From sequence record PV400809.1: 64,000 bases of DNA; one strand, 5' to 3'. Below are positions 1 to 64,000 of this stretch, in pieces. Positions within the stretch are counted from its first letter, which is position 1; every line of letters starts with the position of its first letter. The notes under the pieces are model-generated. The model was not told the DNA's origin, made no database searches, and saw nothing but the letters and a program-made list of their open reading frames with translations. Made by a program: the position numbers and the translations under genes.

Positions 1-7
1 ATTGTCT

Positions 8-793
8 TTATTGTTTATCCGAAACACGACGAGACAATTTTTGTTGGTGGATTTCTTCTAGGGTGAGATCGGGGTTCTTATTACGAAGAGCCAGAACATC
101 CCCCAGGAGTACTAGATCCCCCACTGCAACCTGATCCCCTGCCTTAGGAAACATCTCGTCATAAAGCTCCACATTGGAACTTTGGTTACTGATCTTACCG
201 ATGACCTTGTCTTTCTCTTCCAAAGCAGTTTTAACTGAAGCGGAAGTGAACTCAAGTTCATGACTGCGGATATACCAGTACACCCACGGGTGAGCGCCCT
301 CCAATGCCTTGGGGTAGAAGAGACTCGGTTCATTCTTACCCGGCAAGTAGGGCATGTTGGGTTGATCGGGATTCGTTTCGACGCGGTAGAAAGTCCTGGC
401 GAGTTTATCTCCTCCACCCCATATGAAGTCGACTCCCCAGCGATCAACTGTTTTGACTTTCAAGTCGGAGGGATCGGTGTAGGAGAACTCGACAATGGAG
501 AGATCGAACTCGTATTTCGTACCGGGAACAGGTGCGTTGTAATCACGACGCAGTATCCGGAATGTGAGGGGAAGATCGACCGAACCATCACCGAAGCGGG
601 TGTTCTTATCAGTGAGCATCCGGTTAATGACTTCAGTAGCACTTTCGAGGCTGTGGAAGGTACTACAGTCCATCCAGGACTTGCTGAAATCGGGATAACC
701 ACGAGAAGAGGGATCCTCGGCATAATACTGAGTGATGGTTCCCGGGTGGGAAGTGGAACGTTGGTCGACTTGAATGATGTAAAACGTGTTCAT
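8..793 (-). CDS. hypothetical protein (261 aa), accessory region
   Basis: ATG at 793 with upstream GAGGGGG SD, TAA at 8-10; no recognised motif. Confidence 0.75.
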   Translation of the reverse strand: MNTFYIIQVDQRSTSHPGTITQYYAEDPSSRGYPDFSKSWMDCSTFHSLESATEVINRMLTDKNTRFGDGSVDLPLTFRILRRDYNAPVPGTKYEFDLSIVEFSYTDPSDLKVKTVDRWGVDFIWGGGDKLARTFYRVETNPDQPNMPYLPGKNEPSLFYPKALEGAHPWVYWYIRSHELEFTSASVKTALEEKDKVIGKISNQSSNVELYDEMFPKAGDQVAVGDLVLLGDVLALRNKNPDLTLEEIHQQKLSRRVSDKQ

Positions 794-810
794 ACCACCC
801 CCTCGTCTTG

Positions 811-1134
811 TTAAGTCAAAAGGTCACTGAAATTGTCATGTAGGATTTGGGTGAACGGCTCTCCCAAGTCTTCACAACATGGGTCACCTATTCTCTCGGC
901 CAGATGATCCATGTGTAGATTATCGAGGAATTCCGTGTGTTCTTCCTCGCTGTACCAAGATTCAACGAGATGGTCTAACACACAATAATTGATTTCCCCG
1001 TCGTACTCGATAACTCGATACGTCCCATTCTCCAGGTATTCTTTGTTGTTATGGAAATCAACGGAATCCCGTTCGCCTACGATGGGACTCGACAGAGGGG
1101 TCCGTTCTTTCCCTTCCTTACGAACTGTTGCCAT
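811..1134 (-). CDS. hypothetical acidic protein (107 aa)
   Basis: ATG with GGAG SD; same strand and tightly packed with neighbours. Confidence 0.75.
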   Translation of the reverse strand: MATVRKEGKERTPLSSPIVGERDSVDFHNNKEYLENGTYRVIEYDGEINYCVLDHLVESWYSEEEHTEFLDNLHMDHLAERIGDPCCEDLGEPFTQILHDNFSDLLT

Positions 1135-1158
1135 GGGGGTTACTCCTTCTGAAAGATG

Positions 1159-1641
1159 TTAAAAGTCTTCGACGTAGAAGAGTTTGACCAATTCAATATG
1201 ACGAACCACTTTACCCAGGAGTTCGTCTTTGTAATCCACACCCCCATGCAACAGGTGTTTGTTCTTGAAATCCCGTTCCAGATCTTTCATTCCCCAGCCC
1301 AGGGTCCCTACGGTCAACCCTGCAATGACCCCTTTAGTGTTCCGTACGATCTTAATCCGGAAACGAATGTTCCCTGAATACCCTTCTCCGAAACCGTGGA
1401 TAGCACCTTTGTTCCGCTCCTGGTAGATGGTGTGGAGAAAGAAGAAGTCTTCCGTCTTGGCTTCACCCCGGGGTAGGTGATTGAGAATATCCTTATCGAT
1501 AGGGAGTTGGGTGATTACCCGATCGAAGTTGGAGAAGAACACCCCAACTTCCTCGTACCCTTTGTAAATGTCATCCACAACGCCGGGGAGGGGTTGAGCA
1601 TTAATGATCATTTCTTGTAGCCGTGATTTAATCGGTAGCAT
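1159..1641 (-). CDS. hypothetical protein (160 aa)
   Basis: ATG with GAGGT SD; ends 25 bp upstream of the next gene's start. Confidence 0.75.
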   Translation of the reverse strand: MLPIKSRLQEMIINAQPLPGVVDDIYKGYEEVGVFFSNFDRVITQLPIDKDILNHLPRGEAKTEDFFFLHTIYQERNKGAIHGFGEGYSGNIRFRIKIVRNTKGVIAGLTVGTLGWGMKDLERDFKNKHLLHGGVDYKDELLGKVVRHIELVKLFYVEDF

Positions 1642-1726
1642 TTTGGATTACCTCAGGTGTTTGTGAAATTCTAAATGATTCTGGTCAATGTACGTATTAG
1701 ATACACTCAACAGAATAATTTAACCA

Positions 1727-1747
1727 CCGGTAGGTTATCCCTACCGG
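1727..1747. terminator. 8-bp hairpin CCGGTAGG-ttatc-CCTACCGG, downstream of sspB-like gene
   Basis: perfect inverted repeat; AT-rich tail on the minus strand. Confidence 0.6.
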
Positions 1748-1765
1748 GGTATTGATGGTGAGGGG

Positions 1766-2233
1766 TTAGTCTTTACCACCTTCAATGACCTTGAACGGAG
1801 AGGTGTGTCCATTCTGAGGTTTAGGGGCGGAGGATTCTTTCTTATCGTCCTGACCTGGAGGAGTGATTTCACCAGGGGCGAGCATCAGGTGACCATCTTC
1901 ATCCTGACCTACGATTCGACACACCCCACCCAGGTAAATCAAGTCTCTGTTATACCGTACACCCAAGATATCTTCATACTTGATGAAGAGCTCGTATACC
2001 TTCCCCTGGCAACGGCATTCGAAATGAACGTACTCCTCATGGAAATGAAGGTACTTCACCGCGAACCCTCCGATGTTGAAGAAGACGCTGGGGTTCCCTT
2101 GACCGATTTCTTTCACTTCAGGGCTGGCGTCGGTGTTAACCAGGATGACACACGCACCCGTGGTTTCATTCAGGTAGGTGTACAGGGCTTCCAGGTGCAG
2201 TTTACGGAAGTCCGGTGGCATTTTCTTCGACAT
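1766..2233 (-). CDS. sspB: SspB-like ClpXP protease adaptor (155 aa)
   Basis: LEALYTYL and NIGGFAVKYLHFHEEYVHFECRCQG align by eye with E. coli SspB LRAFYEWL and NIAPRAVGNLELANDEVRFNARFGG; charged linker; C-terminal PFKVIEGGKD resembles the ClpX-binding LRVV motif. Confidence 0.75.
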   Translation of the reverse strand: MSKKMPPDFRKLHLEALYTYLNETTGACVILVNTDASPEVKEIGQGNPSVFFNIGGFAVKYLHFHEEYVHFECRCQGKVYELFIKYEDILGVRYNRDLIYLGGVCRIVGQDEDGHLMLAPGEITPPGQDDKKESSAPKPQNGHTSPFKVIEGGKD

Positions 2234-2364
2234 AACGGTGTCCTATAAGTGGATTAATGACAAAAGGTTTTTAATCAACGATGGATGGACCCAGTTTACT
2301 CCCTAGGTCAATCCTGTACTGCTTGGCGAATACCTCCTATGAGGCGCCAACATCCAGGTCTTTT

Positions 2365-2616
2365 TCATACGGTTCTCCTGTAGAACAGGTTGTATTTAAA
2401 GAAGTCTTCAAGGGAATAGATATACCTGGGATCAGTGACCAGCCAGCATTGACCATCCCGAACTTCAACACGACGGGCATGTTGATAGACGTGATGATGG
2501 TGCGAAGGGGAGGTTACATAAGTCCCATTGGGGAGTTTCCGCAATTCCTCTTGACTCAGAAACTTTCCATTAGGATTTATTCCGGTAGGGTAACAACCCT
2601 TATTCATTCTAAACAT
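2365..2616 (-). CDS. hypothetical protein (83 aa)
   Basis: GAGGA SD 6 nt before ATG at 2616. Confidence 0.65.
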   Translation of the reverse strand: MFRMNKGCYPTGINPNGKFLSQEELRKLPNGTYVTSPSHHHHVYQHARRVEVRDGQCWLVTDPRYIYSLEDFFKYNLFYRRTV

Positions 2617-2632
2617 ACGTCTTCCTCAAGAA

Positions 2633-2656
2633 AGTCTCCCCTAAGGAGGGGAGACT
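2633..2656 (-). terminator. 9-bp hairpin terminator
   Basis: AGTCTCCCC-taagga-GGGGAGACT followed by TTCTT on the minus strand. Confidence 0.55.
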
Positions 2657-2672
2657 GTTTGCCGTTAATCCT

Positions 2673-3104
2673 TTACACTTCGGAGGGAGGAAGGTTCTGA
2701 TACGCATTCAACAGAAGCTCACCCACCTCCAAGGCATGGGAATGGGAATACCCCATAACCTGACTGTACCAAGTCACCCACTCAGGAGAGAGCTGATTGT
2801 CTTCAGTCAAGAGAGGGGGTTGAGGAAGCCCTTGTCCAACGTTCACCCTACCCCCAGAATTCACCCCGACTTGCATCCAACGATTGTACTTCAAGGAAAG
2901 ACAATTGGGGAATTCCTTTTTGTACGCATTCAACTTGGTATCCGCCTCTTCCAGGAGAGACATGGATAACGCAAACATCTCCTCACTCCTGTTAACATTC
3001 GCGGCGGCCGAGACCTTAACCAGAAGCTGATTAGCTTCCGAAATCAGACTAAAGATTTCAGCCACTCTTGCCCGACGTTTCTTCGCTTCATCTGGCGTTA
3101 GCAT
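2673..3104 (-). CDS. hypothetical protein (143 aa)
   Basis: ATG with AGGGA SD; N-terminal helical region. Confidence 0.7.
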   Translation of the reverse strand: MLTPDEAKKRRARVAEIFSLISEANQLLVKVSAAANVNRSEEMFALSMSLLEEADTKLNAYKKEFPNCLSLKYNRWMQVGVNSGGRVNVGQGLPQPPLLTEDNQLSPEWVTWYSQVMGYSHSHALEVGELLLNAYQNLPPSEV

Positions 3105-3193
3105 GGTATTTCCCTATGTGAAAAATGAAAGAGACGTAAAGAACCCGCCTCCTCATCCCTCTTAAACAGGACAAGGAAGCGGGGGTGGGTTCT

Positions 3194-3358
3194 TCAGTGT
3201 TGGTAGACCAGGATCTCTTGCCCGTTAGGGGCGATGCGATGTCCCAAGATCACCTCTTGAGATTCATCTTCCTGAGTCTCTTGGCCGTAGTTCGCGTTCA
3301 CGAACAAGAAGCCGAACATAACACCAACGCACAGAAGAAGCAGGCCGCTGGATTTCAT
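3194..3358 (-). CDS. small membrane or secreted protein (54 aa)
   Basis: AGGAAGGT SD before ATG at 3358; hydrophobic LLLLCVGVMFGFLFV segment. Confidence 0.55.
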   Translation of the reverse strand: MKSSGLLLLCVGVMFGFLFVNANYGQETQEDESQEVILGHRIAPNGQEILVYQH

Positions 3359-3399
3359 AATAAACACCTTCCTGGCTGAGTGGGTTACCAAAAAAGAAG

Positions 3400-3422
3400 A
3401 GGAGAAGGGATAACCTTCTCCT
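3400..3422 (-). terminator. intrinsic terminator after the glycine-zipper gene
   Basis: 9-bp stem AGGAGAAGG/CCTTCTCCT followed by TCTTTTTT on the minus strand. Confidence 0.7.
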
Positions 3423-3433
3423 TGGAACAGACG

Positions 3434-3790
3434 TTACTCGCTGGCGCTTGGTAGGGCTTCTTGGGCGGCACCCATTACCGAACCAGCCAGTTCACCCGCG
3501 GTGATGGCGATCGACGCACCGAGCAGACCCGACCAGGCACTACCCAGAATGGTAGCTGGCGTACCGAGGTGTTGAACAGGGGACACCAGACGACCCGCCG
3601 CCCAACCGACGGTCACACCGGCCGCACCGGCGATCAGGGACGAACCGATGTTTTTGGTGCCATTGAAATGGGCGGCGGCACCCAGGACGCCTCCGACGAT
3701 CCCGGCGACAGTTGTGGCTGCGAAACCTTCCTTGCGCTCACCGGTGAAGGATTTGTTGGTGGTTTTGGCTTTGTCATTGGAAGTGGTCAT
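3434..3790 (-). CDS. glycine-zipper-like membrane protein (118 aa)
   Basis: GAGGA SD; three Gly/Ala-rich hydrophobic segments with GxxxG spacing. Confidence 0.7.
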   Translation of the reverse strand: MTTSNDKAKTTNKSFTGERKEGFAATTVAGIVGGVLGAAAHFNGTKNIGSSLIAGAAGVTVGWAAGRLVSPVQHLGTPATILGSAWSGLLGASIAITAGELAGSVMGAAQEALPSASE

Positions 3791-3920
3791 GGGTGAGTCC
3801 TCGTTCGTGTGTAGGAAATGGGGAGTAAAACAGTTAACAACTAATAGGATTGTTGCTATTCACCCTGATTATTTAGATCTGAAAATAACTGTAAGTTAAA
3901 TAAATAAACCAATAAGGAAT

Positions 3921-3952
3921 ACCTACCCTAGTGGAGATCCACTAGGGTAGGT
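3921..3952 (-). terminator. 14-bp hairpin terminator ending the gp122-gp123 operon
   Basis: ACCTACCCTAGTGG-agat-CCACTAGGGTAGGT, followed by TTATT-rich tail on the minus strand. Confidence 0.75.
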
Positions 3953-3988
3953 TAATTGTTTTAATTCAATCGCGATTAAATCAAGTAT

Positions 3989-6334
3989 TCAGAAGAGATC
4001 CAACAGGACCAAGGGACTTCTTCGACTGACCACCCGAAGAGTGGCGACATTCTTATCGACGGCTGAGTAACTGAATAACCAGAGTTGATCACCTCCGGAG
4101 AATTGAATCAGTTTATCAATAACGTCCAGGTTATCCGTCTCTTTCATCGTTCCCTTGAATCCTTTCTCTATGAGATCGAAGTACTCCGGGAATCGACTGC
4201 GCTTAATGATCAAGGGTTCTCCCGATGGATCCGGCAACGGCCCATTGCGCTTATTGATCACCGTGATGTGGAAGCGGCGTTCCAACGGTAGCTCCAACTT
4301 CTTCTGAGCTTCTTGGATTAGCCCGCCCTCTTCACTTTCTACGCCATCGTATTTCCCATCGGGAACGAACAGTTTCATTTGTTCCGTCAGGTAGTTACCC
4401 GGCCCTCCCGGTTCGTTGAACCGTCGGTACCCTTCAGGATGATCTTCTTCCAGGATCTTATCCAGCTCGTCGAAGTCCTCGACGATGTCGGTTACCGACA
4501 GATGGTTCCGTGAGCTGGGTAAGCGTTCATACCCCAGGGAACTGACGAACCACGCATTCACCGTTGCGGTCAGACGAGTCCGAATGAACTCACCCAACTC
4601 CTCATCCAGAATCCCTTCATCCAGGTACTCCTTAACCGCTTTCATCCGGTGGTAATACGACGGGGAGTGATCGTCCTCCTTAAAGTCTTTAAACAGGAAC
4701 GGGAGATCGTTCTTGAGTCGGATTTTATCCCGAGCGTCGGAACAGGTGAAGGTATCCCAGATCGTAGCAGAGAACGACGTGGCGTTGGTCCCTGGCATGT
4801 TCTTACTCAGGGCGGTGTTGGTCGTCACCACAGCCGCCATCAGCTTCTTAGACGTCGCGCTGACGATACCTTCGGACACCGTAACCACTGGGATCCCTTC
4901 CAATTCTTCACAGGTCTCCAGCGTGATCTCCAGGGACTTGGTATCTTCTACCACCTTCTCCACCGGCAGGACCACCACGTCATTACCGTCTTCCGTAGCT
5001 TCCAGCAACGGCAACAGCTTTTCAGGGCTAGACAGAGCAGTGACCATATCGAGTGTACGACTCCTTACAACAGTGCTGAACCAGCCGTTATCCTTTTCCA
5101 GGTCAATAATCACAATACGGAAACAACCCGGGAGGATACTCTCTTCTTGAGCAGACTGTTCAGGGTGGCGTTTATAAACCTTCTTTATCCGCTTCCAATC
5201 CGTTTCCGGAATCAGATAATGCTTGGGTTTACCGATGTAATGGAAATAACTGGTGAGATCAAACTCATCCTTGTTCTTAACGGTCAGGTTTTCAAGATCA
5301 TTCCGGACCTTATTCCAGCGTTGAACTTCTGGGGGTTGGAACCGAGGATCTTCAGGGCGAGTATACCCCTGGTTGTCCCGTCTGGCCAGCTCAGCCCGTT
5401 TCCTCACCATTTCAAAGATGTCTTCAGTGGTTGGATCGTTCTGGGATTCCACGCCGTTGTTCGCTCCAAAGTTAGAATGAAGGAAGGCGGTTTGTGCTTC
5501 GTGGATCAGATGGCTCTCCGTCGTGGTTGGCGTCTTCACCTCGTACACCAGGGACGCATAAGGATTCGTACAACCTAACGTGTTACAGGCGAGGCTAAAC
5601 GTATCCTTGAAATGCTCCAGGTTAGCGATCATTTTCTGGATTTCAGGGGTCAACCTATACGTGAACTGTCGGCCTGCCGGACTCTTGCACAACCAGGAGA
5701 TCATCTCCATGGTTAAAACCGACCGATAGGCAAAGACTGCGGATCCCATATAGTCCGACGTCGTCAACTCCGAAGACCCTTGTTTACCCAGGACAATCAG
5801 TCGCTGGACAAACATCGGCACAGAGGCCGTTGAGATAAAGCGGAGGGTTTCAGGGTACTTGTTCAGGTTGTTAACGAATTCATCCCGAATGGGACATTTA
5901 ACCGGGGTTTTAGGAACAAAACGAAAGTTTTCTAAGGTCTCCCGGTATTCGTTATAGAACGCCCCTTGCCGTCTTCCTAGCTGCTGAATCAATTCCACCC
6001 CAGCACGGGAAAACTTCTCCAAGAAGAGTTGGTTACTATCTATTTCAGAATTCGCATTCTCCCGGATCTCCCGGAGCGCAGCGTCTTCATAGAGGGAGTT
6101 ACCGTAGCGTTCCCAATGGATGGAACCCCCACCCCCACCCTGACTATTCCCTTGCAGGCCGTGTTCGAGGACACCACGGAGTTGCATGGACGGTGACATC
6201 TGGTTGTACATACCTTGACGGGCGCCAAGGCCCATCGCCGTACCAGAAGCCCCGGGGATGGGTGCATTAGGATCTATTGAGACGGTTCCTCGGTTGACTT
6301 GTCCGGATGGACGGAGGATGTTTGCCATGGCCAT
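3989..6334 (-). CDS. large hypothetical protein (781 aa) downstream of nvRNAP beta subunit
   Basis: long ORF overlapping the end of the gp123-like gene; Gly/Gln/Met-rich N-terminus; function not recognised. Confidence 0.8.
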   Translation of the reverse strand: MAMANILRPSGQVNRGTVSIDPNAPIPGASGTAMGLGARQGMYNQMSPSMQLRGVLEHGLQGNSQGGGGGSIHWERYGNSLYEDAALREIRENANSEIDSNQLFLEKFSRAGVELIQQLGRRQGAFYNEYRETLENFRFVPKTPVKCPIRDEFVNNLNKYPETLRFISTASVPMFVQRLIVLGKQGSSELTTSDYMGSAVFAYRSVLTMEMISWLCKSPAGRQFTYRLTPEIQKMIANLEHFKDTFSLACNTLGCTNPYASLVYEVKTPTTTESHLIHEAQTAFLHSNFGANNGVESQNDPTTEDIFEMVRKRAELARRDNQGYTRPEDPRFQPPEVQRWNKVRNDLENLTVKNKDEFDLTSYFHYIGKPKHYLIPETDWKRIKKVYKRHPEQSAQEESILPGCFRIVIIDLEKDNGWFSTVVRSRTLDMVTALSSPEKLLPLLEATEDGNDVVVLPVEKVVEDTKSLEITLETCEELEGIPVVTVSEGIVSATSKKLMAAVVTTNTALSKNMPGTNATSFSATIWDTFTCSDARDKIRLKNDLPFLFKDFKEDDHSPSYYHRMKAVKEYLDEGILDEELGEFIRTRLTATVNAWFVSSLGYERLPSSRNHLSVTDIVEDFDELDKILEEDHPEGYRRFNEPGGPGNYLTEQMKLFVPDGKYDGVESEEGGLIQEAQKKLELPLERRFHITVINKRNGPLPDPSGEPLIIKRSRFPEYFDLIEKGFKGTMKETDNLDVIDKLIQFSGGDQLWLFSYSAVDKNVATLRVVSRRSPLVLLDLF

Positions 6335-7986
6335 GGTTCTCTTTTCTTGAGGCGTTTATCTGTTCGTTCGTAGAGTTCTTTAAATTGAGGGTCTAAGCCC
6401 GTTGTACGATTATTGATCAGATAAATGCTTGGATTAAGGAATCCCCGTGCATCAGGATTAGGATTCGTAACCCGTAAAAAACTATGAACAAAGGGAAGCG
6501 ACGCGTGGGTAAAGGTTGAGCTGTCTGACGTGTCGAAGTCACCCCGTTTACGCTTACCACCACCGGTATAGACCTTGTGTTGGGGCATGCAGCCCAACCC
6601 GTAGTCTACGAACGGATTATCCGTAGGGGTGGGTTCCAGGATAAGGTTGGCGTATTGTGCATTGTCGATCTCCTTAATAGGGAAATTGTGAGTCAAGAAC
6701 CTCGCCACCTTTTTCTGGTTGATTTCCGAGTTGTTCTTGATATCGTGCTTGAAGTTATTGGCAGACGTCAGCAGACTGTCCAGCGTGAATTCCAAACTGG
6801 CCAAGTCTTTATTGAACGCTGACGCACGGTCGGTGGTCTGGACAATCTCACTGCGGTTCGCAATGATGTAGTTGAACAGATCAAACATATTGGTCACTAC
6901 GATCGATTTAGCAGCGAACTTCTTAATCGAATCTTCATCCAGGTACTCCCGGATGGAATCGAAGTGCTCATACATCAAACGCATGATGTACTCGTCACTG
7001 TCACCCGCCTTAACGGAACACCGCCCTATGATCAGCTTCCAATAGTCCGGATCATCCAACCGTTCAATATCAAAGTACGACGAACAACAGTTCGCAATGA
7101 ACAATAAAGCACAGCTGTACTGTAACCCGACTGCGCTCAGTTCCTTACGACTGCTAGACTTGTTCCGTACCGCAATACCGATGTCCAAACTGACATAATC
7201 ACCTAACGAAGGTTTATTATCCGAAGCACGCTTAGGACCGGTAAAGACTTCCCACCGGTCTTCTGCCTTGCATTCGTTAAGCAGCGCATCCAGAGAGCCT
7301 ATACGGAAGTCACACTCCGCATATTCCTCCATGGCCGTACTGAAGCCCATGTCCGCAAAGATATACCACGCCAACAACGGAACAGGGGTCTTACTGTCCT
7401 TGATCTTCCGGGATTCGGTTGGACTGTAGAAGCGGTTAGCCGCCAGGTTGATGTCCGTGTGACGATGGGTCTCAATCCCTGTGTCGGTAAAGACTTGACA
7501 GAAATTGAAATGCTCGATTCCAATCTTAAACTTGAAACCCAGCACTTTCACGAACAAGGCGTTCTCTTTCGTTACGGGTAGACCCTGTTCAGCGAGTACG
7601 ATCTGAGGATTATACAACGATCCCCTCAACCACAGATCCCCGTACTTATTCGTATACGGGAGCATCGTGTAGGTGTAAAAGTCCGTTAACTTACCCCCTC
7701 GGTCCTTATACTGGATCCAGATCTTAACCGGATACAGGCTTTCCTTATGGACATCGAAGACTTTACGACTGCTGTTGATCAAGTAGTCAATGAACTCCCG
7801 GGGTGAAGCCCGTGTGGTTTTCTTGTAAAAGACACCCCGTTTCTCAACACTTTTCAGAATGGCCCTCATGGAATGATCGAACACTCCTAACGCATTACTA
7901 AACTCCTTCTGATGAAATCCATCCACCAGTAACTTATTGAACTTCGGCATGGAATTTTCAATGTGTTTAATGAGTTGCCGGTCCAT
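6274..7986 (-). CDS. non-virion RNA polymerase beta subunit, N-terminal half (phiKZ gp123-like)
   Basis: synteny (two genes after major capsid); C-terminal HASLPFVHSFLRVTNPNPDARGFLNP region recalled as typical of this subunit. Confidence 0.8.
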   Translation of the reverse strand: MDRQLIKHIENSMPKFNKLLVDGFHQKEFSNALGVFDHSMRAILKSVEKRGVFYKKTTRASPREFIDYLINSSRKVFDVHKESLYPVKIWIQYKDRGGKLTDFYTYTMLPYTNKYGDLWLRGSLYNPQIVLAEQGLPVTKENALFVKVLGFKFKIGIEHFNFCQVFTDTGIETHRHTDINLAANRFYSPTESRKIKDSKTPVPLLAWYIFADMGFSTAMEEYAECDFRIGSLDALLNECKAEDRWEVFTGPKRASDNKPSLGDYVSLDIGIAVRNKSSSRKELSAVGLQYSCALLFIANCCSSYFDIERLDDPDYWKLIIGRCSVKAGDSDEYIMRLMYEHFDSIREYLDEDSIKKFAAKSIVVTNMFDLFNYIIANRSEIVQTTDRASAFNKDLASLEFTLDSLLTSANNFKHDIKNNSEINQKKVARFLTHNFPIKEIDNAQYANLILEPTPTDNPFVDYGLGCMPQHKVYTGGGKRKRGDFDTSDSSTFTHASLPFVHSFLRVTNPNPDARGFLNPSIYLINNRTTGLDPQFKELYERTDKRLKKREPWPWQTSSVHPDKSTEEPSQ

Positions 7987-7998
7987 CCTACCACCTTA

Positions 7999-9135
7999 TC
8001 AGGAAGTACATAGTTTATACCCCGCAGCAAACACGGTTGCAATCGCCCCGATCGCCTTAGCCACTTCTCCCCAGTTGTTAGCGCTGGCCCGTTGGCGGGT
8101 GAACTCCAGATTCGCCTTACTCAAGGTCTTGTCCATTTCACTCCGTACTTTGGTCGCATCATTGTTGATTTGCAGCCGATTCACCTCCAGTTGACGTTCA
8201 TTTCTCGCTTGCATGAGTTCCAACCGATGAGCACTTTTGAGGTGGGTCAGCTCGATACCCAACTCAACACTCTTACGGACATTCTCGTCTACCAAGTCCT
8301 TCAGTTTGGAAATCTCGTTATTGGCTGAACTCAGTTGTTTATTCAGTTCAACCACTTTCTTCTCGGCAGTCATTGCCCGTTCTGTATTACCCCCCATTTC
8401 GCATTCCGCTTTGGTCTTAAAGATACCCAGGAAACCCAGGGTTTCATCGCAGAGATGGTCAAAGGTGTAGAATAGCTTCTTCGGTAGTGAATTACCGTAG
8501 GCCAATCCCACATACAACCCATGATCTTTATTCATCTCCCTGACCGTAGGGACCATTACCGCTTTACCCATGACATTGGTGTACAACGGGTTTTGAACAC
8601 TCAGGGGATCGTTCAGATACACGTAGTAATGAAGACCTCCCGGCTCATCACTCTCACTGATCCCCCACTTCATCAGGTCATTGAGGGTGTAGTCTGGCGT
8701 ATTCAGGGGATAGAGATCGCTGGTATTCTCTTCCCGGTTATACAACGTGATACCGAGGATATCACTGTGGATCGGTTCACCTTCCAGGTCTTCAACCACA
8801 TCCCTGTTCAGTTTGATCGTGACGCCGAAGTCATGATACTGCCGAATGTCCACGTGCGACTCTTTGCTCGACACAAAGCTCAGGTGAGCTTGGATCTTAT
8901 CAATCAACAGACGATCGAATTTACTCCGCGCTGCTGACTTATCAAAACTGAAATCACCGACATACAGACGATCGAATTTGATGTCAATCATCGCCCCGGG
9001 ATACCACGAAGCCTCTAGCGGTTTGCGAATAAGGTAACTCAATCCCCCTTTCGCTTTGACAATAATCTGTTTGCTGCTCATATTAGTGATATCATAAGTC
9101 AGCCGGAAATGCCGGTAGGGTGAAACATCATTCAT
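7999..9135 (-). CDS. phiKZ gp122-like conserved protein (378 aa) with C-terminal coiled coil and hydrophobic tail
   Basis: GAGGA SD before ATG at 9135; lies between MCP and nvRNAP beta. Confidence 0.7.
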   Translation of the reverse strand: MNDVSPYRHFRLTYDITNMSSKQIIVKAKGGLSYLIRKPLEASWYPGAMIDIKFDRLYVGDFSFDKSAARSKFDRLLIDKIQAHLSFVSSKESHVDIRQYHDFGVTIKLNRDVVEDLEGEPIHSDILGITLYNREENTSDLYPLNTPDYTLNDLMKWGISESDEPGGLHYYVYLNDPLSVQNPLYTNVMGKAVMVPTVREMNKDHGLYVGLAYGNSLPKKLFYTFDHLCDETLGFLGIFKTKAECEMGGNTERAMTAEKKVVELNKQLSSANNEISKLKDLVDENVRKSVELGIELTHLKSAHRLELMQARNERQLEVNRLQINNDATKVRSEMDKTLSKANLEFTRQRASANNWGEVAKAIGAIATVFAAGYKLCTS

Positions 9136-9206
9136 GGTGAGGATCCTCAAGTTAGTGTCAAGATCATCTGGTGCGCGGTCAGATAACCTATTGTCTTGTA
9201 CCCAAG

Positions 9207-9229
9207 GATAATGTAGGTTTAAAATATTC
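9207..9229 (-). promoter_or_regulatory. candidate early (vRNAP) promoter GAATATTTTAAACCTACATTATC
   Basis: 23-bp exact match to 61846-61868; contains TACATTAT, close to the phiKZ early motif TATATTAC. Confidence 0.7.
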
Positions 9230-9256
9230 CAATAAACGGTATAACTGCAAATATAA

Positions 9257-9290
9257 CCCTACCCACTCCCCGTTAAGGGAGTGGGTAGGG
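9257..9290. terminator. 14-bp hairpin terminator after major capsid gene
   Basis: CCCTACCCACTCCC-cgttaa-GGGAGTGGGTAGGG; identical copy at 35084-35117. Confidence 0.8.
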
Positions 9291-9367
9291 CTAATGGTAC
9301 ACGCAATTTCCGTGAGGTACCTACTAAGGCAGCTCTGGATACTCAAGCCGCCCGTAATTCGCAGGAC

Positions 9368-11593
9368 TCACGGACCGGCGTTTGGGTCGGGTTTCGCATC
9401 CTTGATGTTCTCAACCTTGACACGTTTGACGGCCAGTTGGTTGATGAGACCTTTGTCGCTCAGCAGGTCTTCAGCATCTTCGATGACCAGAGAACCAATG
9501 ACCACGTTGAGCGGCCAGTGTTTGTAGCTCGGCAGGGTCATCACGACACCGAAGTCGCTGTTGTCACGCGTGATGTTACCCTGTACAACGACGTTCTCCT
9601 TCGATACCAGAACACCAATACCCGCCAGCGGGTTAATGGTTTCGTTGTTGGAATCGTTGGTCGGAACGATGTACATCTTACCGATCATGCTGTCGAAGTT
9701 GGTTTCAACCACTTTCAGGTTGTTGATCGGACCAATGGTCCGTGCATCACCCGAACGGAAGATGAAACGGCTCAAGTTCTGATGGACGACCACCGTCCAG
9801 GCGTTCTTGGTATTACCAGTGCTGTATTCTGCAATGGATGCCAAGCCGGACTTGGTGTTCAGGGCCGCAACGATATCGGCGATCTCGTTGGTAATGGCCG
9901 ATGCCACCGACACGAACACATCCGAAGAACTGTTAGCCGAGATCACATCAGACAGCTTGAAGCTACGGTTGATGGCGATCGGACTCACAAAGTGCTGACC
10001 CGCGAGCACTTCCGAACCTTGGTCGTTGGCAACCACCGGCTGACCAGTAATCGAGGTGACATACTCGATGTGCTTCTCAGCCGCTTGGAAAGCGTGAGCG
10101 GAGCACTGGTTGTTAATCACCACCGACATCTGGCTCAGTGCGAAGTCCAGGCTCGCCTGGTTGACGTCATCAGCCGAGATCGGGTATTTCACCGAGATCG
10201 GGGAACGACGTTTCACCGACAGGTGTTTCTTGGCATCGTACACTTCAATCCGATAACCGAAGTTACCGCGGTTGGTATTCGATACATTCTGGGTGGTAAT
10301 AGCGCCGATCAGTTTACCTTCGGTGAAGGAGCGCATCAGAGCCTTAACCGTGCTGTCAGCGAAACCGATCTTGGTGACCACACCGGTGGTGATGTTGCGA
10401 ACAGCGGTGATGGTCACAGTACCCGGTTGCAGGTTGAACTCGTTGGTCTGGCGTTGGTAGCTACCAGTCAGGCGGAAGGCCAGCAGCGGTTCGTAACCTG
10501 CGGACTTGAAGCTGGCGAAAATGGTTTCACCCACCACTTTGCCGTCTTTGTCGCTCACCGAGAAGCCCGGCAGTTGTTTGACTTGCAGGTTCAGTTGACG
10601 CTCATCGCTGGACTGGGTGTTGCCGCCCGGTGCGAAGGTGTTGTTCGACATGGCGCCGGTTTTGATGAAGAACGAAATATCGGTGCCGTCCAACTTACCG
10701 CTCGCGGCGATGAGAGACACGGAGATGGAGTTGGATTCGAGTTCGTCGGTGGAATTCCACGGACGTTGACCTGGCGCTTGGGTCAGGGCGAGCAGGTTCG
10801 GAATCGATACCGGAACCGCCAGCATTTGGGTTTCGTGCTCACCACGACCGTAGGCGTCACCTTGCGGGTATTTCACAGGACGCGGGGCGATGACACTGTC
10901 AGCAACGAAGAAGGCACGCTCTTCGCTCGCGGTATCTTCCGGGTAAACCGGGTAGACGGCCAGGGCTTCGTCTTTGAACATATCGCCGCTGCGGAGCAGG
11001 CCGAAGATCGGACGCAGTTCCGAAGCCGATTGCCACGGGGTGTTGCCGTACGCGTAGGTACCCAGACCCGCTGCACGAACGATCAGCTCGGCACCTTCGT
11101 CTTGATAACGCACACCGACGGTGGCGAACAGGGCTTCAGCGCCTTCGGTTTGAAGGTGGCTCTGGGCGTTCAGGGTCAGGTTGGCGGCACGGATCTCTTG
11201 CTCACGACCCTCGAAGTTCTGCATCGAGAAGCCTTCAGCACCTTCCACCTTGGCGAAGTTATCACCGGCTTCTTGGAAGATACGAACGCAGTCCATGGGG
11301 ATCAGGTCACGGCTCTTGCGTTCCAGGATACCTTGGACGATGTCGTAAGTAGCCGAGTTGAAGCCCGTGTGCAGGTCCAGGCCCTCGGTACCACTGACGT
11401 TCGGAAGCGAACGACCGATCAGACGGTTGACCAGAAAACCTTCCTGACCACCCGCACTCTGAAGAGTGCTACGGAAGTCTGCGAAGCTCTCGTTACCGGT
11501 GATGTTGGAAAGACTACCGGCTACCAGGGACTTGCAGACATCGCTGAAAAGATTGTTGTCTCCATTAATGGAGGTTCGTAGTTGCTTTGCCAT
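9368..11593 (-). CDS. major capsid protein (phiKZ gp120-like, 741 aa)
   Basis: size, synteny with DnaB/gp119/gp122/gp123, GxE propeptide sites followed by FSMQNF, strong codon bias; start moved to ATG at 11593 after AGGA SD. Confidence 0.9.
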   Translation of the reverse strand: MAKQLRTSINGDNNLFSDVCKSLVAGSLSNITGNESFADFRSTLQSAGGQEGFLVNRLIGRSLPNVSGTEGLDLHTGFNSATYDIVQGILERKSRDLIPMDCVRIFQEAGDNFAKVEGAEGFSMQNFEGREQEIRAANLTLNAQSHLQTEGAEALFATVGVRYQDEGAELIVRAAGLGTYAYGNTPWQSASELRPIFGLLRSGDMFKDEALAVYPVYPEDTASEERAFFVADSVIAPRPVKYPQGDAYGRGEHETQMLAVPVSIPNLLALTQAPGQRPWNSTDELESNSISVSLIAASGKLDGTDISFFIKTGAMSNNTFAPGGNTQSSDERQLNLQVKQLPGFSVSDKDGKVVGETIFASFKSAGYEPLLAFRLTGSYQRQTNEFNLQPGTVTITAVRNITTGVVTKIGFADSTVKALMRSFTEGKLIGAITTQNVSNTNRGNFGYRIEVYDAKKHLSVKRRSPISVKYPISADDVNQASLDFALSQMSVVINNQCSAHAFQAAEKHIEYVTSITGQPVVANDQGSEVLAGQHFVSPIAINRSFKLSDVISANSSSDVFVSVASAITNEIADIVAALNTKSGLASIAEYSTGNTKNAWTVVVHQNLSRFIFRSGDARTIGPINNLKVVETNFDSMIGKMYIVPTNDSNNETINPLAGIGVLVSKENVVVQGNITRDNSDFGVVMTLPSYKHWPLNVVIGSLVIEDAEDLLSDKGLINQLAVKRVKVENIKDAKPDPNAGP

Positions 11594-11651
11594 GGATATA
11601 AATCCTGTTCGAGATGAGTAACAAACATGTTTGTTGCGCAATAGAACTGCA

Positions 11652-11660
11652 CATAAAATG
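11652..11660 (-). promoter_or_regulatory. candidate late promoter CATTTTATG upstream of MCP
   Basis: TATG is the phiKZ nvRNAP late motif; the same 9-mer occurs at 39249-39257 upstream of the head operon. Confidence 0.5.
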
Positions 11661-11675
11661 TGCGCAGCCTTTTAA

Positions 11676-12221
11676 TCAGGGGTTTTGAAGGTGGATCAGC
11701 TTGAACACTTCAGCCAGAGTCAATTCCCCTAAACCTGCTTTCGGTACAGGACCGAAATGACTTTCCAAATAACCGACCCTTGCATAAAGTGTTTCCAATA
11801 CAGCGGTTGAGATTGTTTTGGCTTGAAGTTTCTCCCAGCTAGCGGTGGCTTTATGTTCCCCTACCTCGACTCCAATGAGAATCACTTGACCATTAACCGT
11901 CGATCGGAAATGATTGGCGGTACGAAGGAGGGTGGCTATTGCATCACTGTCCACCCCATTAAATGCTTCGGCTACCATCCCCGCATTATACCCATGACCA
12001 AAGTACGCCGTAGGGTCAGGCATTTCTACACCAAAGACTTTGGCCGCCGCATACTGTAAAGCTACAAAGTTAGCCATTTCACCAAAGGTGATCTTGTCAT
12101 GGTATGCAGAAATTTCTTTCAATCCACAGAGCGGGATGGATTGAGCCACCAGGGTGTCAACCAACTCCCCGGTTATCACATACAACTCGAACGGTAAACC
12201 GTTAGGGTATTTAAAAATCAT
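11676..12221 (-). CDS. phiKZ gp119-like virion protein (181 aa)
   Basis: ATG start; synteny between DnaB and MCP. Confidence 0.7.
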   Translation of the reverse strand: MIFKYPNGLPFELYVITGELVDTLVAQSIPLCGLKEISAYHDKITFGEMANFVALQYAAAKVFGVEMPDPTAYFGHGYNAGMVAEAFNGVDSDAIATLLRTANHFRSTVNGQVILIGVEVGEHKATASWEKLQAKTISTAVLETLYARVGYLESHFGPVPKAGLGELTLAEVFKLIHLQNP

Positions 12222-12246
12222 CTACTTTACACTCTCAGGGGTTAGC

Positions 12247-13779
12247 ATGAACGATTTGCTGGTGTTAGTAAAACTGTTATCAGCAATATATCAGGCCAAA
12301 AAACTAAAAGACACGAACCTGATCGAAGAACTGACAGACTTACTGGAAGAACTCCCAGCCCCAAATCCCGATGTGATGTCTCAAGACCGACGTGTCAGGG
12401 ACAGCATCCGGTCTTCAATTAGCTGGCTGCTAGACCAGTCTAATGACGATCCACTTATAAAATCGTTGCTGATGCAGCGGGTAGCGATCTTCTGCAAGAA
12501 TGATGACAGTCTCAGGGATGCGGTGAATGTTGGGTTGGAAGACCTGGAAACAGAGGAACTGTCTCGTCGTCTGGTGTATAAACAGATCACAGAGATTCGT
12601 TCCAGTATGGAAGATGAGGTCTTCGAGAAGCAGTTCAAGAAAGCTATGAAAGAAGTCCTGTACAAGGACCTCGTTGATACCAAACCCGAAGACTTTGCTA
12701 AACTGATTGATTTGATCCAAGAGCGGGTGAATAACGCGTATGGGGAACGTCAATCCGAAGTGGTGAGTTCCGTCAATACGGCTACACCGGAAAGTATGCT
12801 CGATATCATCGAGATGGCGAAGACGGAGAACAGTTCAGAAGGGATCATTAAAACCGGTATTCAAGGTCTTAATCAAGGATTGGAACCGGATGGAGGCTTA
12901 CGTCGAAGTAAGATGTACCTCCTAGAAGCCATGACGAACAGAGGTAAGTCTTTCGGTATGGCTCACCTGATTGCCTCAGCAGGGATGTACAACAAACCCA
13001 TGCTGCGGAATAAGGCTAAGATTCCAACGATCCTGTATGAATCGGCTGAGGATGCCATGGAACTGGTGATTCGTCGGATCTACAAGCTGGCAGTAACCAC
13101 CAAGTACAAAGAAGACCGGGACTTTCAGGTGACTGAAAGCATGGACATTGTAACTGCTATTGCGGATTGCTTCCGGAAGAATGGGTGGTACCTGGTGATT
13201 AACCAGATTGAAGCCCATAAAGACAATCGGGACAAGATGTTCGCTCGTGTACGGCAATTGGAACTCAAAGGCCATGAGATCATCCTGTACGGGTATGATT
13301 ACTTGGCGTTGCAGAATTTCGATAAACTCCCTGGGGAGAATAAGTCCGATAAACTTCAATTACTATTCCGTACTGTCCGGTCATTTATGATTGCCCGGGG
13401 TATTTGTTTCTTAACACCTCACCAGTTGAGTCCTGAAGCTAAGAAACTACTAAAAGAACTGGATGATGAGTCTGAGGTCTACTTCGCTCGGGAAGTCTCT
13501 GGTAAGTCAATGACAGAAACGTCTACGAAGATTACCAACGAAGTGGATGGTGTCATTACCATTCATGTGGCGAAGACGTCCATGAAGAATTACTTTACCT
13601 GTTCCATTGGTAAACAACGGGGTGAAGGGTGTTCACCTGAGAAGCGGTTCTTTATTTATGATCTTGATCCCGTGTTAGGGCTTGTACATGACATTAATGG
13701 TAAACCCGCCTTTAGACGGTCTTTGCAACAACGCTTTAATGAGAATGGTGATGTCGTGAAAGATTGGGACGCCATGTAA
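12247..13779 (+). CDS. dnaB: DnaB-like replicative helicase (phiKZ gp118-like, 510 aa)
   Basis: Walker A AMTNRGKS, Walker B-like ILYGYDYL, LTPHQLS motif, KQRG arginine finger; start at ATG 12247. Confidence 0.9.
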   Translation: MNDLLVLVKLLSAIYQAKKLKDTNLIEELTDLLEELPAPNPDVMSQDRRVRDSIRSSISWLLDQSNDDPLIKSLLMQRVAIFCKNDDSLRDAVNVGLEDLETEELSRRLVYKQITEIRSSMEDEVFEKQFKKAMKEVLYKDLVDTKPEDFAKLIDLIQERVNNAYGERQSEVVSSVNTATPESMLDIIEMAKTENSSEGIIKTGIQGLNQGLEPDGGLRRSKMYLLEAMTNRGKSFGMAHLIASAGMYNKPMLRNKAKIPTILYESAEDAMELVIRRIYKLAVTTKYKEDRDFQVTESMDIVTAIADCFRKNGWYLVINQIEAHKDNRDKMFARVRQLELKGHEIILYGYDYLALQNFDKLPGENKSDKLQLLFRTVRSFMIARGICFLTPHQLSPEAKKLLKELDDESEVYFAREVSGKSMTETSTKITNEVDGVITIHVAKTSMKNYFTCSIGKQRGEGCSPEKRFFIYDLDPVLGLVHDINGKPAFRRSLQQRFNENGDVVKDWDAM

Positions 13780-13799
13780 AGACAAAATGAATAATAGAC

Positions 13800-13835
13800 C
13801 CCCTACCCCCTAGCCTGAGAGCTAGGGGGTAGGGG
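13800..13835. terminator. 15-bp bidirectional hairpin between convergent genes
   Basis: CCCCTACCCCCTAGC-ctgaga-GCTAGGGGGTAGGGG. Confidence 0.8.
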
Positions 13836-13844
13836 TATGTCACG

Positions 13845-14204
13845 TTACATAACGCGATTACGGTAACCCTTTACTTTAAAGGGGCTTCCTTTACCTTTAA
13901 ACCAGTCCGTTGGAATGACCTTAACGTTCAAGGTGGGTTGTCCTTCCCAATGGGCTTTAAGGAACCGGTGCCAGCCATCAATGATCACCCACTCTCCTTC
14001 CCATTCCGTAATCAGCAACGGAAAGGAATAATCCGCTCGCTTAATCCGGTCCTTGTCCTCTTCAACGGCATGCGCCAGGAGCCATTCAAAGTCCTTTAAG
14101 GGAACCGTTTGAACGGGGAGTGTCTCACTTCGACGGAGGAAGTCGTTGAGGTGGTAGACTTTACCGTCATGAACGAACGTAGATCCATATTCCTGATACG
14201 CCAT
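13845..14204 (-). CDS. ParB/Sulfiredoxin-like single-domain protein (119 aa)
   Basis: FPLLITEWEGEWVIIDGWHRFLKA matches the ParB-N 'P(I/L)xV...IIDGxHR' motif. Confidence 0.75.
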   Translation of the reverse strand: MAYQEYGSTFVHDGKVYHLNDFLRRSETLPVQTVPLKDFEWLLAHAVEEDKDRIKRADYSFPLLITEWEGEWVIIDGWHRFLKAHWEGQPTLNVKVIPTDWFKGKGSPFKVKGYRNRVM

Positions 14205-14911
14205 TAGTCCCCCTTAATGGGTAGATCCATCCGAACAGTTCGAGTCGGTTGGGTGTAGTCTTCCAACAGGCCCATGAGCTGCTCCCGGAGACGATCCCAG
14301 CTCGGTTGAGTAATCGTTAGGTTATCCAACTTCAGTCGGATATTCCGAACCTCAGGGTCTGCGAAGACTTCCGTCAACGGGAAATACGCATAGTTCCGTC
14401 CTATTTTAAACCGAACCTTGTATTTCTCGTCAAAGAACTTCAAACTGTGATTCAACCGTTCCAGCAAGATACTCGCCACGTGTTCTTCCGGTAGAGACAG
14501 GTAATAATCCCCGTCTTGGGTAAAGACCAACCCTTCCTTATCGTGGAGGGTGACTTTACCGGCTTCTAATACGGCTTCAAACCGCCCGTCCTTGTTGTCG
14601 TGGAACATCAGGGTATGGGTGCTCCGTCCCATCTTCACCACCCGCTTATTGTGCTTATAGCACGCAATCACCACCAACAACGGTAACGTCTGGTAATCAT
14701 ACGAACGATCGCTTAGGTATTCCTCCACTTCCCCCTCGCTGGTTTCACGGATAATCACCAGGTGTTCAGCATACACGTCATACAACACCGATTCGTTATG
14801 ATCCAGCAACGTGGTAAAAAACCGTTTGGATTCACCGTTAATGAACAGACCGGTGTCATGTGTATGGGTTTTACCCAATAGGTCTTGTTCAAACACCACT
14901 TGGTAATGCAT
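14204..14911 (-). CDS. hypothetical early protein (235 aa)
   Basis: AGGAGA SD; directly downstream of a TATATTAC motif. Confidence 0.75.
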   Translation of the reverse strand: MHYQVVFEQDLLGKTHTHDTGLFINGESKRFFTTLLDHNESVLYDVYAEHLVIIRETSEGEVEEYLSDRSYDYQTLPLLVVIACYKHNKRVVKMGRSTHTLMFHDNKDGRFEAVLEAGKVTLHDKEGLVFTQDGDYYLSLPEEHVASILLERLNHSLKFFDEKYKVRFKIGRNYAYFPLTEVFADPEVRNIRLKLDNLTITQPSWDRLREQLMGLLEDYTQPTRTVRMDLPIKGD

Positions 14912-14953
14912 AAACCGAATCTCCTAAATGATCCATTGGGTATAATCACGACG

Positions 14954-14966
14954 GTAATATAGGTTT
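14954..14966 (-). promoter_or_regulatory. candidate early promoter AAACCTATATTAC
   Basis: exact phiKZ early consensus TATATTAC at 14954-14961, about 43 nt upstream of an ATG with strong SD. Confidence 0.75.
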
Positions 14967-15000
14967 GATTTCCCCTTTAGCTTAAATGCGGTATAACACC

Positions 15001-15027
15001 CCCTACCTAAGCTCAGCTTAGGTAGGG
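15001..15027 (-). terminator. 12-bp hairpin terminator
   Basis: CCCTACCTAAGC-tca-GCTTAGGTAGGG downstream of 15078-15518. Confidence 0.7.
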
Positions 15028-15077
15028 AGGTCAGTAATGGGGTAGTAAGTGGGTATACCAGTAAACATTTACTGTTT

Positions 15078-15518
15078 TCATGTCTCAAAGTCTACAGGGG
15101 GAGGAGCAGTCAGCAAGCGATCACCCGCATACACCGCCCCGTAATACCCGGGGCCTTCTTGATACAACGGTTCTGTCTTCGTAAAGGCTAAGAAGACATC
15201 TTCCAATCCGTCAGGGACTTTACACAACGGAGGATCAGTAGGGGGTTTATCTTGAAGTACTCTGTACGCTTCTGTAAGCTTCCAATAGAGCCGATTGTCC
15301 TTACCCGCCTCTACCGTACTCCTTTCTACCTGATCGCCTCGCCTAAGCGCTGCTAGACGCCTTACCAGCATCACAAACAACGCATCCGCCTTAGCAAAGG
15401 TAATCTTCGCCTCCCTTTCCAATAACCGTATCAATATCCCCGCATTCGTTTGATCCTCTACACTCACGTGTAAGAGATCAAATGTATTCTTAATTTCATT
15501 AACCCCACGATGCGTCAT
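15078..15518 (-). CDS. hypothetical protein (146 aa)
   Basis: ATGA overlap with the upstream gene. Confidence 0.65.
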   Translation of the reverse strand: MTHRGVNEIKNTFDLLHVSVEDQTNAGILIRLLEREAKITFAKADALFVMLVRRLAALRRGDQVERSTVEAGKDNRLYWKLTEAYRVLQDKPPTDPPLCKVPDGLEDVFLAFTKTEPLYQEGPGYYGAVYAGDRLLTAPPPVDFET

Positions 15519-15760
15519 TGTTTTTCTTTTCCTTTAACCGTGATGCGTTCACCAAGCAGACCGAGCACACGTTCGTCTTTGCCGTCGTCGAGACAGGGAA
15601 TGATATCAGGTAGAGGTTCAGTTGCCCGGAGGCGTTTTCGGATGAGTTTGAGCATTACAGGCCCGGGTATCTCGCTCGTCCGCGTAGTGCCGTACAAATG
15701 GTAACCTGCCAGTAAGTCTGCCAGTTGACGGTTACTGAAATGGTCGAAATCCCCAGTCAT
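15515..15760 (-). CDS. hypothetical protein (81 aa)
   Basis: GGAG SD before ATG at 15760. Confidence 0.6.
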   Translation of the reverse strand: MTGDFDHFSNRQLADLLAGYHLYGTTRTSEIPGPVMLKLIRKRLRATEPLPDIIPCLDDGKDERVLGLLGERITVKGKEKQ

Positions 15761-15790
15761 GGTATTTACTCCGGTAGTGAATCGGTAATG

Positions 15791-16110
15791 GCAGAGCAAT
15801 CTTCTCAGCTCTGCTTGCTGAATGTATTAATCAGAACGTGTTGGAATACTGATTAACCTACGGTTCTCTCTCCTTTTTCCTCATCCCCCTTCCGGGGGTA
15901 TAAGGGGGTATTCCCTCTCTTCCCTTTCTCTTCTCTCTCTGTATTCCGTATAGATCAAAAGAAAGATCTAAAGAGAATAGAGAAAGATCAAAAGAGAGAA
16001 CAAGGAAGTCGTAGTTACTCCGTAACTACTCCACTCTTTATTAGGAAATAAACCCCTTTCCCCACTGCTTGTCAGCCAGTTTACAATACAATAAATACAT
16101 TAAGTGATAA
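15791..16110. other. structured non-coding region with polypyrimidine/polypurine tracts and GATC repeats
   Basis: pure pyrimidine runs 15864-15882 and 15911-15940, purine-rich 15952-16008, AGATC(A/T)AAAG at 15952, 15964 and 15985, several hairpins. Confidence 0.6.
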
Positions 16111-16115
16111 ATTAC

Positions 16116-17459
16116 CTAAGGAGCATCAAATACCCTGTCATTCAAGAAGAGGGTTAAAGCAGAATGTTCCCTGAAGATAATATCTGGACTTTCCGTATCC
16201 TTCATGAGTTCAGTACGAGCACCAATCAAAGTACCCTCCTTGTACTTCAAGCGATCATCCCCACTCATAAAGAAGAACCGTACAGGCATACCCGGTTCTA
16301 GTAAGTCCCTGTTCGAGTTATTCCACTGGATCGTTTCCAATGTCCCATCATTGTAAGCATTCACGGATAAGTGCTTACAGAGGTTATTGGTAGGAGTCGG
16401 TTCAAAGGGTATAATCTCCTCCCCACTGCTCCGCTTAGCGGTTTGGTATTCGGAGAGGGAATCAGGACGGGTAGATGCTGACTGACCCTTAGCGTAGTAG
16501 TTGCCCACTTCACCCATGACCGCGTCCGAACTGATCAACCGTTTACCCGTACCCTCATTCTGACGGTCAATGTCAGCCCCATCCACATGTCGACCTGTAC
16601 CGGTTGCCAAGATCGTTGTAACCCGGTCTTGGGTAAAGTACGTGGCGTGGAGGGTAGGGACTGCATCAGGGGGTAGTCGATAAATACTCAGTACCCGTTT
16701 ACCGTTCTCATACCGACCGATCTTGAAGAGCGGGTAAATCATCCAAAGGCCTTTCTGGTAATACATCCCAAAGCCTTTGGTATAGATCCCAAACTCCTCA
16801 TGGGTCTGCATCCACATCCCTAACTGGGGTAAAGGCACCGCAGACGGTATATCGATCAACTTAAAGACCCGAGGGTTATCAATAGGGCGTTCAATGTCCA
16901 CCCCTCTAAAGGCATCCTTACCCGTCAACTGAAGTTGCTTACCGTATTTGGTGAGTTGGTAGTGGAGCGCGTCATCCAAGGTGGTCATTAAGTGTTTGTC
17001 AGACACCATCTCATTCTTCAGCAAAGCGTACCCCAGTTCAATCATCTGGAACTTAACCGTTATCAGGTTAATACTGTCCTTACCTTCCAGGTGAGCCAAA
17101 TGGACGCTGTTACCGGCCATCTCAGGGTTCGAGTCACTCAAGGGGATACACCGGAACCGACTCATGGTTTGATGAAGACCTTGGCGTTCGACCACTTCAA
17201 TAAAGAGATTGTCCTTATAGGGCAGGATTCGGTTCAGGTAAACCCCGGGTTGCAAGTTGCCCTGAATACGCCAGTCATCGGAACAGTTCGCTGAATACAT
17301 CGACAACCGAGCCATCCCCGTGGGGATAATCAGTTCAATCTGTTCAACCGGAGTAATGATCGTTGCAAACAGTCGGATCTTCTTATCCGACCGTTGCGTA
17401 TTCACCGAGTTTGCTAAGGCGATTAAGTTAGCTAATGGACGTGGTAATTCCATACTCAC
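16116..17459 (-). CDS. virion protein, probable baseplate hub (phiKZ gp101-like, 447 aa)
   Basis: synteny; C-terminal WNNSNRDLLEPGMPV motif. Confidence 0.65.
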   Translation of the reverse strand: MSMELPRPLANLIALANSVNTQRSDKKIRLFATIITPVEQIELIIPTGMARLSMYSANCSDDWRIQGNLQPGVYLNRILPYKDNLFIEVVERQGLHQTMSRFRCIPLSDSNPEMAGNSVHLAHLEGKDSINLITVKFQMIELGYALLKNEMVSDKHLMTTLDDALHYQLTKYGKQLQLTGKDAFRGVDIERPIDNPRVFKLIDIPSAVPLPQLGMWMQTHEEFGIYTKGFGMYYQKGLWMIYPLFKIGRYENGKRVLSIYRLPPDAVPTLHATYFTQDRVTTILATGTGRHVDGADIDRQNEGTGKRLISSDAVMGEVGNYYAKGQSASTRPDSLSEYQTAKRSSGEEIIPFEPTPTNNLCKHLSVNAYNDGTLETIQWNNSNRDLLEPGMPVRFFFMSGDDRLKYKEGTLIGARTELMKDTESPDIIFREHSALTLFLNDRVFDAP

Positions 17460-18190
17460 AGTAATCCTGTCGGTTTATTGAACAACCAAGGACCGAGATC
17501 CTCAGGTGTATCATGCGTGGCTAAACTATCCGCTACAGCTTTGTTCGTGATATACGGCTGTTCACTGAGTGAGAGACCCGGGTTCAACGTATCGTCCCCG
17601 AAGAGTTCATCCAAATGACTGACGAAACTGATCTCAGCTTTGGGGGTTCCCATGGCGTTGATACTAAACAGCGCTGACAACTGCATTAGGTTCCGTTTAT
17701 CGGTCTCTTGAACATCACCCCCCAGTTCCCGTAGTTTCTTCTTATCCAAGTACGGTTTAATCCGTTTGTAGAAGTTAAAGAGGGTATACGCCAGGAGTTC
17801 CAGCTTACGAAGTTCATCAATGGAGGGTGTTGGAAACTCCGGTGCTTTCTTAAAGAGTTCACACCAGAGACAAATGTACTCCTGAATGGATTCGTAGATC
17901 AACGGAATCACAATCTGAGGTTCCCTGAATCCCAAATCCTTCTCACTGGACAAGTTAGGCAGGATATCGATGATCCTGGGAACACTCATCCGTCGAACTT
18001 GGTATTCGTTGTAGTAATTCGGATCTCCAACGAACCCCTCCTGGGAGTATTCTTCCCGATCCCGGAGTTCTTCCAAACTCATGAGCATTGCGGGCGTTAC
18101 CCACACATCGAAGGACCGGTTATTCAGAATGTTGTAGAGTTCGATTAGTCGGGTGCGTATGGTGTTATACCGACTTAAGGGCATGCTCAT
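17456..18190 (-). CDS. conserved hypothetical protein (phiKZ gp100-like, 244 aa)
   Basis: ATGA-coupled between gp99-like and gp101-like genes. Confidence 0.65.
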   Translation of the reverse strand: MSMPLSRYNTIRTRLIELYNILNNRSFDVWVTPAMLMSLEELRDREEYSQEGFVGDPNYYNEYQVRRMSVPRIIDILPNLSSEKDLGFREPQIVIPLIYESIQEYICLWCELFKKAPEFPTPSIDELRKLELLAYTLFNFYKRIKPYLDKKKLRELGGDVQETDKRNLMQLSALFSINAMGTPKAEISFVSHLDELFGDDTLNPGLSLSEQPYITNKAVADSLATHDTPEDLGPWLFNKPTGLL

Positions 18191-19482
18191 AGCGGACCTC
18201 CAAATTTACGCGCGTACTTCAGCAGCATCAGCAGAATAGCCCCTTCGTACAGTTGTTCTACCGGTTCCTTATCAAAGTACCCTTCGCAATAGGCTAAGAG
18301 TTCTTTATGATCCGTGACTTTCGTGGTAAGGGTTCGGTACAGGAGGTTCTCAAAGGCGCCTTCGGGTTTCCCTTGGTAAAAGCCTTGACTAAAGAGGTAC
18401 GTAATGTCCTCTTGTTTCCCGGGAATAACAATGGGATACCCGTCCATATTGAAGTGAACCCGATACGCAATGAAGTCCTTAGGGTTGGTGGTCACGAACC
18501 ACCGGATCTTACTCGACGACAGGTTACCGTACAACCGGCTGTTCATTAAGCGGGTTACTTCCACCAAGGCGGCTTTGTTGTCGCACACCTTCAAGAGATT
18601 CAAATCCCCCCTCAACAACACTTCCCAAATGTTGTTCGTTCCCCACCGGCTGTACTCCAATCCCCCGTACTGAACCGAGAACTGGTTAATGGGTGGGTAG
18701 TTCTGTCGCATGTCCGGGGTAATGAACGCAGACAGGAAGTTCACCAGATAAGGGTCATACACCTTATCCTTCTCATTGGTCCCCTTCTTATCGAACACGA
18801 TGGTGCGTTCGGGGTTCCAGTAGAACCGTTTCAGGATATGACTGGCGATGGTTTGATTCCACTGGAAGAGTTTCTGTCCAACCTCCTCTTCCCCTTTAGT
18901 AATCAGGGAAGCCCCTCCATGGAGTACAGAATCTTTGGAATACACCCGGTGTTGGACCACCCGTCCTTGGAGAATGGTATCCGTCTCCTGGTCCAGGATA
19001 CCCCTCAATACCGCGGTAACGAAGTACACCTTATTTGCGGTGAAATTACGAATTTCCGGTTGTTCCGTACACGCAAAGAGCCCTGCTCGACCATCCCCAA
19101 TGTCCACAATAAACACATCATGGCGAATAGGGTTGGCATCGGTGGTAAACCAGAAGTTAAAGATCTTGGTGGATTCACCGGTCTGAGGATCAAAGTTAAA
19201 CGTCTCATCCCCATCGATCTTGAGGGGTAACCGGTCAATACGCACGTAACTCTGGTACGTATCGGTGTTTCCAGGGTAGAAGGGTTTTGGTTCTTCACCT
19301 GGATTCAGGAATTGACGGAAGTACTGACAGAGACGAGGACGTCCTTCAACTTCAGAGAGCAGGCTCTGTTCGGGTTGCCAAACGGAATCCACAATGGAAT
19401 GCCGATACGTCTCGCTGTAGATCCGGGGCGTTTCAGGTTCAATCGGAATATCCCTTCCGATAGGGTTAATATCCAGAGACAT
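18187..19482 (-). CDS. virion structural protein, probable neck/head-completion protein (phiKZ gp99-like, 431 aa)
   Basis: PIRHDVFIVDIGDGRAGLF motif; synteny. Confidence 0.65.
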   Translation of the reverse strand: MSLDINPIGRDIPIEPETPRIYSETYRHSIVDSVWQPEQSLLSEVEGRPRLCQYFRQFLNPGEEPKPFYPGNTDTYQSYVRIDRLPLKIDGDETFNFDPQTGESTKIFNFWFTTDANPIRHDVFIVDIGDGRAGLFACTEQPEIRNFTANKVYFVTAVLRGILDQETDTILQGRVVQHRVYSKDSVLHGGASLITKGEEEVGQKLFQWNQTIASHILKRFYWNPERTIVFDKKGTNEKDKVYDPYLVNFLSAFITPDMRQNYPPINQFSVQYGGLEYSRWGTNNIWEVLLRGDLNLLKVCDNKAALVEVTRLMNSRLYGNLSSSKIRWFVTTNPKDFIAYRVHFNMDGYPIVIPGKQEDITYLFSQGFYQGKPEGAFENLLYRTLTTKVTDHKELLAYCEGYFDKEPVEQLYEGAILLMLLKYARKFGGPL

Positions 19483-19497
19483 GGTTTCATTTCCTTC

Positions 19498-21006
19498 TTA
19501 ATCGTTCCGGTAGGCCCACAGGCCAAAGCCCATCTCATATCGGTTAAAGCGCTCGGTCCAACGACCCCATCCCTTATGGATGTGTTTCCGGAGGTAGTTG
19601 ATGTGTAAGTACCACGGTTCAGGTACTTCACTGAAATCGAACCAATCAAAGATCTGAGGCAAAATACCCCAGTCTTCAGGATGATCGATTAAATCGCTCC
19701 AGAATGCGTCAGAATAGTCTCTTATCGCATAGTCGAGGGTTACCACTACTCGATACGTTTTGTTTAAAACAGGCCTGCTGTGGAGCGTTATAGACCCCTT
19801 CTCATCCAGGGTCAGGTGTTCGGGGGCAATTAACTGGTCATTTTCAAAGACTTGAATCAGAAAAGGGGTTTCAAAATGCTGGAAGGCAACCGCATGACGA
19901 CGAAGTAAATACGCCTTAGCATTGTCGTACCAAACAAAGTCAGGAATATCAAATAGGTTACAAAGTACCTGAGTGGGTTCATCCTCGACTTTGAGTCGTG
20001 CTTGGATCACCGGTTGCATCCAATCGAAGTTAGGCCACGCCCAAGGATCGTGCTTAGGCAGCTTCAAATAGAAGGGGGTGTGTCTGAACCCTTCCGGGAA
20101 CATAATCTCCCGACCGGCTTCTACTTCAGGAGCGGCTTTAATGAACTCCGGTAATTCATGTTGAGGTTGGACTCTCGGAATATACTGACTGGGTATTTCA
20201 TCCTGATAAATGTTCAGGGGATACTCAAACTCCCACCCAATGAAATCATTGAAGAAGAAGCTGTACGTAAACTCCACTTCCCACCGACCATAAGTCGCGC
20301 TCTTATTCGTCTTCGCTACAAAGGGTTCGGAGAACTGAATACCAACTCGGTTCTGTTTAAGCGGGATAACTACCCGTTTGTGGTTACCCGCTACGTTACT
20401 GATCACACGCACCGGAAATTGCCACATCTCACCCAGCCATTCAGACGGGTCGGGTACCGACGGGTTGTTCTTCTTCAAGAGGTCGTAAATCACCTCCAGG
20501 AATTCCATAATAGGAGGATTAATGACCATATGAGTCGTTGGGGAGAAGGTGAAGTCAACGACTTGGTTCTCCTTGAGCCGGTTCATACGGTCTTTCATCT
20601 GACGAGCGGTGTTCTCCGAGTTGAACATCGACACGACTTTGACATCAATCCGTTTGTTCTCAAACGTAGGGCACAACAGGATACCCGGTTCCTTGTTGTA
20701 CAGTACGGGTCGTTCTACCATCTGACGACGGTTCGTCCAAGCTTCACTACGGTTCACCTCAGGAACAATAAAGATCTTGTTCCTGAAAATCCCATCTGTG
20801 TACCGATCTGCATGAGGGCCGTCACTCATATTGCTCCCTACGGTCTTCGCAATCTCATTCTCACCGTTGTAGTAAATGGCGGTGGCGGAGTCTAGCCCGT
20901 AGAAGTTCAATACAGCCTTAATGGAATCATAAATCGCAGGACGCAAATAAGCGTCGTAGTTTTCTTCGCATTCAACAAAAGTTTTAAGCATATTCACTGC
21001 CTGCAC
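19498..21006 (-). CDS. virion structural protein (phiKZ gp98-like, ~500 aa)
   Basis: long ORF; synteny; start may be GTG 21006 or ATG 20991. Confidence 0.7.
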   Translation of the reverse strand: MQAVNMLKTFVECEENYDAYLRPAIYDSIKAVLNFYGLDSATAIYYNGENEIAKTVGSNMSDGPHADRYTDGIFRNKIFIVPEVNRSEAWTNRRQMVERPVLYNKEPGILLCPTFENKRIDVKVVSMFNSENTARQMKDRMNRLKENQVVDFTFSPTTHMVINPPIMEFLEVIYDLLKKNNPSVPDPSEWLGEMWQFPVRVISNVAGNHKRVVIPLKQNRVGIQFSEPFVAKTNKSATYGRWEVEFTYSFFFNDFIGWEFEYPLNIYQDEIPSQYIPRVQPQHELPEFIKAAPEVEAGREIMFPEGFRHTPFYLKLPKHDPWAWPNFDWMQPVIQARLKVEDEPTQVLCNLFDIPDFVWYDNAKAYLLRRHAVAFQHFETPFLIQVFENDQLIAPEHLTLDEKGSITLHSRPVLNKTYRVVVTLDYAIRDYSDAFWSDLIDHPEDWGILPQIFDWFDFSEVPEPWYLHINYLRKHIHKGWGRWTERFNRYEMGFGLWAYRND

Positions 21007-21017
21007 GATGTGGTCTA

Positions 21018-21048
21018 GGAGGGAGAGGGGTTCCCCCCTTCTCCCTCC
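21018..21048 (-). terminator. bulged purine/pyrimidine hairpin
   Basis: GGAGGGAGA-GGGG / CCCC-t-TCTCCCTCC. Confidence 0.5.
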
Positions 21049-21065
21049 CCAGTACCAGACGTTGG

Positions 21066-21821
21066 TTATTCCGGGTCTACGTCACCGGGCGATGGTTGGG
21101 GATCTTCTTCCCCTTCGGAACGGTACCGAATAAACAGATGAGGACCCTCCTCAAGCTTAATGATCACCAAGCCTGAGAAACAATCCGATACGTTATCGAT
21201 CAGTTCTCCCCCTTTCAACCGATCCACCGTAACCGACTGGATCTTAACGGAGTTCAGGTAATCCACCACCTGCTGACAGAAAGTGTCAGACAACCGAGAC
21301 CGGTTCTCCGTAAAGAGGTTCCCATTCCCCTGGAAGATTTTAGAACTTAACGCCATCTGGAGACGAGGGGTATCCAAGTCGGTGGCTTTAAGAATCCCTG
21401 AAGGCCCTAAGCGGGCTTTATTGAGCAGTTTAAGGATCAGGCGCCCTTTCCACAGGATACTGGTCGGAGCGATCTCCAGGGTGACCATCTGGAAAGGAGA
21501 AGGTGCATTCTTGGGCAGGTCTACTTTCCCTTCTGGAACCGTATAGTCCACCCCTTCCACGAGGAAGAGTTTAAACGTGTTACTGAGCCGTTTAAACACC
21601 TGAGCCAACGGTTCTTGGTCAGCCACCGGGAGCTCAGGAATACTGACCCCCATGTAATCCCCAATATCCTTCTTTGGAATAGGGAGTATGGTTTCGTCGT
21701 TATTCAACTGAACCACCACATACCCGACGTCTTCATCTCCAGGTTGAGTACCCAGGATAACGCTGTCTTTGGGCAGCTGTGTTTGGATCTGTTCCAAGAC
21801 ACGTGGATGGAGTGTTTTCAT
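21066..21821 (-). CDS. probable virion structural protein (251 aa)
   Basis: ATGA-coupled; SILWKGRL motif resembles STIYKGNV in 23235-23720. Confidence 0.65.
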   Translation of the reverse strand: MKTLHPRVLEQIQTQLPKDSVILGTQPGDEDVGYVVVQLNNDETILPIPKKDIGDYMGVSIPELPVADQEPLAQVFKRLSNTFKLFLVEGVDYTVPEGKVDLPKNAPSPFQMVTLEIAPTSILWKGRLILKLLNKARLGPSGILKATDLDTPRLQMALSSKIFQGNGNLFTENRSRLSDTFCQQVVDYLNSVKIQSVTVDRLKGGELIDNVSDCFSGLVIIKLEEGPHLFIRYRSEGEEDPQPSPGDVDPE

Positions 21822-23227
21822 GTGTTCGTACCCCCAGTGTTCCCACCCTCTTTAATAAAGATGTGGGGTGTAATACCTTTAATGGCTTTACGAAGACCTT
21901 TAACCAACTTATCGTGCTCACCAATCTTCTTCTTGGCCTCCGCAACGGCTTCTTTAGCAGCTTTAACCGTTTCCTGTACTGCTGCCTTAGCCGCACTAAC
22001 CGCTTCTTTGTCTTCATCATTCCCACTGGTCTGCTGAGAGGCTTTCCTCAATTCAGCCAGGGTGGTATCAACCGCTTTCTTATCAGCCCGGAGTTTCTCA
22101 CCGTTGACTTCTTCTTTCTTAAGAAGACCCAACAGTCCATCGATTACACCCCCTACGTCCGTGGGTGTCCGAAGCCGATTCACAACCTGAGACATTGCCC
22201 CAGAGACATCCACCTTCTCCGCTAGGGTCTTAATCCCCTCACGTGCCTTGTCGTTGATGCTGACATTCTTGGTGGGCATGGATTGGACCGCTTTCTTATT
22301 GTCCTCCCCAGTCTTTGCTACGGCATCGTTGTCGGCTTTCTCTTTCTCAGACGACTCGTACCAAGCTTTCAGTTGTTCCCAGCCACTCAAAGCCGCTTGG
22401 TAGGCGTTCCGAGCAACCGCTTTAATGGAGTCAAAGACTTGACCCTCACTCCCTTCAATGGAACGGAGTTTAACCCCGTTCATTTCAGCAACAGTCATGA
22501 AATAATCACGGTCGGTGCTTTGAATACCATCCAGGTAATCTTCCAGACCCTGGAGAACATGCAATGGGTGGTCGAGCACACACCCGCATTCACAGGTATC
22601 ACCTCCCGCACACTCCAACCCAGGAACCCCCCAATGATTGACCTCAATCGGATGGAGGTAGGTGTAGTCCATCGGCGCATACTCTTCCAAGCCCGCCAAC
22701 AGCCCCTGACGAGAGGTTACGAAGATGTCCACCAAACTCAGAATCTTGTCAATGTATTCCAGTTTACGCGCGGTAGCGGAATACACTTCAGCTGGGGTGA
22801 GCTTCAGACTATCCTCATCCTGTTCCAGCAGGTAATTGACCAACCCTTTACCCTTGCTGATCAGTGCACCTACTCCTTCCGCCTCCGTAAATGCACCACC
22901 CTTATTCCCCAACGAACAAATCAGCATGGAAATGTCCCGAGGGAATTGATAGATTCCGTTCTCAATACTACTCAGGGTTTCCTTCAGGTAACGGTCCAGG
23001 ACAGCATTCACTTTCAACTCACTGGCGTCGTAATAGTCAAACTCACGACTGATAATATTCAGTGTGTTGACAATCTGACCCATGATGTGTTCTTCAGTTA
23101 ATTGACTAATCCCATGTTTCTCCAGGTAGCTAATCAATTCAGGGGTCTTCTCCTCGGAGAGAACGTCCTTACCCACTTCCCCCAGGATCATCCCCAGCAA
23201 ACCTAAACGATAGGCTGCGTTCATCAT
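21818..23227 (-). CDS. internal head protein paralog (469 aa)
   Basis: repeated GxE sites (GLE three times, GSE) then amphipathic helix and Lys/Ala-rich C-terminus; AAGGGG SD before ATG 23227. Confidence 0.7.
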   Translation of the reverse strand: MMNAAYRLGLLGMILGEVGKDVLSEEKTPELISYLEKHGISQLTEEHIMGQIVNTLNIISREFDYYDASELKVNAVLDRYLKETLSSIENGIYQFPRDISMLICSLGNKGGAFTEAEGVGALISKGKGLVNYLLEQDEDSLKLTPAEVYSATARKLEYIDKILSLVDIFVTSRQGLLAGLEEYAPMDYTYLHPIEVNHWGVPGLECAGGDTCECGCVLDHPLHVLQGLEDYLDGIQSTDRDYFMTVAEMNGVKLRSIEGSEGQVFDSIKAVARNAYQAALSGWEQLKAWYESSEKEKADNDAVAKTGEDNKKAVQSMPTKNVSINDKAREGIKTLAEKVDVSGAMSQVVNRLRTPTDVGGVIDGLLGLLKKEEVNGEKLRADKKAVDTTLAELRKASQQTSGNDEDKEAVSAAKAAVQETVKAAKEAVAEAKKKIGEHDKLVKGLRKAIKGITPHIFIKEGGNTGGTNT

Positions 23228-23234
23228 CGTCCCC

Positions 23235-23720
23235 TTACTTAACCTTAACGGTGACATTACCCTTGTAAATCGTCGAGTAACGTGCGTCAATTATGAGAGT
23301 GTCGTTAACCAGGCCCAAGTCGACTTCGTGACGGTAGAGACCGGGTAACCCTACAAAACTCCGCCAGAGTTCAAAGTACGTGGTATGAGGATCATCCTCC
23401 TTGAGGACGAGGGGGGTGCTGGGTTGAACAATCGGTTCCTGTTCCTCTGGGATCACCCCCAGCTTTTCCTGGAGAAGACTCACAACGATCTCAGGCGTTT
23501 CCTTATAAGTCACCTGGCTAATGTCCTGGGGAATCCCCTTTAGGAACTCTCCGAGATCCAAGCGTTCAATCAGGACACCCTGACGCAGTTCTCCATGGGG
23601 GATGTATTTGAACACCGCATCGTTAACCCTCGTAGTAATCCCAAACCGAGGGTTAATGTCAGTGTAACCACCCAATGCGGCTTTCACCACAACAGATTGA
23701 TTCAATAAGCTAAGCTGCAT
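23235..23720 (-). CDS. probable virion structural protein (161 aa)
   Basis: ATG start inside the head operon; RLDLGEFL and STIYKG motifs. Confidence 0.65.
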   Translation of the reverse strand: MQLSLLNQSVVVKAALGGYTDINPRFGITTRVNDAVFKYIPHGELRQGVLIERLDLGEFLKGIPQDISQVTYKETPEIVVSLLQEKLGVIPEEQEPIVQPSTPLVLKEDDPHTTYFELWRSFVGLPGLYRHEVDLGLVNDTLIIDARYSTIYKGNVTVKVK

Positions 23721-23725
23721 AGCCT

Positions 23726-24772
23726 TTAGCTCCTTCTCTTCACAGCGGCTTCCAACACCGCGTAAACAGCGTTAGCACTCCGGTACACTTCCGTCTCCAT
23801 GACTTTAAGACTCGCCATGGCATTACGAATCACGGCTTTCATTTCCTTGATGACAACCTGAGCTTCAGGAGACGCCTCTTTAACGTTCAGACTTGCCATT
23901 AACGCCGTTACAAAGTCATTCTCCAACGAATGGACCTTAGTGTTCATGTCCTTGAGGGATTCTGTTAGACGATTGTGCTTGACCAGGAGTTCACGTACCT
24001 GGGAGACATTGGTCTTAAAGGTCGCGTTCTTCACTCGATCATTCGACAAGACACCCAGTTCCCGCGTCAGGTTAATCGTCACGTCCACGGTGTTCTTACC
24101 CACGACCAGGTCATCTTTAAACACCAGTGTGGCTTCCTGGTTCGCATTCACCCCTAACAGACCCTTAACCTCTTGGTAGAAGGCATTCCCCTTGGTACTG
24201 AATTCCGTGTATTTCGAATGGTCAATCAGACGACCCAATTCCTTACAGAAGTTCCCTACACTCGAACTGTACCGTTCAATCGTCTTAATCCCACGCTCAA
24301 TATCCCCGATGACGGTACCTACCCACCCCACATTCGACGGTAACCTGCCCGTTTTAGGGAAGATATAAAAGGCGGCTTTGGGATACGGAATGTCATCCTC
24401 CCGTACACCGTTGGCTTTAAGAGCGACCTCCAGTTCATCTCCTTTGTCTTTCAGGGCTTTCCCTTTGGTCCCAAAGAAACTCCAGATCCACTTAAAGAAA
24501 TCCTTAACCACTTGAATGAGTTTACCGATACCGTGTTTAACGGAATCAATAAACCCCTCAGTACCGGTCGAAGCAGTCAACCGATTCTGATGTCGGTGGA
24601 GAACGTAGTTGTAGACACTTTCTAATCCACTGATCTTGTCGTTCTCTCTGGAGAGTGCAACCATAGTCGTTTCGTCGTTGACTAGATCATAACCCTCCCT
24701 ATCCTCCTCATACTCTTCATACACCGTCGGTGAATTCACGTATCGGAGGGGTGCTACAGGATGCGTATTCAT
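23726..24772 (-). CDS. phiKZ-like internal head protein paralog (348 aa)
   Basis: SGLE and TGTE-GFIDSVKHGIGKLIQVVKDFFKWIWSFF signature. Confidence 0.8.
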   Translation of the reverse strand: MNTHPVAPLRYVNSPTVYEEYEEDREGYDLVNDETTMVALSRENDKISGLESVYNYVLHRHQNRLTASTGTEGFIDSVKHGIGKLIQVVKDFFKWIWSFFGTKGKALKDKGDELEVALKANGVREDDIPYPKAAFYIFPKTGRLPSNVGWVGTVIGDIERGIKTIERYSSSVGNFCKELGRLIDHSKYTEFSTKGNAFYQEVKGLLGVNANQEATLVFKDDLVVGKNTVDVTINLTRELGVLSNDRVKNATFKTNVSQVRELLVKHNRLTESLKDMNTKVHSLENDFVTALMASLNVKEASPEAQVVIKEMKAVIRNAMASLKVMETEVYRSANAVYAVLEAAVKRRS

Positions 24773-24836
24773 CGTTAACAACCTAATAGTCAAGTTGAGT
24801 ACATAGCATCGAAATTACAGTATTGCGACATAAAGG

Positions 24837-24868
24837 CTACAGGTAGGGGGATATCCCCCTACCTGTAG
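24837..24868. repeat. perfect 32-bp palindrome / terminator
   Basis: CTACAGGTAGGGGGAT|ATCCCCCTACCTGTAG. Confidence 0.85.
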
Positions 24869-24899
24869 TACCTCTAGGAATAGATCCTAACACTCGACC

Positions 24900-26156
24900 T
24901 TACAGGTGAGCCGCAACCAGATCCAGCGATTGCTTGGCTTGGTAAGCCAGCAGACGGTTGACCGACTGGGTCAGGCTCGCACCGGTGCTGTACAGCGCGC
25001 GCACCAGTTTGATCGCCTTGTCAGCATCACCCTTGGCGTCTTTGTCACCACCTTTGGCGTTCAGGGTGCCGACGACACGGTCACGTTCAGCCTTGGAGAA
25101 CTTCTGGCTGATCTTGCTGTCTTTCAGAACGAATACAGTAGCGCTCACAGTTTTCAGCAGGCTTTCCAGTTGTGCTTTGGTTGCCTTGACAGCCACTTCA
25201 CCTTTGGCGAACTCGGCAGCGTCCTTGTTCTTGCCGAAGGACAGCTTGACGGAACGCGCGGCAGCCAGGACTTCTTCATCGGTATCGACCTTCTCTTCGT
25301 AGGTCAGGTAGATACCGAAGCCGGCACGTGCAGCCAGGACTTGACGCTTGTCACCGGAACCTTTCTCAGTGGCATTGCCACCGGTTTCTTTCACAACGGC
25401 TTTGACGTCAGCGACCAGGCTGTTGTACGCAGTCTTGAACTGGGAGGCGTTGACACCGTCGAGGTTCTTGCCGATGTCGATGAAGGCCGGCAGGGATTCG
25501 CTCAGGACTTTGGTAAACGGACCTTTGTCCAGGATGTCCGCGCCGTTCTTGGCATAGTCGACACCGATGTTCCATTTGCCCAGCTTGACTTTCTCTTTCA
25601 GCTTGTCGGCTTTACCGAGTTTGTCGGCGAGCTGAGCACGACGACGGTCGATACCGGCAGCGGTGCTGAACAGACCCACGAAGAAGTTGATGACGGTGTT
25701 GAAGATCGCCTTGATGAACTCGGCGGCTTTCTTACCGGCATTCTTCACGGTGTCCATGAAGGCTTCAACGCCGGTCACCGAAGCGATCTTGGCGGTGGCA
25801 GCGTCGGAGATGGATTCCGCACCCAGGCGTTCGAAGGATTGGCCGCCCAGCTTGGCGTTCAGACGCAGGGCCTTGTTGTAGCTGTGAGCGAAACCAACGG
25901 AGCTGAACTGACCCGAGCTCAGCATGCTTTCCAGGCCTTCGACTTCTTCAGCCAGTTCTTCGACGACTTCTTCGTGCTCTTCCAGGTCATCACGCAGTTC
26001 TTCGACTTCAGCCGCGACCTGTTCTACCTCTGCCACAACCTCGGCGATGTCAGCACGCACTTCTTCGACAGCGGCTTCGGTCACACCATCTTCGAGGTTG
26101 TCCGCGCCGTTCTCCAGAAGCTCTTCCATGCCAGTGTAGCGATCGAGAATACTCAT
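24900..26156 (-). CDS. abundant internal head protein (phiKZ gp93-97 family, 418 aa)
   Basis: acidic propeptide with GLE/GAE/GVE sites, then AFMDTVKNAGKKAAEFIKAIFNTVINFF; strong codon bias; start ATG 26156. Confidence 0.85.
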   Translation of the reverse strand: MSILDRYTGMEELLENGADNLEDGVTEAAVEEVRADIAEVVAEVEQVAAEVEELRDDLEEHEEVVEELAEEVEGLESMLSSGQFSSVGFAHSYNKALRLNAKLGGQSFERLGAESISDAATAKIASVTGVEAFMDTVKNAGKKAAEFIKAIFNTVINFFVGLFSTAAGIDRRRAQLADKLGKADKLKEKVKLGKWNIGVDYAKNGADILDKGPFTKVLSESLPAFIDIGKNLDGVNASQFKTAYNSLVADVKAVVKETGGNATEKGSGDKRQVLAARAGFGIYLTYEEKVDTDEEVLAAARSVKLSFGKNKDAAEFAKGEVAVKATKAQLESLLKTVSATVFVLKDSKISQKFSKAERDRVVGTLNAKGGDKDAKGDADKAIKLVRALYSTGASLTQSVNRLLAYQAKQSLDLVAAHL

Positions 26157-26208
26157 GAGTTGTTTCCTTTGTTTCGTTAACGAAATGAAATGATTGTTTA
26201 TAAACAAA

Positions 26209-27222
26209 TCAAGCGAATACCCCAAGTACACCATGAATGTACTTATCGGTATAACCGACCACACGAGGAGTGAATCCGCTATAAAATGCGAGCGCTCCCA
26301 TGTTTCCAGCCATCAGCTTCTCAGCTTCGCCTATTACCGTCTTACTCACTTGATCCAATTGACTCAAGTTACCATCAACACCTTTGACCATTTCTGCCCA
26401 AGATTTGATGAATCCGAGATAACTCTCATACGATGCCTTAACCCGCAAGTGCAACGCATTGACCTTCCCGAGTTTATTCAGGATGTCAGTGACCTCGGTT
26501 TTAGACAGGTTCAGGGTCACCCCTTCCCCTTCATGCGGTTCACCCCCAATGGAATACACCGCAGGTTTATCGTCTTCTTCCTGTTTGAAGAGGAAGAAAC
26601 GACCACCCGGTAGCACCTCAGACTTATACGCCTTATCCAACCGGTCAGCGAACTTCATAACGGGATATTCCAACCCGTTGAACGCATCAATGACCTTGTG
26701 AATGTCTTCGGACTTCTTAGCCGATTTCAACTGCTTCAAGGTCACCAATTCACGGTCCAAGAACCCCATCAGGTCTTTGGCGTGTTGTTCAACGACTTCG
26801 AGGTCCTTAACCAGAAGATCCATGTCGTGGAGAATACGGTCAGGGTTACCCGTCGCAGTAATCAGTCCAATCTTCTTGCCAGTAACCTGAATATCTTTGT
26901 CAGCCACCTTACCAGCGTCTTTAAGGACATTTTTAATAAGTCCTTGATTGTCATTGAAACTCTTATTCAGTTGATTACCTGCGGTCGTCATACCACGAAT
27001 AAAGCCATCAATCGCTTTACCCCCGACCCATTTACTCACACTGAACAAACCCCGACCCACCGAAGACAAGCTGTCCATGGCGGCTTCTTTCAACGCCTCA
27101 CTGCCCTCGACATCATCCATTCCCATGATACTGCCCAACTCAAGGAGTTCTGAGTGAGCCTGCATCAGGTCCTGGTGTTGTTCGAGGGCATCAACGTATT
27201 GGCTTTTATAACCCGCGCTCAT
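26209..27222 (-). CDS. internal head protein paralog (337 aa)
   Basis: VEGSE site; YKSEVLPGGRFF motif; GAGGGT SD before ATG 27222. Confidence 0.75.
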   Translation of the reverse strand: MSAGYKSQYVDALEQHQDLMQAHSELLELGSIMGMDDVEGSEALKEAAMDSLSSVGRGLFSVSKWVGGKAIDGFIRGMTTAGNQLNKSFNDNQGLIKNVLKDAGKVADKDIQVTGKKIGLITATGNPDRILHDMDLLVKDLEVVEQHAKDLMGFLDRELVTLKQLKSAKKSEDIHKVIDAFNGLEYPVMKFADRLDKAYKSEVLPGGRFFLFKQEEDDKPAVYSIGGEPHEGEGVTLNLSKTEVTDILNKLGKVNALHLRVKASYESYLGFIKSWAEMVKGVDGNLSQLDQVSKTVIGEAEKLMAGNMGALAFYSGFTPRVVGYTDKYIHGVLGVFA

Positions 27223-27235
27223 ACCCTCACCCCGC

Positions 27236-28531
27236 TTAGTCCAGGCTTTCTTCGTAAAGCCCAATGGAATCGTTACAGATAGACACCATCCCGTTGACAA
27301 TCAGAGTGAGGTAGTTCGAGACCTCAGCGCGAATACCCAAGAGCTCGGTTTGGTTCTTACGAACGACTTTAGCGAACGTCTTCGACAACACCGTCTTCGC
27401 CTCATCACTGATATCGGCTTCCAGGAAACCTTTAATGATGTCGTTGTAATCCGAATCCGTTACGCGGTAGGTCTCCGCCATCTCAAAGACCTTACCCCAG
27501 TCTTTCAAGAGCTGGCGCAGGAGTTTGATGACGGTCTTAATGTCTTCACTCGACAACGCCTTCACTTCAGCCCCAACATCCCGAAGGGTATACTCTTCGT
27601 TGTTATCGAAACCGGTGTGATCAATTTCAGTGTAACGGATCACAAAGTCTTGAATGTCGTCAGGGTTCTTCAGGATCACCGGTTTAACGGTACTGCGAAC
27701 ATCGTAGAAGTATGCACCGCCCATCAGCTCGACCGACCGTTTAGCCACCACGTTAGGTCCCGAACGGCGTTTATCCGGATAAGTACATTCCTTAAACGGC
27801 GTTGATGGCAGACTCACCGGCATCATGCAGAGGCGTTCATCCACTTCCACTTGGGTCAGACCTGAGAACCCACCGAAGTAACTGAACGATGCCGCCAACG
27901 CATTCTTGCTGTTGAGGTAGTAGTTATTACTCAGACCCGACAGGGTTTGATTGAGCTTGGTCAGGTTACCCACCCAGTTCTCATCCACTTTACCGTTGAT
28001 CTTAAACCGGTTAAAGAGACGGTGACCCAGGATAAAGGTACCTTGACTCCCAAACTTCTCAACAGAGGACAACCGGGTTTCCAGCAGGTCAATCTGCTTA
28101 CTCAGACTCTCCTGGGATTCCATAAAGAGAACGTACGAATCCCGGAAGAAGGTCCCAATCAAACTGACTACTTCCCGGGAGCTCTTAAAGAAGTCGCTCA
28201 GGAAGCTCTCACAGCCCGCTAGACGCGTTGCAAGGTACGCCTTAGGGAGAAGGGTAAGCCCCAAGGCTTCCGCCCCTTCTACGGCCTCTGGGAGGGCTTC
28301 TGCGGCAATCAGGTCTTTATCGAGCTGTTCAGCCAGCTCCGGCGTCACCTCGTGGGCTTCCAGGGTGTTCAACGTGCGTTGGACTTCAATCACGCGATCG
28401 AACAGATCATCGAGGCTGTTCTGGTACTCCGACAGTTCCGCCGTGGAACGGGCGGCTTCCACGATCTCCTGGGATTTGACTGCACTGACCGCAGCCATTT
28501 CAGCAGCCAACGTCTTTTCATCATCATTCAT
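27236..28531 (-). CDS. internal head protein paralog (431 aa)
   Basis: acidic propeptide, GAE and GCE sites, SVELMGGAYF motif; GGAG SD. Confidence 0.75.
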   Translation of the reverse strand: MNDDEKTLAAEMAAVSAVKSQEIVEAARSTAELSEYQNSLDDLFDRVIEVQRTLNTLEAHEVTPELAEQLDKDLIAAEALPEAVEGAEALGLTLLPKAYLATRLAGCESFLSDFFKSSREVVSLIGTFFRDSYVLFMESQESLSKQIDLLETRLSSVEKFGSQGTFILGHRLFNRFKINGKVDENWVGNLTKLNQTLSGLSNNYYLNSKNALAASFSYFGGFSGLTQVEVDERLCMMPVSLPSTPFKECTYPDKRRSGPNVVAKRSVELMGGAYFYDVRSTVKPVILKNPDDIQDFVIRYTEIDHTGFDNNEEYTLRDVGAEVKALSSEDIKTVIKLLRQLLKDWGKVFEMAETYRVTDSDYNDIIKGFLEADISDEAKTVLSKTFAKVVRKNQTELLGIRAEVSNYLTLIVNGMVSICNDSIGLYEESLD

Positions 28532-28553
28532 TGCACTCTTCTCCACCTAAGGG

Positions 28554-29066
28554 TCAGCTGTAGTAATTCTCACCGCCCAGTAGCAACAAGGTCCGCCCTA
28601 CATTGGAAGGACTGATACCGGACATTAGGCGATAGAGATCGTAGTCGTGGACGATGTAGCCGTCTTCCAGGAGCGGAAGCGGACTGCCCGTGGTTTGGGT
28701 TTGGCGGTAGGTCGCTTTACGTACTTTCGACGCACTCAGGAGTTTACGCTCCTCAATACGAAGCGACGTAATCAGCGAGTGGTGACCCATACGCCCATTG
28801 AGGTAATGAACAATGTCTTTGATCAATCCTGCAATAGGTCCACGGCCACTGTCGTAGTTGGCTTCCATGAACTGACGGAAACTGGGACCCACCAACCGAG
28901 TGACATCCCGAATGGTTTCAATGGCCACATGACCTTTGATGACCAATTCGAAATCACTGTACGCATCCTTCCGGAGGAGATTGAGGTTAGTAAAGGCCTC
29001 CGTCATCTCCGCATCCGTCAGCTTTGCGTTCACAAACCCATTGGGGGAGCGACGAAAACTATTCAT
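28554..29066 (-). CDS. hypothetical protein in head operon (170 aa)
   Basis: ATG at 29066 overlaps the stop of the upstream gene by 8 nt. Confidence 0.65.
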   Translation of the reverse strand: MNSFRRSPNGFVNAKLTDAEMTEAFTNLNLLRKDAYSDFELVIKGHVAIETIRDVTRLVGPSFRQFMEANYDSGRGPIAGLIKDIVHYLNGRMGHHSLITSLRIEERKLLSASKVRKATYRQTQTTGSPLPLLEDGYIVHDYDLYRLMSGISPSNVGRTLLLLGGENYYS

Positions 29067-29943
29067 AGCGTCTCTCGATGGTTTCAATGGTGTTAACGTT
29101 CTTGATGATCTCGTCCTGAAGCACCTCGATCTGACGATCGATTTCAGCATCGTTGACACCGTTCTTCATGTTCACGGCTTTCGAGATCTTCATGGCGAAG
29201 AGTTCGTTGTCCCGACGCATCTTCTCGATACGTGCAATGTTCAGGTTCATGTTCGCCAAACTGATCCAATACTTCGGATTCAGCAAATGGACCCCAAAGC
29301 CTCGCTTCAGGTAATCCGGAGCGGCTTTAGGGTCAGTGGCTTCCAGAACAGCCAACGAGGTTTCATTGACTTCCACGTCCGGAAGATCATCCAGACCCTC
29401 CAGGAGACGACGAGAGCCTTTCAGGAGGTCCAAGGTAACCGACTTGTAGAACTCCAGGGTCCCATTCACCAGTTTCAAGTCGGCCTTATCCAAGGCCTTC
29501 TCAGGGGTGGTGACCGACTGGTTGTTCAAGTCCAGCAGAACATTGTAGACCATATTGGTGTATTTCAACCAATACTCCATGTGTTCCATCAGGTTCAGGA
29601 TATTGACTTGACGCAAGGTCAGGAGCTTACCGTCCCAGACTTCGTCTTTATACCCATTCACCCGTTTCGTTAACTCGGGGACCAAACTGATAATCGTTTC
29701 ACACGATCCCCGGGTAGCACCCACCAAGCCTACACCCCGGTACCCGTTATTGTCCAGTTCACGAACAATACTCTTGGTAATCACCCACTGATTGATTTCA
29801 TGGCTCAAATCCACCTTATTCGCCACCATTCGTTCGAGGTTCGAAATCAGGTCGTTACTGGCCACCGTGAGGGTAGTGAGTTTGGTTATCAGTTCGTTCT
29901 TCTTGAACGTCTTAACACCCTTCACGTATTCAAAGATATTCAT
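29059..29943 (-). CDS. head / inner-body protein (phiKZ gp90-like, 294 aa)
   Basis: synteny after gp89-like gene; C-terminal coiled coil. Confidence 0.7.
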   Translation of the reverse strand: MNIFEYVKGVKTFKKNELITKLTTLTVASNDLISNLERMVANKVDLSHEINQWVITKSIVRELDNNGYRGVGLVGATRGSCETIISLVPELTKRVNGYKDEVWDGKLLTLRQVNILNLMEHMEYWLKYTNMVYNVLLDLNNQSVTTPEKALDKADLKLVNGTLEFYKSVTLDLLKGSRRLLEGLDDLPDVEVNETSLAVLEATDPKAAPDYLKRGFGVHLLNPKYWISLANMNLNIARIEKMRRDNELFAMKISKAVNMKNGVNDAEIDRQIEVLQDEIIKNVNTIETIERRYE

Positions 29944-31037
29944 TAGAGACCCCCGTTGAGCAATTTAACGAGATCTTGTAGCGTGTTCGCAGAGCCTTCT
30001 TTCTTGGACTTAACGGACAAGTCTCGACGTGTGTAAACTTCCGGCATGGTTTGACCATCGGTGTAGAACGTGAAAATACCCCGGTCATCATTCACGATAA
30101 CGAGGGTATTCGCCGAAATACTCTCGAAGATTTTTTCACGGCTAACCGGGTCCGCAAACTTACGACCGATTTCCAGTTCGAGCTGAGTCGCCGTATCCTG
30201 AGTGATGATGACCGTGTTCGCCATGGAGTTCATGCTAATGATACCCGTGCGAATCGCTTCCAGCTTATTCTGGGTATCCCGCTTCATGGCTTCCTTGTAA
30301 TACCCAGAGGTATCACCCATCTTCGCTTTAAAACGGGCTTTAACGATGTCACTACCATCAAACCACTGAGGCGTGGTGATCTCGCCACTCTTCTTCATGA
30401 TCCACCGCATCTTCAACCCTTCATCGGGTTTAGCGGCAGAGAAGAGGGTCACCAGGTTCTCATGGGTCACCGGGATCGGGATCTGACGGATAGTAAGGGG
30501 AACTTCGATCTTGTTACCATTCGCTCCGTAGAGCGTGGCGTTCACCACTTTACCCACCGCCAGGGGGGTGAACTCCATCAGTTCACTGTAGGTCTTGCCA
30601 TTGACTTGAACTTGGTTCGGGGTAGCCGGGTCTTTGGGTTTGATGTTGTTATCCATCGCTTCCAGTCCCGAGAAGAGACTCATCATCCCACCGCGGTTGG
30701 GACTGATGCTCCCGATGAGGTTCTCTACCTTAACCCCCACTTCCACGGAATTCTGCAACGCGAGGTGAGTCAGTGTTGCGGTAATATCCCGTAGGGTCAC
30801 CACTGTCATGAGATCCGGGGTGTATTCCTGGTGGATAAGGGACCCCTCAATGGCGACCATCGGATTCAAAATAGTGCGGGCTGCACTACGTTGTACCGAG
30901 CTCGTGGAAATCACATTGTATGAATGTTTGGCCCGGTCCGTTACTTGGGCCGCCGAGGCAATATCCTTGCTCTCAGGATACAGCTGCTTGGCGATGTCCA
31001 AGAAGAAGGAACCTAGAGACAATACTTGTCCTATCAT
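29943..31037 (-). CDS. head / inner-body protein (phiKZ gp89-like, 364 aa)
   Basis: synteny; FSGLEAMD processing site; PLAVGKVVNATL motif. Confidence 0.7.
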   Translation of the reverse strand: MIGQVLSLGSFFLDIAKQLYPESKDIASAAQVTDRAKHSYNVISTSSVQRSAARTILNPMVAIEGSLIHQEYTPDLMTVVTLRDITATLTHLALQNSVEVGVKVENLIGSISPNRGGMMSLFSGLEAMDNNIKPKDPATPNQVQVNGKTYSELMEFTPLAVGKVVNATLYGANGNKIEVPLTIRQIPIPVTHENLVTLFSAAKPDEGLKMRWIMKKSGEITTPQWFDGSDIVKARFKAKMGDTSGYYKEAMKRDTQNKLEAIRTGIISMNSMANTVIITQDTATQLELEIGRKFADPVSREKIFESISANTLVIVNDDRGIFTFYTDGQTMPEVYTRRDLSVKSKKEGSANTLQDLVKLLNGGL

Positions 31038-31070
31038 GATAAACCCCTGATCACTTTAAGGTAATAAACA

Positions 31071-32144
31071 ATGGCTGAAGACCCGAATAATTACGACGCT
31101 TGGTTGGACAGAACACCTGGGAATACGCCACCCGGCAGAGAAGTCACGAAAGAAACCATCCTGGAATGGTGGAATTACGCGTTCCGTGAGAATGGCGGTC
31201 CTGGTTTTGATAACGCCTTGACAAACCTGTTACGTGGATTTCGTATTCTAGGGCCTGGCAATCAGTTAGCGCCCATCCCAGACGACACCATAGGATTAGC
31301 GTTTATGTCGCGTCCCATGCTGAATCTGTCGGATGAGAATGTAATCCTCCATCCTCAATTGGTCTCCTTGTACCGTCCTCAACGGAACAGTTTGAACGCG
31401 TACGTAAAAGGGTTACTGGATCCGGTTTGGGGAGCGGCGAATGCGAATGATGTTACTCCCCTGGATCCCTTGAACCCCTGGATACCTCCCGCAACGAACT
31501 TTCTTAAAGTCAGTTCAGGGTTTCCTGATCTTTCGTTACCGTCGGGCAAAAGTGAACCTGGGTTCCGTAAAGAAGTGTATGCGTGGGTCGATGGGGTCTT
31601 GAAAGTCAACTACGACTATACCCTAAGACAAACCTATCACGGTATTAAACACAACGTATTGGCGTATATGTACGAAGTGTGGGTTCACTACATTGAAGCG
31701 GTGACCCTCGGGGATGAAGGGATGGAACCGTACCCCAATGCGTTGTTCCAGAACTATAAGGACTACACCACCCGTATTTACCACCTCATCATGAACAAGA
31801 ACATGCGGAATATCGAATGGATCTTCTGCTGTGGGGGTGGGTGGCCTACGACCTTCCCGTCGGGGGCGTACAGTACCATTGACCGTACTCAGAACAGTCT
31901 GAGGGGTCAAGGGGTTGATGAACTGGATATCTCCTTTGATTGTCAGGGATTCCGGTTTAACAATATCCAAATTGCAGATGCCTTTAACCGTACTACGTTG
32001 AGGGTCAACCCTAACCTGCACCCTCGGGTCAGGAATCAGTATTACTACAAACTTCCGTTCAGGGAACGGTACTTGTCGGGTTACGGCTCGTATCCCTGGA
32101 TTAACCTGGCGACTATGGAACTGGAATTGTGGGGTAAACGCTAA
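31071..32144 (+). CDS. tail/baseplate protein (phiKZ gp88-like, 357 aa)
   Basis: AAGGT SD; FMSRPMLNLS and DYTTRIYHLIM motifs; paired with gp87-like gene on the plus strand. Confidence 0.7.
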   Translation: MAEDPNNYDAWLDRTPGNTPPGREVTKETILEWWNYAFRENGGPGFDNALTNLLRGFRILGPGNQLAPIPDDTIGLAFMSRPMLNLSDENVILHPQLVSLYRPQRNSLNAYVKGLLDPVWGAANANDVTPLDPLNPWIPPATNFLKVSSGFPDLSLPSGKSEPGFRKEVYAWVDGVLKVNYDYTLRQTYHGIKHNVLAYMYEVWVHYIEAVTLGDEGMEPYPNALFQNYKDYTTRIYHLIMNKNMRNIEWIFCCGGGWPTTFPSGAYSTIDRTQNSLRGQGVDELDISFDCQGFRFNNIQIADAFNRTTLRVNPNLHPRVRNQYYYKLPFRERYLSGYGSYPWINLATMELELWGKR

Positions 32145-35074
32145 TGGCTATTAGTCAAGATGAATTGGAACGTATTGCAAACAACCCCATTCGGGGTATT
32201 AACCTCGTTGTGAATGAGATCGAGAATAACTGGTTCAATGGGACCGTTAAACTCAACAGTAAGAGTCACCCCTTTGTCCTGGCCATGGATTTGATCCTAG
32301 GTACCTCGCACGGCTTCATTAACCGCCTCTTGGATGTCAACAGCCGTAAGTTCCTGCTGCACGCTCGGAATGTCAGTGAGCTGAGCATGAACATGTCGGA
32401 TGAAGAGCGGTTTGGGTTGTTTGCGAATCCCTCGACTTCAGTGATGATTCTCACCATGGATATTGAGAACTTCTTGAAAATTGCTGTGGATCGTCGGCAA
32501 ACCGTCGGTAAGAACACCGTGGTCTATAAAGAGATCCTCGTACCCAAGGATACCATCTTGAATGTCAACGGATATGACTTCTGGGTCGTCAATGGGATAC
32601 GGATCCAGTACAACGAACGGAATGGGTGGAAGATCGTTTACGACGACAGTTCGCCTAACCCCTTTATTCCTATTTCCACGAACCTCTTGGACCGTACCTT
32701 CAAACAAGTGGATAACCGTCGGTATGTGATGGTATCGATTCCCGTGGCTCAATTGAGCTGTAAGGCCACAGAGAATCTCACGTCTAACGAAGCCTCTGGC
32801 TGTCGGGGGATTATTGAGTACACGGACAACCTGTATGGGGTTCGTGCGATGTTGCAACGGAATGGGGAACTGAAAGAGATCCGGGTGTCCTACGACCAAG
32901 ATGTCTTTGATCCGTTGAATGTAACCCTAGCCCTCAGTATCGATACCGTGAATAAACGGTTCTCGTATGAGATCCCAGATGTGTACATTACGTCAGGGAA
33001 TGACATTGGTCGGGGTATTATCAACATCTACACGTATACCACCAAAGGGGCGTTAACCAAAGACCTTACCACGGTGTCCCCGATGGACATTAAACCCGCC
33101 TATCGGGACTATCGGTATGGGTCTGATAAGTTGGATCCCTATTCAGTCCCTCTGGTGAATGCGGGGGGTATTGCCTGGAAGATGGATGCGATTGTCTCGG
33201 GTGGTACAGATCCTATTCCCTTTACGGAAATTAAACAACGGGTAATTGATGGTCGTCAACAACGCACCCTCCCGATCACTGAAAACAACCTGAAAGGAGC
33301 GGCAGAGAACCGCGGGTACAGTTCGGTTAAGGTCATTGACTACATGACGAAGCGTTCCTTTGCATTAACGAAGGAATTGCCTATTCAGGATAACAAAGGC
33401 TTCTACGCGCCGATGGCGTGTTACGTGGGAAGCTATTTGGCGTCAGTCGAAGACCTGGTGGCTAGCGGGGTGGTATTGGACAACGGGGAACGGGTGACTA
33501 TTCCTCACAATGTGTTGTTCAACATCAATAAGCCCACCAGTGTTCTGGTGAACAAGTTGACTCGGGATGCCTACTTCAACATGACCCCTGAACAGCAGGT
33601 GGACATGATGGCGGAGAATACCCTGGTATATACCCCTTTCTACTACGTGCTGGATACCACGAACAAGCAAGCCGTCCTCAGGACCTATCATTTGGACTCT
33701 CCGATGATTCGGTATCAAACCTTTGTGGACGACAACGCGGCATTGGGTCTGGAACTGGGAGTGGGGCAAATCACCATTGAACACCGAGAAACCGGGTATC
33801 TCATTACCTTGGTGACTCAATCGGGGGATTCGTATAAGGAACTGCCGAATACCAGCGTGGGGGTCCAACTGTCCATTAACCCGCTGGACAGTAACAGTCT
33901 GGCCAGTGTAGCTGGTAAACTGGTGGGTGTGCTGCCCAATAAGGAACGGGTCTGGGAGTTCACCTTAAACACCCAGTTTGATGTGGATGTGGCGGACGTC
34001 TTGTACTTTACTAACTTCTGGCAGTTTGGAAGTCAGCAGAGTAAGACCGGCAGTGAACTGACCACAGATGTTACCTTTATCTTTACCCGCGCGGGGGATA
34101 AAGAGGTGACTCAGTCTCAAATCGATGACAAGATTGATGAGACCATCTTTGATATCCCGATGGTGGGGGTGATTGAAACCCATTACAAAGTTGAGTTCGG
34201 TCGTCGGTTGGGTAACCTGTACAGTCGGATTCGTCCCCTGGTGGGTGAAGCCCAGTACAAGCACTACGAAGCGGATGTCCCGGAACGGTATGAGACTACC
34301 CAGGTGAAACGGGAGAATGGTCAGATTGTGTTCGACAGTGAAGGGAAACCAGTGATCGAACATAAGGCGGGTGACATCGTCTATAACCCGGATGGTACAA
34401 TGCGGTTGCTGTACCGGAGGGGGATTGATATCGTTTACGAGAATGGTGTTCCGGTTGAGTTGGAACCCCGTAAGCTGAAGTACTATTGGGACTTCATTGC
34501 CTTCGATGCGAACTATCAGTTCAGCAAAGACGAATATGATATCCAATTTGCTAAATACACGAAGGACTTCTTTGTCAACGGTATTAACCAAGACATGCTG
34601 GCCTTTAGCTCGGAAGCGATTGACCAGACCGACCTGTTCTACCAACCTCGGAGTAAGCTGGGGTATCAGCGGGTGGTGATTAACAGTAACTATGAATCCA
34701 CCCTTCGGCAGGATCTGGCGTTCTCGGTCACCTACTACCTCACGGAAAATGGCTACCGTAACCCCAACCTACGTGCAGCCTTGGAGGAGAGCACTCCTCG
34801 CCAACTCAATATGGCGTTGTTTGATAAGACAACAGTCAGTACCTTAGACCTTGCAGAAGCCTTAAAGGAGAATGTGAGTGAAGAGGTGGTGAGTGTTAAG
34901 TTGAGTGCGTTTGCGGGCGACAGTACCGTGGATGTCATCAGTAACTTGGATGACCTCACCGGGTTCAGTATTCGTAAACGACTCGCCTTAACCAGCGATG
35001 GACTGGTATCGATACAGGAAGCCATTGATATCATCTTCCAACCCCATGACGTCAGAATGACGACCACCATTTAA
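32144..35074 (+). CDS. baseplate wedge protein (phiKZ gp87-like, T4 gp6/baseplate J-like, 976 aa)
   Basis: size; VSGGTDPIPFTEIKQRVI motif; synteny. Confidence 0.7.
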   Translation: MAISQDELERIANNPIRGINLVVNEIENNWFNGTVKLNSKSHPFVLAMDLILGTSHGFINRLLDVNSRKFLLHARNVSELSMNMSDEERFGLFANPSTSVMILTMDIENFLKIAVDRRQTVGKNTVVYKEILVPKDTILNVNGYDFWVVNGIRIQYNERNGWKIVYDDSSPNPFIPISTNLLDRTFKQVDNRRYVMVSIPVAQLSCKATENLTSNEASGCRGIIEYTDNLYGVRAMLQRNGELKEIRVSYDQDVFDPLNVTLALSIDTVNKRFSYEIPDVYITSGNDIGRGIINIYTYTTKGALTKDLTTVSPMDIKPAYRDYRYGSDKLDPYSVPLVNAGGIAWKMDAIVSGGTDPIPFTEIKQRVIDGRQQRTLPITENNLKGAAENRGYSSVKVIDYMTKRSFALTKELPIQDNKGFYAPMACYVGSYLASVEDLVASGVVLDNGERVTIPHNVLFNINKPTSVLVNKLTRDAYFNMTPEQQVDMMAENTLVYTPFYYVLDTTNKQAVLRTYHLDSPMIRYQTFVDDNAALGLELGVGQITIEHRETGYLITLVTQSGDSYKELPNTSVGVQLSINPLDSNSLASVAGKLVGVLPNKERVWEFTLNTQFDVDVADVLYFTNFWQFGSQQSKTGSELTTDVTFIFTRAGDKEVTQSQIDDKIDETIFDIPMVGVIETHYKVEFGRRLGNLYSRIRPLVGEAQYKHYEADVPERYETTQVKRENGQIVFDSEGKPVIEHKAGDIVYNPDGTMRLLYRRGIDIVYENGVPVELEPRKLKYYWDFIAFDANYQFSKDEYDIQFAKYTKDFFVNGINQDMLAFSSEAIDQTDLFYQPRSKLGYQRVVINSNYESTLRQDLAFSVTYYLTENGYRNPNLRAALEESTPRQLNMALFDKTTVSTLDLAEALKENVSEEVVSVKLSAFAGDSTVDVISNLDDLTGFSIRKRLALTSDGLVSIQEAIDIIFQPHDVRMTTTI

Positions 35075-35080
35075 GACGTA

Positions 35081-35120
35081 TACCCCTACCCACTCCCCGT
35101 TAAGGGAGTGGGTAGGGGTA
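35081..35120. terminator. 17-bp bidirectional hairpin between convergent genes
   Basis: TACCCCTACCCACTCCC-cgttaa-GGGAGTGGGTAGGGGTA; core identical to 9257-9290. Confidence 0.85.
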
Positions 35121-35128
35121 CCTTTACG

Positions 35129-35860
35129 TTACTCGGTGTCTTTAGAGGGAAGATTACCTTCAATCAACTCGTCCAAGAAACACGAGAACAACTTAGCCAA
35201 CCGCACCCGAACACCGAGTTGTTGGGTGTAGTAATCGATACCGGCCAGAGATTGCTCTTTGATCGAAGAGGGTGAGAGGTAATACTGGTAGAAGTTCTCC
35301 TTGACCTGCTTCAATTCGAAGTCATAGTCATCCAGAAGGAGGTAATCCCCGTCATCCACACAGCGGGCTTGATCACGCAGTTGAGTCCAACAGGTAATCT
35401 CGCCATCTGCGACCTTCTCTTTCCCTTCGAAAAACCCGTTAGCGAAGTATTCAAAGAACCGGGCGGGTTCCTTACGGAGTTCGTTGTACTTCTCCAGGGC
35501 GACGGGGTCATTCAGGTCCGCTCGGTTAATAGACGAGAACACCTGTTCCAGTCGACCCCCGATCCTGGGGAACGCCACCGCAAAGAAGGCCTTGGTAGCT
35601 CCCAAAGCCAGGATATAACCAGCCTGCTCACCCAACGACGTGCAGAGGATAATACCTCCGTTGTCCTTAGGGAACTGAGCCGTAACACGAACTTTCATTT
35701 TTTCCGCCTGTTCACCAGACCAGTACCGGTCAATGATGGCGTAAGCGGCTTCAGGTCCTATCCCTTCTTTCAGCAGAGCGAGGTCGTCCTCACTGGTCTT
35801 ACGGATCAATTCCAGTTCGTGCAGGGCTTTAATACCCAGTTCACACACTTCACGATTCAT
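35129..35860 (-). CDS. probable virion head protein (243 aa)
   Basis: ATGA overlap at 35860 with GGAG SD. Confidence 0.65.
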   Translation of the reverse strand: MNREVCELGIKALHELELIRKTSEDDLALLKEGIGPEAAYAIIDRYWSGEQAEKMKVRVTAQFPKDNGGIILCTSLGEQAGYILALGATKAFFAVAFPRIGGRLEQVFSSINRADLNDPVALEKYNELRKEPARFFEYFANGFFEGKEKVADGEITCWTQLRDQARCVDDGDYLLLDDYDFELKQVKENFYQYYLSPSSIKEQSLAGIDYYTQQLGVRVRLAKLFSCFLDELIEGNLPSKDTE

Positions 35861-37374
35861 ACGGGTCTCCCCCATCCAGTTTGTCGTGCCAAGGCATTGT
35901 ACTTGGAACGAAGCTCACCAATGTCGTTTTCAATCACGATTTTCATCGTCCCACTCATCTTCTCCAGGAAGGTCTTTGCATCCGCTTCCGGAATAAAATC
36001 CAACGCCAATGTCGGATAACCCTCCGCATTCGCCACAGGAGAGTGCCCCGCCTCGCGAGCTTGGATATTGATTTCACGAAGCTTTTCAATGTCATCCAGC
36101 AGACCATGGTAATACCACATGTGAGAACGGTGATACCAACCCACCAACGCTGCTACTTGGTTTTCAACCGCCAACAGCTGACTGGTTACAGATTGGCAAT
36201 ATTGGCTGAAGTTACGCATGGCAACCGCCACGCCCTGGTAATCACTGAGGAGTCCAGGGACTTGGTAGTATCCCGCAATGCTCTTGACCTTCTCGGCATC
36301 GGTTACATCCACCAGATTACCCAACTCACTCAGACGAATCCGAGACATGTCGATCGCCTTATCCGAGATCGTCATATACGCCGCGTTGAGCTGCTGAACG
36401 AGGTCCATGATCACCGGAGTGTTCACCCGGGTCAACTTCACCCGTTGAGCCTGAATGTTCTCTTTAAGGGTCTCCCGGACGGTATGGAACCCTTCATTCA
36501 ACGCCTCGTTTTCGAACTTCACCTTGTAGAGGGTTTCCAGGAGCTGACCGATTTGTTCTACTAAACCATCCGGTTTAACGAAGGTCAGGGTTTCCAACAC
36601 CGCTTTCTGGACTCGGTTAACCTCAGGGGAGTTCGCACCGTCTACGTACTCTCGGAGGTGAGCTCGACCCCGGGTAGCGTTGTATTCGTTACGGATGGTC
36701 CTTTTAAGGTTTTCAGACGCACGTATTGCTTTGTCGGAAGCCTCCGTTAGTTTACCGATAATTTGTTCGAAGAGTGGGAAGACTTTACGAAGGGCCTCGA
36801 TGCTCTCTTCATCGGTTTCGAACTTTGTGCGGAGGATCGTCAGTTGACCAATGCGGTCAGTGGCATTAGGGAACTCCCCAATGAACTTCTCCAGGTTGTA
36901 ATTCGCCCCTGGGAAGCCCAGACCGTTCAAGGTCTGACGGAACTCCTCCCGGAGGTTCTCAAAGGAGTCATTAATCGCCTGGTTAATACGCGCGCTCTTA
37001 CGGAAGCCCAGGAGACCTTTAATGTGTTCCATAACCCATTTAAAGGCCATCTTGATGTACTTGATGATCCCTTCAATGAACTTTTTGAACCCTTCCGTAA
37101 TGGTAGAGATAAACCCTTCCGCTCCCATTACAGCATTACGCTCCGTTGGGAAAGGATCCATTTCGTACGCATTCTTCAGTTTGAGTTGGATAGCAATGTC
37201 CCGAGAGAAGCGATTGAGCGCGAGGCTCTCACTCCCTTGGACCATGGCGTCCACCACGGGTTGACCGGTTTCTTCGTAGTACTCGTCCAGATCAATGAGT
37301 TGTTTATCATCACCTGGGAGCACGCCGTCAACCGGATCACTCAATTGGAAATACGAACTCACCGGATTACTCAT
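35857..37374 (-). CDS. internal head protein paralog (505 aa)
   Basis: GSE and GAE-GFISTITEGFKKFIEGIIKYIK signature. Confidence 0.8.
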   Translation of the reverse strand: MSNPVSSYFQLSDPVDGVLPGDDKQLIDLDEYYEETGQPVVDAMVQGSESLALNRFSRDIAIQLKLKNAYEMDPFPTERNAVMGAEGFISTITEGFKKFIEGIIKYIKMAFKWVMEHIKGLLGFRKSARINQAINDSFENLREEFRQTLNGLGFPGANYNLEKFIGEFPNATDRIGQLTILRTKFETDEESIEALRKVFPLFEQIIGKLTEASDKAIRASENLKRTIRNEYNATRGRAHLREYVDGANSPEVNRVQKAVLETLTFVKPDGLVEQIGQLLETLYKVKFENEALNEGFHTVRETLKENIQAQRVKLTRVNTPVIMDLVQQLNAAYMTISDKAIDMSRIRLSELGNLVDVTDAEKVKSIAGYYQVPGLLSDYQGVAVAMRNFSQYCQSVTSQLLAVENQVAALVGWYHRSHMWYYHGLLDDIEKLREINIQAREAGHSPVANAEGYPTLALDFIPEADAKTFLEKMSGTMKIVIENDIGELRSKYNALARQTGWGRPV

Positions 37375-37813
37375 TGCCTTTCACCAATTCATTGTAGAGG
37401 AAATGAACCAGCTCACAGAACAGATCATTGTCCGTGGCGTCGAGTTTATCCACCGTGGTATCGCCCGACTCGGGACAGGTGCGTTTCACATCCAGATACA
37501 CATCGAATTCCGCATTACCGGGCGTTTTACCTTCTTTCATCAGACAGCCGCGAATACGGGTCAGACGGAGTTTAACCGATTCCACAATGAAGGAAGCATT
37601 AATCGGATACACTGAATTCCACTTATCGAGCTGCACCCAGATGCTATTCTCTTCGTCTTCTCCCAGGGTGAAACTGTCCTGGGAACGAGCATGGCGCTTG
37701 AGAATGGCGCGGATGTAGGCTTCCTGGCAGGCTGTGTTCAACGCATACGGGCAGGTAACCCCTTGACTGGTAAGATAACCCCGGTAATCGTTTACATGGG
37801 CGAGGTGAGACAT
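37367..37813 (-). CDS. hypothetical protein (148 aa)
   Basis: GGAG SD; 8-nt overlap with the downstream gene. Confidence 0.7.
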   Translation of the reverse strand: MSHLAHVNDYRGYLTSQGVTCPYALNTACQEAYIRAILKRHARSQDSFTLGEDEENSIWVQLDKWNSVYPINASFIVESVKLRLTRIRGCLMKEGKTPGNAEFDVYLDVKRTCPESGDTTVDKLDATDNDLFCELVHFLYNELVKGNE

Positions 37814-37823
37814 TATAAACTCC

Positions 37824-39185
37824 TTAGAGCGTCTTCAGTTGACTGGACAAGACTGCCAGTTCATGGTTATTAAGGGATTGAGTAAAGTGTTCGATTTCTT
37901 GCTTACGGAAATCGCTGCCTGAGAAAATCCAACCAATAAAGCGATAGAGGACGGTGTTGTCGTACCAGGGTTTAAGTTTCTTAACCGCTTCCAGGGCTTT
38001 GGTGATGTCATCAATCAACCGCACCCGTTCCTCACCGGGAACGGTTTTACTGGCTTTCAGTTTAGCAATCAATTGGCGCAGGGCATCTTCCATACGGCGG
38101 TGGTCGGAATTGTAGGCACCGGAATACCCGGCTTGGAAATACGCAAAGGCTGAACTGAGGGCAAAGACCCCCCACAACATACCCCCCAGCGCCGAGGTTC
38201 CCCCGGTAACAATGATGGTGACAGCGGCTGTAGGCCAAAACAAGAAGAGGGTTGCAACGGCACCGAACAGGAAGGTCTCTGTCGCAATGGTAAAGACACC
38301 ACGGTCCACCAAAGCACTGATCCCAGCGATCACTTCCTTACTGAAGCCCATACGAATGGCGTACATATCCGCAATCACTTCACTGGTCATCTCGGGAACC
38401 CCAACAGACAGTGACCGACGACTGTTCCGTTGAGAGAGCAGTTTGGTGTAGTACAGGAGGTAGTTCTCTTCATCTTCCTGGGTGGCAAAGCTTTTCAATT
38501 CCTCCAATTTGGCTTCTGGGACATCCAGAATAGCAGCGGTGTCTTTCAGGATAATCACCCGTTCTTCTGCTTTGGTGGCTTTACGGTACTGATCCAAGCC
38601 TGCTCGGGCTACCAGGTTGTCTTCCAGGTGAGTCAGCAGGAGTGCGCACCCCCCAAAGGCATGTCCCAGTTCGTGAGCGATACCGCCTGCTAGCGCACCT
38701 CCCATGGAGACTTTCCATTTGGTGATCTTATCCAACGGGAAGAACTGATGCAGGTTGACGTTGATCCCAATAGTCAAGGGAACGTCTTGGAACGAACCGG
38801 TCACTTTACCGGAGCGGTAATCAACACCTCCTTTAAAGATCTTGTTCTTGTTCTCCACAAACCACCGATACAGGGTAGTCTTAGAGGCTGGAATCAACAC
38901 ATCAGTACCCGTGTTGTTCAGAACATGGTTCGGGGAGAAATACCCCGCGTCGATGTACAGGTTACCACTGTCGTTCAACTCCAGCTTTATGTTGCTAAAG
39001 CCAGTGTGTTTCTTAATGAGTCCCAGTACGTCCACTTGGCAGTCAGGGGACAACACCACCCGCTTATCGGTAATCGTAATGTATTGATCCAAGCAAGCGG
39101 TTAATTCGTCTTTAAAGGTAGCATTCTGGAACTCAATGAACTCCGTACCCGCTACCTTTCGGGTAATAAAACTCATGTCCAACAT
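37824..39185 (-). CDS. virion head protein with zincin HExxH motif and hydrophobic segments (phiKZ gp84-like, 453 aa)
   Basis: IAHELGHAF plus downstream EVIADMYA; long hydrophobic stretch. Confidence 0.75.
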   Translation of the reverse strand: MLDMSFITRKVAGTEFIEFQNATFKDELTACLDQYITITDKRVVLSPDCQVDVLGLIKKHTGFSNIKLELNDSGNLYIDAGYFSPNHVLNNTGTDVLIPASKTTLYRWFVENKNKIFKGGVDYRSGKVTGSFQDVPLTIGINVNLHQFFPLDKITKWKVSMGGALAGGIAHELGHAFGGCALLLTHLEDNLVARAGLDQYRKATKAEERVIILKDTAAILDVPEAKLEELKSFATQEDEENYLLYYTKLLSQRNSRRSLSVGVPEMTSEVIADMYAIRMGFSKEVIAGISALVDRGVFTIATETFLFGAVATLFLFWPTAAVTIIVTGGTSALGGMLWGVFALSSAFAYFQAGYSGAYNSDHRRMEDALRQLIAKLKASKTVPGEERVRLIDDITKALEAVKKLKPWYDNTVLYRFIGWIFSGSDFRKQEIEHFTQSLNNHELAVLSSQLKTL

Positions 39186-39248
39186 TAACGGGTTACTCCT
39201 ACTGTAAATACCGACCTATACCCCTATTGGTATAGTCTCCAAAGCAAT

Positions 39249-39257
39249 CATAAAATG
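39249..39257 (-). promoter_or_regulatory. candidate late promoter CATTTTATG
   Basis: same 9-mer as upstream of MCP; 64 nt before the gp84-like start. Confidence 0.5.
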
Positions 39258-39269
39258 CAGGGTTAAGGA

Positions 39270-41075
39270 ATGGTCGAGAATACTTCACCCATTGTCGCTA
39301 AAGTCTGCAAACACAGTAATTACTCGGTCAGCAGGTTCAACAGGGGCAGTGATTTAACGTGTGTTAAGATCACCAATATTCATGAAGATGGTGGTCGAAG
39401 TCAATCGTTTATTTCGATTAAGGATTATAAGCAACCGTACTACATTGTTAAAGAGAACAAACGGAAGTACAAACAGCATAAAGATTACATTGAGGAATCT
39501 TGGTGTCGGGAGTACAAGGCTCCCCGTGCACAGATTGCCTTTAATGTGATTAAACAGCTCTATGGGCGAGCGGATTATAAAGCCAGTCTAGCGGAAGCTA
39601 AAGAAAGTCCTTACGTCTTCGGCTTAGACCAAACCCCTCCAGTGCACATTAAACACCAGTTTTTTAAGAAGTATGGAGAACATCAGGAGAAGGAACCGTA
39701 TACCGTAGCGCCGTATGACGTTGAGACGGATATGTTCCATCCGGATAACCCCATTATGATGGCATCGGTTACCATGAAGCGTAAGGCGTATTTTGCAGCC
39801 GTACGGAGTTGGTTTAAAGAACCGGATGACGCCACGATCCTTAAGCACCTTAAAGACGCCGAAGACAAGTGGTTGAGTGAACACCTTAAACGGCGTCAGT
39901 GTGTGGTTCAATACGAACTCTTTGATACCCCAGGCCAAGTGGTGGTGGCGTGCATTAACAAGATGCACGAATGGCAACCGGACTGGGTTGCCAGTTGGCA
40001 TGCGGAATACGACATGACCAAGAATGAGGAAGCCCTTAGGAATGAAGGGTATCGATTGGAGGATGTGTACAGCGATCCCAGTATTCCTAAGGAATTTCGG
40101 TATTACAAGCTGGACTTAGGGAGAACCCACAAAGTCAAGGAAGACGGTTCTAAAATGCCGTTGGAACCTCAAGAGAAATGGCCTACCGTGCGAACTATGG
40201 CCACTTGGCAATGGTTAGACGCGATGTCGTTCTTCTGTATTAAGCGTCAACCGTCTGAAGGTAAACTTCCCGATGTTTCGTTAGAAGGGGCGGCGAAGCA
40301 TGTGAATGTGCCGGGTAAACTGTATACCGAAGAAGGCGCTCATATCCGACCGGGTACACCTCAGTGGCACCGTTACATGCAAAAGGAATGGCCTTATCTG
40401 TACTGCATGTACAACATTGCAGATAATTTCGTTATTGAAGAGATCAATGAGAAGACCAATGACTTGTCATTGTCACTTCCTATGTTGTTGAAGTATTCGG
40501 AGTATTTTAACTACGTCTCTCAACCCAAGTTGGTCAGTGATACCTTGAGTTTCTTTGCACGCCGGTATGGGTTTGTGTGGGGGAGTACCCCTCGTGAACG
40601 TGATCAATCCATTATTGATAAGCTACCTCCGTTGTCAAACTGGATTGCGTTACTCGATACCGAGAAGAATGCGGATGTCGGCGCTCAGCTCTTCCATGGA
40701 CTCGCTGATGTGTATAGTACCGGGCGTACAGATTCATCCGATATCGATGTTGAAGGTGCGTACCCTCACGCGACCTTGGCATTGAACGTCGGGAATCGTA
40801 CCACACAAATGGAAGTGTTTCGGATTCAAGGCGCTGACGGCAATAAGTTCAGACAGATTGGGGTGAACTTTGCGAGCAGTGCAGAAGCGAACGCCATTGG
40901 ATTATGCCATGATTTGTTTAGATTCCCTCAGTTAGATCAATTGAAGGATGAGTTTGAGCGGTTAATGGTGGAAACAGGCCAAGAGGAACTGCTAAAGGAA
41001 ATGCAAGCGAACGCTCGTAACCGTAAATCTCGTATTAACATCGATACGGAAGAACCTGTGCGAGACACCGCATAA
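39270..41075 (+). CDS. split family-B DNA polymerase, 3'-5' exonuclease-containing subunit (phiKZ gp82-like, 601 aa)
   Basis: ExoI YDVET, ExoII WHAEYD, ExoIII YNIAD, Pol motif A-like DIDVEGAYP. Confidence 0.85.
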   Translation: MVENTSPIVAKVCKHSNYSVSRFNRGSDLTCVKITNIHEDGGRSQSFISIKDYKQPYYIVKENKRKYKQHKDYIEESWCREYKAPRAQIAFNVIKQLYGRADYKASLAEAKESPYVFGLDQTPPVHIKHQFFKKYGEHQEKEPYTVAPYDVETDMFHPDNPIMMASVTMKRKAYFAAVRSWFKEPDDATILKHLKDAEDKWLSEHLKRRQCVVQYELFDTPGQVVVACINKMHEWQPDWVASWHAEYDMTKNEEALRNEGYRLEDVYSDPSIPKEFRYYKLDLGRTHKVKEDGSKMPLEPQEKWPTVRTMATWQWLDAMSFFCIKRQPSEGKLPDVSLEGAAKHVNVPGKLYTEEGAHIRPGTPQWHRYMQKEWPYLYCMYNIADNFVIEEINEKTNDLSLSLPMLLKYSEYFNYVSQPKLVSDTLSFFARRYGFVWGSTPRERDQSIIDKLPPLSNWIALLDTEKNADVGAQLFHGLADVYSTGRTDSSDIDVEGAYPHATLALNVGNRTTQMEVFRIQGADGNKFRQIGVNFASSAEANAIGLCHDLFRFPQLDQLKDEFERLMVETGQEELLKEMQANARNRKSRINIDTEEPVRDTA

Positions 41076-41079
41076 TAGA

Positions 41080-41121
41080 CCTTACTACCCCTCTCCCTTC
41101 ACGGGGAGAGGGGTAGTAAGG
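41080..41121. terminator. 18-bp bidirectional hairpin
   Basis: CCTTACTACCCCTCTCCC-ttcacg-GGGAGAGGGGTAGTAAGG between convergent genes. Confidence 0.85.
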
Positions 41122-41131
41122 GTTACCAGGG

Positions 41132-42208
41132 TTACAGCCCGAAGACACCATTAAAGGCTTTCTGGAGCTTTACACTGTCTTCAATGATGTTAGTAATGCA
41201 TTTACCACATTTAACCAGGAAGTTCATGATCTTGCGGAGTTCATCCAACGCTGCTTGAGTCGCTTTGGTATCACCTCCACCTTTAGCCACCTCAGCCAAT
41301 TGCTGTTCGACGGTCTTAATCATGTCAGCCATTTTGCTGCGAACACTCTGTACAGCCTGAGCAGCATTCTTAAAGGTATCGATCTCTTTAATAACACCGT
41401 TCATGACGTTGTGAACAGCCGTCAGGTCTTTGACGTCTTTCACTCGACTCAGCTGCTCGGTAGACTGATAGACATTGGTGCGGAGGAGTTTCATGGAGTC
41501 CGTTACCCGCATCAGGTTTTCATTCAGGGTTTCCCGGGCTTCTTTATCGGCGACATCAATCACACTGACCAAATATTGCTGGGTTTTGATCATCCGCTCA
41601 ATGACACCTTGGAGGCGTTTCTTACCCCGAGTGTTGACCTTGGGAAGCTCTCGAGCCAGGGTCTTAACCGCGGCTTTCTTCTCTTCATGGGTAGCAGAGG
41701 TCTTCGCCTGTTTCTCCACCCATTCTTCTGCGTCTACCCCGTCGATCTTAAAGCCAGATTGGGCCTGTTCCTTAACCTGGGCCTTCATGGAGTGCAGGGC
41801 TTCCTGGGTTTCCGCTTCCGTCTTACCCCCGGTCTGAACCACCTCCAGTTTTGTCTGGAGATCATCAATCTCCTTCTTAGCATCCGAGGTCTTCTGAGAG
41901 ACATCACGCTTAAAGAAGAAGTCCCAGAGGCTCTTGAACATCTTCACCACGTACTCATACGCGGCTTTAAGGCCTGCGCCGATATTGGCCATAAAGCCTT
42001 CGTTACCGGTCACCGAGTAACCGGGTCGGTTCGCGACGAGTGCGCCTACCAGGTACTGTTGGGAGGCGGTCAGACTTTCCGTACCTGCAACACCCCGATC
42101 CACTTGATCCAGGGTATCGTTAAGCGCATCATACACAATCCCGATGTGAGGGAGATCCGGGATTTCATAACCGTTACCGTCTTCTTCGGTAAGTACAACA
42201 CTGTCCAT
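41132..42208 (-). CDS. internal head protein paralog (~358 aa)
   Basis: GTE and GNE-GFMANIGAGLKAAYEYVVKMFKSLWDFF signature; AAGGA SD suits ATG 42208. Confidence 0.8.
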   Translation of the reverse strand: MDSVVLTEEDGNGYEIPDLPHIGIVYDALNDTLDQVDRGVAGTESLTASQQYLVGALVANRPGYSVTGNEGFMANIGAGLKAAYEYVVKMFKSLWDFFFKRDVSQKTSDAKKEIDDLQTKLEVVQTGGKTEAETQEALHSMKAQVKEQAQSGFKIDGVDAEEWVEKQAKTSATHEEKKAAVKTLARELPKVNTRGKKRLQGVIERMIKTQQYLVSVIDVADKEARETLNENLMRVTDSMKLLRTNVYQSTEQLSRVKDVKDLTAVHNVMNGVIKEIDTFKNAAQAVQSVRSKMADMIKTVEQQLAEVAKGGGDTKATQAALDELRKIMNFLVKCGKCITNIIEDSVKLQKAFNGVFGL

Positions 42209-42243
42209 TGGAAGCATTCCTTGGATAAAGAGTCTAAGGGAAA

Positions 42244-42852
42244 TTAAACGTTTTGCAGCTTATTAAAGTACTGGGTGACGTTCTCTTTGCCCTTACGAGG
42301 AAGATCGCGGATAGCCGTTCCCAGATCAATGATGCGGTTAAGACGATGACGAGCTTCCCAGTTACCCGCGATGAACGTCAGGAAGGTCATGTAGGTGTGA
42401 TAGAGTTTAACGTTCTCCATCGGGTACTCCTTACGGAGTTTGTAGGTAAAGCGGAATGCTGTACCGTTGGCAAAGATTTCCCGGTTCTCCCGGATAACCG
42501 CCAACAGGTAGTCAGTAACGATGACGTACTGGGGAAACGGAAGGGTCAGCGTAGAACCAATGATCTCGATAAAGGAGGTTTGTTCATCCTCCCGTTCACT
42601 ATCACTGGTGAAACCTTTCTTACCGGCCAGGTAGGTCAGGTGACGGTCAATCCGTTCTTTCATGATATCCGTGACCGCAGTACCTTTACCATTGACCATT
42701 TGGCCAATGCCAATACGGAGAGGTACGGGTTCGAATTTAGCACCCTGGGCCTTAGCCACCGTATTGGGGATGGAAGGCGTAGGTTGGGTCTTCGGACTTT
42801 CTTCTTTCTTACCGAGGTCATCGACCTCAGGTGCTTTGTAATCGTTGGACAT
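42244..42852 (-). CDS. conserved virion-associated protein (phiKZ gp79-like, ~202 aa)
   Basis: synteny; start probably ATG 42852 (alternative 42912). Confidence 0.6.
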   Translation of the reverse strand: MSNDYKAPEVDDLGKKEESPKTQPTPSIPNTVAKAQGAKFEPVPLRIGIGQMVNGKGTAVTDIMKERIDRHLTYLAGKKGFTSDSEREDEQTSFIEIIGSTLTLPFPQYVIVTDYLLAVIRENREIFANGTAFRFTYKLRKEYPMENVKLYHTYMTFLTFIAGNWEARHRLNRIIDLGTAIRDLPRKGKENVTQYFNKLQNV

Positions 42853-42916
42853 TAGGAGGGCCCTTTTCAGTTGGACAGCGGTATAGAGACGAGGTGTCAC
42901 CATGTATGTCATAAGA

Positions 42917-42945
42917 TAACCTGGGGGCTCTAAGCCCCCAGGTTA
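42917..42945 (-). terminator. 13-bp hairpin followed by TATG
   Basis: TAACCTGGGGGCT-cta-AGCCCCCAGGTTA. Confidence 0.7.
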
Positions 42946-42954
42946 CCCATTCTC

Positions 42955-43503
42955 TTAACGAAGTTTAGACAATTGATCTAGTAATGCATCCATAGAAACC
43001 GACTCCGAGGCGGTTCGTTTACCCCCACTCTTCGCCTGTTTCTCTTCCTCTTCCTTCAGATGTTCTTTCTCCATTACCAACCGTTTTTCCCGTCCCTTTT
43101 GAACGGCCTTAATCAACGTGTCTGCACAGTTAGCGGGCAATTCCAAGTAATCCTTTAAGGGCAGGTATTCATCCAGCCGAAAAGTCCCGTAATACTCTCC
43201 TATGCTCTCATACGAGAAGGGGTGGTAATATCGGACTTCAGACGGAAAGAACTTAATCGATTGGTGAGGGGGGAGATTACGGGGTGAGACATATCCCATG
43301 TTGATGTCATGCAACGCTTGGTTGTTCAACAGGATAGTCTCTTCCTTGAGACCACTGAGATCTTGCTTCTGGAGGTTTAAGTAAACCGCCGAGAACTCCG
43401 GATTGTGAATCGCTTTACCGCCAATCAGGAGAGGGCTTCGTTGTTTACCTTTTGACGCTCCATCGCCAGATTCATCAACATCAGCTGGGAATGGATAAAA
43501 AAA
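42955..43503 (-). CDS. -1 frame extension of the 574-aa ORF (candidate T part of a G/GT-like pair, ~180 aa)
   Basis: frame is open from TAA at 43539-43537 to the stop at 42955; no ATG/GTG/TTG in the 58 codons after the slippery site; YLPLKDYLELP motif. Confidence 0.65.
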   Translation of the reverse strand, partial: FFYPFPADVDESGDGASKGKQRSPLLIGGKAIHNPEFSAVYLNLQKQDLSGLKEETILLNNQALHDINMGYVSPRNLPPHQSIKFFPSEVRYYHPFSYESIGEYYGTFRLDEYLPLKDYLELPANCADTLIKAVQKGREKRLVMEKEHLKEEEEKQAKSGGKRTASESVSMDALLDQLSKLR

Positions 43504-45149
43504 CTCATAAAGGCATCGATCGGGGTATACCCGAGTTTACGATCTTCTTGGTGAGCATCCGACTCCGTACCGCACTTCGGACACACGAAGTTACGGACAC
43601 CAATAAAGGTCCGGGTCAGATAAGGCGCCTTATTGTAGACGAACAACACCAAGTTCTTATTCATCACCTCATCGGTCAGCAGGGAGTCCATAAGGCCTTT
43701 ATTGAACTCGTTAGGGTCTTCCTTGGCTCGTTTAATGACCTGGGGTTCACTGTCTTCGCCCGGAGGTGGCATAATAGCGAACTCTTCCACCCAGTGCATG
43801 TACTCCGCTCCACTCAAGCTGTTAAGCAGAAGGAGACGTTGCTCTTCCAGGTCTTGTTCCGTGTTGACCTTGTTGCTAATATCCGCCAACTGCTTATCCA
43901 CCCGCCCTACGAAATAGTCGAAGGTAGCGAAGGCATCCGACAGACTGGGAGGTCCTACTTTCAGACGAATGGACTGATCCTCGTTGTACACGTACCGATT
44001 GTCCATCCCGTAGGTGGACTGTTCGATCATCTTGAGGATTTCATCAACGGTGTGTTGTTCACGCCCACTGAAGATATTACCAAAGAAAGCGGCTTCTTCA
44101 TCGGTTTCAATCGACGGACGGCGCTGCACCAACTTAGTCGGATCGATGAGATCGAACTGATACCAGTCACAGCTGGGGTTCATGCAGCGGAGGTCCATTT
44201 GGACGCCGTCATCCGTAATCGACGCCAAGAGACCTGCACAGATCACCGGCATGTCCGTAATACGGATCACCTTGCTGAGGTCATCGAAATCCGCCAGGCC
44301 TTTGACACTGCTGCTGACCAAACGGGGCTTCAACCAATCCCAGATCTCAATATACCCCGCAATGTAAGACAACGCCATGGCGTTCCCACCGACCCGCCGT
44401 ACATACCCCCGAATACGGCGGTTAATGTTGTTGATGAGATCAGCGACTTCCAGTTTCTGAGGACGTTCCCACGTAATACTCAGGAACGAATTACGCAGCA
44501 GTTGGTTATACTGGTATACACCCCCCGACGAACGAATGGTCGAGCGAATCATGCGATCTGCAATACTCAACCCTTTCTTATTCACTGACGGGGTCTTACC
44601 CACGATATCGGTCGTGGTGAGTTTATCACACCGGCGCGAGGCGTTGGTAATATTCTCTTCCCGCACCATGCGGGTACGAAGTTGGAGGTTCTCCTGAAGA
44701 CTGTTCATGAACTTGAACAGATCACTAGCGGTCTTCTCCAACTCATTGGGATTCACATCCGGGTAGTTCTCTTGAACAAAGGCATCCCAGTCTTGCTTAG
44801 CCGATGCAAAGACTGTTGGGGAAACCTCCCCTACCTTATTCAATTCTTTGAACGTGTTCCATGCACTCCAGTTGGTAATCAGTTCAGCCGCTTTCTCATT
44901 CTCTTCTTTACCAACCCCCAGGAAGATACTGGTGAACCCCTTAGCTCGATCGTCTTCAACCAGTTCTTTGGTAATGGGGTTGAGCGGCTCCACCACCTCC
45001 TTCATGGGTGTATTCTGAGGCGTGTGGGTATCCATGAAGCCAAAGTGGCTGGAAGGCTCCGTTTTGGGAATCGTTTGTTCAACGGCTTTGCTCAACTCCG
45101 AAGGGGGAGTCAGTTCAGGGTTTTCGTTCGGGGTTACATTCTCAGACAT
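43425..45149 (-). CDS. conserved protein (phiKZ gp77-like, 574 aa) with two Cys pairs; candidate tail/baseplate-hub assembly chaperone
   Basis: CMNPSC and CPKC motifs; AGT TTT TTT slippery site near the 3' end; synteny. Confidence 0.7.
   Translation of the reverse strand: MSENVTPNENPELTPPSELSKAVEQTIPKTEPSSHFGFMDTHTPQNTPMKEVVEPLNPITKELVEDDRAKGFTSIFLGVGKEENEKAAELITNWSAWNTFKELNKVGEVSPTVFASAKQDWDAFVQENYPDVNPNELEKTASDLFKFMNSLQENLQLRTRMVREENITNASRRCDKLTTTDIVGKTPSVNKKGLSIADRMIRSTIRSSGGVYQYNQLLRNSFLSITWERPQKLEVADLINNINRRIRGYVRRVGGNAMALSYIAGYIEIWDWLKPRLVSSSVKGLADFDDLSKVIRITDMPVICAGLLASITDDGVQMDLRCMNPSCDWYQFDLIDPTKLVQRRPSIETDEEAAFFGNIFSGREQHTVDEILKMIEQSTYGMDNRYVYNEDQSIRLKVGPPSLSDAFATFDYFVGRVDKQLADISNKVNTEQDLEEQRLLLLNSLSGAEYMHWVEEFAIMPPPGEDSEPQVIKRAKEDPNEFNKGLMDSLLTDEVMNKNLVLFVYNKAPYLTRTFIGVRNFVCPKCGTESDAHQEDRKLGYTPIDAFMSFFIHSQLMLMNLAMERQKVNNEALS
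43497..43503 (-). other. candidate -1 programmed frameshift heptamer T TTT TTT
   Basis: seven A on the plus strand; phasing X XXY YYZ in the 574-aa frame; -1 frame continuous with the downstream ORF. Confidence 0.7.
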
Positions 45150-45161
45150 ACAAACAGTCCC

Positions 45162-46031
45162 TTACTGGGGGTTAATGACAGGATCGTTGGAAATAGCGAT
45201 GAATTCACCGACCTCTTCCTTCTCAGGGAAGGGGAGGTTATCACCCGGGATCTCTTCAGGGGAATCTGGGAGTTCCTGCTCCAGGGTGTGCAATTCGTTA
45301 AAGACGTCATTCAGCCGGCTCTCACCGTACAGCTGTTGGATAACCGTAATACGTTCACTGTGAAGTTGACACATGTAATCGTAGACAGACAGGCCTTCAG
45401 GTTTGTGTTCAACGGCATAGGCTTCGATCAGATCGCCCTGTTGGGTAATGATAGCCAGAACCGGTTCCCCAAACTCCTCACTGAGGGCTGCCATGACATC
45501 AGCCAGGTTAAGGACGACTTCAAAGTAATCCTCGGGTTGTTGACCCGCTTCATGCAGGGTCGTGACGACTGAGACATCTTCCGCAAACTCCACCACTTTG
45601 CGTTCGTAGTTCTCCAGTAAGGTACGGTCGTCCTCACTGATATCGAAGCGGTGTTCTTCAACCAGACGGTTGTACACGATCACCCCACTGTGGAGCTTAA
45701 TGGTGACGGTAATCATGTCGTTGATGGCATTGAGGAGTTCTTCCCCACTGAAGAGCTGGGGGATGTCCTCATCACCCGTCAGCTTCATCTGTTCAGCCAG
45801 CTCAGCCAGACGTTGACGGTTATTAATAAGGTCACGCACCGAGAAGGCTTTGTTTTCACCCCTGACCTTATCGTACAAGGCATCTTTACTCAGGACCTCC
45901 CCCTGGTAGCCTTTACCAAAGTCCTGTCGGAGGTAAGCGTCCTGGATGTTCTTAGCCCGTTGTTTTTGTTTACTCACTTGCTTGCGCTTATTGAGTTTCT
46001 TAACCCGACGCTGTTGCTGTTTAGTCGACAT
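45162..46031 (-). CDS. hypothetical protein (289 aa), basic N-terminus and acidic body
   Basis: AGGGA SD, ATG start. Confidence 0.75.
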   Translation of the reverse strand: MSTKQQQRRVKKLNKRKQVSKQKQRAKNIQDAYLRQDFGKGYQGEVLSKDALYDKVRGENKAFSVRDLINNRQRLAELAEQMKLTGDEDIPQLFSGEELLNAINDMITVTIKLHSGVIVYNRLVEEHRFDISEDDRTLLENYERKVVEFAEDVSVVTTLHEAGQQPEDYFEVVLNLADVMAALSEEFGEPVLAIITQQGDLIEAYAVEHKPEGLSVYDYMCQLHSERITVIQQLYGESRLNDVFNELHTLEQELPDSPEEIPGDNLPFPEKEEVGEFIAISNDPVINPQ

Positions 46032-46076
46032 ATGCTATGATTCCCTTTGGAAACGCACTTTACGAGAGTTAACCCA

Positions 46077-46976
46077 ATGATTATTGAGCATGAAGAATCT
46101 GTTACCCTGGAAGAGGGCGTGTACCTGGCTGACACCCTGGTAGGGGGTCTCTGGTCAGAACTCCGGAACACCATACCCGCCAATCAGGCTAAAGAATTGG
46201 ACGAATCGTTTAATTTAATTATGCTCAGTCAACCTGAGTCCTTGATGCCCAGTCAACTGACTGATCTGTTGATTAATGAAGCTTTGGATATCCCGACTAA
46301 GAAGCATCAGGTGTATTTGATCCTAACGACCAATATAATCGATGTGCTGGAACAGCTAGGGTTCGTTTTCAATCACGATTTCCTGGGTGAAGACAACCTC
46401 CCTGCTTTAACTCGGTTGTTGTCGTTCTTTATGGAGTTGCAGGAGTACGAAGACCTGATTGGTCTTAAACACGTCTTGGAGGCGTATGACATCCCCCCTG
46501 TGAACCGACTGTTCCTGGTGATGCAACTCTACCTGGGTGAAGACCTCGATCTGTCAGAGTACGAAACCTTTATTGAGGATGTTTCAGAAGTCACCCTTAA
46601 AGCCATTAAGGACGCTCTCTTTAACCCCGAGGAGATTGAGAACGTTCCTACCCCTATTGAACAGCGTATTCGGGCGAATGCAACCCTTATTGAAGGAACT
46701 CTGGCTTTTGAGCACGTTAAGAAGAACGGGCAACTGGGAGGGAGTGTAAAGAGCTTCCTGAGCTTCTACAGACGTAACCTGGAGGTTCTCCTGGCCCAAC
46801 AAACGGAAGACAGCACCCTTCAGTATGCCAAGGAGGTCATTGGGTTCTTCCTGGTGTCTGAAATCAATAACGAATGGCTTAAGGATAAGATGACCCAATA
46901 CCTCTATTCGGTCATTGAAGACCCTCTGACGTTGACCCGTATTGAAGACCTTATTCAGCGAGTGGAACTCCCATGA
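46077..46976 (+). CDS. hypothetical, probably virion-associated protein (299 aa) upstream of vRNAP subunit
   Basis: ATG 46077; ATGA-coupled to vRNAP beta'; TATG motifs at 46031 and 46036. Confidence 0.7.
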   Translation: MIIEHEESVTLEEGVYLADTLVGGLWSELRNTIPANQAKELDESFNLIMLSQPESLMPSQLTDLLINEALDIPTKKHQVYLILTTNIIDVLEQLGFVFNHDFLGEDNLPALTRLLSFFMELQEYEDLIGLKHVLEAYDIPPVNRLFLVMQLYLGEDLDLSEYETFIEDVSEVTLKAIKDALFNPEEIENVPTPIEQRIRANATLIEGTLAFEHVKKNGQLGGSVKSFLSFYRRNLEVLLAQQTEDSTLQYAKEVIGFFLVSEINNEWLKDKMTQYLYSVIEDPLTLTRIEDLIQRVELP

Positions 46977-48274
46977 CTAAACTCGACTACCTTAAACTCT
47001 TTCTGAATAACCGAGCCTATAACGAAAAGGCGGCTATTCAATCGATTATTACAATTCAGTTTGAAGACGAAGACTCCTCTGGACAGTTCAAGAAATACCC
47101 CTATGCTGTCTTTGTGGAAAATAATCGGTTCAATGTCGTAGTAGAGGGTTCTACTCATACCGTGAATGGGGAGGTGAATGAACCCCTGTTCTACATGGAT
47201 GAAATCCTGGAACTCCCGGGAGACTTCCATCCCGTGTTGCAAGGTAAAGCGGTCACGACTACCTTTGGACTCTTACTCTTCAACGTTATCCTCTTCTGGG
47301 AATGCTTTGGGAAGACCCAACCCTACCTTAACCAGGAGTTCACCAAACCGGTTATCTTGAAGATCTTGGAAACTCTCATGGTGGATAATCCACCACCAGG
47401 GGAAGCGGTACCTGAAGGGAAAGCCAGTGTAGACCAGTGTTTGAAGTTCTCCCATAACTGCCAGTTCCTGGAAGGGTTGGGGTCTCACTTCATTAAACCG
47501 GGTGGCGTAGATGCCCTAACGGTGAGTCCTGAGGTCATTAAACTCAGGGATCGTCTCTTTAAAGAGCATAAAGACGAACTCAATGATCCGGTTGTTGCCA
47601 CCTCGATTATTGATCAGTGTGTGGCGCTGGACATGAAGATCGTGATGTCTGGTCCTAGTCGTAAGTTCTTTATTGCAAAGAAGTTTATCGACAACTCGCG
47701 TAAACGGATGTTCATTTCCTTCGGTATTGAACCCAATGCCTCAGGAGACGGCTGGGTACTACTCCCTAACTCCCTGGCAGAGGGTTGGGATCCGAACTTC
47801 TTGGCGGACTACATTAATACGGCCGTAGAGGGCTCTTACAGCCGTTCTATGTCCACCGGTGAAGGTGGGGCTAGGGTTAAGGAAACGTTGCGTCTAATAG
47901 GCCGTACGGCCGTTAGCGAGGATATCGTGGATTGCGGTACTCCGGTGACCGAAACCGTTACGATCCTACCAACCAATAAAGGATACTGGGTAGGATCGTG
48001 GATCCAGGATGGGAAAGTCCTGATACAGCTCACCGCTGAAAACCTGGATCGTTACGTTAATAAGCCCGTACAAGCCAGAGTCCCTCAGTTCTGTACCCTA
48101 AAGGACGGTTACTATTGTAAGACCTGTTGTGGGGAAGGTCTAGGAGCCTTAGGGCATCGTCTCAGCTCTGAGGTGGTCTTGATTCCTACTCGCTTCATGC
48201 TAGCTCGTATGAAGGCCCATCACACTGCAGGGAGTAAAACGAACCTGCTGGATTTGGAAGTAGCGCTTAAATAA
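46973..48274 (+). CDS. virion RNA polymerase beta' subunit, C-terminal half (phiKZ gp80-like, 433 aa)
   Basis: STGEGGARVKE, DCGT and CTLKDGYYCKTCCG zinc motifs of beta' C-terminal regions. Confidence 0.85.
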   Translation: MTKLDYLKLFLNNRAYNEKAAIQSIITIQFEDEDSSGQFKKYPYAVFVENNRFNVVVEGSTHTVNGEVNEPLFYMDEILELPGDFHPVLQGKAVTTTFGLLLFNVILFWECFGKTQPYLNQEFTKPVILKILETLMVDNPPPGEAVPEGKASVDQCLKFSHNCQFLEGLGSHFIKPGGVDALTVSPEVIKLRDRLFKEHKDELNDPVVATSIIDQCVALDMKIVMSGPSRKFFIAKKFIDNSRKRMFISFGIEPNASGDGWVLLPNSLAEGWDPNFLADYINTAVEGSYSRSMSTGEGGARVKETLRLIGRTAVSEDIVDCGTPVTETVTILPTNKGYWVGSWIQDGKVLIQLTAENLDRYVNKPVQARVPQFCTLKDGYYCKTCCGEGLGALGHRLSSEVVLIPTRFMLARMKAHHTAGSKTNLLDLEVALK

Positions 48275-48294
48275 ACCGAAAATAACACCCTAAA

Positions 48295-48326
48295 CCCCTT
48301 CCTCTCCGATTAGGGAGAGGAAGGGG
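48295..48326. terminator. 13-bp bidirectional hairpin
   Basis: CCCCTTCCTCTCC-gattag-GGAGAGGAAGGGG between convergent vRNAP and HNH genes. Confidence 0.8.
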
Positions 48327-48339
48327 GGGGGTATTTCGG

Positions 48340-49317
48340 TTATGATGTTAAGAGTTCTTGAGTCCAGGAATACCCTCCACTGGAACGAGTTAATCCCAAG
48401 ATGTTGTTACGTATTGCGTTGATGTTAAACCCTTTCGCCTTAGCCTCCGCAGGGCTGTGAATAACGATCGTCTCACCGGTCTTTAGATTCGTTCCAATAA
48501 ACCGGTACTTGATCCAAGGGGAAACATCCTTGAGTTCTTTAACAATCTCTTCAGGAATGCTGTGAGGAAGGTTCTGGATATCCTCTTCACTGGCAAAACA
48601 CCATTCGCAGTTCCCATGTGACTTCAGGTTACTATTAGCAGCATTACTAACGGCTGCTTGGTCAAATCCATACTCTTCTAGATTTCTTCCTCCAAAGAGT
48701 ACAAACTCGTAACCAATATGGTTCCCTCTGATCACTTTACCCTTAACAGGTTTGGTATCCCGATGTTCCTTACCAGACACCATAAGACCTGTGTCGTAAG
48801 CGTGGTTGATGTTTTGTCTACTTGTACACCATTCAAGGTTATCCAAAGCCCAATTCTGTTTGTTACCATCCTTGTGATTGACTTCCAGATCCTTGGGATG
48901 ATACCCCTGTTTAAGGAGTTCTTCCGGTACTGGAATGAATGTACAGGCGAGCGCTCTATGAAGTCCTACGGTGTTATTCTTGCCTTGTACGGCAATAAAG
49001 GCGTTGGTGTAACCGCCTGGGTGGAAACTGGTAGGAATCTCTCGGTATTCCTTTTCAGGGTTATTGCAGGAGAGGATCTTACCTTTATTGCTAATCAGGA
49101 GGTAATGGAGTTTGATTTCCTTAAGGGCATTCTCATCCTTGACTCGTTTGTCTTGCTTACGGTAGTAGAGGGGAATGAAAACTTCGTAAGTAGGATCTTC
49201 TCGAAGTTTCTTATCCAGAGCTGTTTTAAGGAGGGGGAGGTTGTACGGGAAGGGATGTTGTTGGTAGGTGCTCAGTTCCTCGGGGGTAAAGAGGTCGGTA
49301 AGGGTGTTAATCGTCAT
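48340..49317 (-). mobile_element. free-standing HNH homing endonuclease (325 aa)
   Basis: LHRALACTFIP...EVNHKDGNKQNWALDNLEWCTSRQNINHA HNH core; two C-terminal NUMOD/HTH-like repeats ending CEW and YSW. Confidence 0.9.
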
Positions 49318-49475
49318 TAGAAAGGTTCCTTATGGAAAGGTAATAGGGTAATACCCTCTTTAAAGGGTCTATTAACGCGTATAAGCGTTAAACAGAGGTA
49401 AGGTAACACTACCCTAGGGTTTTATTAAAAACCTCTTAGACTTGGAGGTGGCATTGAAATAAATAAATAAACGAC

Positions 49476-49509
49476 TACTACCTCCCTTCCTTGCGGAAGG
49501 GAGGTAGTA
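49476..49509 (-). terminator. 15-bp hairpin with TTTATTTATTT tail
   Basis: TACTACCTCCCTTCC-ttgc-GGAAGGGAGGTAGTA. Confidence 0.8.
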
Positions 49510-49521
49510 TACGCGTACTGT

Positions 49522-50001
49522 CTAGAGATGGTCATCGACTCCAGTTAGCAACATGACAACACGGTTATTTAGGTGTTTCCCTTGGAAGTTGAACTGTTTA
49601 CTGAGTTCAGGAAGAGTGAGGACATCATTCAACATCATGAAATCCAAGGGACTGTTAGCAGCTGTTATGGAGCTAATGGCTAAACACAGTTTATCTCTGA
49701 GCCAATCCGAATAACCGGACACGTCGTAGAAGGGAGACTCGACATCTTCTCCATCCTGTCGGTCTAGCTCTTTCAGTACATCGAGCAGTAATTCAATTGA
49801 CTGTTCAATGTTCGTATCCGGATCATTTTTGTAGTATTCAGGATCGGCTATAGCGTCTTGGAGCGTTTCTACGGATGACGAATAGTCCTTTAAAGCGATC
49901 GTTAAGGCTTCTATCAGGATGAAATCCATGAGCGTATTGGAAACATCCGCATACAGCTCCGCTCGGGTATCAGGATCGAGGTTTATGATAACAGACTTCA
50001 T
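49522..50001 (-). CDS. hypothetical acidic protein (159 aa)
   Basis: AGGGT SD before ATG 50001. Confidence 0.7.
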   Translation of the reverse strand: MKSVIINLDPDTRAELYADVSNTLMDFILIEALTIALKDYSSSVETLQDAIADPEYYKNDPDTNIEQSIELLLDVLKELDRQDGEDVESPFYDVSGYSDWLRDKLCLAISSITAANSPLDFMMLNDVLTLPELSKQFNFQGKHLNNRVVMLLTGVDDHL

Positions 50002-50006
50002 ACACC

Positions 50007-50387
50007 CTACGCCTCGACCGTAATCAGTACTCCGGAGTCTGTTGAAGACACCAGATGCCACCGATGACCTTTATACGGCAACAGGGCTTTTAGGTCCTCC
50101 TGGTACACCACGTTCTCCTCATACTGCTTAAACGCTTCCATGACGTCCAGGACTTCGGTTTGGATGTACTGTTCAATGGTTTCAGGTTCCGTATACTCCG
50201 GAGGCACCGTAATGAACTTACGGATAAATTCACCCGACATATCAAAGTTCACTTCATCCATGAAGCACCGAACCCGTTCGGTTACCAGAATCTTCAGGAT
50301 GAATTTCTGACGCAGAGACTCCATTCCGGGGGTTCTGACGTTCTGGGACTTAACAGTACGGCTGTGAGGGTTGCAGGAATAGGTCAT
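50007..50387 (-). CDS. hypothetical protein (126 aa)
   Basis: ATGA-coupled. Confidence 0.65.
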   Translation of the reverse strand: MTYSCNPHSRTVKSQNVRTPGMESLRQKFILKILVTERVRCFMDEVNFDMSGEFIRKFITVPPEYTEPETIEQYIQTEVLDVMEAFKQYEENVVYQEDLKALLPYKGHRWHLVSSTDSGVLITVEA

Positions 50388-50809
50388 TTAGGGTCACCAT
50401 AGAGTTTTATGAGCCAATGGTTAGGTAGGTGTCGGATTACCCAGTAACGTTCAACAGAGAGCGTATTTGACACCTCTGCGAGCTTGTCCTTATTTAACTG
50501 GAAAAGGTGATCCAGAATACCGAGGGCTTCGTCCATGTAAAACTCGGTCATGGCGTGAGGATCCTTAACAAGGTTCCAATATTCCTGCTCGTGCAGTAGG
50601 GGGGACATTTTAACCTGTCCCTCTTCATCGAAAAGGATGTTTTCGGTTTCGGTTTCTAACCATTCTTCCAGAATATCATCTTCAACGAGTGAACCATCCG
50701 CAAAGATGTGGTAAAGGGAATCCTCGACCAACTGAGTGGCTACCCAGCTGATCTGTCCGATGTTAGGGCATGAAATGATCAGCATGGGCTGACGTTTGAA
50801 TAGCGGCAT
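50384..50809 (-). CDS. hypothetical protein (141 aa)
   Basis: ATG 50809 after a hairpin and CCTTTATGTCG motif. Confidence 0.65.
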   Translation of the reverse strand: MPLFKRQPMLIISCPNIGQISWVATQLVEDSLYHIFADGSLVEDDILEEWLETETENILFDEEGQVKMSPLLHEQEYWNLVKDPHAMTEFYMDEALGILDHLFQLNKDKLAEVSNTLSVERYWVIRHLPNHWLIKLYGDPK

Positions 50810-50849
50810 AGTCGCAGTACCCCGACATAAAGGGAAACCCCCTGGGACC

Positions 50850-52388
50850 TCAGTCCAGGGAGCATTCCGAATTGATACGTTTGAAGGTCTTCTGTTTCTC
50901 AAAGAACACCTGTTCCCGTTTGGCTAAGTATTCCACGTGCTTCGCTAAGTCCAAACACACCAGGAACACAAAGGCAGGGTCGATCTCATTATTGAACTTA
51001 CCCGACAACGCCCTGAGTCGTCCAATGATCTGCTTATTAGCCTGAGTCGACGCAACCGTGTGGGCGCAGATCACCGTTACCAACCCCCCGATATCCTTAC
51101 CTGTCCCACAACTGTTCGGAGTCGTAATGATGATCTCGTGCTTTAAGTACTTGTCTTTCTTATCTTTCAGCTTGGAATCATCCCCAGTAAAAGTTTCGAA
51201 ATCCCAACCGGGATATTCTTTCCTGAACAGTTCCAACATGGCATCGCACATATTGACCCTGGAGAAGAAGAACAAGCACTTCGTTCCCTCACGCCTCACA
51301 TTGAGGTAATACTCCTTAAAGGCCTTATTAACCAGTTTAAAGTAGAATGCCAGGAGTACACCCGACTTTAAGATGCTCTTTTCAAACGTCTTATCGTTAT
51401 ACGCCCCAAACTGATCCGTCTTGAGATGGTAACGACGGGTGTTGAGGCGATACAGGTACGCCACTACATCGATGTAATGCTCGGGTTCTGCCTCCTTTAA
51501 CCGTAGCCGCTTAGGGAACAAGTACTGGTACATCTTGTTCGTAAAGGGATCGTCTGCTTTCAAGGTGGCTGAGAGCAGGAAGAGTTTCTTGATATTCCCA
51601 AACATTAAGGACAAGAAGATCTGATGAATCGCTTCATGCCCTTCATCAATGATCCTTAATCCCGGATTGATCCGTTTGATCAAATCATCCATATGTAACC
51701 CGTCTCGGGTCTCTTTCCCTTTACGGAGGAAGACCTCAATACGAGACATCGGAATAATAATGATCTTAGGATCAAACTTCCCGTCTTCTAAACACTCATA
51801 CAACGATTCCAGGGTATTCTCCCAGATTAAGAGATCCCCTGGAATGAGTTTAACGATCTTGTTGAGTTCCCGTATCCAGTTGATCTGGTAACGGGGTTGC
51901 ATGGTGATTAACGTCCGTTTACCAATCTTCACCATGCTGTGGATGGCCATATATGTCTTCCCAAAGCCCGTGGAGGCGTTATTGACCTTCAGGTGGCCAT
52001 CGCTCAGCATGTAGTCGATCCATTCACCTTGACCTTCCCTGAACTGATCAAACCCTGGATTGAATTCAAAGACAACATCCTTGCCTTCGATCTCCGGTTC
52101 ATCCTGAATCTTCAGGCGGGATTCTTTATACCCCCTGTAGCCTGCAAATTCCACAAACTCTTTAAGGGTTTCAATGGGTAGCCGGTATTCACTTTTGTCA
52201 TAATTCGACCGAGCAAAGACGTGTTGAACAAACCACGCCTGCTTCCGGGTACCCGGTATTGGCTTCTTAGCCATCTTGCAGAGATTCAGTTTACAAAACG
52301 GTAAGATTACCCGAACCGCGAATTCCTCATAGAACCCGTTGATTCTGAAGTAATGATTCGCTTTGCTGATAGTTGCTGTTGCTCGCAT
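50850..52388 (-). CDS. SF2 (UvsW/XPB-like) helicase (phiKZ gp75-like, 512 aa)
   Basis: STGFGKT, IIDEGHE, LSAT and QIIGRLR motifs. Confidence 0.9.
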   Translation of the reverse strand: MRATATISKANHYFRINGFYEEFAVRVILPFCKLNLCKMAKKPIPGTRKQAWFVQHVFARSNYDKSEYRLPIETLKEFVEFAGYRGYKESRLKIQDEPEIEGKDVVFEFNPGFDQFREGQGEWIDYMLSDGHLKVNNASTGFGKTYMAIHSMVKIGKRTLITMQPRYQINWIRELNKIVKLIPGDLLIWENTLESLYECLEDGKFDPKIIIIPMSRIEVFLRKGKETRDGLHMDDLIKRINPGLRIIDEGHEAIHQIFLSLMFGNIKKLFLLSATLKADDPFTNKMYQYLFPKRLRLKEAEPEHYIDVVAYLYRLNTRRYHLKTDQFGAYNDKTFEKSILKSGVLLAFYFKLVNKAFKEYYLNVRREGTKCLFFFSRVNMCDAMLELFRKEYPGWDFETFTGDDSKLKDKKDKYLKHEIIITTPNSCGTGKDIGGLVTVICAHTVASTQANKQIIGRLRALSGKFNNEIDPAFVFLVCLDLAKHVEYLAKREQVFFEKQKTFKRINSECSLD

Positions 52389-52394
52389 AATCAA

Positions 52395-52430
52395 CCTCTT
52401 AAGGGGGATTCCGAGGACCCCCTTAAGAGG
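52395..52430 (-). promoter_or_regulatory. 13-bp stem containing the helicase Shine-Dalgarno
   Basis: 3' arm on the minus strand ends in AAGAGG, 6 nt before ATG 52388. Confidence 0.7.
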
Positions 52431-52457
52431 TCCACACTAACGAACGGGGTCACCCAC

Positions 52458-54470
52458 TCAACTCACCGCTAAGCTAAAGAAGCACTCCAGCGGACTCCCC
52501 TGACGGTTTACCACACGGAATGTCTTAGGATCGCTCAGCACATTTTGCTGGTTCTCGTAGATCATTAGCATACCCGCCCCTCTGCCTTTGATACACTCCT
52601 GGAAGTTCACGAAGTACTTAGGTCCATTACCATTCGCCAGGGAATAATCCCCGCGCATGGGATCCCGACACAACGTGGAATAGAGTAAGACCTCAGGATG
52701 GATGATGTTAATTCCTTTCGTTTCCTGGTTGATCAACCCCCAGTATTCCGCTAAGACTTCACCAAAGAGACGGGGTGTAACGATCTGCTGTCTCCAGGCG
52801 TTATTGCGTTTATTGAACGTGATGAAGTTCTCTACCCGAGCCCTGTGCATGTCCAAGTCTTCACGAACATACGGCAGTGTGAAGATAGGACTGAGCGTAT
52901 TCCATTCACTCAAATCAACGGTAATATGTTTCTTACCTTCGTTCGCCCAACCTTTACTCAGGAGATAGTTCAGGAACTCCAACGAGAACCGGGCATTCCT
53001 AGACGACACCGAGGTACAGGCCGCGTGCTGCTGGAGGGTCTTACCCCCCATCATGATGTCTTCGACTTCATAGCGGAATGTGACTTCAGAGAAGTACGGG
53101 AGTTTATCCAGGCTCAAGTTGTCCAGAACATCCAAGGAACGGATATCCGAGAGGATGTTCACAATATCGGCTTTGAGCACCAATTCAGTGCCTGGTGCGC
53201 AGAGCTCCTTAGTCAGGAAAATATCGTCACCATTGGAATAGATAACGTTCTTATCCTTAGTCGCAGGAACGAACTTACGGGTCGTTGCATTCCTAATGAA
53301 ATGCTTGGTGGAGAGCATTCCCTGGCCGATGGGGTTACAGATCGAGGTGGTACACCACATCCCGACATCAGCCCCTTTCTTCATCATCACGTTATACGGG
53401 ATAGAGCTCGCCATCATCCCGTAGCATACCCGGCAGGGTGAAGCACTATTGTAGTGATTACAGAAGGCCACACTACGAATATTAACCCACTCCCCTGGCT
53501 TAATTGACCACACCGTGGTTTGATCAATGAGTTCTAATTCTCCTGTATCGGTTACCCTGAATTTACCCAACAGTGCCATTGCCGCTTGCATATTGGGAAT
53601 TCGGATCGGCACCGTAGTGGTCGTTCCACAGTCCGTGAAATGATCGATATCCGCTACCACAGCAGACAGGATATGCACCTTCCGGTGGAACCATTCCGAT
53701 GATTTCAGGGCCTTGCCGTTATTGGTCAAGCTCTTACCCGCTGCATTCCGTTCACCCAGCATATCAGCCAGGTTGGTAATACCATGCGCATACGGAACCG
53801 TAATCGCATTCGGCATGATCGAGTTGTTCAGGTCAAAGACCTTACCCCGGATGATCGTCTTCTGATACGCCTGGTTAATGGCCACCCCGCCCGTACGCGA
53901 CAGCAGGGTGAGGGTGTTGTTGGCAATGGAATGAGCGGTCCGGACATAATCCGCAAACTCCCGCTCACCCTCATCAATTGAAATCTCCTTGCTCAGGACA
54001 CGGTCCCGTATTCCAGAGATCCCTTCATCTTCCATGAACTCCGCTACGGATTCAGCGGTGGCTGAAATAACGTAACGTTCACTCATCACCACCAGCAGGT
54101 TATTTAGCTTATTCTGCCAGATATGAATAAGCCGTTTAATCCCGTCCACTTCCACCGGGTCAATAATCGTAGGAAGAATGACCTTTAAGAACTGGTTAAT
54201 AGGCGTCGCGTTGGTTCCATCGTTATAGACGGTGTCTTCAGCCCCTTCCACCTTGTTACTGGGTACCATCTCCTTAATGGAATAGGGAACATCGTTATAA
54301 TGCCGGTGGATGATCATTCCATGCCAGGTAATGATCAGAGCGTAGGTATCCGTTAGAGCGACTTGGTCCAGGTCATCCGTGACCTCCACCCACCGACGGG
54401 TATTTAACCAACGGAGAACAGTTTCTTCTGGTAAATTAGCCCATTCACGGAGTTTGATCTTCATTACCAT
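52458..54470 (-). CDS. non-virion RNA polymerase beta' subunit, C-terminal half (phiKZ gp74-like, 670 aa)
   Basis: DCGT, FCNH...CRVCYG, QGMLSTKH motifs; synteny. Confidence 0.9.
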   Translation of the reverse strand: MVMKIKLREWANLPEETVLRWLNTRRWVEVTDDLDQVALTDTYALIITWHGMIIHRHYNDVPYSIKEMVPSNKVEGAEDTVYNDGTNATPINQFLKVILPTIIDPVEVDGIKRLIHIWQNKLNNLLVVMSERYVISATAESVAEFMEDEGISGIRDRVLSKEISIDEGEREFADYVRTAHSIANNTLTLLSRTGGVAINQAYQKTIIRGKVFDLNNSIMPNAITVPYAHGITNLADMLGERNAAGKSLTNNGKALKSSEWFHRKVHILSAVVADIDHFTDCGTTTTVPIRIPNMQAAMALLGKFRVTDTGELELIDQTTVWSIKPGEWVNIRSVAFCNHYNSASPCRVCYGMMASSIPYNVMMKKGADVGMWCTTSICNPIGQGMLSTKHFIRNATTRKFVPATKDKNVIYSNGDDIFLTKELCAPGTELVLKADIVNILSDIRSLDVLDNLSLDKLPYFSEVTFRYEVEDIMMGGKTLQQHAACTSVSSRNARFSLEFLNYLLSKGWANEGKKHITVDLSEWNTLSPIFTLPYVREDLDMHRARVENFITFNKRNNAWRQQIVTPRLFGEVLAEYWGLINQETKGINIIHPEVLLYSTLCRDPMRGDYSLANGNGPKYFVNFQECIKGRGAGMLMIYENQQNVLSDPKTFRVVNRQGSPLECFFSLAVS

Positions 54471-54509
54471 GAGTTACATTCCTCTCCATACCGTGAGTCT
54501 ATCATGGGG

Positions 54510-56816
54510 TTAAGGTTCTTGAGTGGGTTTCTCGGATGACTGAAGCTGCTTCAAGGTCTCGTCATCTAACCCTGGGATTTCATCCATGTTAAAGGTTGGA
54601 TATTCCCGACGATCACTGGGTAGTTCAGCTCGTAGTCGATAACCCGAATCCGACAACATTCCCACCGCCATTTTCAACGCCCGATTCCCCAAATACTCCT
54701 CCGGTTTAATCAACCGAGGAATCTCAAACGGATCATCCGCACGAATAACCCGTTGGGAGGCTTTCTTCTGGTTTTCGGGGGAATACGCCAGAGCCAGTTG
54801 CTTGATCATTTCCTGCCCGCCCGCATGACTGACTTGCAACCGGCCTTCGGTTTCACCGGTATTCTTGTTATTACTGTCTTTCATGGGGGTGGCGTATTTA
54901 CTGCCTTCGTTCATCTTCGCTGGCATACCAAAGAGGTTAGCCTTCGGCATACTCTGCGCGCTCATGTCCGTACCAAACTTATCCAGGAGCATAATGTCCT
55001 GACAGCTGATAAGGATAGGGTTCTCGGTTTCCACTCGTTCCCCCAGTGCGTTCACGATAATGGCTTTCTGCGGCTTATACGGGTATTGACGACGCAGGGC
55101 GTTGATCAGGTTCACGCCATACAACTTCGTGTTACTGACCACATGCACGGAAATCTTCCGGCGACAGACATCGTCGACGTGCTCACGTTTCTCCTCCTCC
55201 GTAACCAACGCGTGAGCAACCAATTCACTGAATTCAGGGAAACCGGTTTCATAGAACGTCATCAGCGCCTGGAAAGCACCTTCATAATCCCCTTGTAGCC
55301 GTAGATGTCTGACTTCCCGTTGAACGTTCATGTTCACATAGTTGATACTCAGTTCCATGAGCAACGAAAAGATCTGGCGACGGAACGCCGGGACGTTATC
55401 TTTAATGAATTCCGCACGAGTCCCGTCCGGATAGGTTGGGGCTTCGTCGTCTTCAATGACTCGTACACACACCCCTTTGTCACCGTTCAAACCCGCGTAC
55501 TTGAATTTAACACGACCTTTAACCCGTTCCTTCAGTTCGATGGTCACGTTCCAATCTTTCAGCTTGTCCCACCGTTCCACTCGGGCCAATGGGTTAATAC
55601 GACCCAACCCATTGCGGGTATAGTTACCATACGCGTTCCGAATGAACGTATCGAGGTCAAAGGTAATGGGGATGTCTTCCCCGCGGTTGGCAGCGATCTT
55701 CCCTTCGTACCACCGGATCACATTGTTCCACATTTCATTCTGGCGTTTCTCATAGCGGTCCAGCATGGCATTGTGGTGTTGTTCGATGTAATCCGTACCC
55801 CGGTTATTGGACCGGTTCTTCATCCGATCCGACCGAACAGTGACTGACATCACAACCGCATCCACAGGTGCGTAGAACAACTTGTCGTACACCAGATCTG
55901 GTTCTCGTAGGGACTTCTTGGTCAGGGAAACCAGCGCGTTCTCTTTGATGCGGCGACGGAAGCCCATGACGATCCCATCCTCACGGATGTTATCACCCGA
56001 CTCAGGGAGCGGTTGGGGGTTCTCGTCCGTTCCGTACAGCATCAGAGGAATCCATTCATCCTCATTCCATTCATAGCTGAACTCGTGCTTGAACATACAG
56101 GCCGAACGTTCCGCATAGGAACGGGTGATAAGCACGCCATCCTCCTCAGTCCTTTGGTCCGAATAGGCGGCTACCAAGGTCGGCATTGCAAAACACCATT
56201 CCCCGTTCTCACTGATACGAGGACTCTTAGCGAAGACAGTCCCTTTAGCGAACGTGGCACCTTTACGGAGCTTACGGAGTTTCTCTTTATCGTATTTATA
56301 TTCGAACCCAACGTAGTGGTTATGGGTGTTATACCGAGGTAGCTCCAGAAGGTCGTAGGCGTTCTGTTCGTCGTTCTTAAAGACCACGTAAATCGAATTC
56401 CAGTCATCCGTATCCTTACCCGGAACCAGACTCTGAACGAAGAAGATCTCTTCCACCAGCATATTCGCAGGGGCTTCGACCTTACGAGCCGTTCCACCGT
56501 AATGTTCCTCAAATTCGTACCCGGTTACCATCATCCGTTCACCCGCTCCTTCGGTCGGCACGGATTTAGGGATCATGTTACCCGCCATATAGAGACGACC
56601 CGCGGAGGCTTCGTGCGGGAAGAGAATCAGGTTACTGCTGACACCCACTAAAGCAGGATGGATTTGATTCTCCCCGCAGGGATACTTGTAACGGACTTCC
56701 TGGAGGAATTGACCCGCTGCACTGTCAGGGGTAAGATCCGTATCCTCTGCACCCAGTGCGGCACGGATCTCACTACTTACACCTTTCAGGTCCTGATTCA
56801 ATTTTTCTTTACTCAT
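54510..56816 (-). CDS. non-virion RNA polymerase beta subunit, C-terminal half (phiKZ gp71-73-like, 768 aa), uninterrupted
   Basis: RLYMAGNM, EDGVLI, KYAGLNGDKGVCVRVI motifs. Confidence 0.9.
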   Translation of the reverse strand: MSKEKLNQDLKGVSSEIRAALGAEDTDLTPDSAAGQFLQEVRYKYPCGENQIHPALVGVSSNLILFPHEASAGRLYMAGNMIPKSVPTEGAGERMMVTGYEFEEHYGGTARKVEAPANMLVEEIFFVQSLVPGKDTDDWNSIYVVFKNDEQNAYDLLELPRYNTHNHYVGFEYKYDKEKLRKLRKGATFAKGTVFAKSPRISENGEWCFAMPTLVAAYSDQRTEEDGVLITRSYAERSACMFKHEFSYEWNEDEWIPLMLYGTDENPQPLPESGDNIREDGIVMGFRRRIKENALVSLTKKSLREPDLVYDKLFYAPVDAVVMSVTVRSDRMKNRSNNRGTDYIEQHHNAMLDRYEKRQNEMWNNVIRWYEGKIAANRGEDIPITFDLDTFIRNAYGNYTRNGLGRINPLARVERWDKLKDWNVTIELKERVKGRVKFKYAGLNGDKGVCVRVIEDDEAPTYPDGTRAEFIKDNVPAFRRQIFSLLMELSINYVNMNVQREVRHLRLQGDYEGAFQALMTFYETGFPEFSELVAHALVTEEEKREHVDDVCRRKISVHVVSNTKLYGVNLINALRRQYPYKPQKAIIVNALGERVETENPILISCQDIMLLDKFGTDMSAQSMPKANLFGMPAKMNEGSKYATPMKDSNNKNTGETEGRLQVSHAGGQEMIKQLALAYSPENQKKASQRVIRADDPFEIPRLIKPEEYLGNRALKMAVGMLSDSGYRLRAELPSDRREYPTFNMDEIPGLDDETLKQLQSSEKPTQEP

Positions 56817-56878
56817 AACGGCTCCATTACAGTCAACAGCAATCTTTTCAATAAAGACAGTCTTAACTCATTCCCGAA

Positions 56879-56897
56879 GATAATATAGGTTCAAAAA
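56879..56897 (-). promoter_or_regulatory. candidate early promoter TTTTTGAACCTATATTATC
   Basis: TATATTAT core with the AACC prefix shared by the other three copies; upstream of nvRNAP beta. Confidence 0.65.
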
Positions 56898-56927
56898 TGG
56901 TTAGCTGCATCGATAAGGATCTTCTCC

Positions 56928-57257
56928 ATGCCACTGTCTATTGTTAACTTCAGTGAAGGACGTGATTTCTTCTTTACTGAACGGTTCAAAGTCTTGGTGC
57001 GGTCCGAACGGGAAATACTCCTCCGTCAAACCCAGGAGATTCCAATCGTCTCTCACGCACAACTGTATGCCTATCGGTATGACTTCTATCGGTTCCTGAG
57101 GGTTCAAGGGGTTGAAAACCATATGCTGTGGGTCACCGCCTATCTGAATGGGATTGAAGATCCCTTTATGGATTGTGCGGGCATGCAAAGTTACAAGATA
57201 ATTGACGAGGCCCATTTGACCCAGGCCGTTGCACGTAGTAATACGACCCAAGCGTAA
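56928..57257 (+). CDS. small opposite-strand protein (109 aa), tail-X/gp53/LysM-like motif
   Basis: AAGGA SD; YRYDFYRFL...LWVTAYLNGIEDP pattern. Confidence 0.65.
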   Translation: MPLSIVNFSEGRDFFFTERFKVLVRSEREILLRQTQEIPIVSHAQLYAYRYDFYRFLRVQGVENHMLWVTAYLNGIEDPFMDCAGMQSYKIIDEAHLTQAVARSNTTQA

Positions 57258-57284
57258 AAATACTGGAATAAAATAGAGAAAACA

Positions 57285-57316
57285 CAGTACCTAGCGGGAT
57301 ATCCCGCTAGGTACTG
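57285..57316. repeat. perfect 32-bp palindrome / bidirectional terminator
   Basis: CAGTACCTAGCGGGAT|ATCCCGCTAGGTACTG between convergent genes. Confidence 0.85.
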
Positions 57317-57332
57317 GTAAGGTTATTGTTGC

Positions 57333-58769
57333 TTAGAAGATACCTGGGGCTCCCAGGTCAAACCCCATACCGGCGTCCGGGTATACACTCGGTGCGGCGG
57401 TAGGTGTGGGCATCGAAACACCCCCCATCATCTGCGGATTCACGATCATACCGTTCGGCAGTTGAACCATCCCGTTGGCCAGCATCGTTCCACCCATCAT
57501 ACCACCCATCCCACCCAACATACCCATTTGCTGAAGCATCATGTTGGTTTCAGAGCGTTGCAGGAAGTTCCCTTTACGACTACAGATGTAGACGACCGGG
57601 TTATTGGTGGTTTGGTTAACCGCATGGTGGAGGACACGCTGACCGACATAATCGATCTCAGTACGGACATACCGGTCACCCGCTTGCATCTGCGGAGGTG
57701 ATACGTCATAGTCCCCGTTCATTCCGGCAACGTGCTGCTGTTGAGATTGATGTTGAGAAACACCCTGTTGGTTGGTACTGGTAACCGACAGCAGACCACC
57801 CATGTCATTCCGACTCACTGCTTGATGCTGGACTTCATCATGGGTGTTGTGGCTGTTGTAATCCAGTACCGGGACTTGACGATAGATATCTGGCAGTTCT
57901 TCCAGGCGTTCCGTCCAGCTCAGATCAATCGGGTACAACCCGACTTTATCGAAATCAGATCGGAAGGTATTCTGGATCTTATTCAATTGATCCGCGATTT
58001 CCGCATAGCACCCCATGTAGGACACTAGACGAGACGCCACCGGGGAAGTCGATTCAAACTCATAGTCACTGGGACTGTTCACCGCCGGGAGGACGTTCTG
58101 GAAGATATGGGCGGCCAGACGAAGTGCTGCTCTGGAGACCGTGTGGTTATTGATTTCAATGGTCTGGTTATCCGATTGACCATCTGAACGTGCCAGACGA
58201 CGAACGATTTCCGTATAGAACGGAAACTCCGGGCGGGTCTTGTAATAGATCCGTTGACCCGTGGTCTTGCTGGTACCGCCACCCTTAGATACCTTGAAGT
58301 GAATGAAACGGTTATCCAACCCATTCTCTTCCACTTCCACATGCATACGGCTGAACAACGCATTGAGTTCATCCCGTACCGCACGCTTGGCACCTTTAAG
58401 GGGTTCCAGCATGTCGTGGATACGTTGGTTCCAGGTACTCTTGGGCTTATGGCCGGCGACGGTGAACAACACCATCGGAATACGACGGAAGGTATCCAGC
58501 AGTTTCATACAGGTCATCCGGCGGATGATCTTGAACACTTCCGTTTCTTTCGACACGATGTTTTCACAGGCCGGGTGGAAGAAGACCTTATCCACGCAGT
58601 TCCCATCCAGGACTTCGCTCAGCGGCAGGTGGAGGGTCATCCCATCAATACGGAGTGGGAATTCTTCCCCATCGATCATAAAGACGAGTCGTCCCTGTTC
58701 CTTAACCTGCGCCCCCCACGACAAACACATCGCTTCGTACAGTTTGTTCAGTTCATTGGTTTCGTGCAT
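57333..58769 (-). CDS. conserved chimallivirus protein (phiKZ gp70-like, 478 aa) with Gln/Gly/Met-rich tail
   Basis: FFHPACENI motif; position between PicA and nvRNAP beta. Confidence 0.75.
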   Translation of the reverse strand: MHETNELNKLYEAMCLSWGAQVKEQGRLVFMIDGEEFPLRIDGMTLHLPLSEVLDGNCVDKVFFHPACENIVSKETEVFKIIRRMTCMKLLDTFRRIPMVLFTVAGHKPKSTWNQRIHDMLEPLKGAKRAVRDELNALFSRMHVEVEENGLDNRFIHFKVSKGGGTSKTTGQRIYYKTRPEFPFYTEIVRRLARSDGQSDNQTIEINNHTVSRAALRLAAHIFQNVLPAVNSPSDYEFESTSPVASRLVSYMGCYAEIADQLNKIQNTFRSDFDKVGLYPIDLSWTERLEELPDIYRQVPVLDYNSHNTHDEVQHQAVSRNDMGGLLSVTSTNQQGVSQHQSQQQHVAGMNGDYDVSPPQMQAGDRYVRTEIDYVGQRVLHHAVNQTTNNPVVYICSRKGNFLQRSETNMMLQQMGMLGGMGGMMGGTMLANGMVQLPNGMIVNPQMMGGVSMPTPTAAPSVYPDAGMGFDLGAPGIF

Positions 58770-58783
58770 GAGCGGTTATCCTC

Positions 58784-60220
58784 TTAGCTGAAGTATTCAC
58801 GAATACCAGTCAGGAAGTTCTTGGCTTCCAACAGGCCGTTTTCGTTACCAGCAATGCTGCTACTGGTATGATTAATGTAGTAGGTGGCGTTGGTGAAGGT
58901 TTTCTCGTTGTCTTCCCCATTGAACGCAATCGTAATAACGATCTCACCAAACATGTAACACTCCACCTCAATATTCATCAAGGTTCTCAAATGAACATGA
59001 GGACCCGAGTATTTCGAGAAGAAGTGCTGAGCGATCAGACGCTTGAAGTCCTCCACCCGGTTTTCCACGAACATGTCATTGTCCAACATGGACATGGCTT
59101 CACCGATGACGAAAGCGACACCCACACCATCATCCATGATCGTGCTATATTCCATGAGGTTATTGGTGGCGGAGAACCGTAGGCTGGAGAGACCGCACTG
59201 CAACATCAAGTGAACCGACATCATCGCCAGTTCCGTAGCAATCACCTCATGGTTACCCGCAGAGCCATATTCACTGCTGGTGAGCAAGGTGTTGTCTTCT
59301 GCAAAGGAACTGGGATTCAACAGGTTGAGGTTCATGACATCCAACAGGTTATCGAAGACCTGATAGATTTCCCCAATACTGAATCCCTGGAAACCACCCA
59401 GCATGTACTGACCGGTGGATTGCATCATCGCCCGCATGAAAGGGTTTTCGAGCGGAGAAAGCTCTCCAATCGATTCCCCGATCAATCCATTAGACAGTTC
59501 CACTTCCAACGAACTGCCATTGGAGGAGTGGAACCCTGCATTGGTCGCCAGTTTAAGCAACTCCCGGGAATAATGTGTGGGATTGAGGTTGAGGGTCTTC
59601 GACATCAAGGTGTTGTTCTTGAGGTCACTCCCCACCGTCCCGGCATACATCATCTCAGAACCGTCTTCTTCACTGGCGGCGAACCCCAAGGCTTCATTCC
59701 CGACATCCAACGGACGTACGGCTTTCAGGTCTTTGTTCTGATCCACCGATCCCATGAGGAACTGGTGGGAACTGTCGATCATCCGCTTGGTCATCGGGAA
59801 GCCTTGACTGTCATGGGTGTTGGTCGTCAAGGTTGACCAAGTCCGTACCGGAACGAACATGGTGTCATCCGAGATACCTTGTTCCGACGCAGTGCCTCCA
59901 AAGAGATACCCCACCACACACATTTCCGAATGGAAGTTCGAATTGCTTTCAATAACGAACGTGAGTTGTCCAATTCCCCGCCGTACACCGAAGCCTTCTT
60001 CGACGGAGACGTAACCCTGAGGGCGCTGGGACAAGTTACCGCTGGAGGCAGCAATGCGGTTCAGAGTACCCGCGGTGACACCTCCATTGACCTGTTCCAT
60101 GATGAGGTCATCCACCTCAGTGCTGTCCAGGTTGAGTTGGTTATGACGATGAACGTGATCGTGGTTGCTATTCCCCATACCAAAGATGGCTCGGGTCAAT
60201 GTCACCAACATTTCGGACAT
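58784..60220 (-). CDS. picA: PicA/Imp1 phage-nucleus protein import factor (phiKZ gp69-like, 478 aa)
   Basis: directly downstream of the gp68-like nvRNAP subunit in the ChmC-gp68-PicA block; size consistent. Confidence 0.75.
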   Translation of the reverse strand: MSEMLVTLTRAIFGMGNSNHDHVHRHNQLNLDSTEVDDLIMEQVNGGVTAGTLNRIAASSGNLSQRPQGYVSVEEGFGVRRGIGQLTFVIESNSNFHSEMCVVGYLFGGTASEQGISDDTMFVPVRTWSTLTTNTHDSQGFPMTKRMIDSSHQFLMGSVDQNKDLKAVRPLDVGNEALGFAASEEDGSEMMYAGTVGSDLKNNTLMSKTLNLNPTHYSRELLKLATNAGFHSSNGSSLEVELSNGLIGESIGELSPLENPFMRAMMQSTGQYMLGGFQGFSIGEIYQVFDNLLDVMNLNLLNPSSFAEDNTLLTSSEYGSAGNHEVIATELAMMSVHLMLQCGLSSLRFSATNNLMEYSTIMDDGVGVAFVIGEAMSMLDNDMFVENRVEDFKRLIAQHFFSKYSGPHVHLRTLMNIEVECYMFGEIVITIAFNGEDNEKTFTNATYYINHTSSSIAGNENGLLEAKNFLTGIREYFS

Positions 60221-60254
60221 GTTTGTTTCCTCTGTCTAGTTACGGATGATACTT

Positions 60255-61808
60255 TCAGGCACTGACTTGTCTAACTAACCGCATGAACTCATTCTTGATT
60301 TCCAAATCAATCTCCAGGTCGAACAACGCAGCGCGTTCTACCCGTTGATAGACTTCAGGATCATCCAATACCCCATATTCCAGGTTCGATTTCCATTGCC
60401 CATTCCCAAAGGTTTCCAAGAACTCCGTTGCGACCTCCACGGCTTCATTAAAGGACCGTCCTTCGTCATTACGACTTTGGATGTCACAAATACTGACCAG
60501 GAATTCTTTATCTTCAGTATTCAACCGCAAACCATCCGAAAGGGACCGCATGCCTCCGGGATTATTACTGGCCCCCAGTACCGACGGGAGGTAATGGTAC
60601 CCTTGTTCGCTCAGACGGACCTGAGCCAAGGCAATCGCTGCCCGCAGTTGATGTCCGTCACAACTCCAGAAGATCATAGGAGAGATCGCATCGACGAACG
60701 TCAGCTGAAGCAACGTGATGACGTGATTATCCAACGTGATGTCCCAGTTCGGGGGCATGTTGTCGTAGACCTGTTCCACCAGCTGGGGATTCTGTATACC
60801 CAGCCCCAGACACGGGATCTTGAACCGATCCACATGCCGTTCATTGTCATTCTCGTCAAACAACCCTAAACTGAAATACTCAGCGTCTACGGTTTCATTT
60901 GCCGCCTTGATCTCTTCGTTGATATGATACCGTTCCAACAGGGACCGCTTATCATCCTCACCTTCCCGACCATCCTTGGCTTTAAACCCTCCCCCAATCG
61001 ATCCATGATGACGTACCGAAGCGTTAATGGCGGTGGCCAAGTGTTTCCCTTCTTCGGTCTCGGGGATCACTGCACAGCACAGCCGGGAGAAGAGGGTGTC
61101 ATACAGCACCCGCTCCACGAAATACTCCACACTCCCAATACTGTCTGCTTGCTGGGGTATGCCCCGTTTACCAAAGGCAAAGTTCACATAGGTCTGAAGT
61201 TTCTTCCACCCATACAGGTTAACGATGTGGGCGTTATCTTTAATCAGACTCCCACACACCTGCTCACTGTACCCTGTTCCCATTGCCGCATCGAAGCGAG
61301 CAATTAACGAGAAGATGATCGGATAAACCGAACGGATCACAAAGGTCAGCTTAACCAACTCTTTATAGTCGTAATCCGTAATGGTCGTTTGTTCAGGGTA
61401 ATCCCCTTTACTGGAGGCAACGCTCAGGTCAGGAGGAACGACCATGTGTTCGGAATATTGGATGAAACTACAGTACTTGGGAATATCAATGAGGTTTAGA
61501 ATAGCATTGATAATCGGTTTAATTTCAGCGATTTCAACCCGGTAGTCCTTATACGTGGGACTTTCAGCAATCTGATACGCCTTTTCATACAACTTAAAGA
61601 GTTCAATCTTCTTATCCGTATCGAAGATATTTTCTACATACTCGTTGAAACAACTGAAGAGATTAGGATCACTCGCATCCTTTTCTTTAATCACCCGTTC
61701 AAGTTTGATTGTTGCATCACCGTTAAAGCGGAGGCTCTTCTCATTCAACGAAACAATGATGGCTTTAATCGTTTTCTTGGATTTCCGCTTAACTTCGATG
61801 TTAAACAT
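60255..61808 (-). CDS. nvRNAP promoter-specificity subunit (phiKZ gp68-like, 517 aa)
   Basis: size; YPEQTTITDYDYKELVKL motif; synteny. Confidence 0.8.
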   Translation of the reverse strand: MFNIEVKRKSKKTIKAIIVSLNEKSLRFNGDATIKLERVIKEKDASDPNLFSCFNEYVENIFDTDKKIELFKLYEKAYQIAESPTYKDYRVEIAEIKPIINAILNLIDIPKYCSFIQYSEHMVVPPDLSVASSKGDYPEQTTITDYDYKELVKLTFVIRSVYPIIFSLIARFDAAMGTGYSEQVCGSLIKDNAHIVNLYGWKKLQTYVNFAFGKRGIPQQADSIGSVEYFVERVLYDTLFSRLCCAVIPETEEGKHLATAINASVRHHGSIGGGFKAKDGREGEDDKRSLLERYHINEEIKAANETVDAEYFSLGLFDENDNERHVDRFKIPCLGLGIQNPQLVEQVYDNMPPNWDITLDNHVITLLQLTFVDAISPMIFWSCDGHQLRAAIALAQVRLSEQGYHYLPSVLGASNNPGGMRSLSDGLRLNTEDKEFLVSICDIQSRNDEGRSFNEAVEVATEFLETFGNGQWKSNLEYGVLDDPEVYQRVERAALFDLEIDLEIKNEFMRLVRQVSA

Positions 61809-61845
61809 GGTTCACTCCAAACAGAATAGTCCAGGATTACGGGAA

Positions 61846-61868
61846 GATAATGTAGGTTTAAAATATTC
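61846..61868 (-). promoter_or_regulatory. candidate early promoter, identical to 9207-9229
   Basis: 23-bp exact duplicate upstream of the gp68-like gene. Confidence 0.7.
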
Positions 61869-61886
61869 TAACCAAACGAATAGACC

Positions 61887-61913
61887 GGGTAGGAGGGGTT
61901 GCCCCTCCTACCC
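61887..61913 (-). terminator. 12-bp hairpin terminator after chmC
   Basis: GGGTAGGAGGGG-ttg-CCCCTCCTACCC. Confidence 0.75.
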
Positions 61914-61925
61914 TTCTTGGTCTAA

Positions 61926-62624
61926 TTAGAATTCCACGTCATCGAAGTCATCGTGGGTGGTCGAACCGGAGTCATTGGAAGACTGTCGGTTGTTGTTTGC
62001 CCCACCGTCACGCGGTTTCGGAGGCTCCCAGGCTGCCTGCTCGATCTCATTCAGGAGATCCTGGTGGAAACGCACCCAGGCCCGAGCTACCCAACGGGAC
62101 ATCAAGCCCTGGTCTTCAACGCGCTCCCCGGCTTCATTCTTGACGTATACCGTCGTGAAGTTGGAACCTCGGAAGACCAGCGGGACTTTGTAATCCCCTT
62201 TGGTATACCCCAGGTGGATCACGCCGTTCTTATCCCGGATGATGGTAAAGGTCGCCTGAACAATCGGGTTCTCCGATTGACGCGCGCTGCCACCCGAGAA
62301 GATCATCTGCTTCTTCGAAATCGGGATCTGACGGAACCCGAAGTTCGCATCATTCGAGGCCTCGATAATCGCTTCGAAGAGCGCGCCCCGATCCGAATAG
62401 TTCAGTTCGACTTCTTTGTGGTTACTGTTGGAACCTTTCTCAAAGATGCCGTCATTGATCTTGAAGACAATGGGAAACGCCCCACTGTTCTTGCATTCGA
62501 ACATCCCCTGCGCAGGGTACTTCGCTCCAGGCAAAGGTTCCAAGGTCGTTGGATGAGGCTGTTTCCAGTCATTCAGGAGGGTTTTCTTACGGGGGGTAAA
62601 CTTGCGATGTTGATTGTCACTCAT
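61926..62624 (-). CDS. chmC: ChmC phage-nucleus RNA-binding protein (phiKZ gp67-like, 232 aa)
   Basis: immediately upstream of gp68-like and PicA; beta-rich core with Asn/Gly/Ser-rich then acidic disordered tail. Confidence 0.7.
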   Translation of the reverse strand: MSDNQHRKFTPRKKTLLNDWKQPHPTTLEPLPGAKYPAQGMFECKNSGAFPIVFKINDGIFEKGSNSNHKEVELNYSDRGALFEAIIEASNDANFGFRQIPISKKQMIFSGGSARQSENPIVQATFTIIRDKNGVIHLGYTKGDYKVPLVFRGSNFTTVYVKNEAGERVEDQGLMSRWVARAWVRFHQDLLNEIEQAAWEPPKPRDGGANNNRQSSNDSGSTTHDDFDDVEF

Positions 62625-62693
62625 GAGAGGTTACCTTAAATTCGAAATTCCTAACCAATAAAGATAGAATCTTCAGTGAGAATAGATGGGTTA

Positions 62694-63491
62694 CTAACCA
62701 TTCAGCATCAGTTGCAGACCAGCTCGGTCTACCCCTTGTGGCAGGTTGTTGATATGACTTCTGATTCGTCCCAGTGTTGTGGCGGATGTCCACTTATTAT
62801 CCAGCGCCAGTTTCTTCACCAGCTCCTTAATCCCTGTTGAGGACGACATGAAATTGGTTGAACGGTCACCAAAGATCTGGATAGTGAACCGGTTAAATGG
62901 CATGTAAAACAGATCCTCTCCTCCCGTCAGTTTGGTGTACCACTGGGTAAATGGTTTGGTTTTACCCGTATACGACTCCAACAGTATTAAACGTCCAACA
63001 CTGTTCGATACCGCGAGGTCCACCACGTGGTGCGTCAATACAATACCCCGCCCTTTGAATTCGGGCATGCCGATGTCTGTCTTAGACAACAGTTTCTCGT
63101 ATTTCGTATACAGCTTCTTTGCTGTCTCTTTCGAGAGGGTATCGTACCGGATTTGATTCTTCGTCGTAGGAAGTTTGAGATCCGCATGACGGAAACGGGT
63201 CTTAAGACCCGTATAGGTGGGATAATACACCACCAGTTCAACCGGTTTACTTTTACGCGCCTCTTCCATCCATTTCGCCAGGATCTTCAGATCACCGGTA
63301 ACCGCCTCTACCAGTTGATCTGATGTCAGTTGATCCTTTTCCTCTTTGGTCTCATACGCGTCATACGCATTCCGTATTAGCGTCATAAGGTTCAGCAGGA
63401 TGGTATCCGAATTACGTATTAGGGAAGCCGCATCACTCTCAAACGCCAACGATGTCCCTACGGACATTCCTAAAGCACCTGTACTTCTCAT
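62694..63491 (-). CDS. conserved protein (phiKZ gp66-like, 265 aa), possible FEN/PIN-like fold
   Basis: GGAGG SD, ATGA-coupled to the SbcD-like gene; QIFGDRSTNF resembles the FEN GDxxDN motif. Confidence 0.65.
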   Translation of the reverse strand: MRSTGALGMSVGTSLAFESDAASLIRNSDTILLNLMTLIRNAYDAYETKEEKDQLTSDQLVEAVTGDLKILAKWMEEARKSKPVELVVYYPTYTGLKTRFRHADLKLPTTKNQIRYDTLSKETAKKLYTKYEKLLSKTDIGMPEFKGRGIVLTHHVVDLAVSNSVGRLILLESYTGKTKPFTQWYTKLTGGEDLFYMPFNRFTIQIFGDRSTNFMSSSTGIKELVKKLALDNKWTSATTLGRIRSHINNLPQGVDRAGLQLMLNG

Positions 63492-64000
63492 AGGAATTCC
63501 TCCAGGACTTTCAAGGCTTCTTCGTCAGAGATCCCTTCCTTCTCGAAGACCCCTTGACATTCAGGTAACAGGGCTGACGCCAAGTTCTTTTTCGTTAACT
63601 GAGGGTAATCGTACGTTTGGTTATTGAACAGATCGTCTTGAACATGCTGTTCTTTGGCTTTCGCATTCTCCGCTTTAAAGCCAAAGTAGGGGAATTCTTT
63701 CTCAAAGATACGTATAACCGGTTTAACGATATCCGCTGCACCGCCCATGACCCGGATTTGACTGTGGTACGGGAGTTTCTTCCGACGGATGAACTGCTGA
63801 AGGTCCAAGACCAATTGTTCGGTCGTAATGTCTTCCTTGACTTTCAGGGTTAAATACGGGAGGGCGTTCTTATTTTCCTGGAAGGTTGAAGTGGCGGTTT
63901 CCTTCTCCAGGTCAAGCTCAACCAAATACCCCCCTTTCGGGTGTTCTTCCCCGTGGGCTGTACGGTCAAAGGAACCCGAACACCGCATCTTACCCACTTC
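63488..64000 (-). CDS. sbcD: SbcD/Mre11-like nuclease, C-terminal part (gene continues beyond the window)
   Basis: GSFDRTAHGEEHPKGGYLV motif; synteny with phiKZ gp65. Confidence 0.75.
   Translation of the reverse strand, partial: EVGKMRCSGSFDRTAHGEEHPKGGYLVELDLEKETATSTFQENKNALPYLTLKVKEDITTEQLVLDLQQFIRRKKLPYHSQIRVMGGAADIVKPVIRIFEKEFPYFGFKAENAKAKEQHVQDDLFNNQTYDYPQLTKKNLASALLPECQGVFEKEGISDEEALKVLEEFL

Follow-up and report, generated by a model that had tools for sequence, protein, structure and literature searches.

A probable programmed -1 ribosomal frameshift in the gp47/gp48 gene pair of phage EL and its relatives in the Chimalliviridae

The gp47/gp48 locus

The window analysed here is a 64,000-nt stretch of sequence record PV400809.1. 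It represents a Pseudomonas phage EL-like genome (Elvirus, Chimalliviridae), with 100% identity to vB_PaeM_GXNNE2 and 98.3% identity to EL. The phiKZ-like nucleus-forming phages are model systems and phage therapy candidates, with a core genome for which gene-by-gene catalogues exist. In every GenBank record checked, for EL as well as its relatives, the locus considered here is annotated as two genes, EL gp47 (ORF1) and EL gp48 (Table 1). Annotated neighbours in EL and its relatives are the RNA polymerase beta subunit, DNA polymerase and a virion or head protein; in phiKZ, a helicase is found among them. The ORF1 homologues are gp77 in phiKZ and gp39 in SPN3US. The phiKZ pair had been named gp77/gp78 in a preliminary description of the window, which requires correction: gp78 is the upstream gene, and the partner of gp77 is the re-annotated gp76.4. 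The piece encoded in the -1 frame of ORF1 matches phrog_19747 and phrog_24181 and can be aligned across the family. A scan of the coding strand between the two ORFs for promoters and terminators returned nothing.

Table 1 Features of the gp47/gp48 locus, with positions in the window.
Feature	Position	Strand	Annotation or basis
Putative whole recoded gene, ORF1 plus -1 frame extension	42955..45149	-	GenBank: two genes, EL gp47 and gp48
ORF1 (EL gp47), zero frame, 574 aa plus TGA, predicted short product	43425..45149	-	phrog_4585
Open -1 frame, stop to stop, 193 sense codons plus TAA	42955..43536	-	Reading-frame analysis
Double-open zone, both frames, 109 nt, with the sole in-phase slippery heptamer T_TTT_TTT	43428..43536	-	
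Annotated 'intergenic gap', 95 nt, from ORF1 stop to annotated TTG start	43330..43424	-	Stop-free and coding-like in the -1 frame
Small gene as annotated (EL gp48), 124 aa, TTG start	42955..43329	-	Conserved extension core

Close to its end, ORF1 reads ATG AGT TTT TTT ATC, which places a run of seven T at 43503-43497 in X_XXY_YYZ phase. The -1 frame opens behind a TAA 11 codons upstream and continues for 180 sense codons from the last base of the heptamer to a TAA at 42957-42955. Both observations agree with the preliminary description, as does the start-less stretch that follows the heptamer; the first ATG, GTG or TTG (TTG 43329) is codon 57 and not 58 as given there, a difference of counting. 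A slip at the heptamer would give a long product of 551 + 180 = about 731 aa. We treat the heptamer as a recoding signal in an intact gene, not as a break. Within the overlap zone, differences per site at the three codon positions are 0.42/0.36/0.43, a near-equal constraint that is expected under dual coding. The corresponding values for the 'intergenic gap', counted in the -1 frame, are 0.57/0.52/0.68.

Conservation of the slip site and the frame relation

We compared the locus with its counterparts in 39 distinct relatives, which represent more than 20 genera and in which ORF1 identity falls to about 20%. The set includes phiKZ gp77/gp76.4, SPN3US gp39/gp40, Goslar, RAY, PhiPA3, OBP, and Vibrio and Aeromonas phages. 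The small gene lies in the -1 frame of ORF1 in all 39 distinct sequences, and likewise at all 13 IMG/VR loci. In no sequence does a stop interrupt the -1 frame between a point ahead of the ORF1 stop and the end of gene 2; its open length past the site is 149-190 codons. The +1 frame usually closes early, in many cases within fewer than 35 codons and after 98 at most. Between the site and the first NTG lies a start-less stretch of 21-85 codons, and the position of that NTG is not conserved. The stretch is free of stops in 39/39 sequences despite many indels, each of which is a multiple of three. Taking the sequences as independent, the probability of finding no stop in it is about 10^-67, an overstated figure and not a true P value, as the sequences are related. 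Within the overlap, ahead of any start codon, the -1 peptide carries the conserved motifs [YRH]-P-x-P and R-[SG]-x-[PF]-L.

The slip site itself is a canonical in-phase X_XXY_YYZ heptamer in 34 of the 39 sequences, and in the five non-canonical ones a Phe codon still lies in a T5-T6 run. TTT is the first Phe codon in 36/36 cases, against a share of 27% among Phe codons elsewhere in ORF1; one relative uses TTT for none of its 25 other Phe codons in ORF1. The preceding codon may encode S, N, A, T, L or V, with T as its third base in 33/36. Because this TTT and the T before it are fixed against the codon bias of ORF1, selection at the slip site appears to act on the nucleotide sequence. The check put forward in the preliminary description, for a conserved heptamer with the second ORF always in the -1 frame, thus came out in its favour across the 39 relatives. 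As judged by sequence comparison, the signal, the frame relation and the start-less open frame are conserved across Chimalliviridae.

Since a slippery T-run and a start-less -1 frame have been kept in every relative examined, we consider it likely that EL gp47/gp48 (phiKZ gp77/gp76.4) is a single recoded gene, from which a programmed -1 ribosomal frameshift makes two proteins. The comparison of the 39 relatives thereby supports the earlier proposal of a short protein and a C-terminally extended one. Most ribosomes would finish at the ORF1 stop, and their product, the short form of 574 aa, would carry a helical tail of 23 residues at its C-terminus. On the two Phe codons of T_TTT_TTY, at which UUU is available for re-pairing of both tRNA-Phe, a minority would move back by a single base and then translate 180 codons in the -1 frame. 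The resulting long form of about 731 aa would lack the terminal helix and have in its place a linker rich in Pro, a conserved ~100-aa domain and a tail of charged residues.

The preliminary description was not aware of such a pair in nucleus-forming phages, and our literature search agrees, with no published account found in a limited set of papers. If the proposal is correct, the annotation of every public genome checked wrongly divides a single core gene into two, the small one with arbitrary starts, and proteome databases, interaction screens, essentiality maps and structure predictions all lack an isoform of ~730 aa. The locus would also provide a clean natural -1 site without a recognisable RNA stimulator, in phages with hosts from Pseudomonas to Vibrio.

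RNA context, start codons and alternative explanations

A downstream stem had been suggested as a possible stimulator. In the window this stem is indeed the minimum-free-energy fold, but it begins 1 nt past the heptamer, is no more stable than in shuffled sequences (z = +0.45), and is not conserved. The 70 nt downstream of the site fold like shuffles in a set of 35 sequences (mean z = -0.14, with 3/35 below -2). RNAalifold applied to 12 junctions gave no pairs and no consensus structure, an Rfam search for a downstream element gave no match, and an upstream SD-like tetramer is present in 0/39 sequences. Such stimulators accompany many -1 frameshift sites but are not obligatory. With neither a conserved downstream structure nor an SD-like element, slip efficiency may be low. 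A ribosomal slip would then apparently need no RNA stimulator, and the proportion of long to short form would be low and fixed, as determined by the heptamer alone.

The same lack of a recognisable RNA stimulator would suit transcriptional slippage, in which an RNA polymerase, either of the phage or of the host, puts one extra U into some transcripts as it copies the T-run. The long protein would be identical, since inserting one base leads into the frame that a -1 ribosomal slip would reach. The sites are homopolymers, 5-8 T in length, and late genes of these phages are read by an unusual multisubunit polymerase of phage origin, which may slip on such runs. However, runs of 5-7 fall short of the roughly nine or more T that bacterial polymerases generally need for useful slippage, and no lineage has lengthened its run. 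The conserved T_TTT_TTY codon phase matters to tRNA re-pairing and not to a polymerase, although the phase is not a fully independent argument, as Phe-Phe itself is conserved. We regard transcriptional slippage as unlikely, and the slip as presumably ribosomal.

The two ORFs might instead be independent genes, as they are annotated throughout GenBank, with the small gene starting at its own TTG 43329 or at ATG 43299 and with the open -1 frame and the T-run as by-products of Phe-Phe and the ORF1 tail. The preliminary description held that these codons lack a well-spaced SD, which is not entirely accurate for the TTG: the purine-rich AAGGAAGAG sits 9-13 nt upstream of it in the window, so gene 2 might also start by itself. 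The methionine of an N-M-G-Y motif is conserved within the group of EL, RisingSun, FishSpeaker and Miami, and ATG 43299 is conserved in the EL clade. Family-wide, by contrast, the start position is not conserved. Annotated starts of gene 2 are ATG, GTG or TTG, giving 69-182 aa as annotated, and the gap between the genes ranges from -136 to +236 nt, with the frame relation kept throughout; with starts and gap lengths this variable, there is no conserved initiation site for gene 2. A single frame relation in more than 20 genera is not expected for independent genes, and the intact reading of the start-less stretch, its conserved peptide and the codon choice at the slip site all speak against them as well. 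We therefore find two separately initiated genes quite improbable.

One record, that of SEGD1, differs from all others in having a single ORF. It contains one base more than SPN3US over the pair, which results in an ORF of 795 aa whose C-terminus is homologous to the -1 pieces of the relatives. As SEGD1 is a single base off all its close relatives, we do not count it as independent proof. No fused homologue was found in 155 protein clusters (1.84 billion proteins searched) or in 23 close clusters, and nearly all of the 155 end 5-40 residues past the Phe-Phe position. T-runs are error-prone and SEGD1 has its single ORF, but a homopolymer sequencing error or a recent frameshift mutation that split a 731-aa gene is highly improbable in view of the 155 clusters without a fused form, of the same split in 39 independent assemblies or isolates obtained with differing technologies and in all other SPN3US-group records, and of a zero-frame tail conserved in length, sequence and stop.

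Predicted proteins, related systems and possible function

ORF1 contains four invariant cysteines (C322, C327, C523 and C526), which suggests a zinc site in the predicted protein. Its C-terminal helix comprises residues 546-573. The extension has its conserved core in EL gp48, with a region of the motif H-P-[WF]-S ... L-x-[DE]-[YF]-L-x-L-P and a charged tail; the AF2 model of the extension is poor, with a pLDDT of 43. Sequence searches of Pfam, PHROGs, NCBIfam and the PDB with both pieces and with family profiles gave no usable functional match. The name 'ZipA-like', carried by some records, was set aside as unsupported.

The preliminary description had placed the pair with the G/GT tail assembly chaperones (TACs). 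A conserved -1 frameshift in the TACs of tailed phages was reportedly described by Xu, Hendrix and Duda in 2004. In lambda G/GT, as proposed for EL gp47/gp48, ribosomes slip by -1 on a heptamer shortly before the first ORF ends, which adds a second domain encoded by an ORF without its own start. The two products share their N-terminus and are presumably made at a fixed ratio, and those of the EL pair may likewise be absent from the virion; a stimulator is not required, and the arrangement is conserved while the sequences diverge. In lambda the heptamer keeps the long form at a low and fixed proportion to the short one. The two systems nevertheless differ in the first protein: ORF1 has 574 aa compared with about 100-150 for a TAC, thus four to five times larger, and it contains the four-Cys site. 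It has no TAC profile match in Pfam or PHROGs and no convincing fold match, the sole TAC hit of the ORF1 model in BFVD having E = 0.99. The genomic position is also different, as ORF1 lies among replication and transcription genes, between those for RNA polymerase and DNA polymerase, and not between the tail tube and tape-measure genes. These differences argue against membership in the G/GT class.

Programmed -1 slips of comparable design occur outside tail assembly. In T7 10A/10B, a -1 slip produces a minor, C-terminally extended form of the major product. As proposed for the EL pair, the slip takes place in a U-rich Phe codon context near the 3' end of a long ORF, but the T7 protein belongs to a capsid shell family with the corresponding role, and its extension is short. 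The E. coli dnaX gene (tau / gamma) has, as proposed for the EL pair, a programmed -1 frameshift and isoforms with a common N-terminal body and different C-termini. Its shifted product is the shorter one and strong upstream and downstream stimulators are present, whereas that of the EL pair would be the longer one and no stimulator was found.

A resemblance to T4 gp26/gp51 had been offered as the other possibility, and the predicted fold lends it weak support. In BFVD, the ORF1 AF2 model matches entries named 'Baseplate hub assembly protein, bacteriophage T4-like' (the best, E = 1e-3, probability 1.0), 'Baseplate hub assembly chaperone' and 'Baseplate hub subunit'. E values of the BFVD matches range from 1e-3 to 0.5 and probabilities from 0.4 to 1.0, with TM-scores of 0.24-0.30 relative to the query and 0.44-0.51 relative to the target. 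In some GenBank records, too, the ORF1 homologue has a name of this kind, putative baseplate or baseplate hub assembly protein. The likeness does not extend to sequence profiles: none of 23 members matched a baseplate hub assembly profile (Pfam, PHROG, NCBIfam), even at E <= 10. The family profile gave no match to PDB chains, and a PDB fold search with the ORF1 model gave none either. The T4-type proteins are half the size of ORF1, with a low TM-score of 0.28 relative to the query, and we know of no frameshift in this class (gp26, gp51). The predicted fold of ORF1 thus weakly resembles that of T4-type baseplate hub assembly proteins.

The two isoforms may work jointly as assembly factors that stay out of the virion, with the baseplate hub as a possible target, in which case the locus would offer a lead to the factors that build the very large baseplate and tail of chimalliviruses. 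A more specific and tentative reading is that the large, putatively zinc-binding protein and its frameshift isoform are the counterpart, at the baseplate hub, of a tail assembly chaperone pair. It would apply to Chimalliviridae and perhaps to other T4-like or jumbo myoviruses without a recognisable G/GT, with a stimulator-free U_UUU_UUY slip that sets the ratio and has persisted from the first members of the family onwards. If so, a conserved core isoform (phiKZ gp77-76.4) would be added that is missing from all databases, annotations and solved structures covered by the search. The Goslar virion paper, which has 28 modelled proteins, does not mention gp81 or gp82, although absence of mention is weak evidence. 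The protein called gp77 in that paper is different from phiKZ gp77.

The gene pair and its surroundings

ORF1, the 574-aa zero-frame ORF, and the small gene downstream of it lie in a region that matches Pseudomonas phage vB_PaeM_GXNNE2 at 100% identity and phage EL (Elvirus, Chimalliviridae) at 98.3%. EL carries the pair as gp47 (574 aa) and gp48 (124 aa, TTG start), both labeled hypothetical proteins, with an RNA polymerase beta subunit (gp44) and a DNA polymerase (gp51) as neighbors. Near the ORF1 3' end, the T7 run sits where the preliminary description had placed it, in the phase X_XXY_YYZ. The -1 frame was likewise correctly described: it is bounded by a TAA 11 codons before the site and is free of stops for 180 sense codons past it. 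The +1 frame is open for 9 codons at the junction and no more. The first start codon of the -1 frame does lie far past the site, with the annotated TTG 56 codons after it (58 in the preliminary description, a difference in counting), and the argument that this TTG lacks a well-spaced Shine-Dalgarno (SD) sequence is weakened by a purine-rich AAGGAAGAG 9-13 nt upstream of it.

Positions of the gene pair and adjacent features in the window
Feature	Position	Strand	Description
Gene upstream of ORF1	45162-46031	minus	EL gp46, phiKZ gp78
ORF1	45149..43425	minus	end reads ...ATG AGT TTT TTT ATC..., then 22 further codons and TGA
Slippery heptamer	43503-43497		T_TTT_TTT
Annotated small-gene start	43329		TTG
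Stop of the -1 frame	42957-42955		TAA
Hairpin	42917-42945	minus	perfect 12-bp G+C-rich stem, TAACCTGGGGGC / 5-nt loop / GCCCCCAGGTTA

The gene upstream of ORF1 is syntenic family-wide, in all loci, and its homologs frequently abut or overlap the ORF1 start, which suggests that the two genes form a conserved co-translated module. At the other end of the pair, the hairpin begins 9 nt past the small-gene stop and ends 4 nt ahead of the next ATG (EL gp49 homolog). It has no T-tract and is therefore absent from the terminator-scan list; it may serve as a terminator for the phage polymerase or protect RNA ends.

Conservation of the junction

The two pieces were kept separate in all searches, alignments and models. 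As separate tblastn queries, ORF1 found homologs in 69 phage records and the -1 piece found matches in 46, several of which align from residue 1 and overlap the end of the ORF1 homolog. Junctions were compared in 17 GenBank relatives, 8 metagenomic relatives (41-57% identity), the distant phages phiKZ, pEa_SNUABM_11, Noxifer, PhiPA3, Goslar, RSL2, RAY, JM-2012 and SPN3US, and 4 deep metagenomic lineages. The partner of phiKZ gp77 is gp76.4, and not gp78 as had been stated. In this comparison, set beforehand as a test of whether the heptamer is kept and the second ORF is always in -1, all 39 distinct sequences place the annotated small gene in the -1 frame relative to ORF1, and that frame is open from upstream of the ORF1 stop through the small-gene end. 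A single canonical in-phase heptamer is present in 34 of the 39 (T_TTT_TTT or T_TTT_TTC, and once T_TTT_TTA). Across the first 36 sequences, the site is 33-84 nt upstream of the ORF1 stop (median 66). The remaining five of the 39 retain a Phe codon within a run of T5-T6, on which one tRNA-Phe would still be able to re-pair. Thirteen IMG/VR loci have the same layout.

The small gene has no conserved initiation site across the compared relatives, and every length change preserves the frame. Its annotated starts are ATG, GTG or TTG, giving products of 69-182 aa and intergenic 'gaps' of -136 to +236 nt. In Erwinia phage RAY (gp266/gp267) the small gene is annotated from a -1-frame ATG upstream of the slippery site, with a 136-nt overlap with gp267, which indicates that annotated small-gene starts are arbitrary.

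Selection on the site is visible at the nucleotide level. TTT makes up 27% of ORF1 Phe codons outside the site (206 TTT, 562 TTC) and is the first Phe codon at the site in 36/36 sequences, including a relative with no TTT among its 25 other Phe codons. The preceding codon encodes S, N, A, T, L or V, and its third base is T in 33/36, against a gene-wide third-position frequency of ~0.3. The overlap zone shows roughly equal constraint at all three codon positions. Differences in the annotated 'gap' between the ORF1 stop and the TTG fit a -1-frame coding pattern, in an alignment that was guided by the -1 translation and is hence biased. We treat the heptamer as a signal for recoding within an intact gene and not as a break.

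Fused forms were sought among proteins. None of 23 close homologs is long enough to include the extension, and a profile run against 1.84 billion proteins returned 155 clusters without a fused form, nearly all of which terminate 5-40 residues past the Phe-Phe position. The sole record with the pair as one ORF (795 aa) is SEGD1_042 of Enterobacteria phage SEGD1 (KU726251.1), in which the C-terminus shares homology with the -1 pieces of relatives. SEGD1 has one additional base relative to SPN3US over the gene pair, which occupies two frames in all other records of the group; the single ORF probably reflects an error in sequencing or a variant of recent origin, and was not counted as proof.

In two EL-group records, PQ287644.1 (phage HHBS8_1; one additional frame change) and PQ516283.1 (vB_PQ1; rearranged or partial), the ORF1 homolog is matched in two or three pieces, which suggests assembly or sequencing problems.

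Proposed ribosomal slippage, with no stimulator found

In the simplest reading, the ribosome would slip by -1 as two tRNA-Phe shift on U_UUU_UUY. The stem proposed downstream of the site is indeed the minimum free energy fold, but it is only as stable as shuffled sequence (z = +0.45) and begins 1 nt past the heptamer. The compared junctions share no consensus structure, 35 sequences show no excess folding energy (mean z = -0.14), Rfam gave no match for a stimulator, and an upstream SD-like tetramer occurs in 0/39 against a background of 8%. A site of this kind, with no stimulator found, would be expected to yield a low, fixed fraction of the long form. An identical protein would result from transcriptional slippage on the T-run, which is conceivable because these phages transcribe with their own polymerases; we consider it unlikely, since runs of 5-7 are short for this process and the run has not grown in any lineage.

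The proposed -1 slippage near the end of an ORF, placing a C-terminal module on a minor product fraction, resembles both the G/GT pair of tail assembly chaperones and T7 10A/10B. By size, fold or profile, and gene position, however, the pair does not belong to the G/GT family, as the preliminary description had proposed that it does. We found no description of a gp47/gp48-type frameshift in the full-text literature, although an earlier mention is possible in subscription-only papers outside the search.

The short and the proposed long product

A conserved [YRH]-P-x-P opens the -1 peptide, and R-[SG]-x-[PF]-L comes after it; the two motifs lie within the overlap, ahead of any start codon. The zero-frame tail, which forms the end of a long helix in the AF2 model of ORF1, is also conserved; it spans 21-28 aa in EL/OBP-type relatives and is shorter in phiKZ-type and deep lineages, with a minimum of about 8-11 aa. 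Both products therefore look functional.

ORF1 belongs to phrog_4585 and phrog_8054 and the extension to phrog_19747 and phrog_24181, all without known function, and neither matched Pfam, NCBIfam or PDB in sequence searches. The extension is poorly modeled (pLDDT 43). ORF1 contains four invariant Cys, and its model (pLDDT 79, pTM 0.76) has no fold match in the PDB. In BFVD, the model matches, after chimallivirus homologs, proteins labeled 'Baseplate hub assembly protein, bacteriophage T4-like' (E = 1e-3, probability 1.0), 'Baseplate hub assembly chaperone' or 'Baseplate hub subunit'; a few GenBank homolog records carry similar names. We take this predicted link to T4-like baseplate hub assembly as a lead and not as family membership. 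ORF1 homologs in RisingSun (gp53), ZPAH34 (gp061) and LAh10 are labeled 'putative ZipA-like cell division protein', an identity with no profile or fold support in our analysis. The family profile matched no PDB chain, and the homologs gp81 and gp82 go unmentioned in the Goslar virion study; both observations are compatible with, and do not prove, a role for the pair as a non-virion assembly factor.
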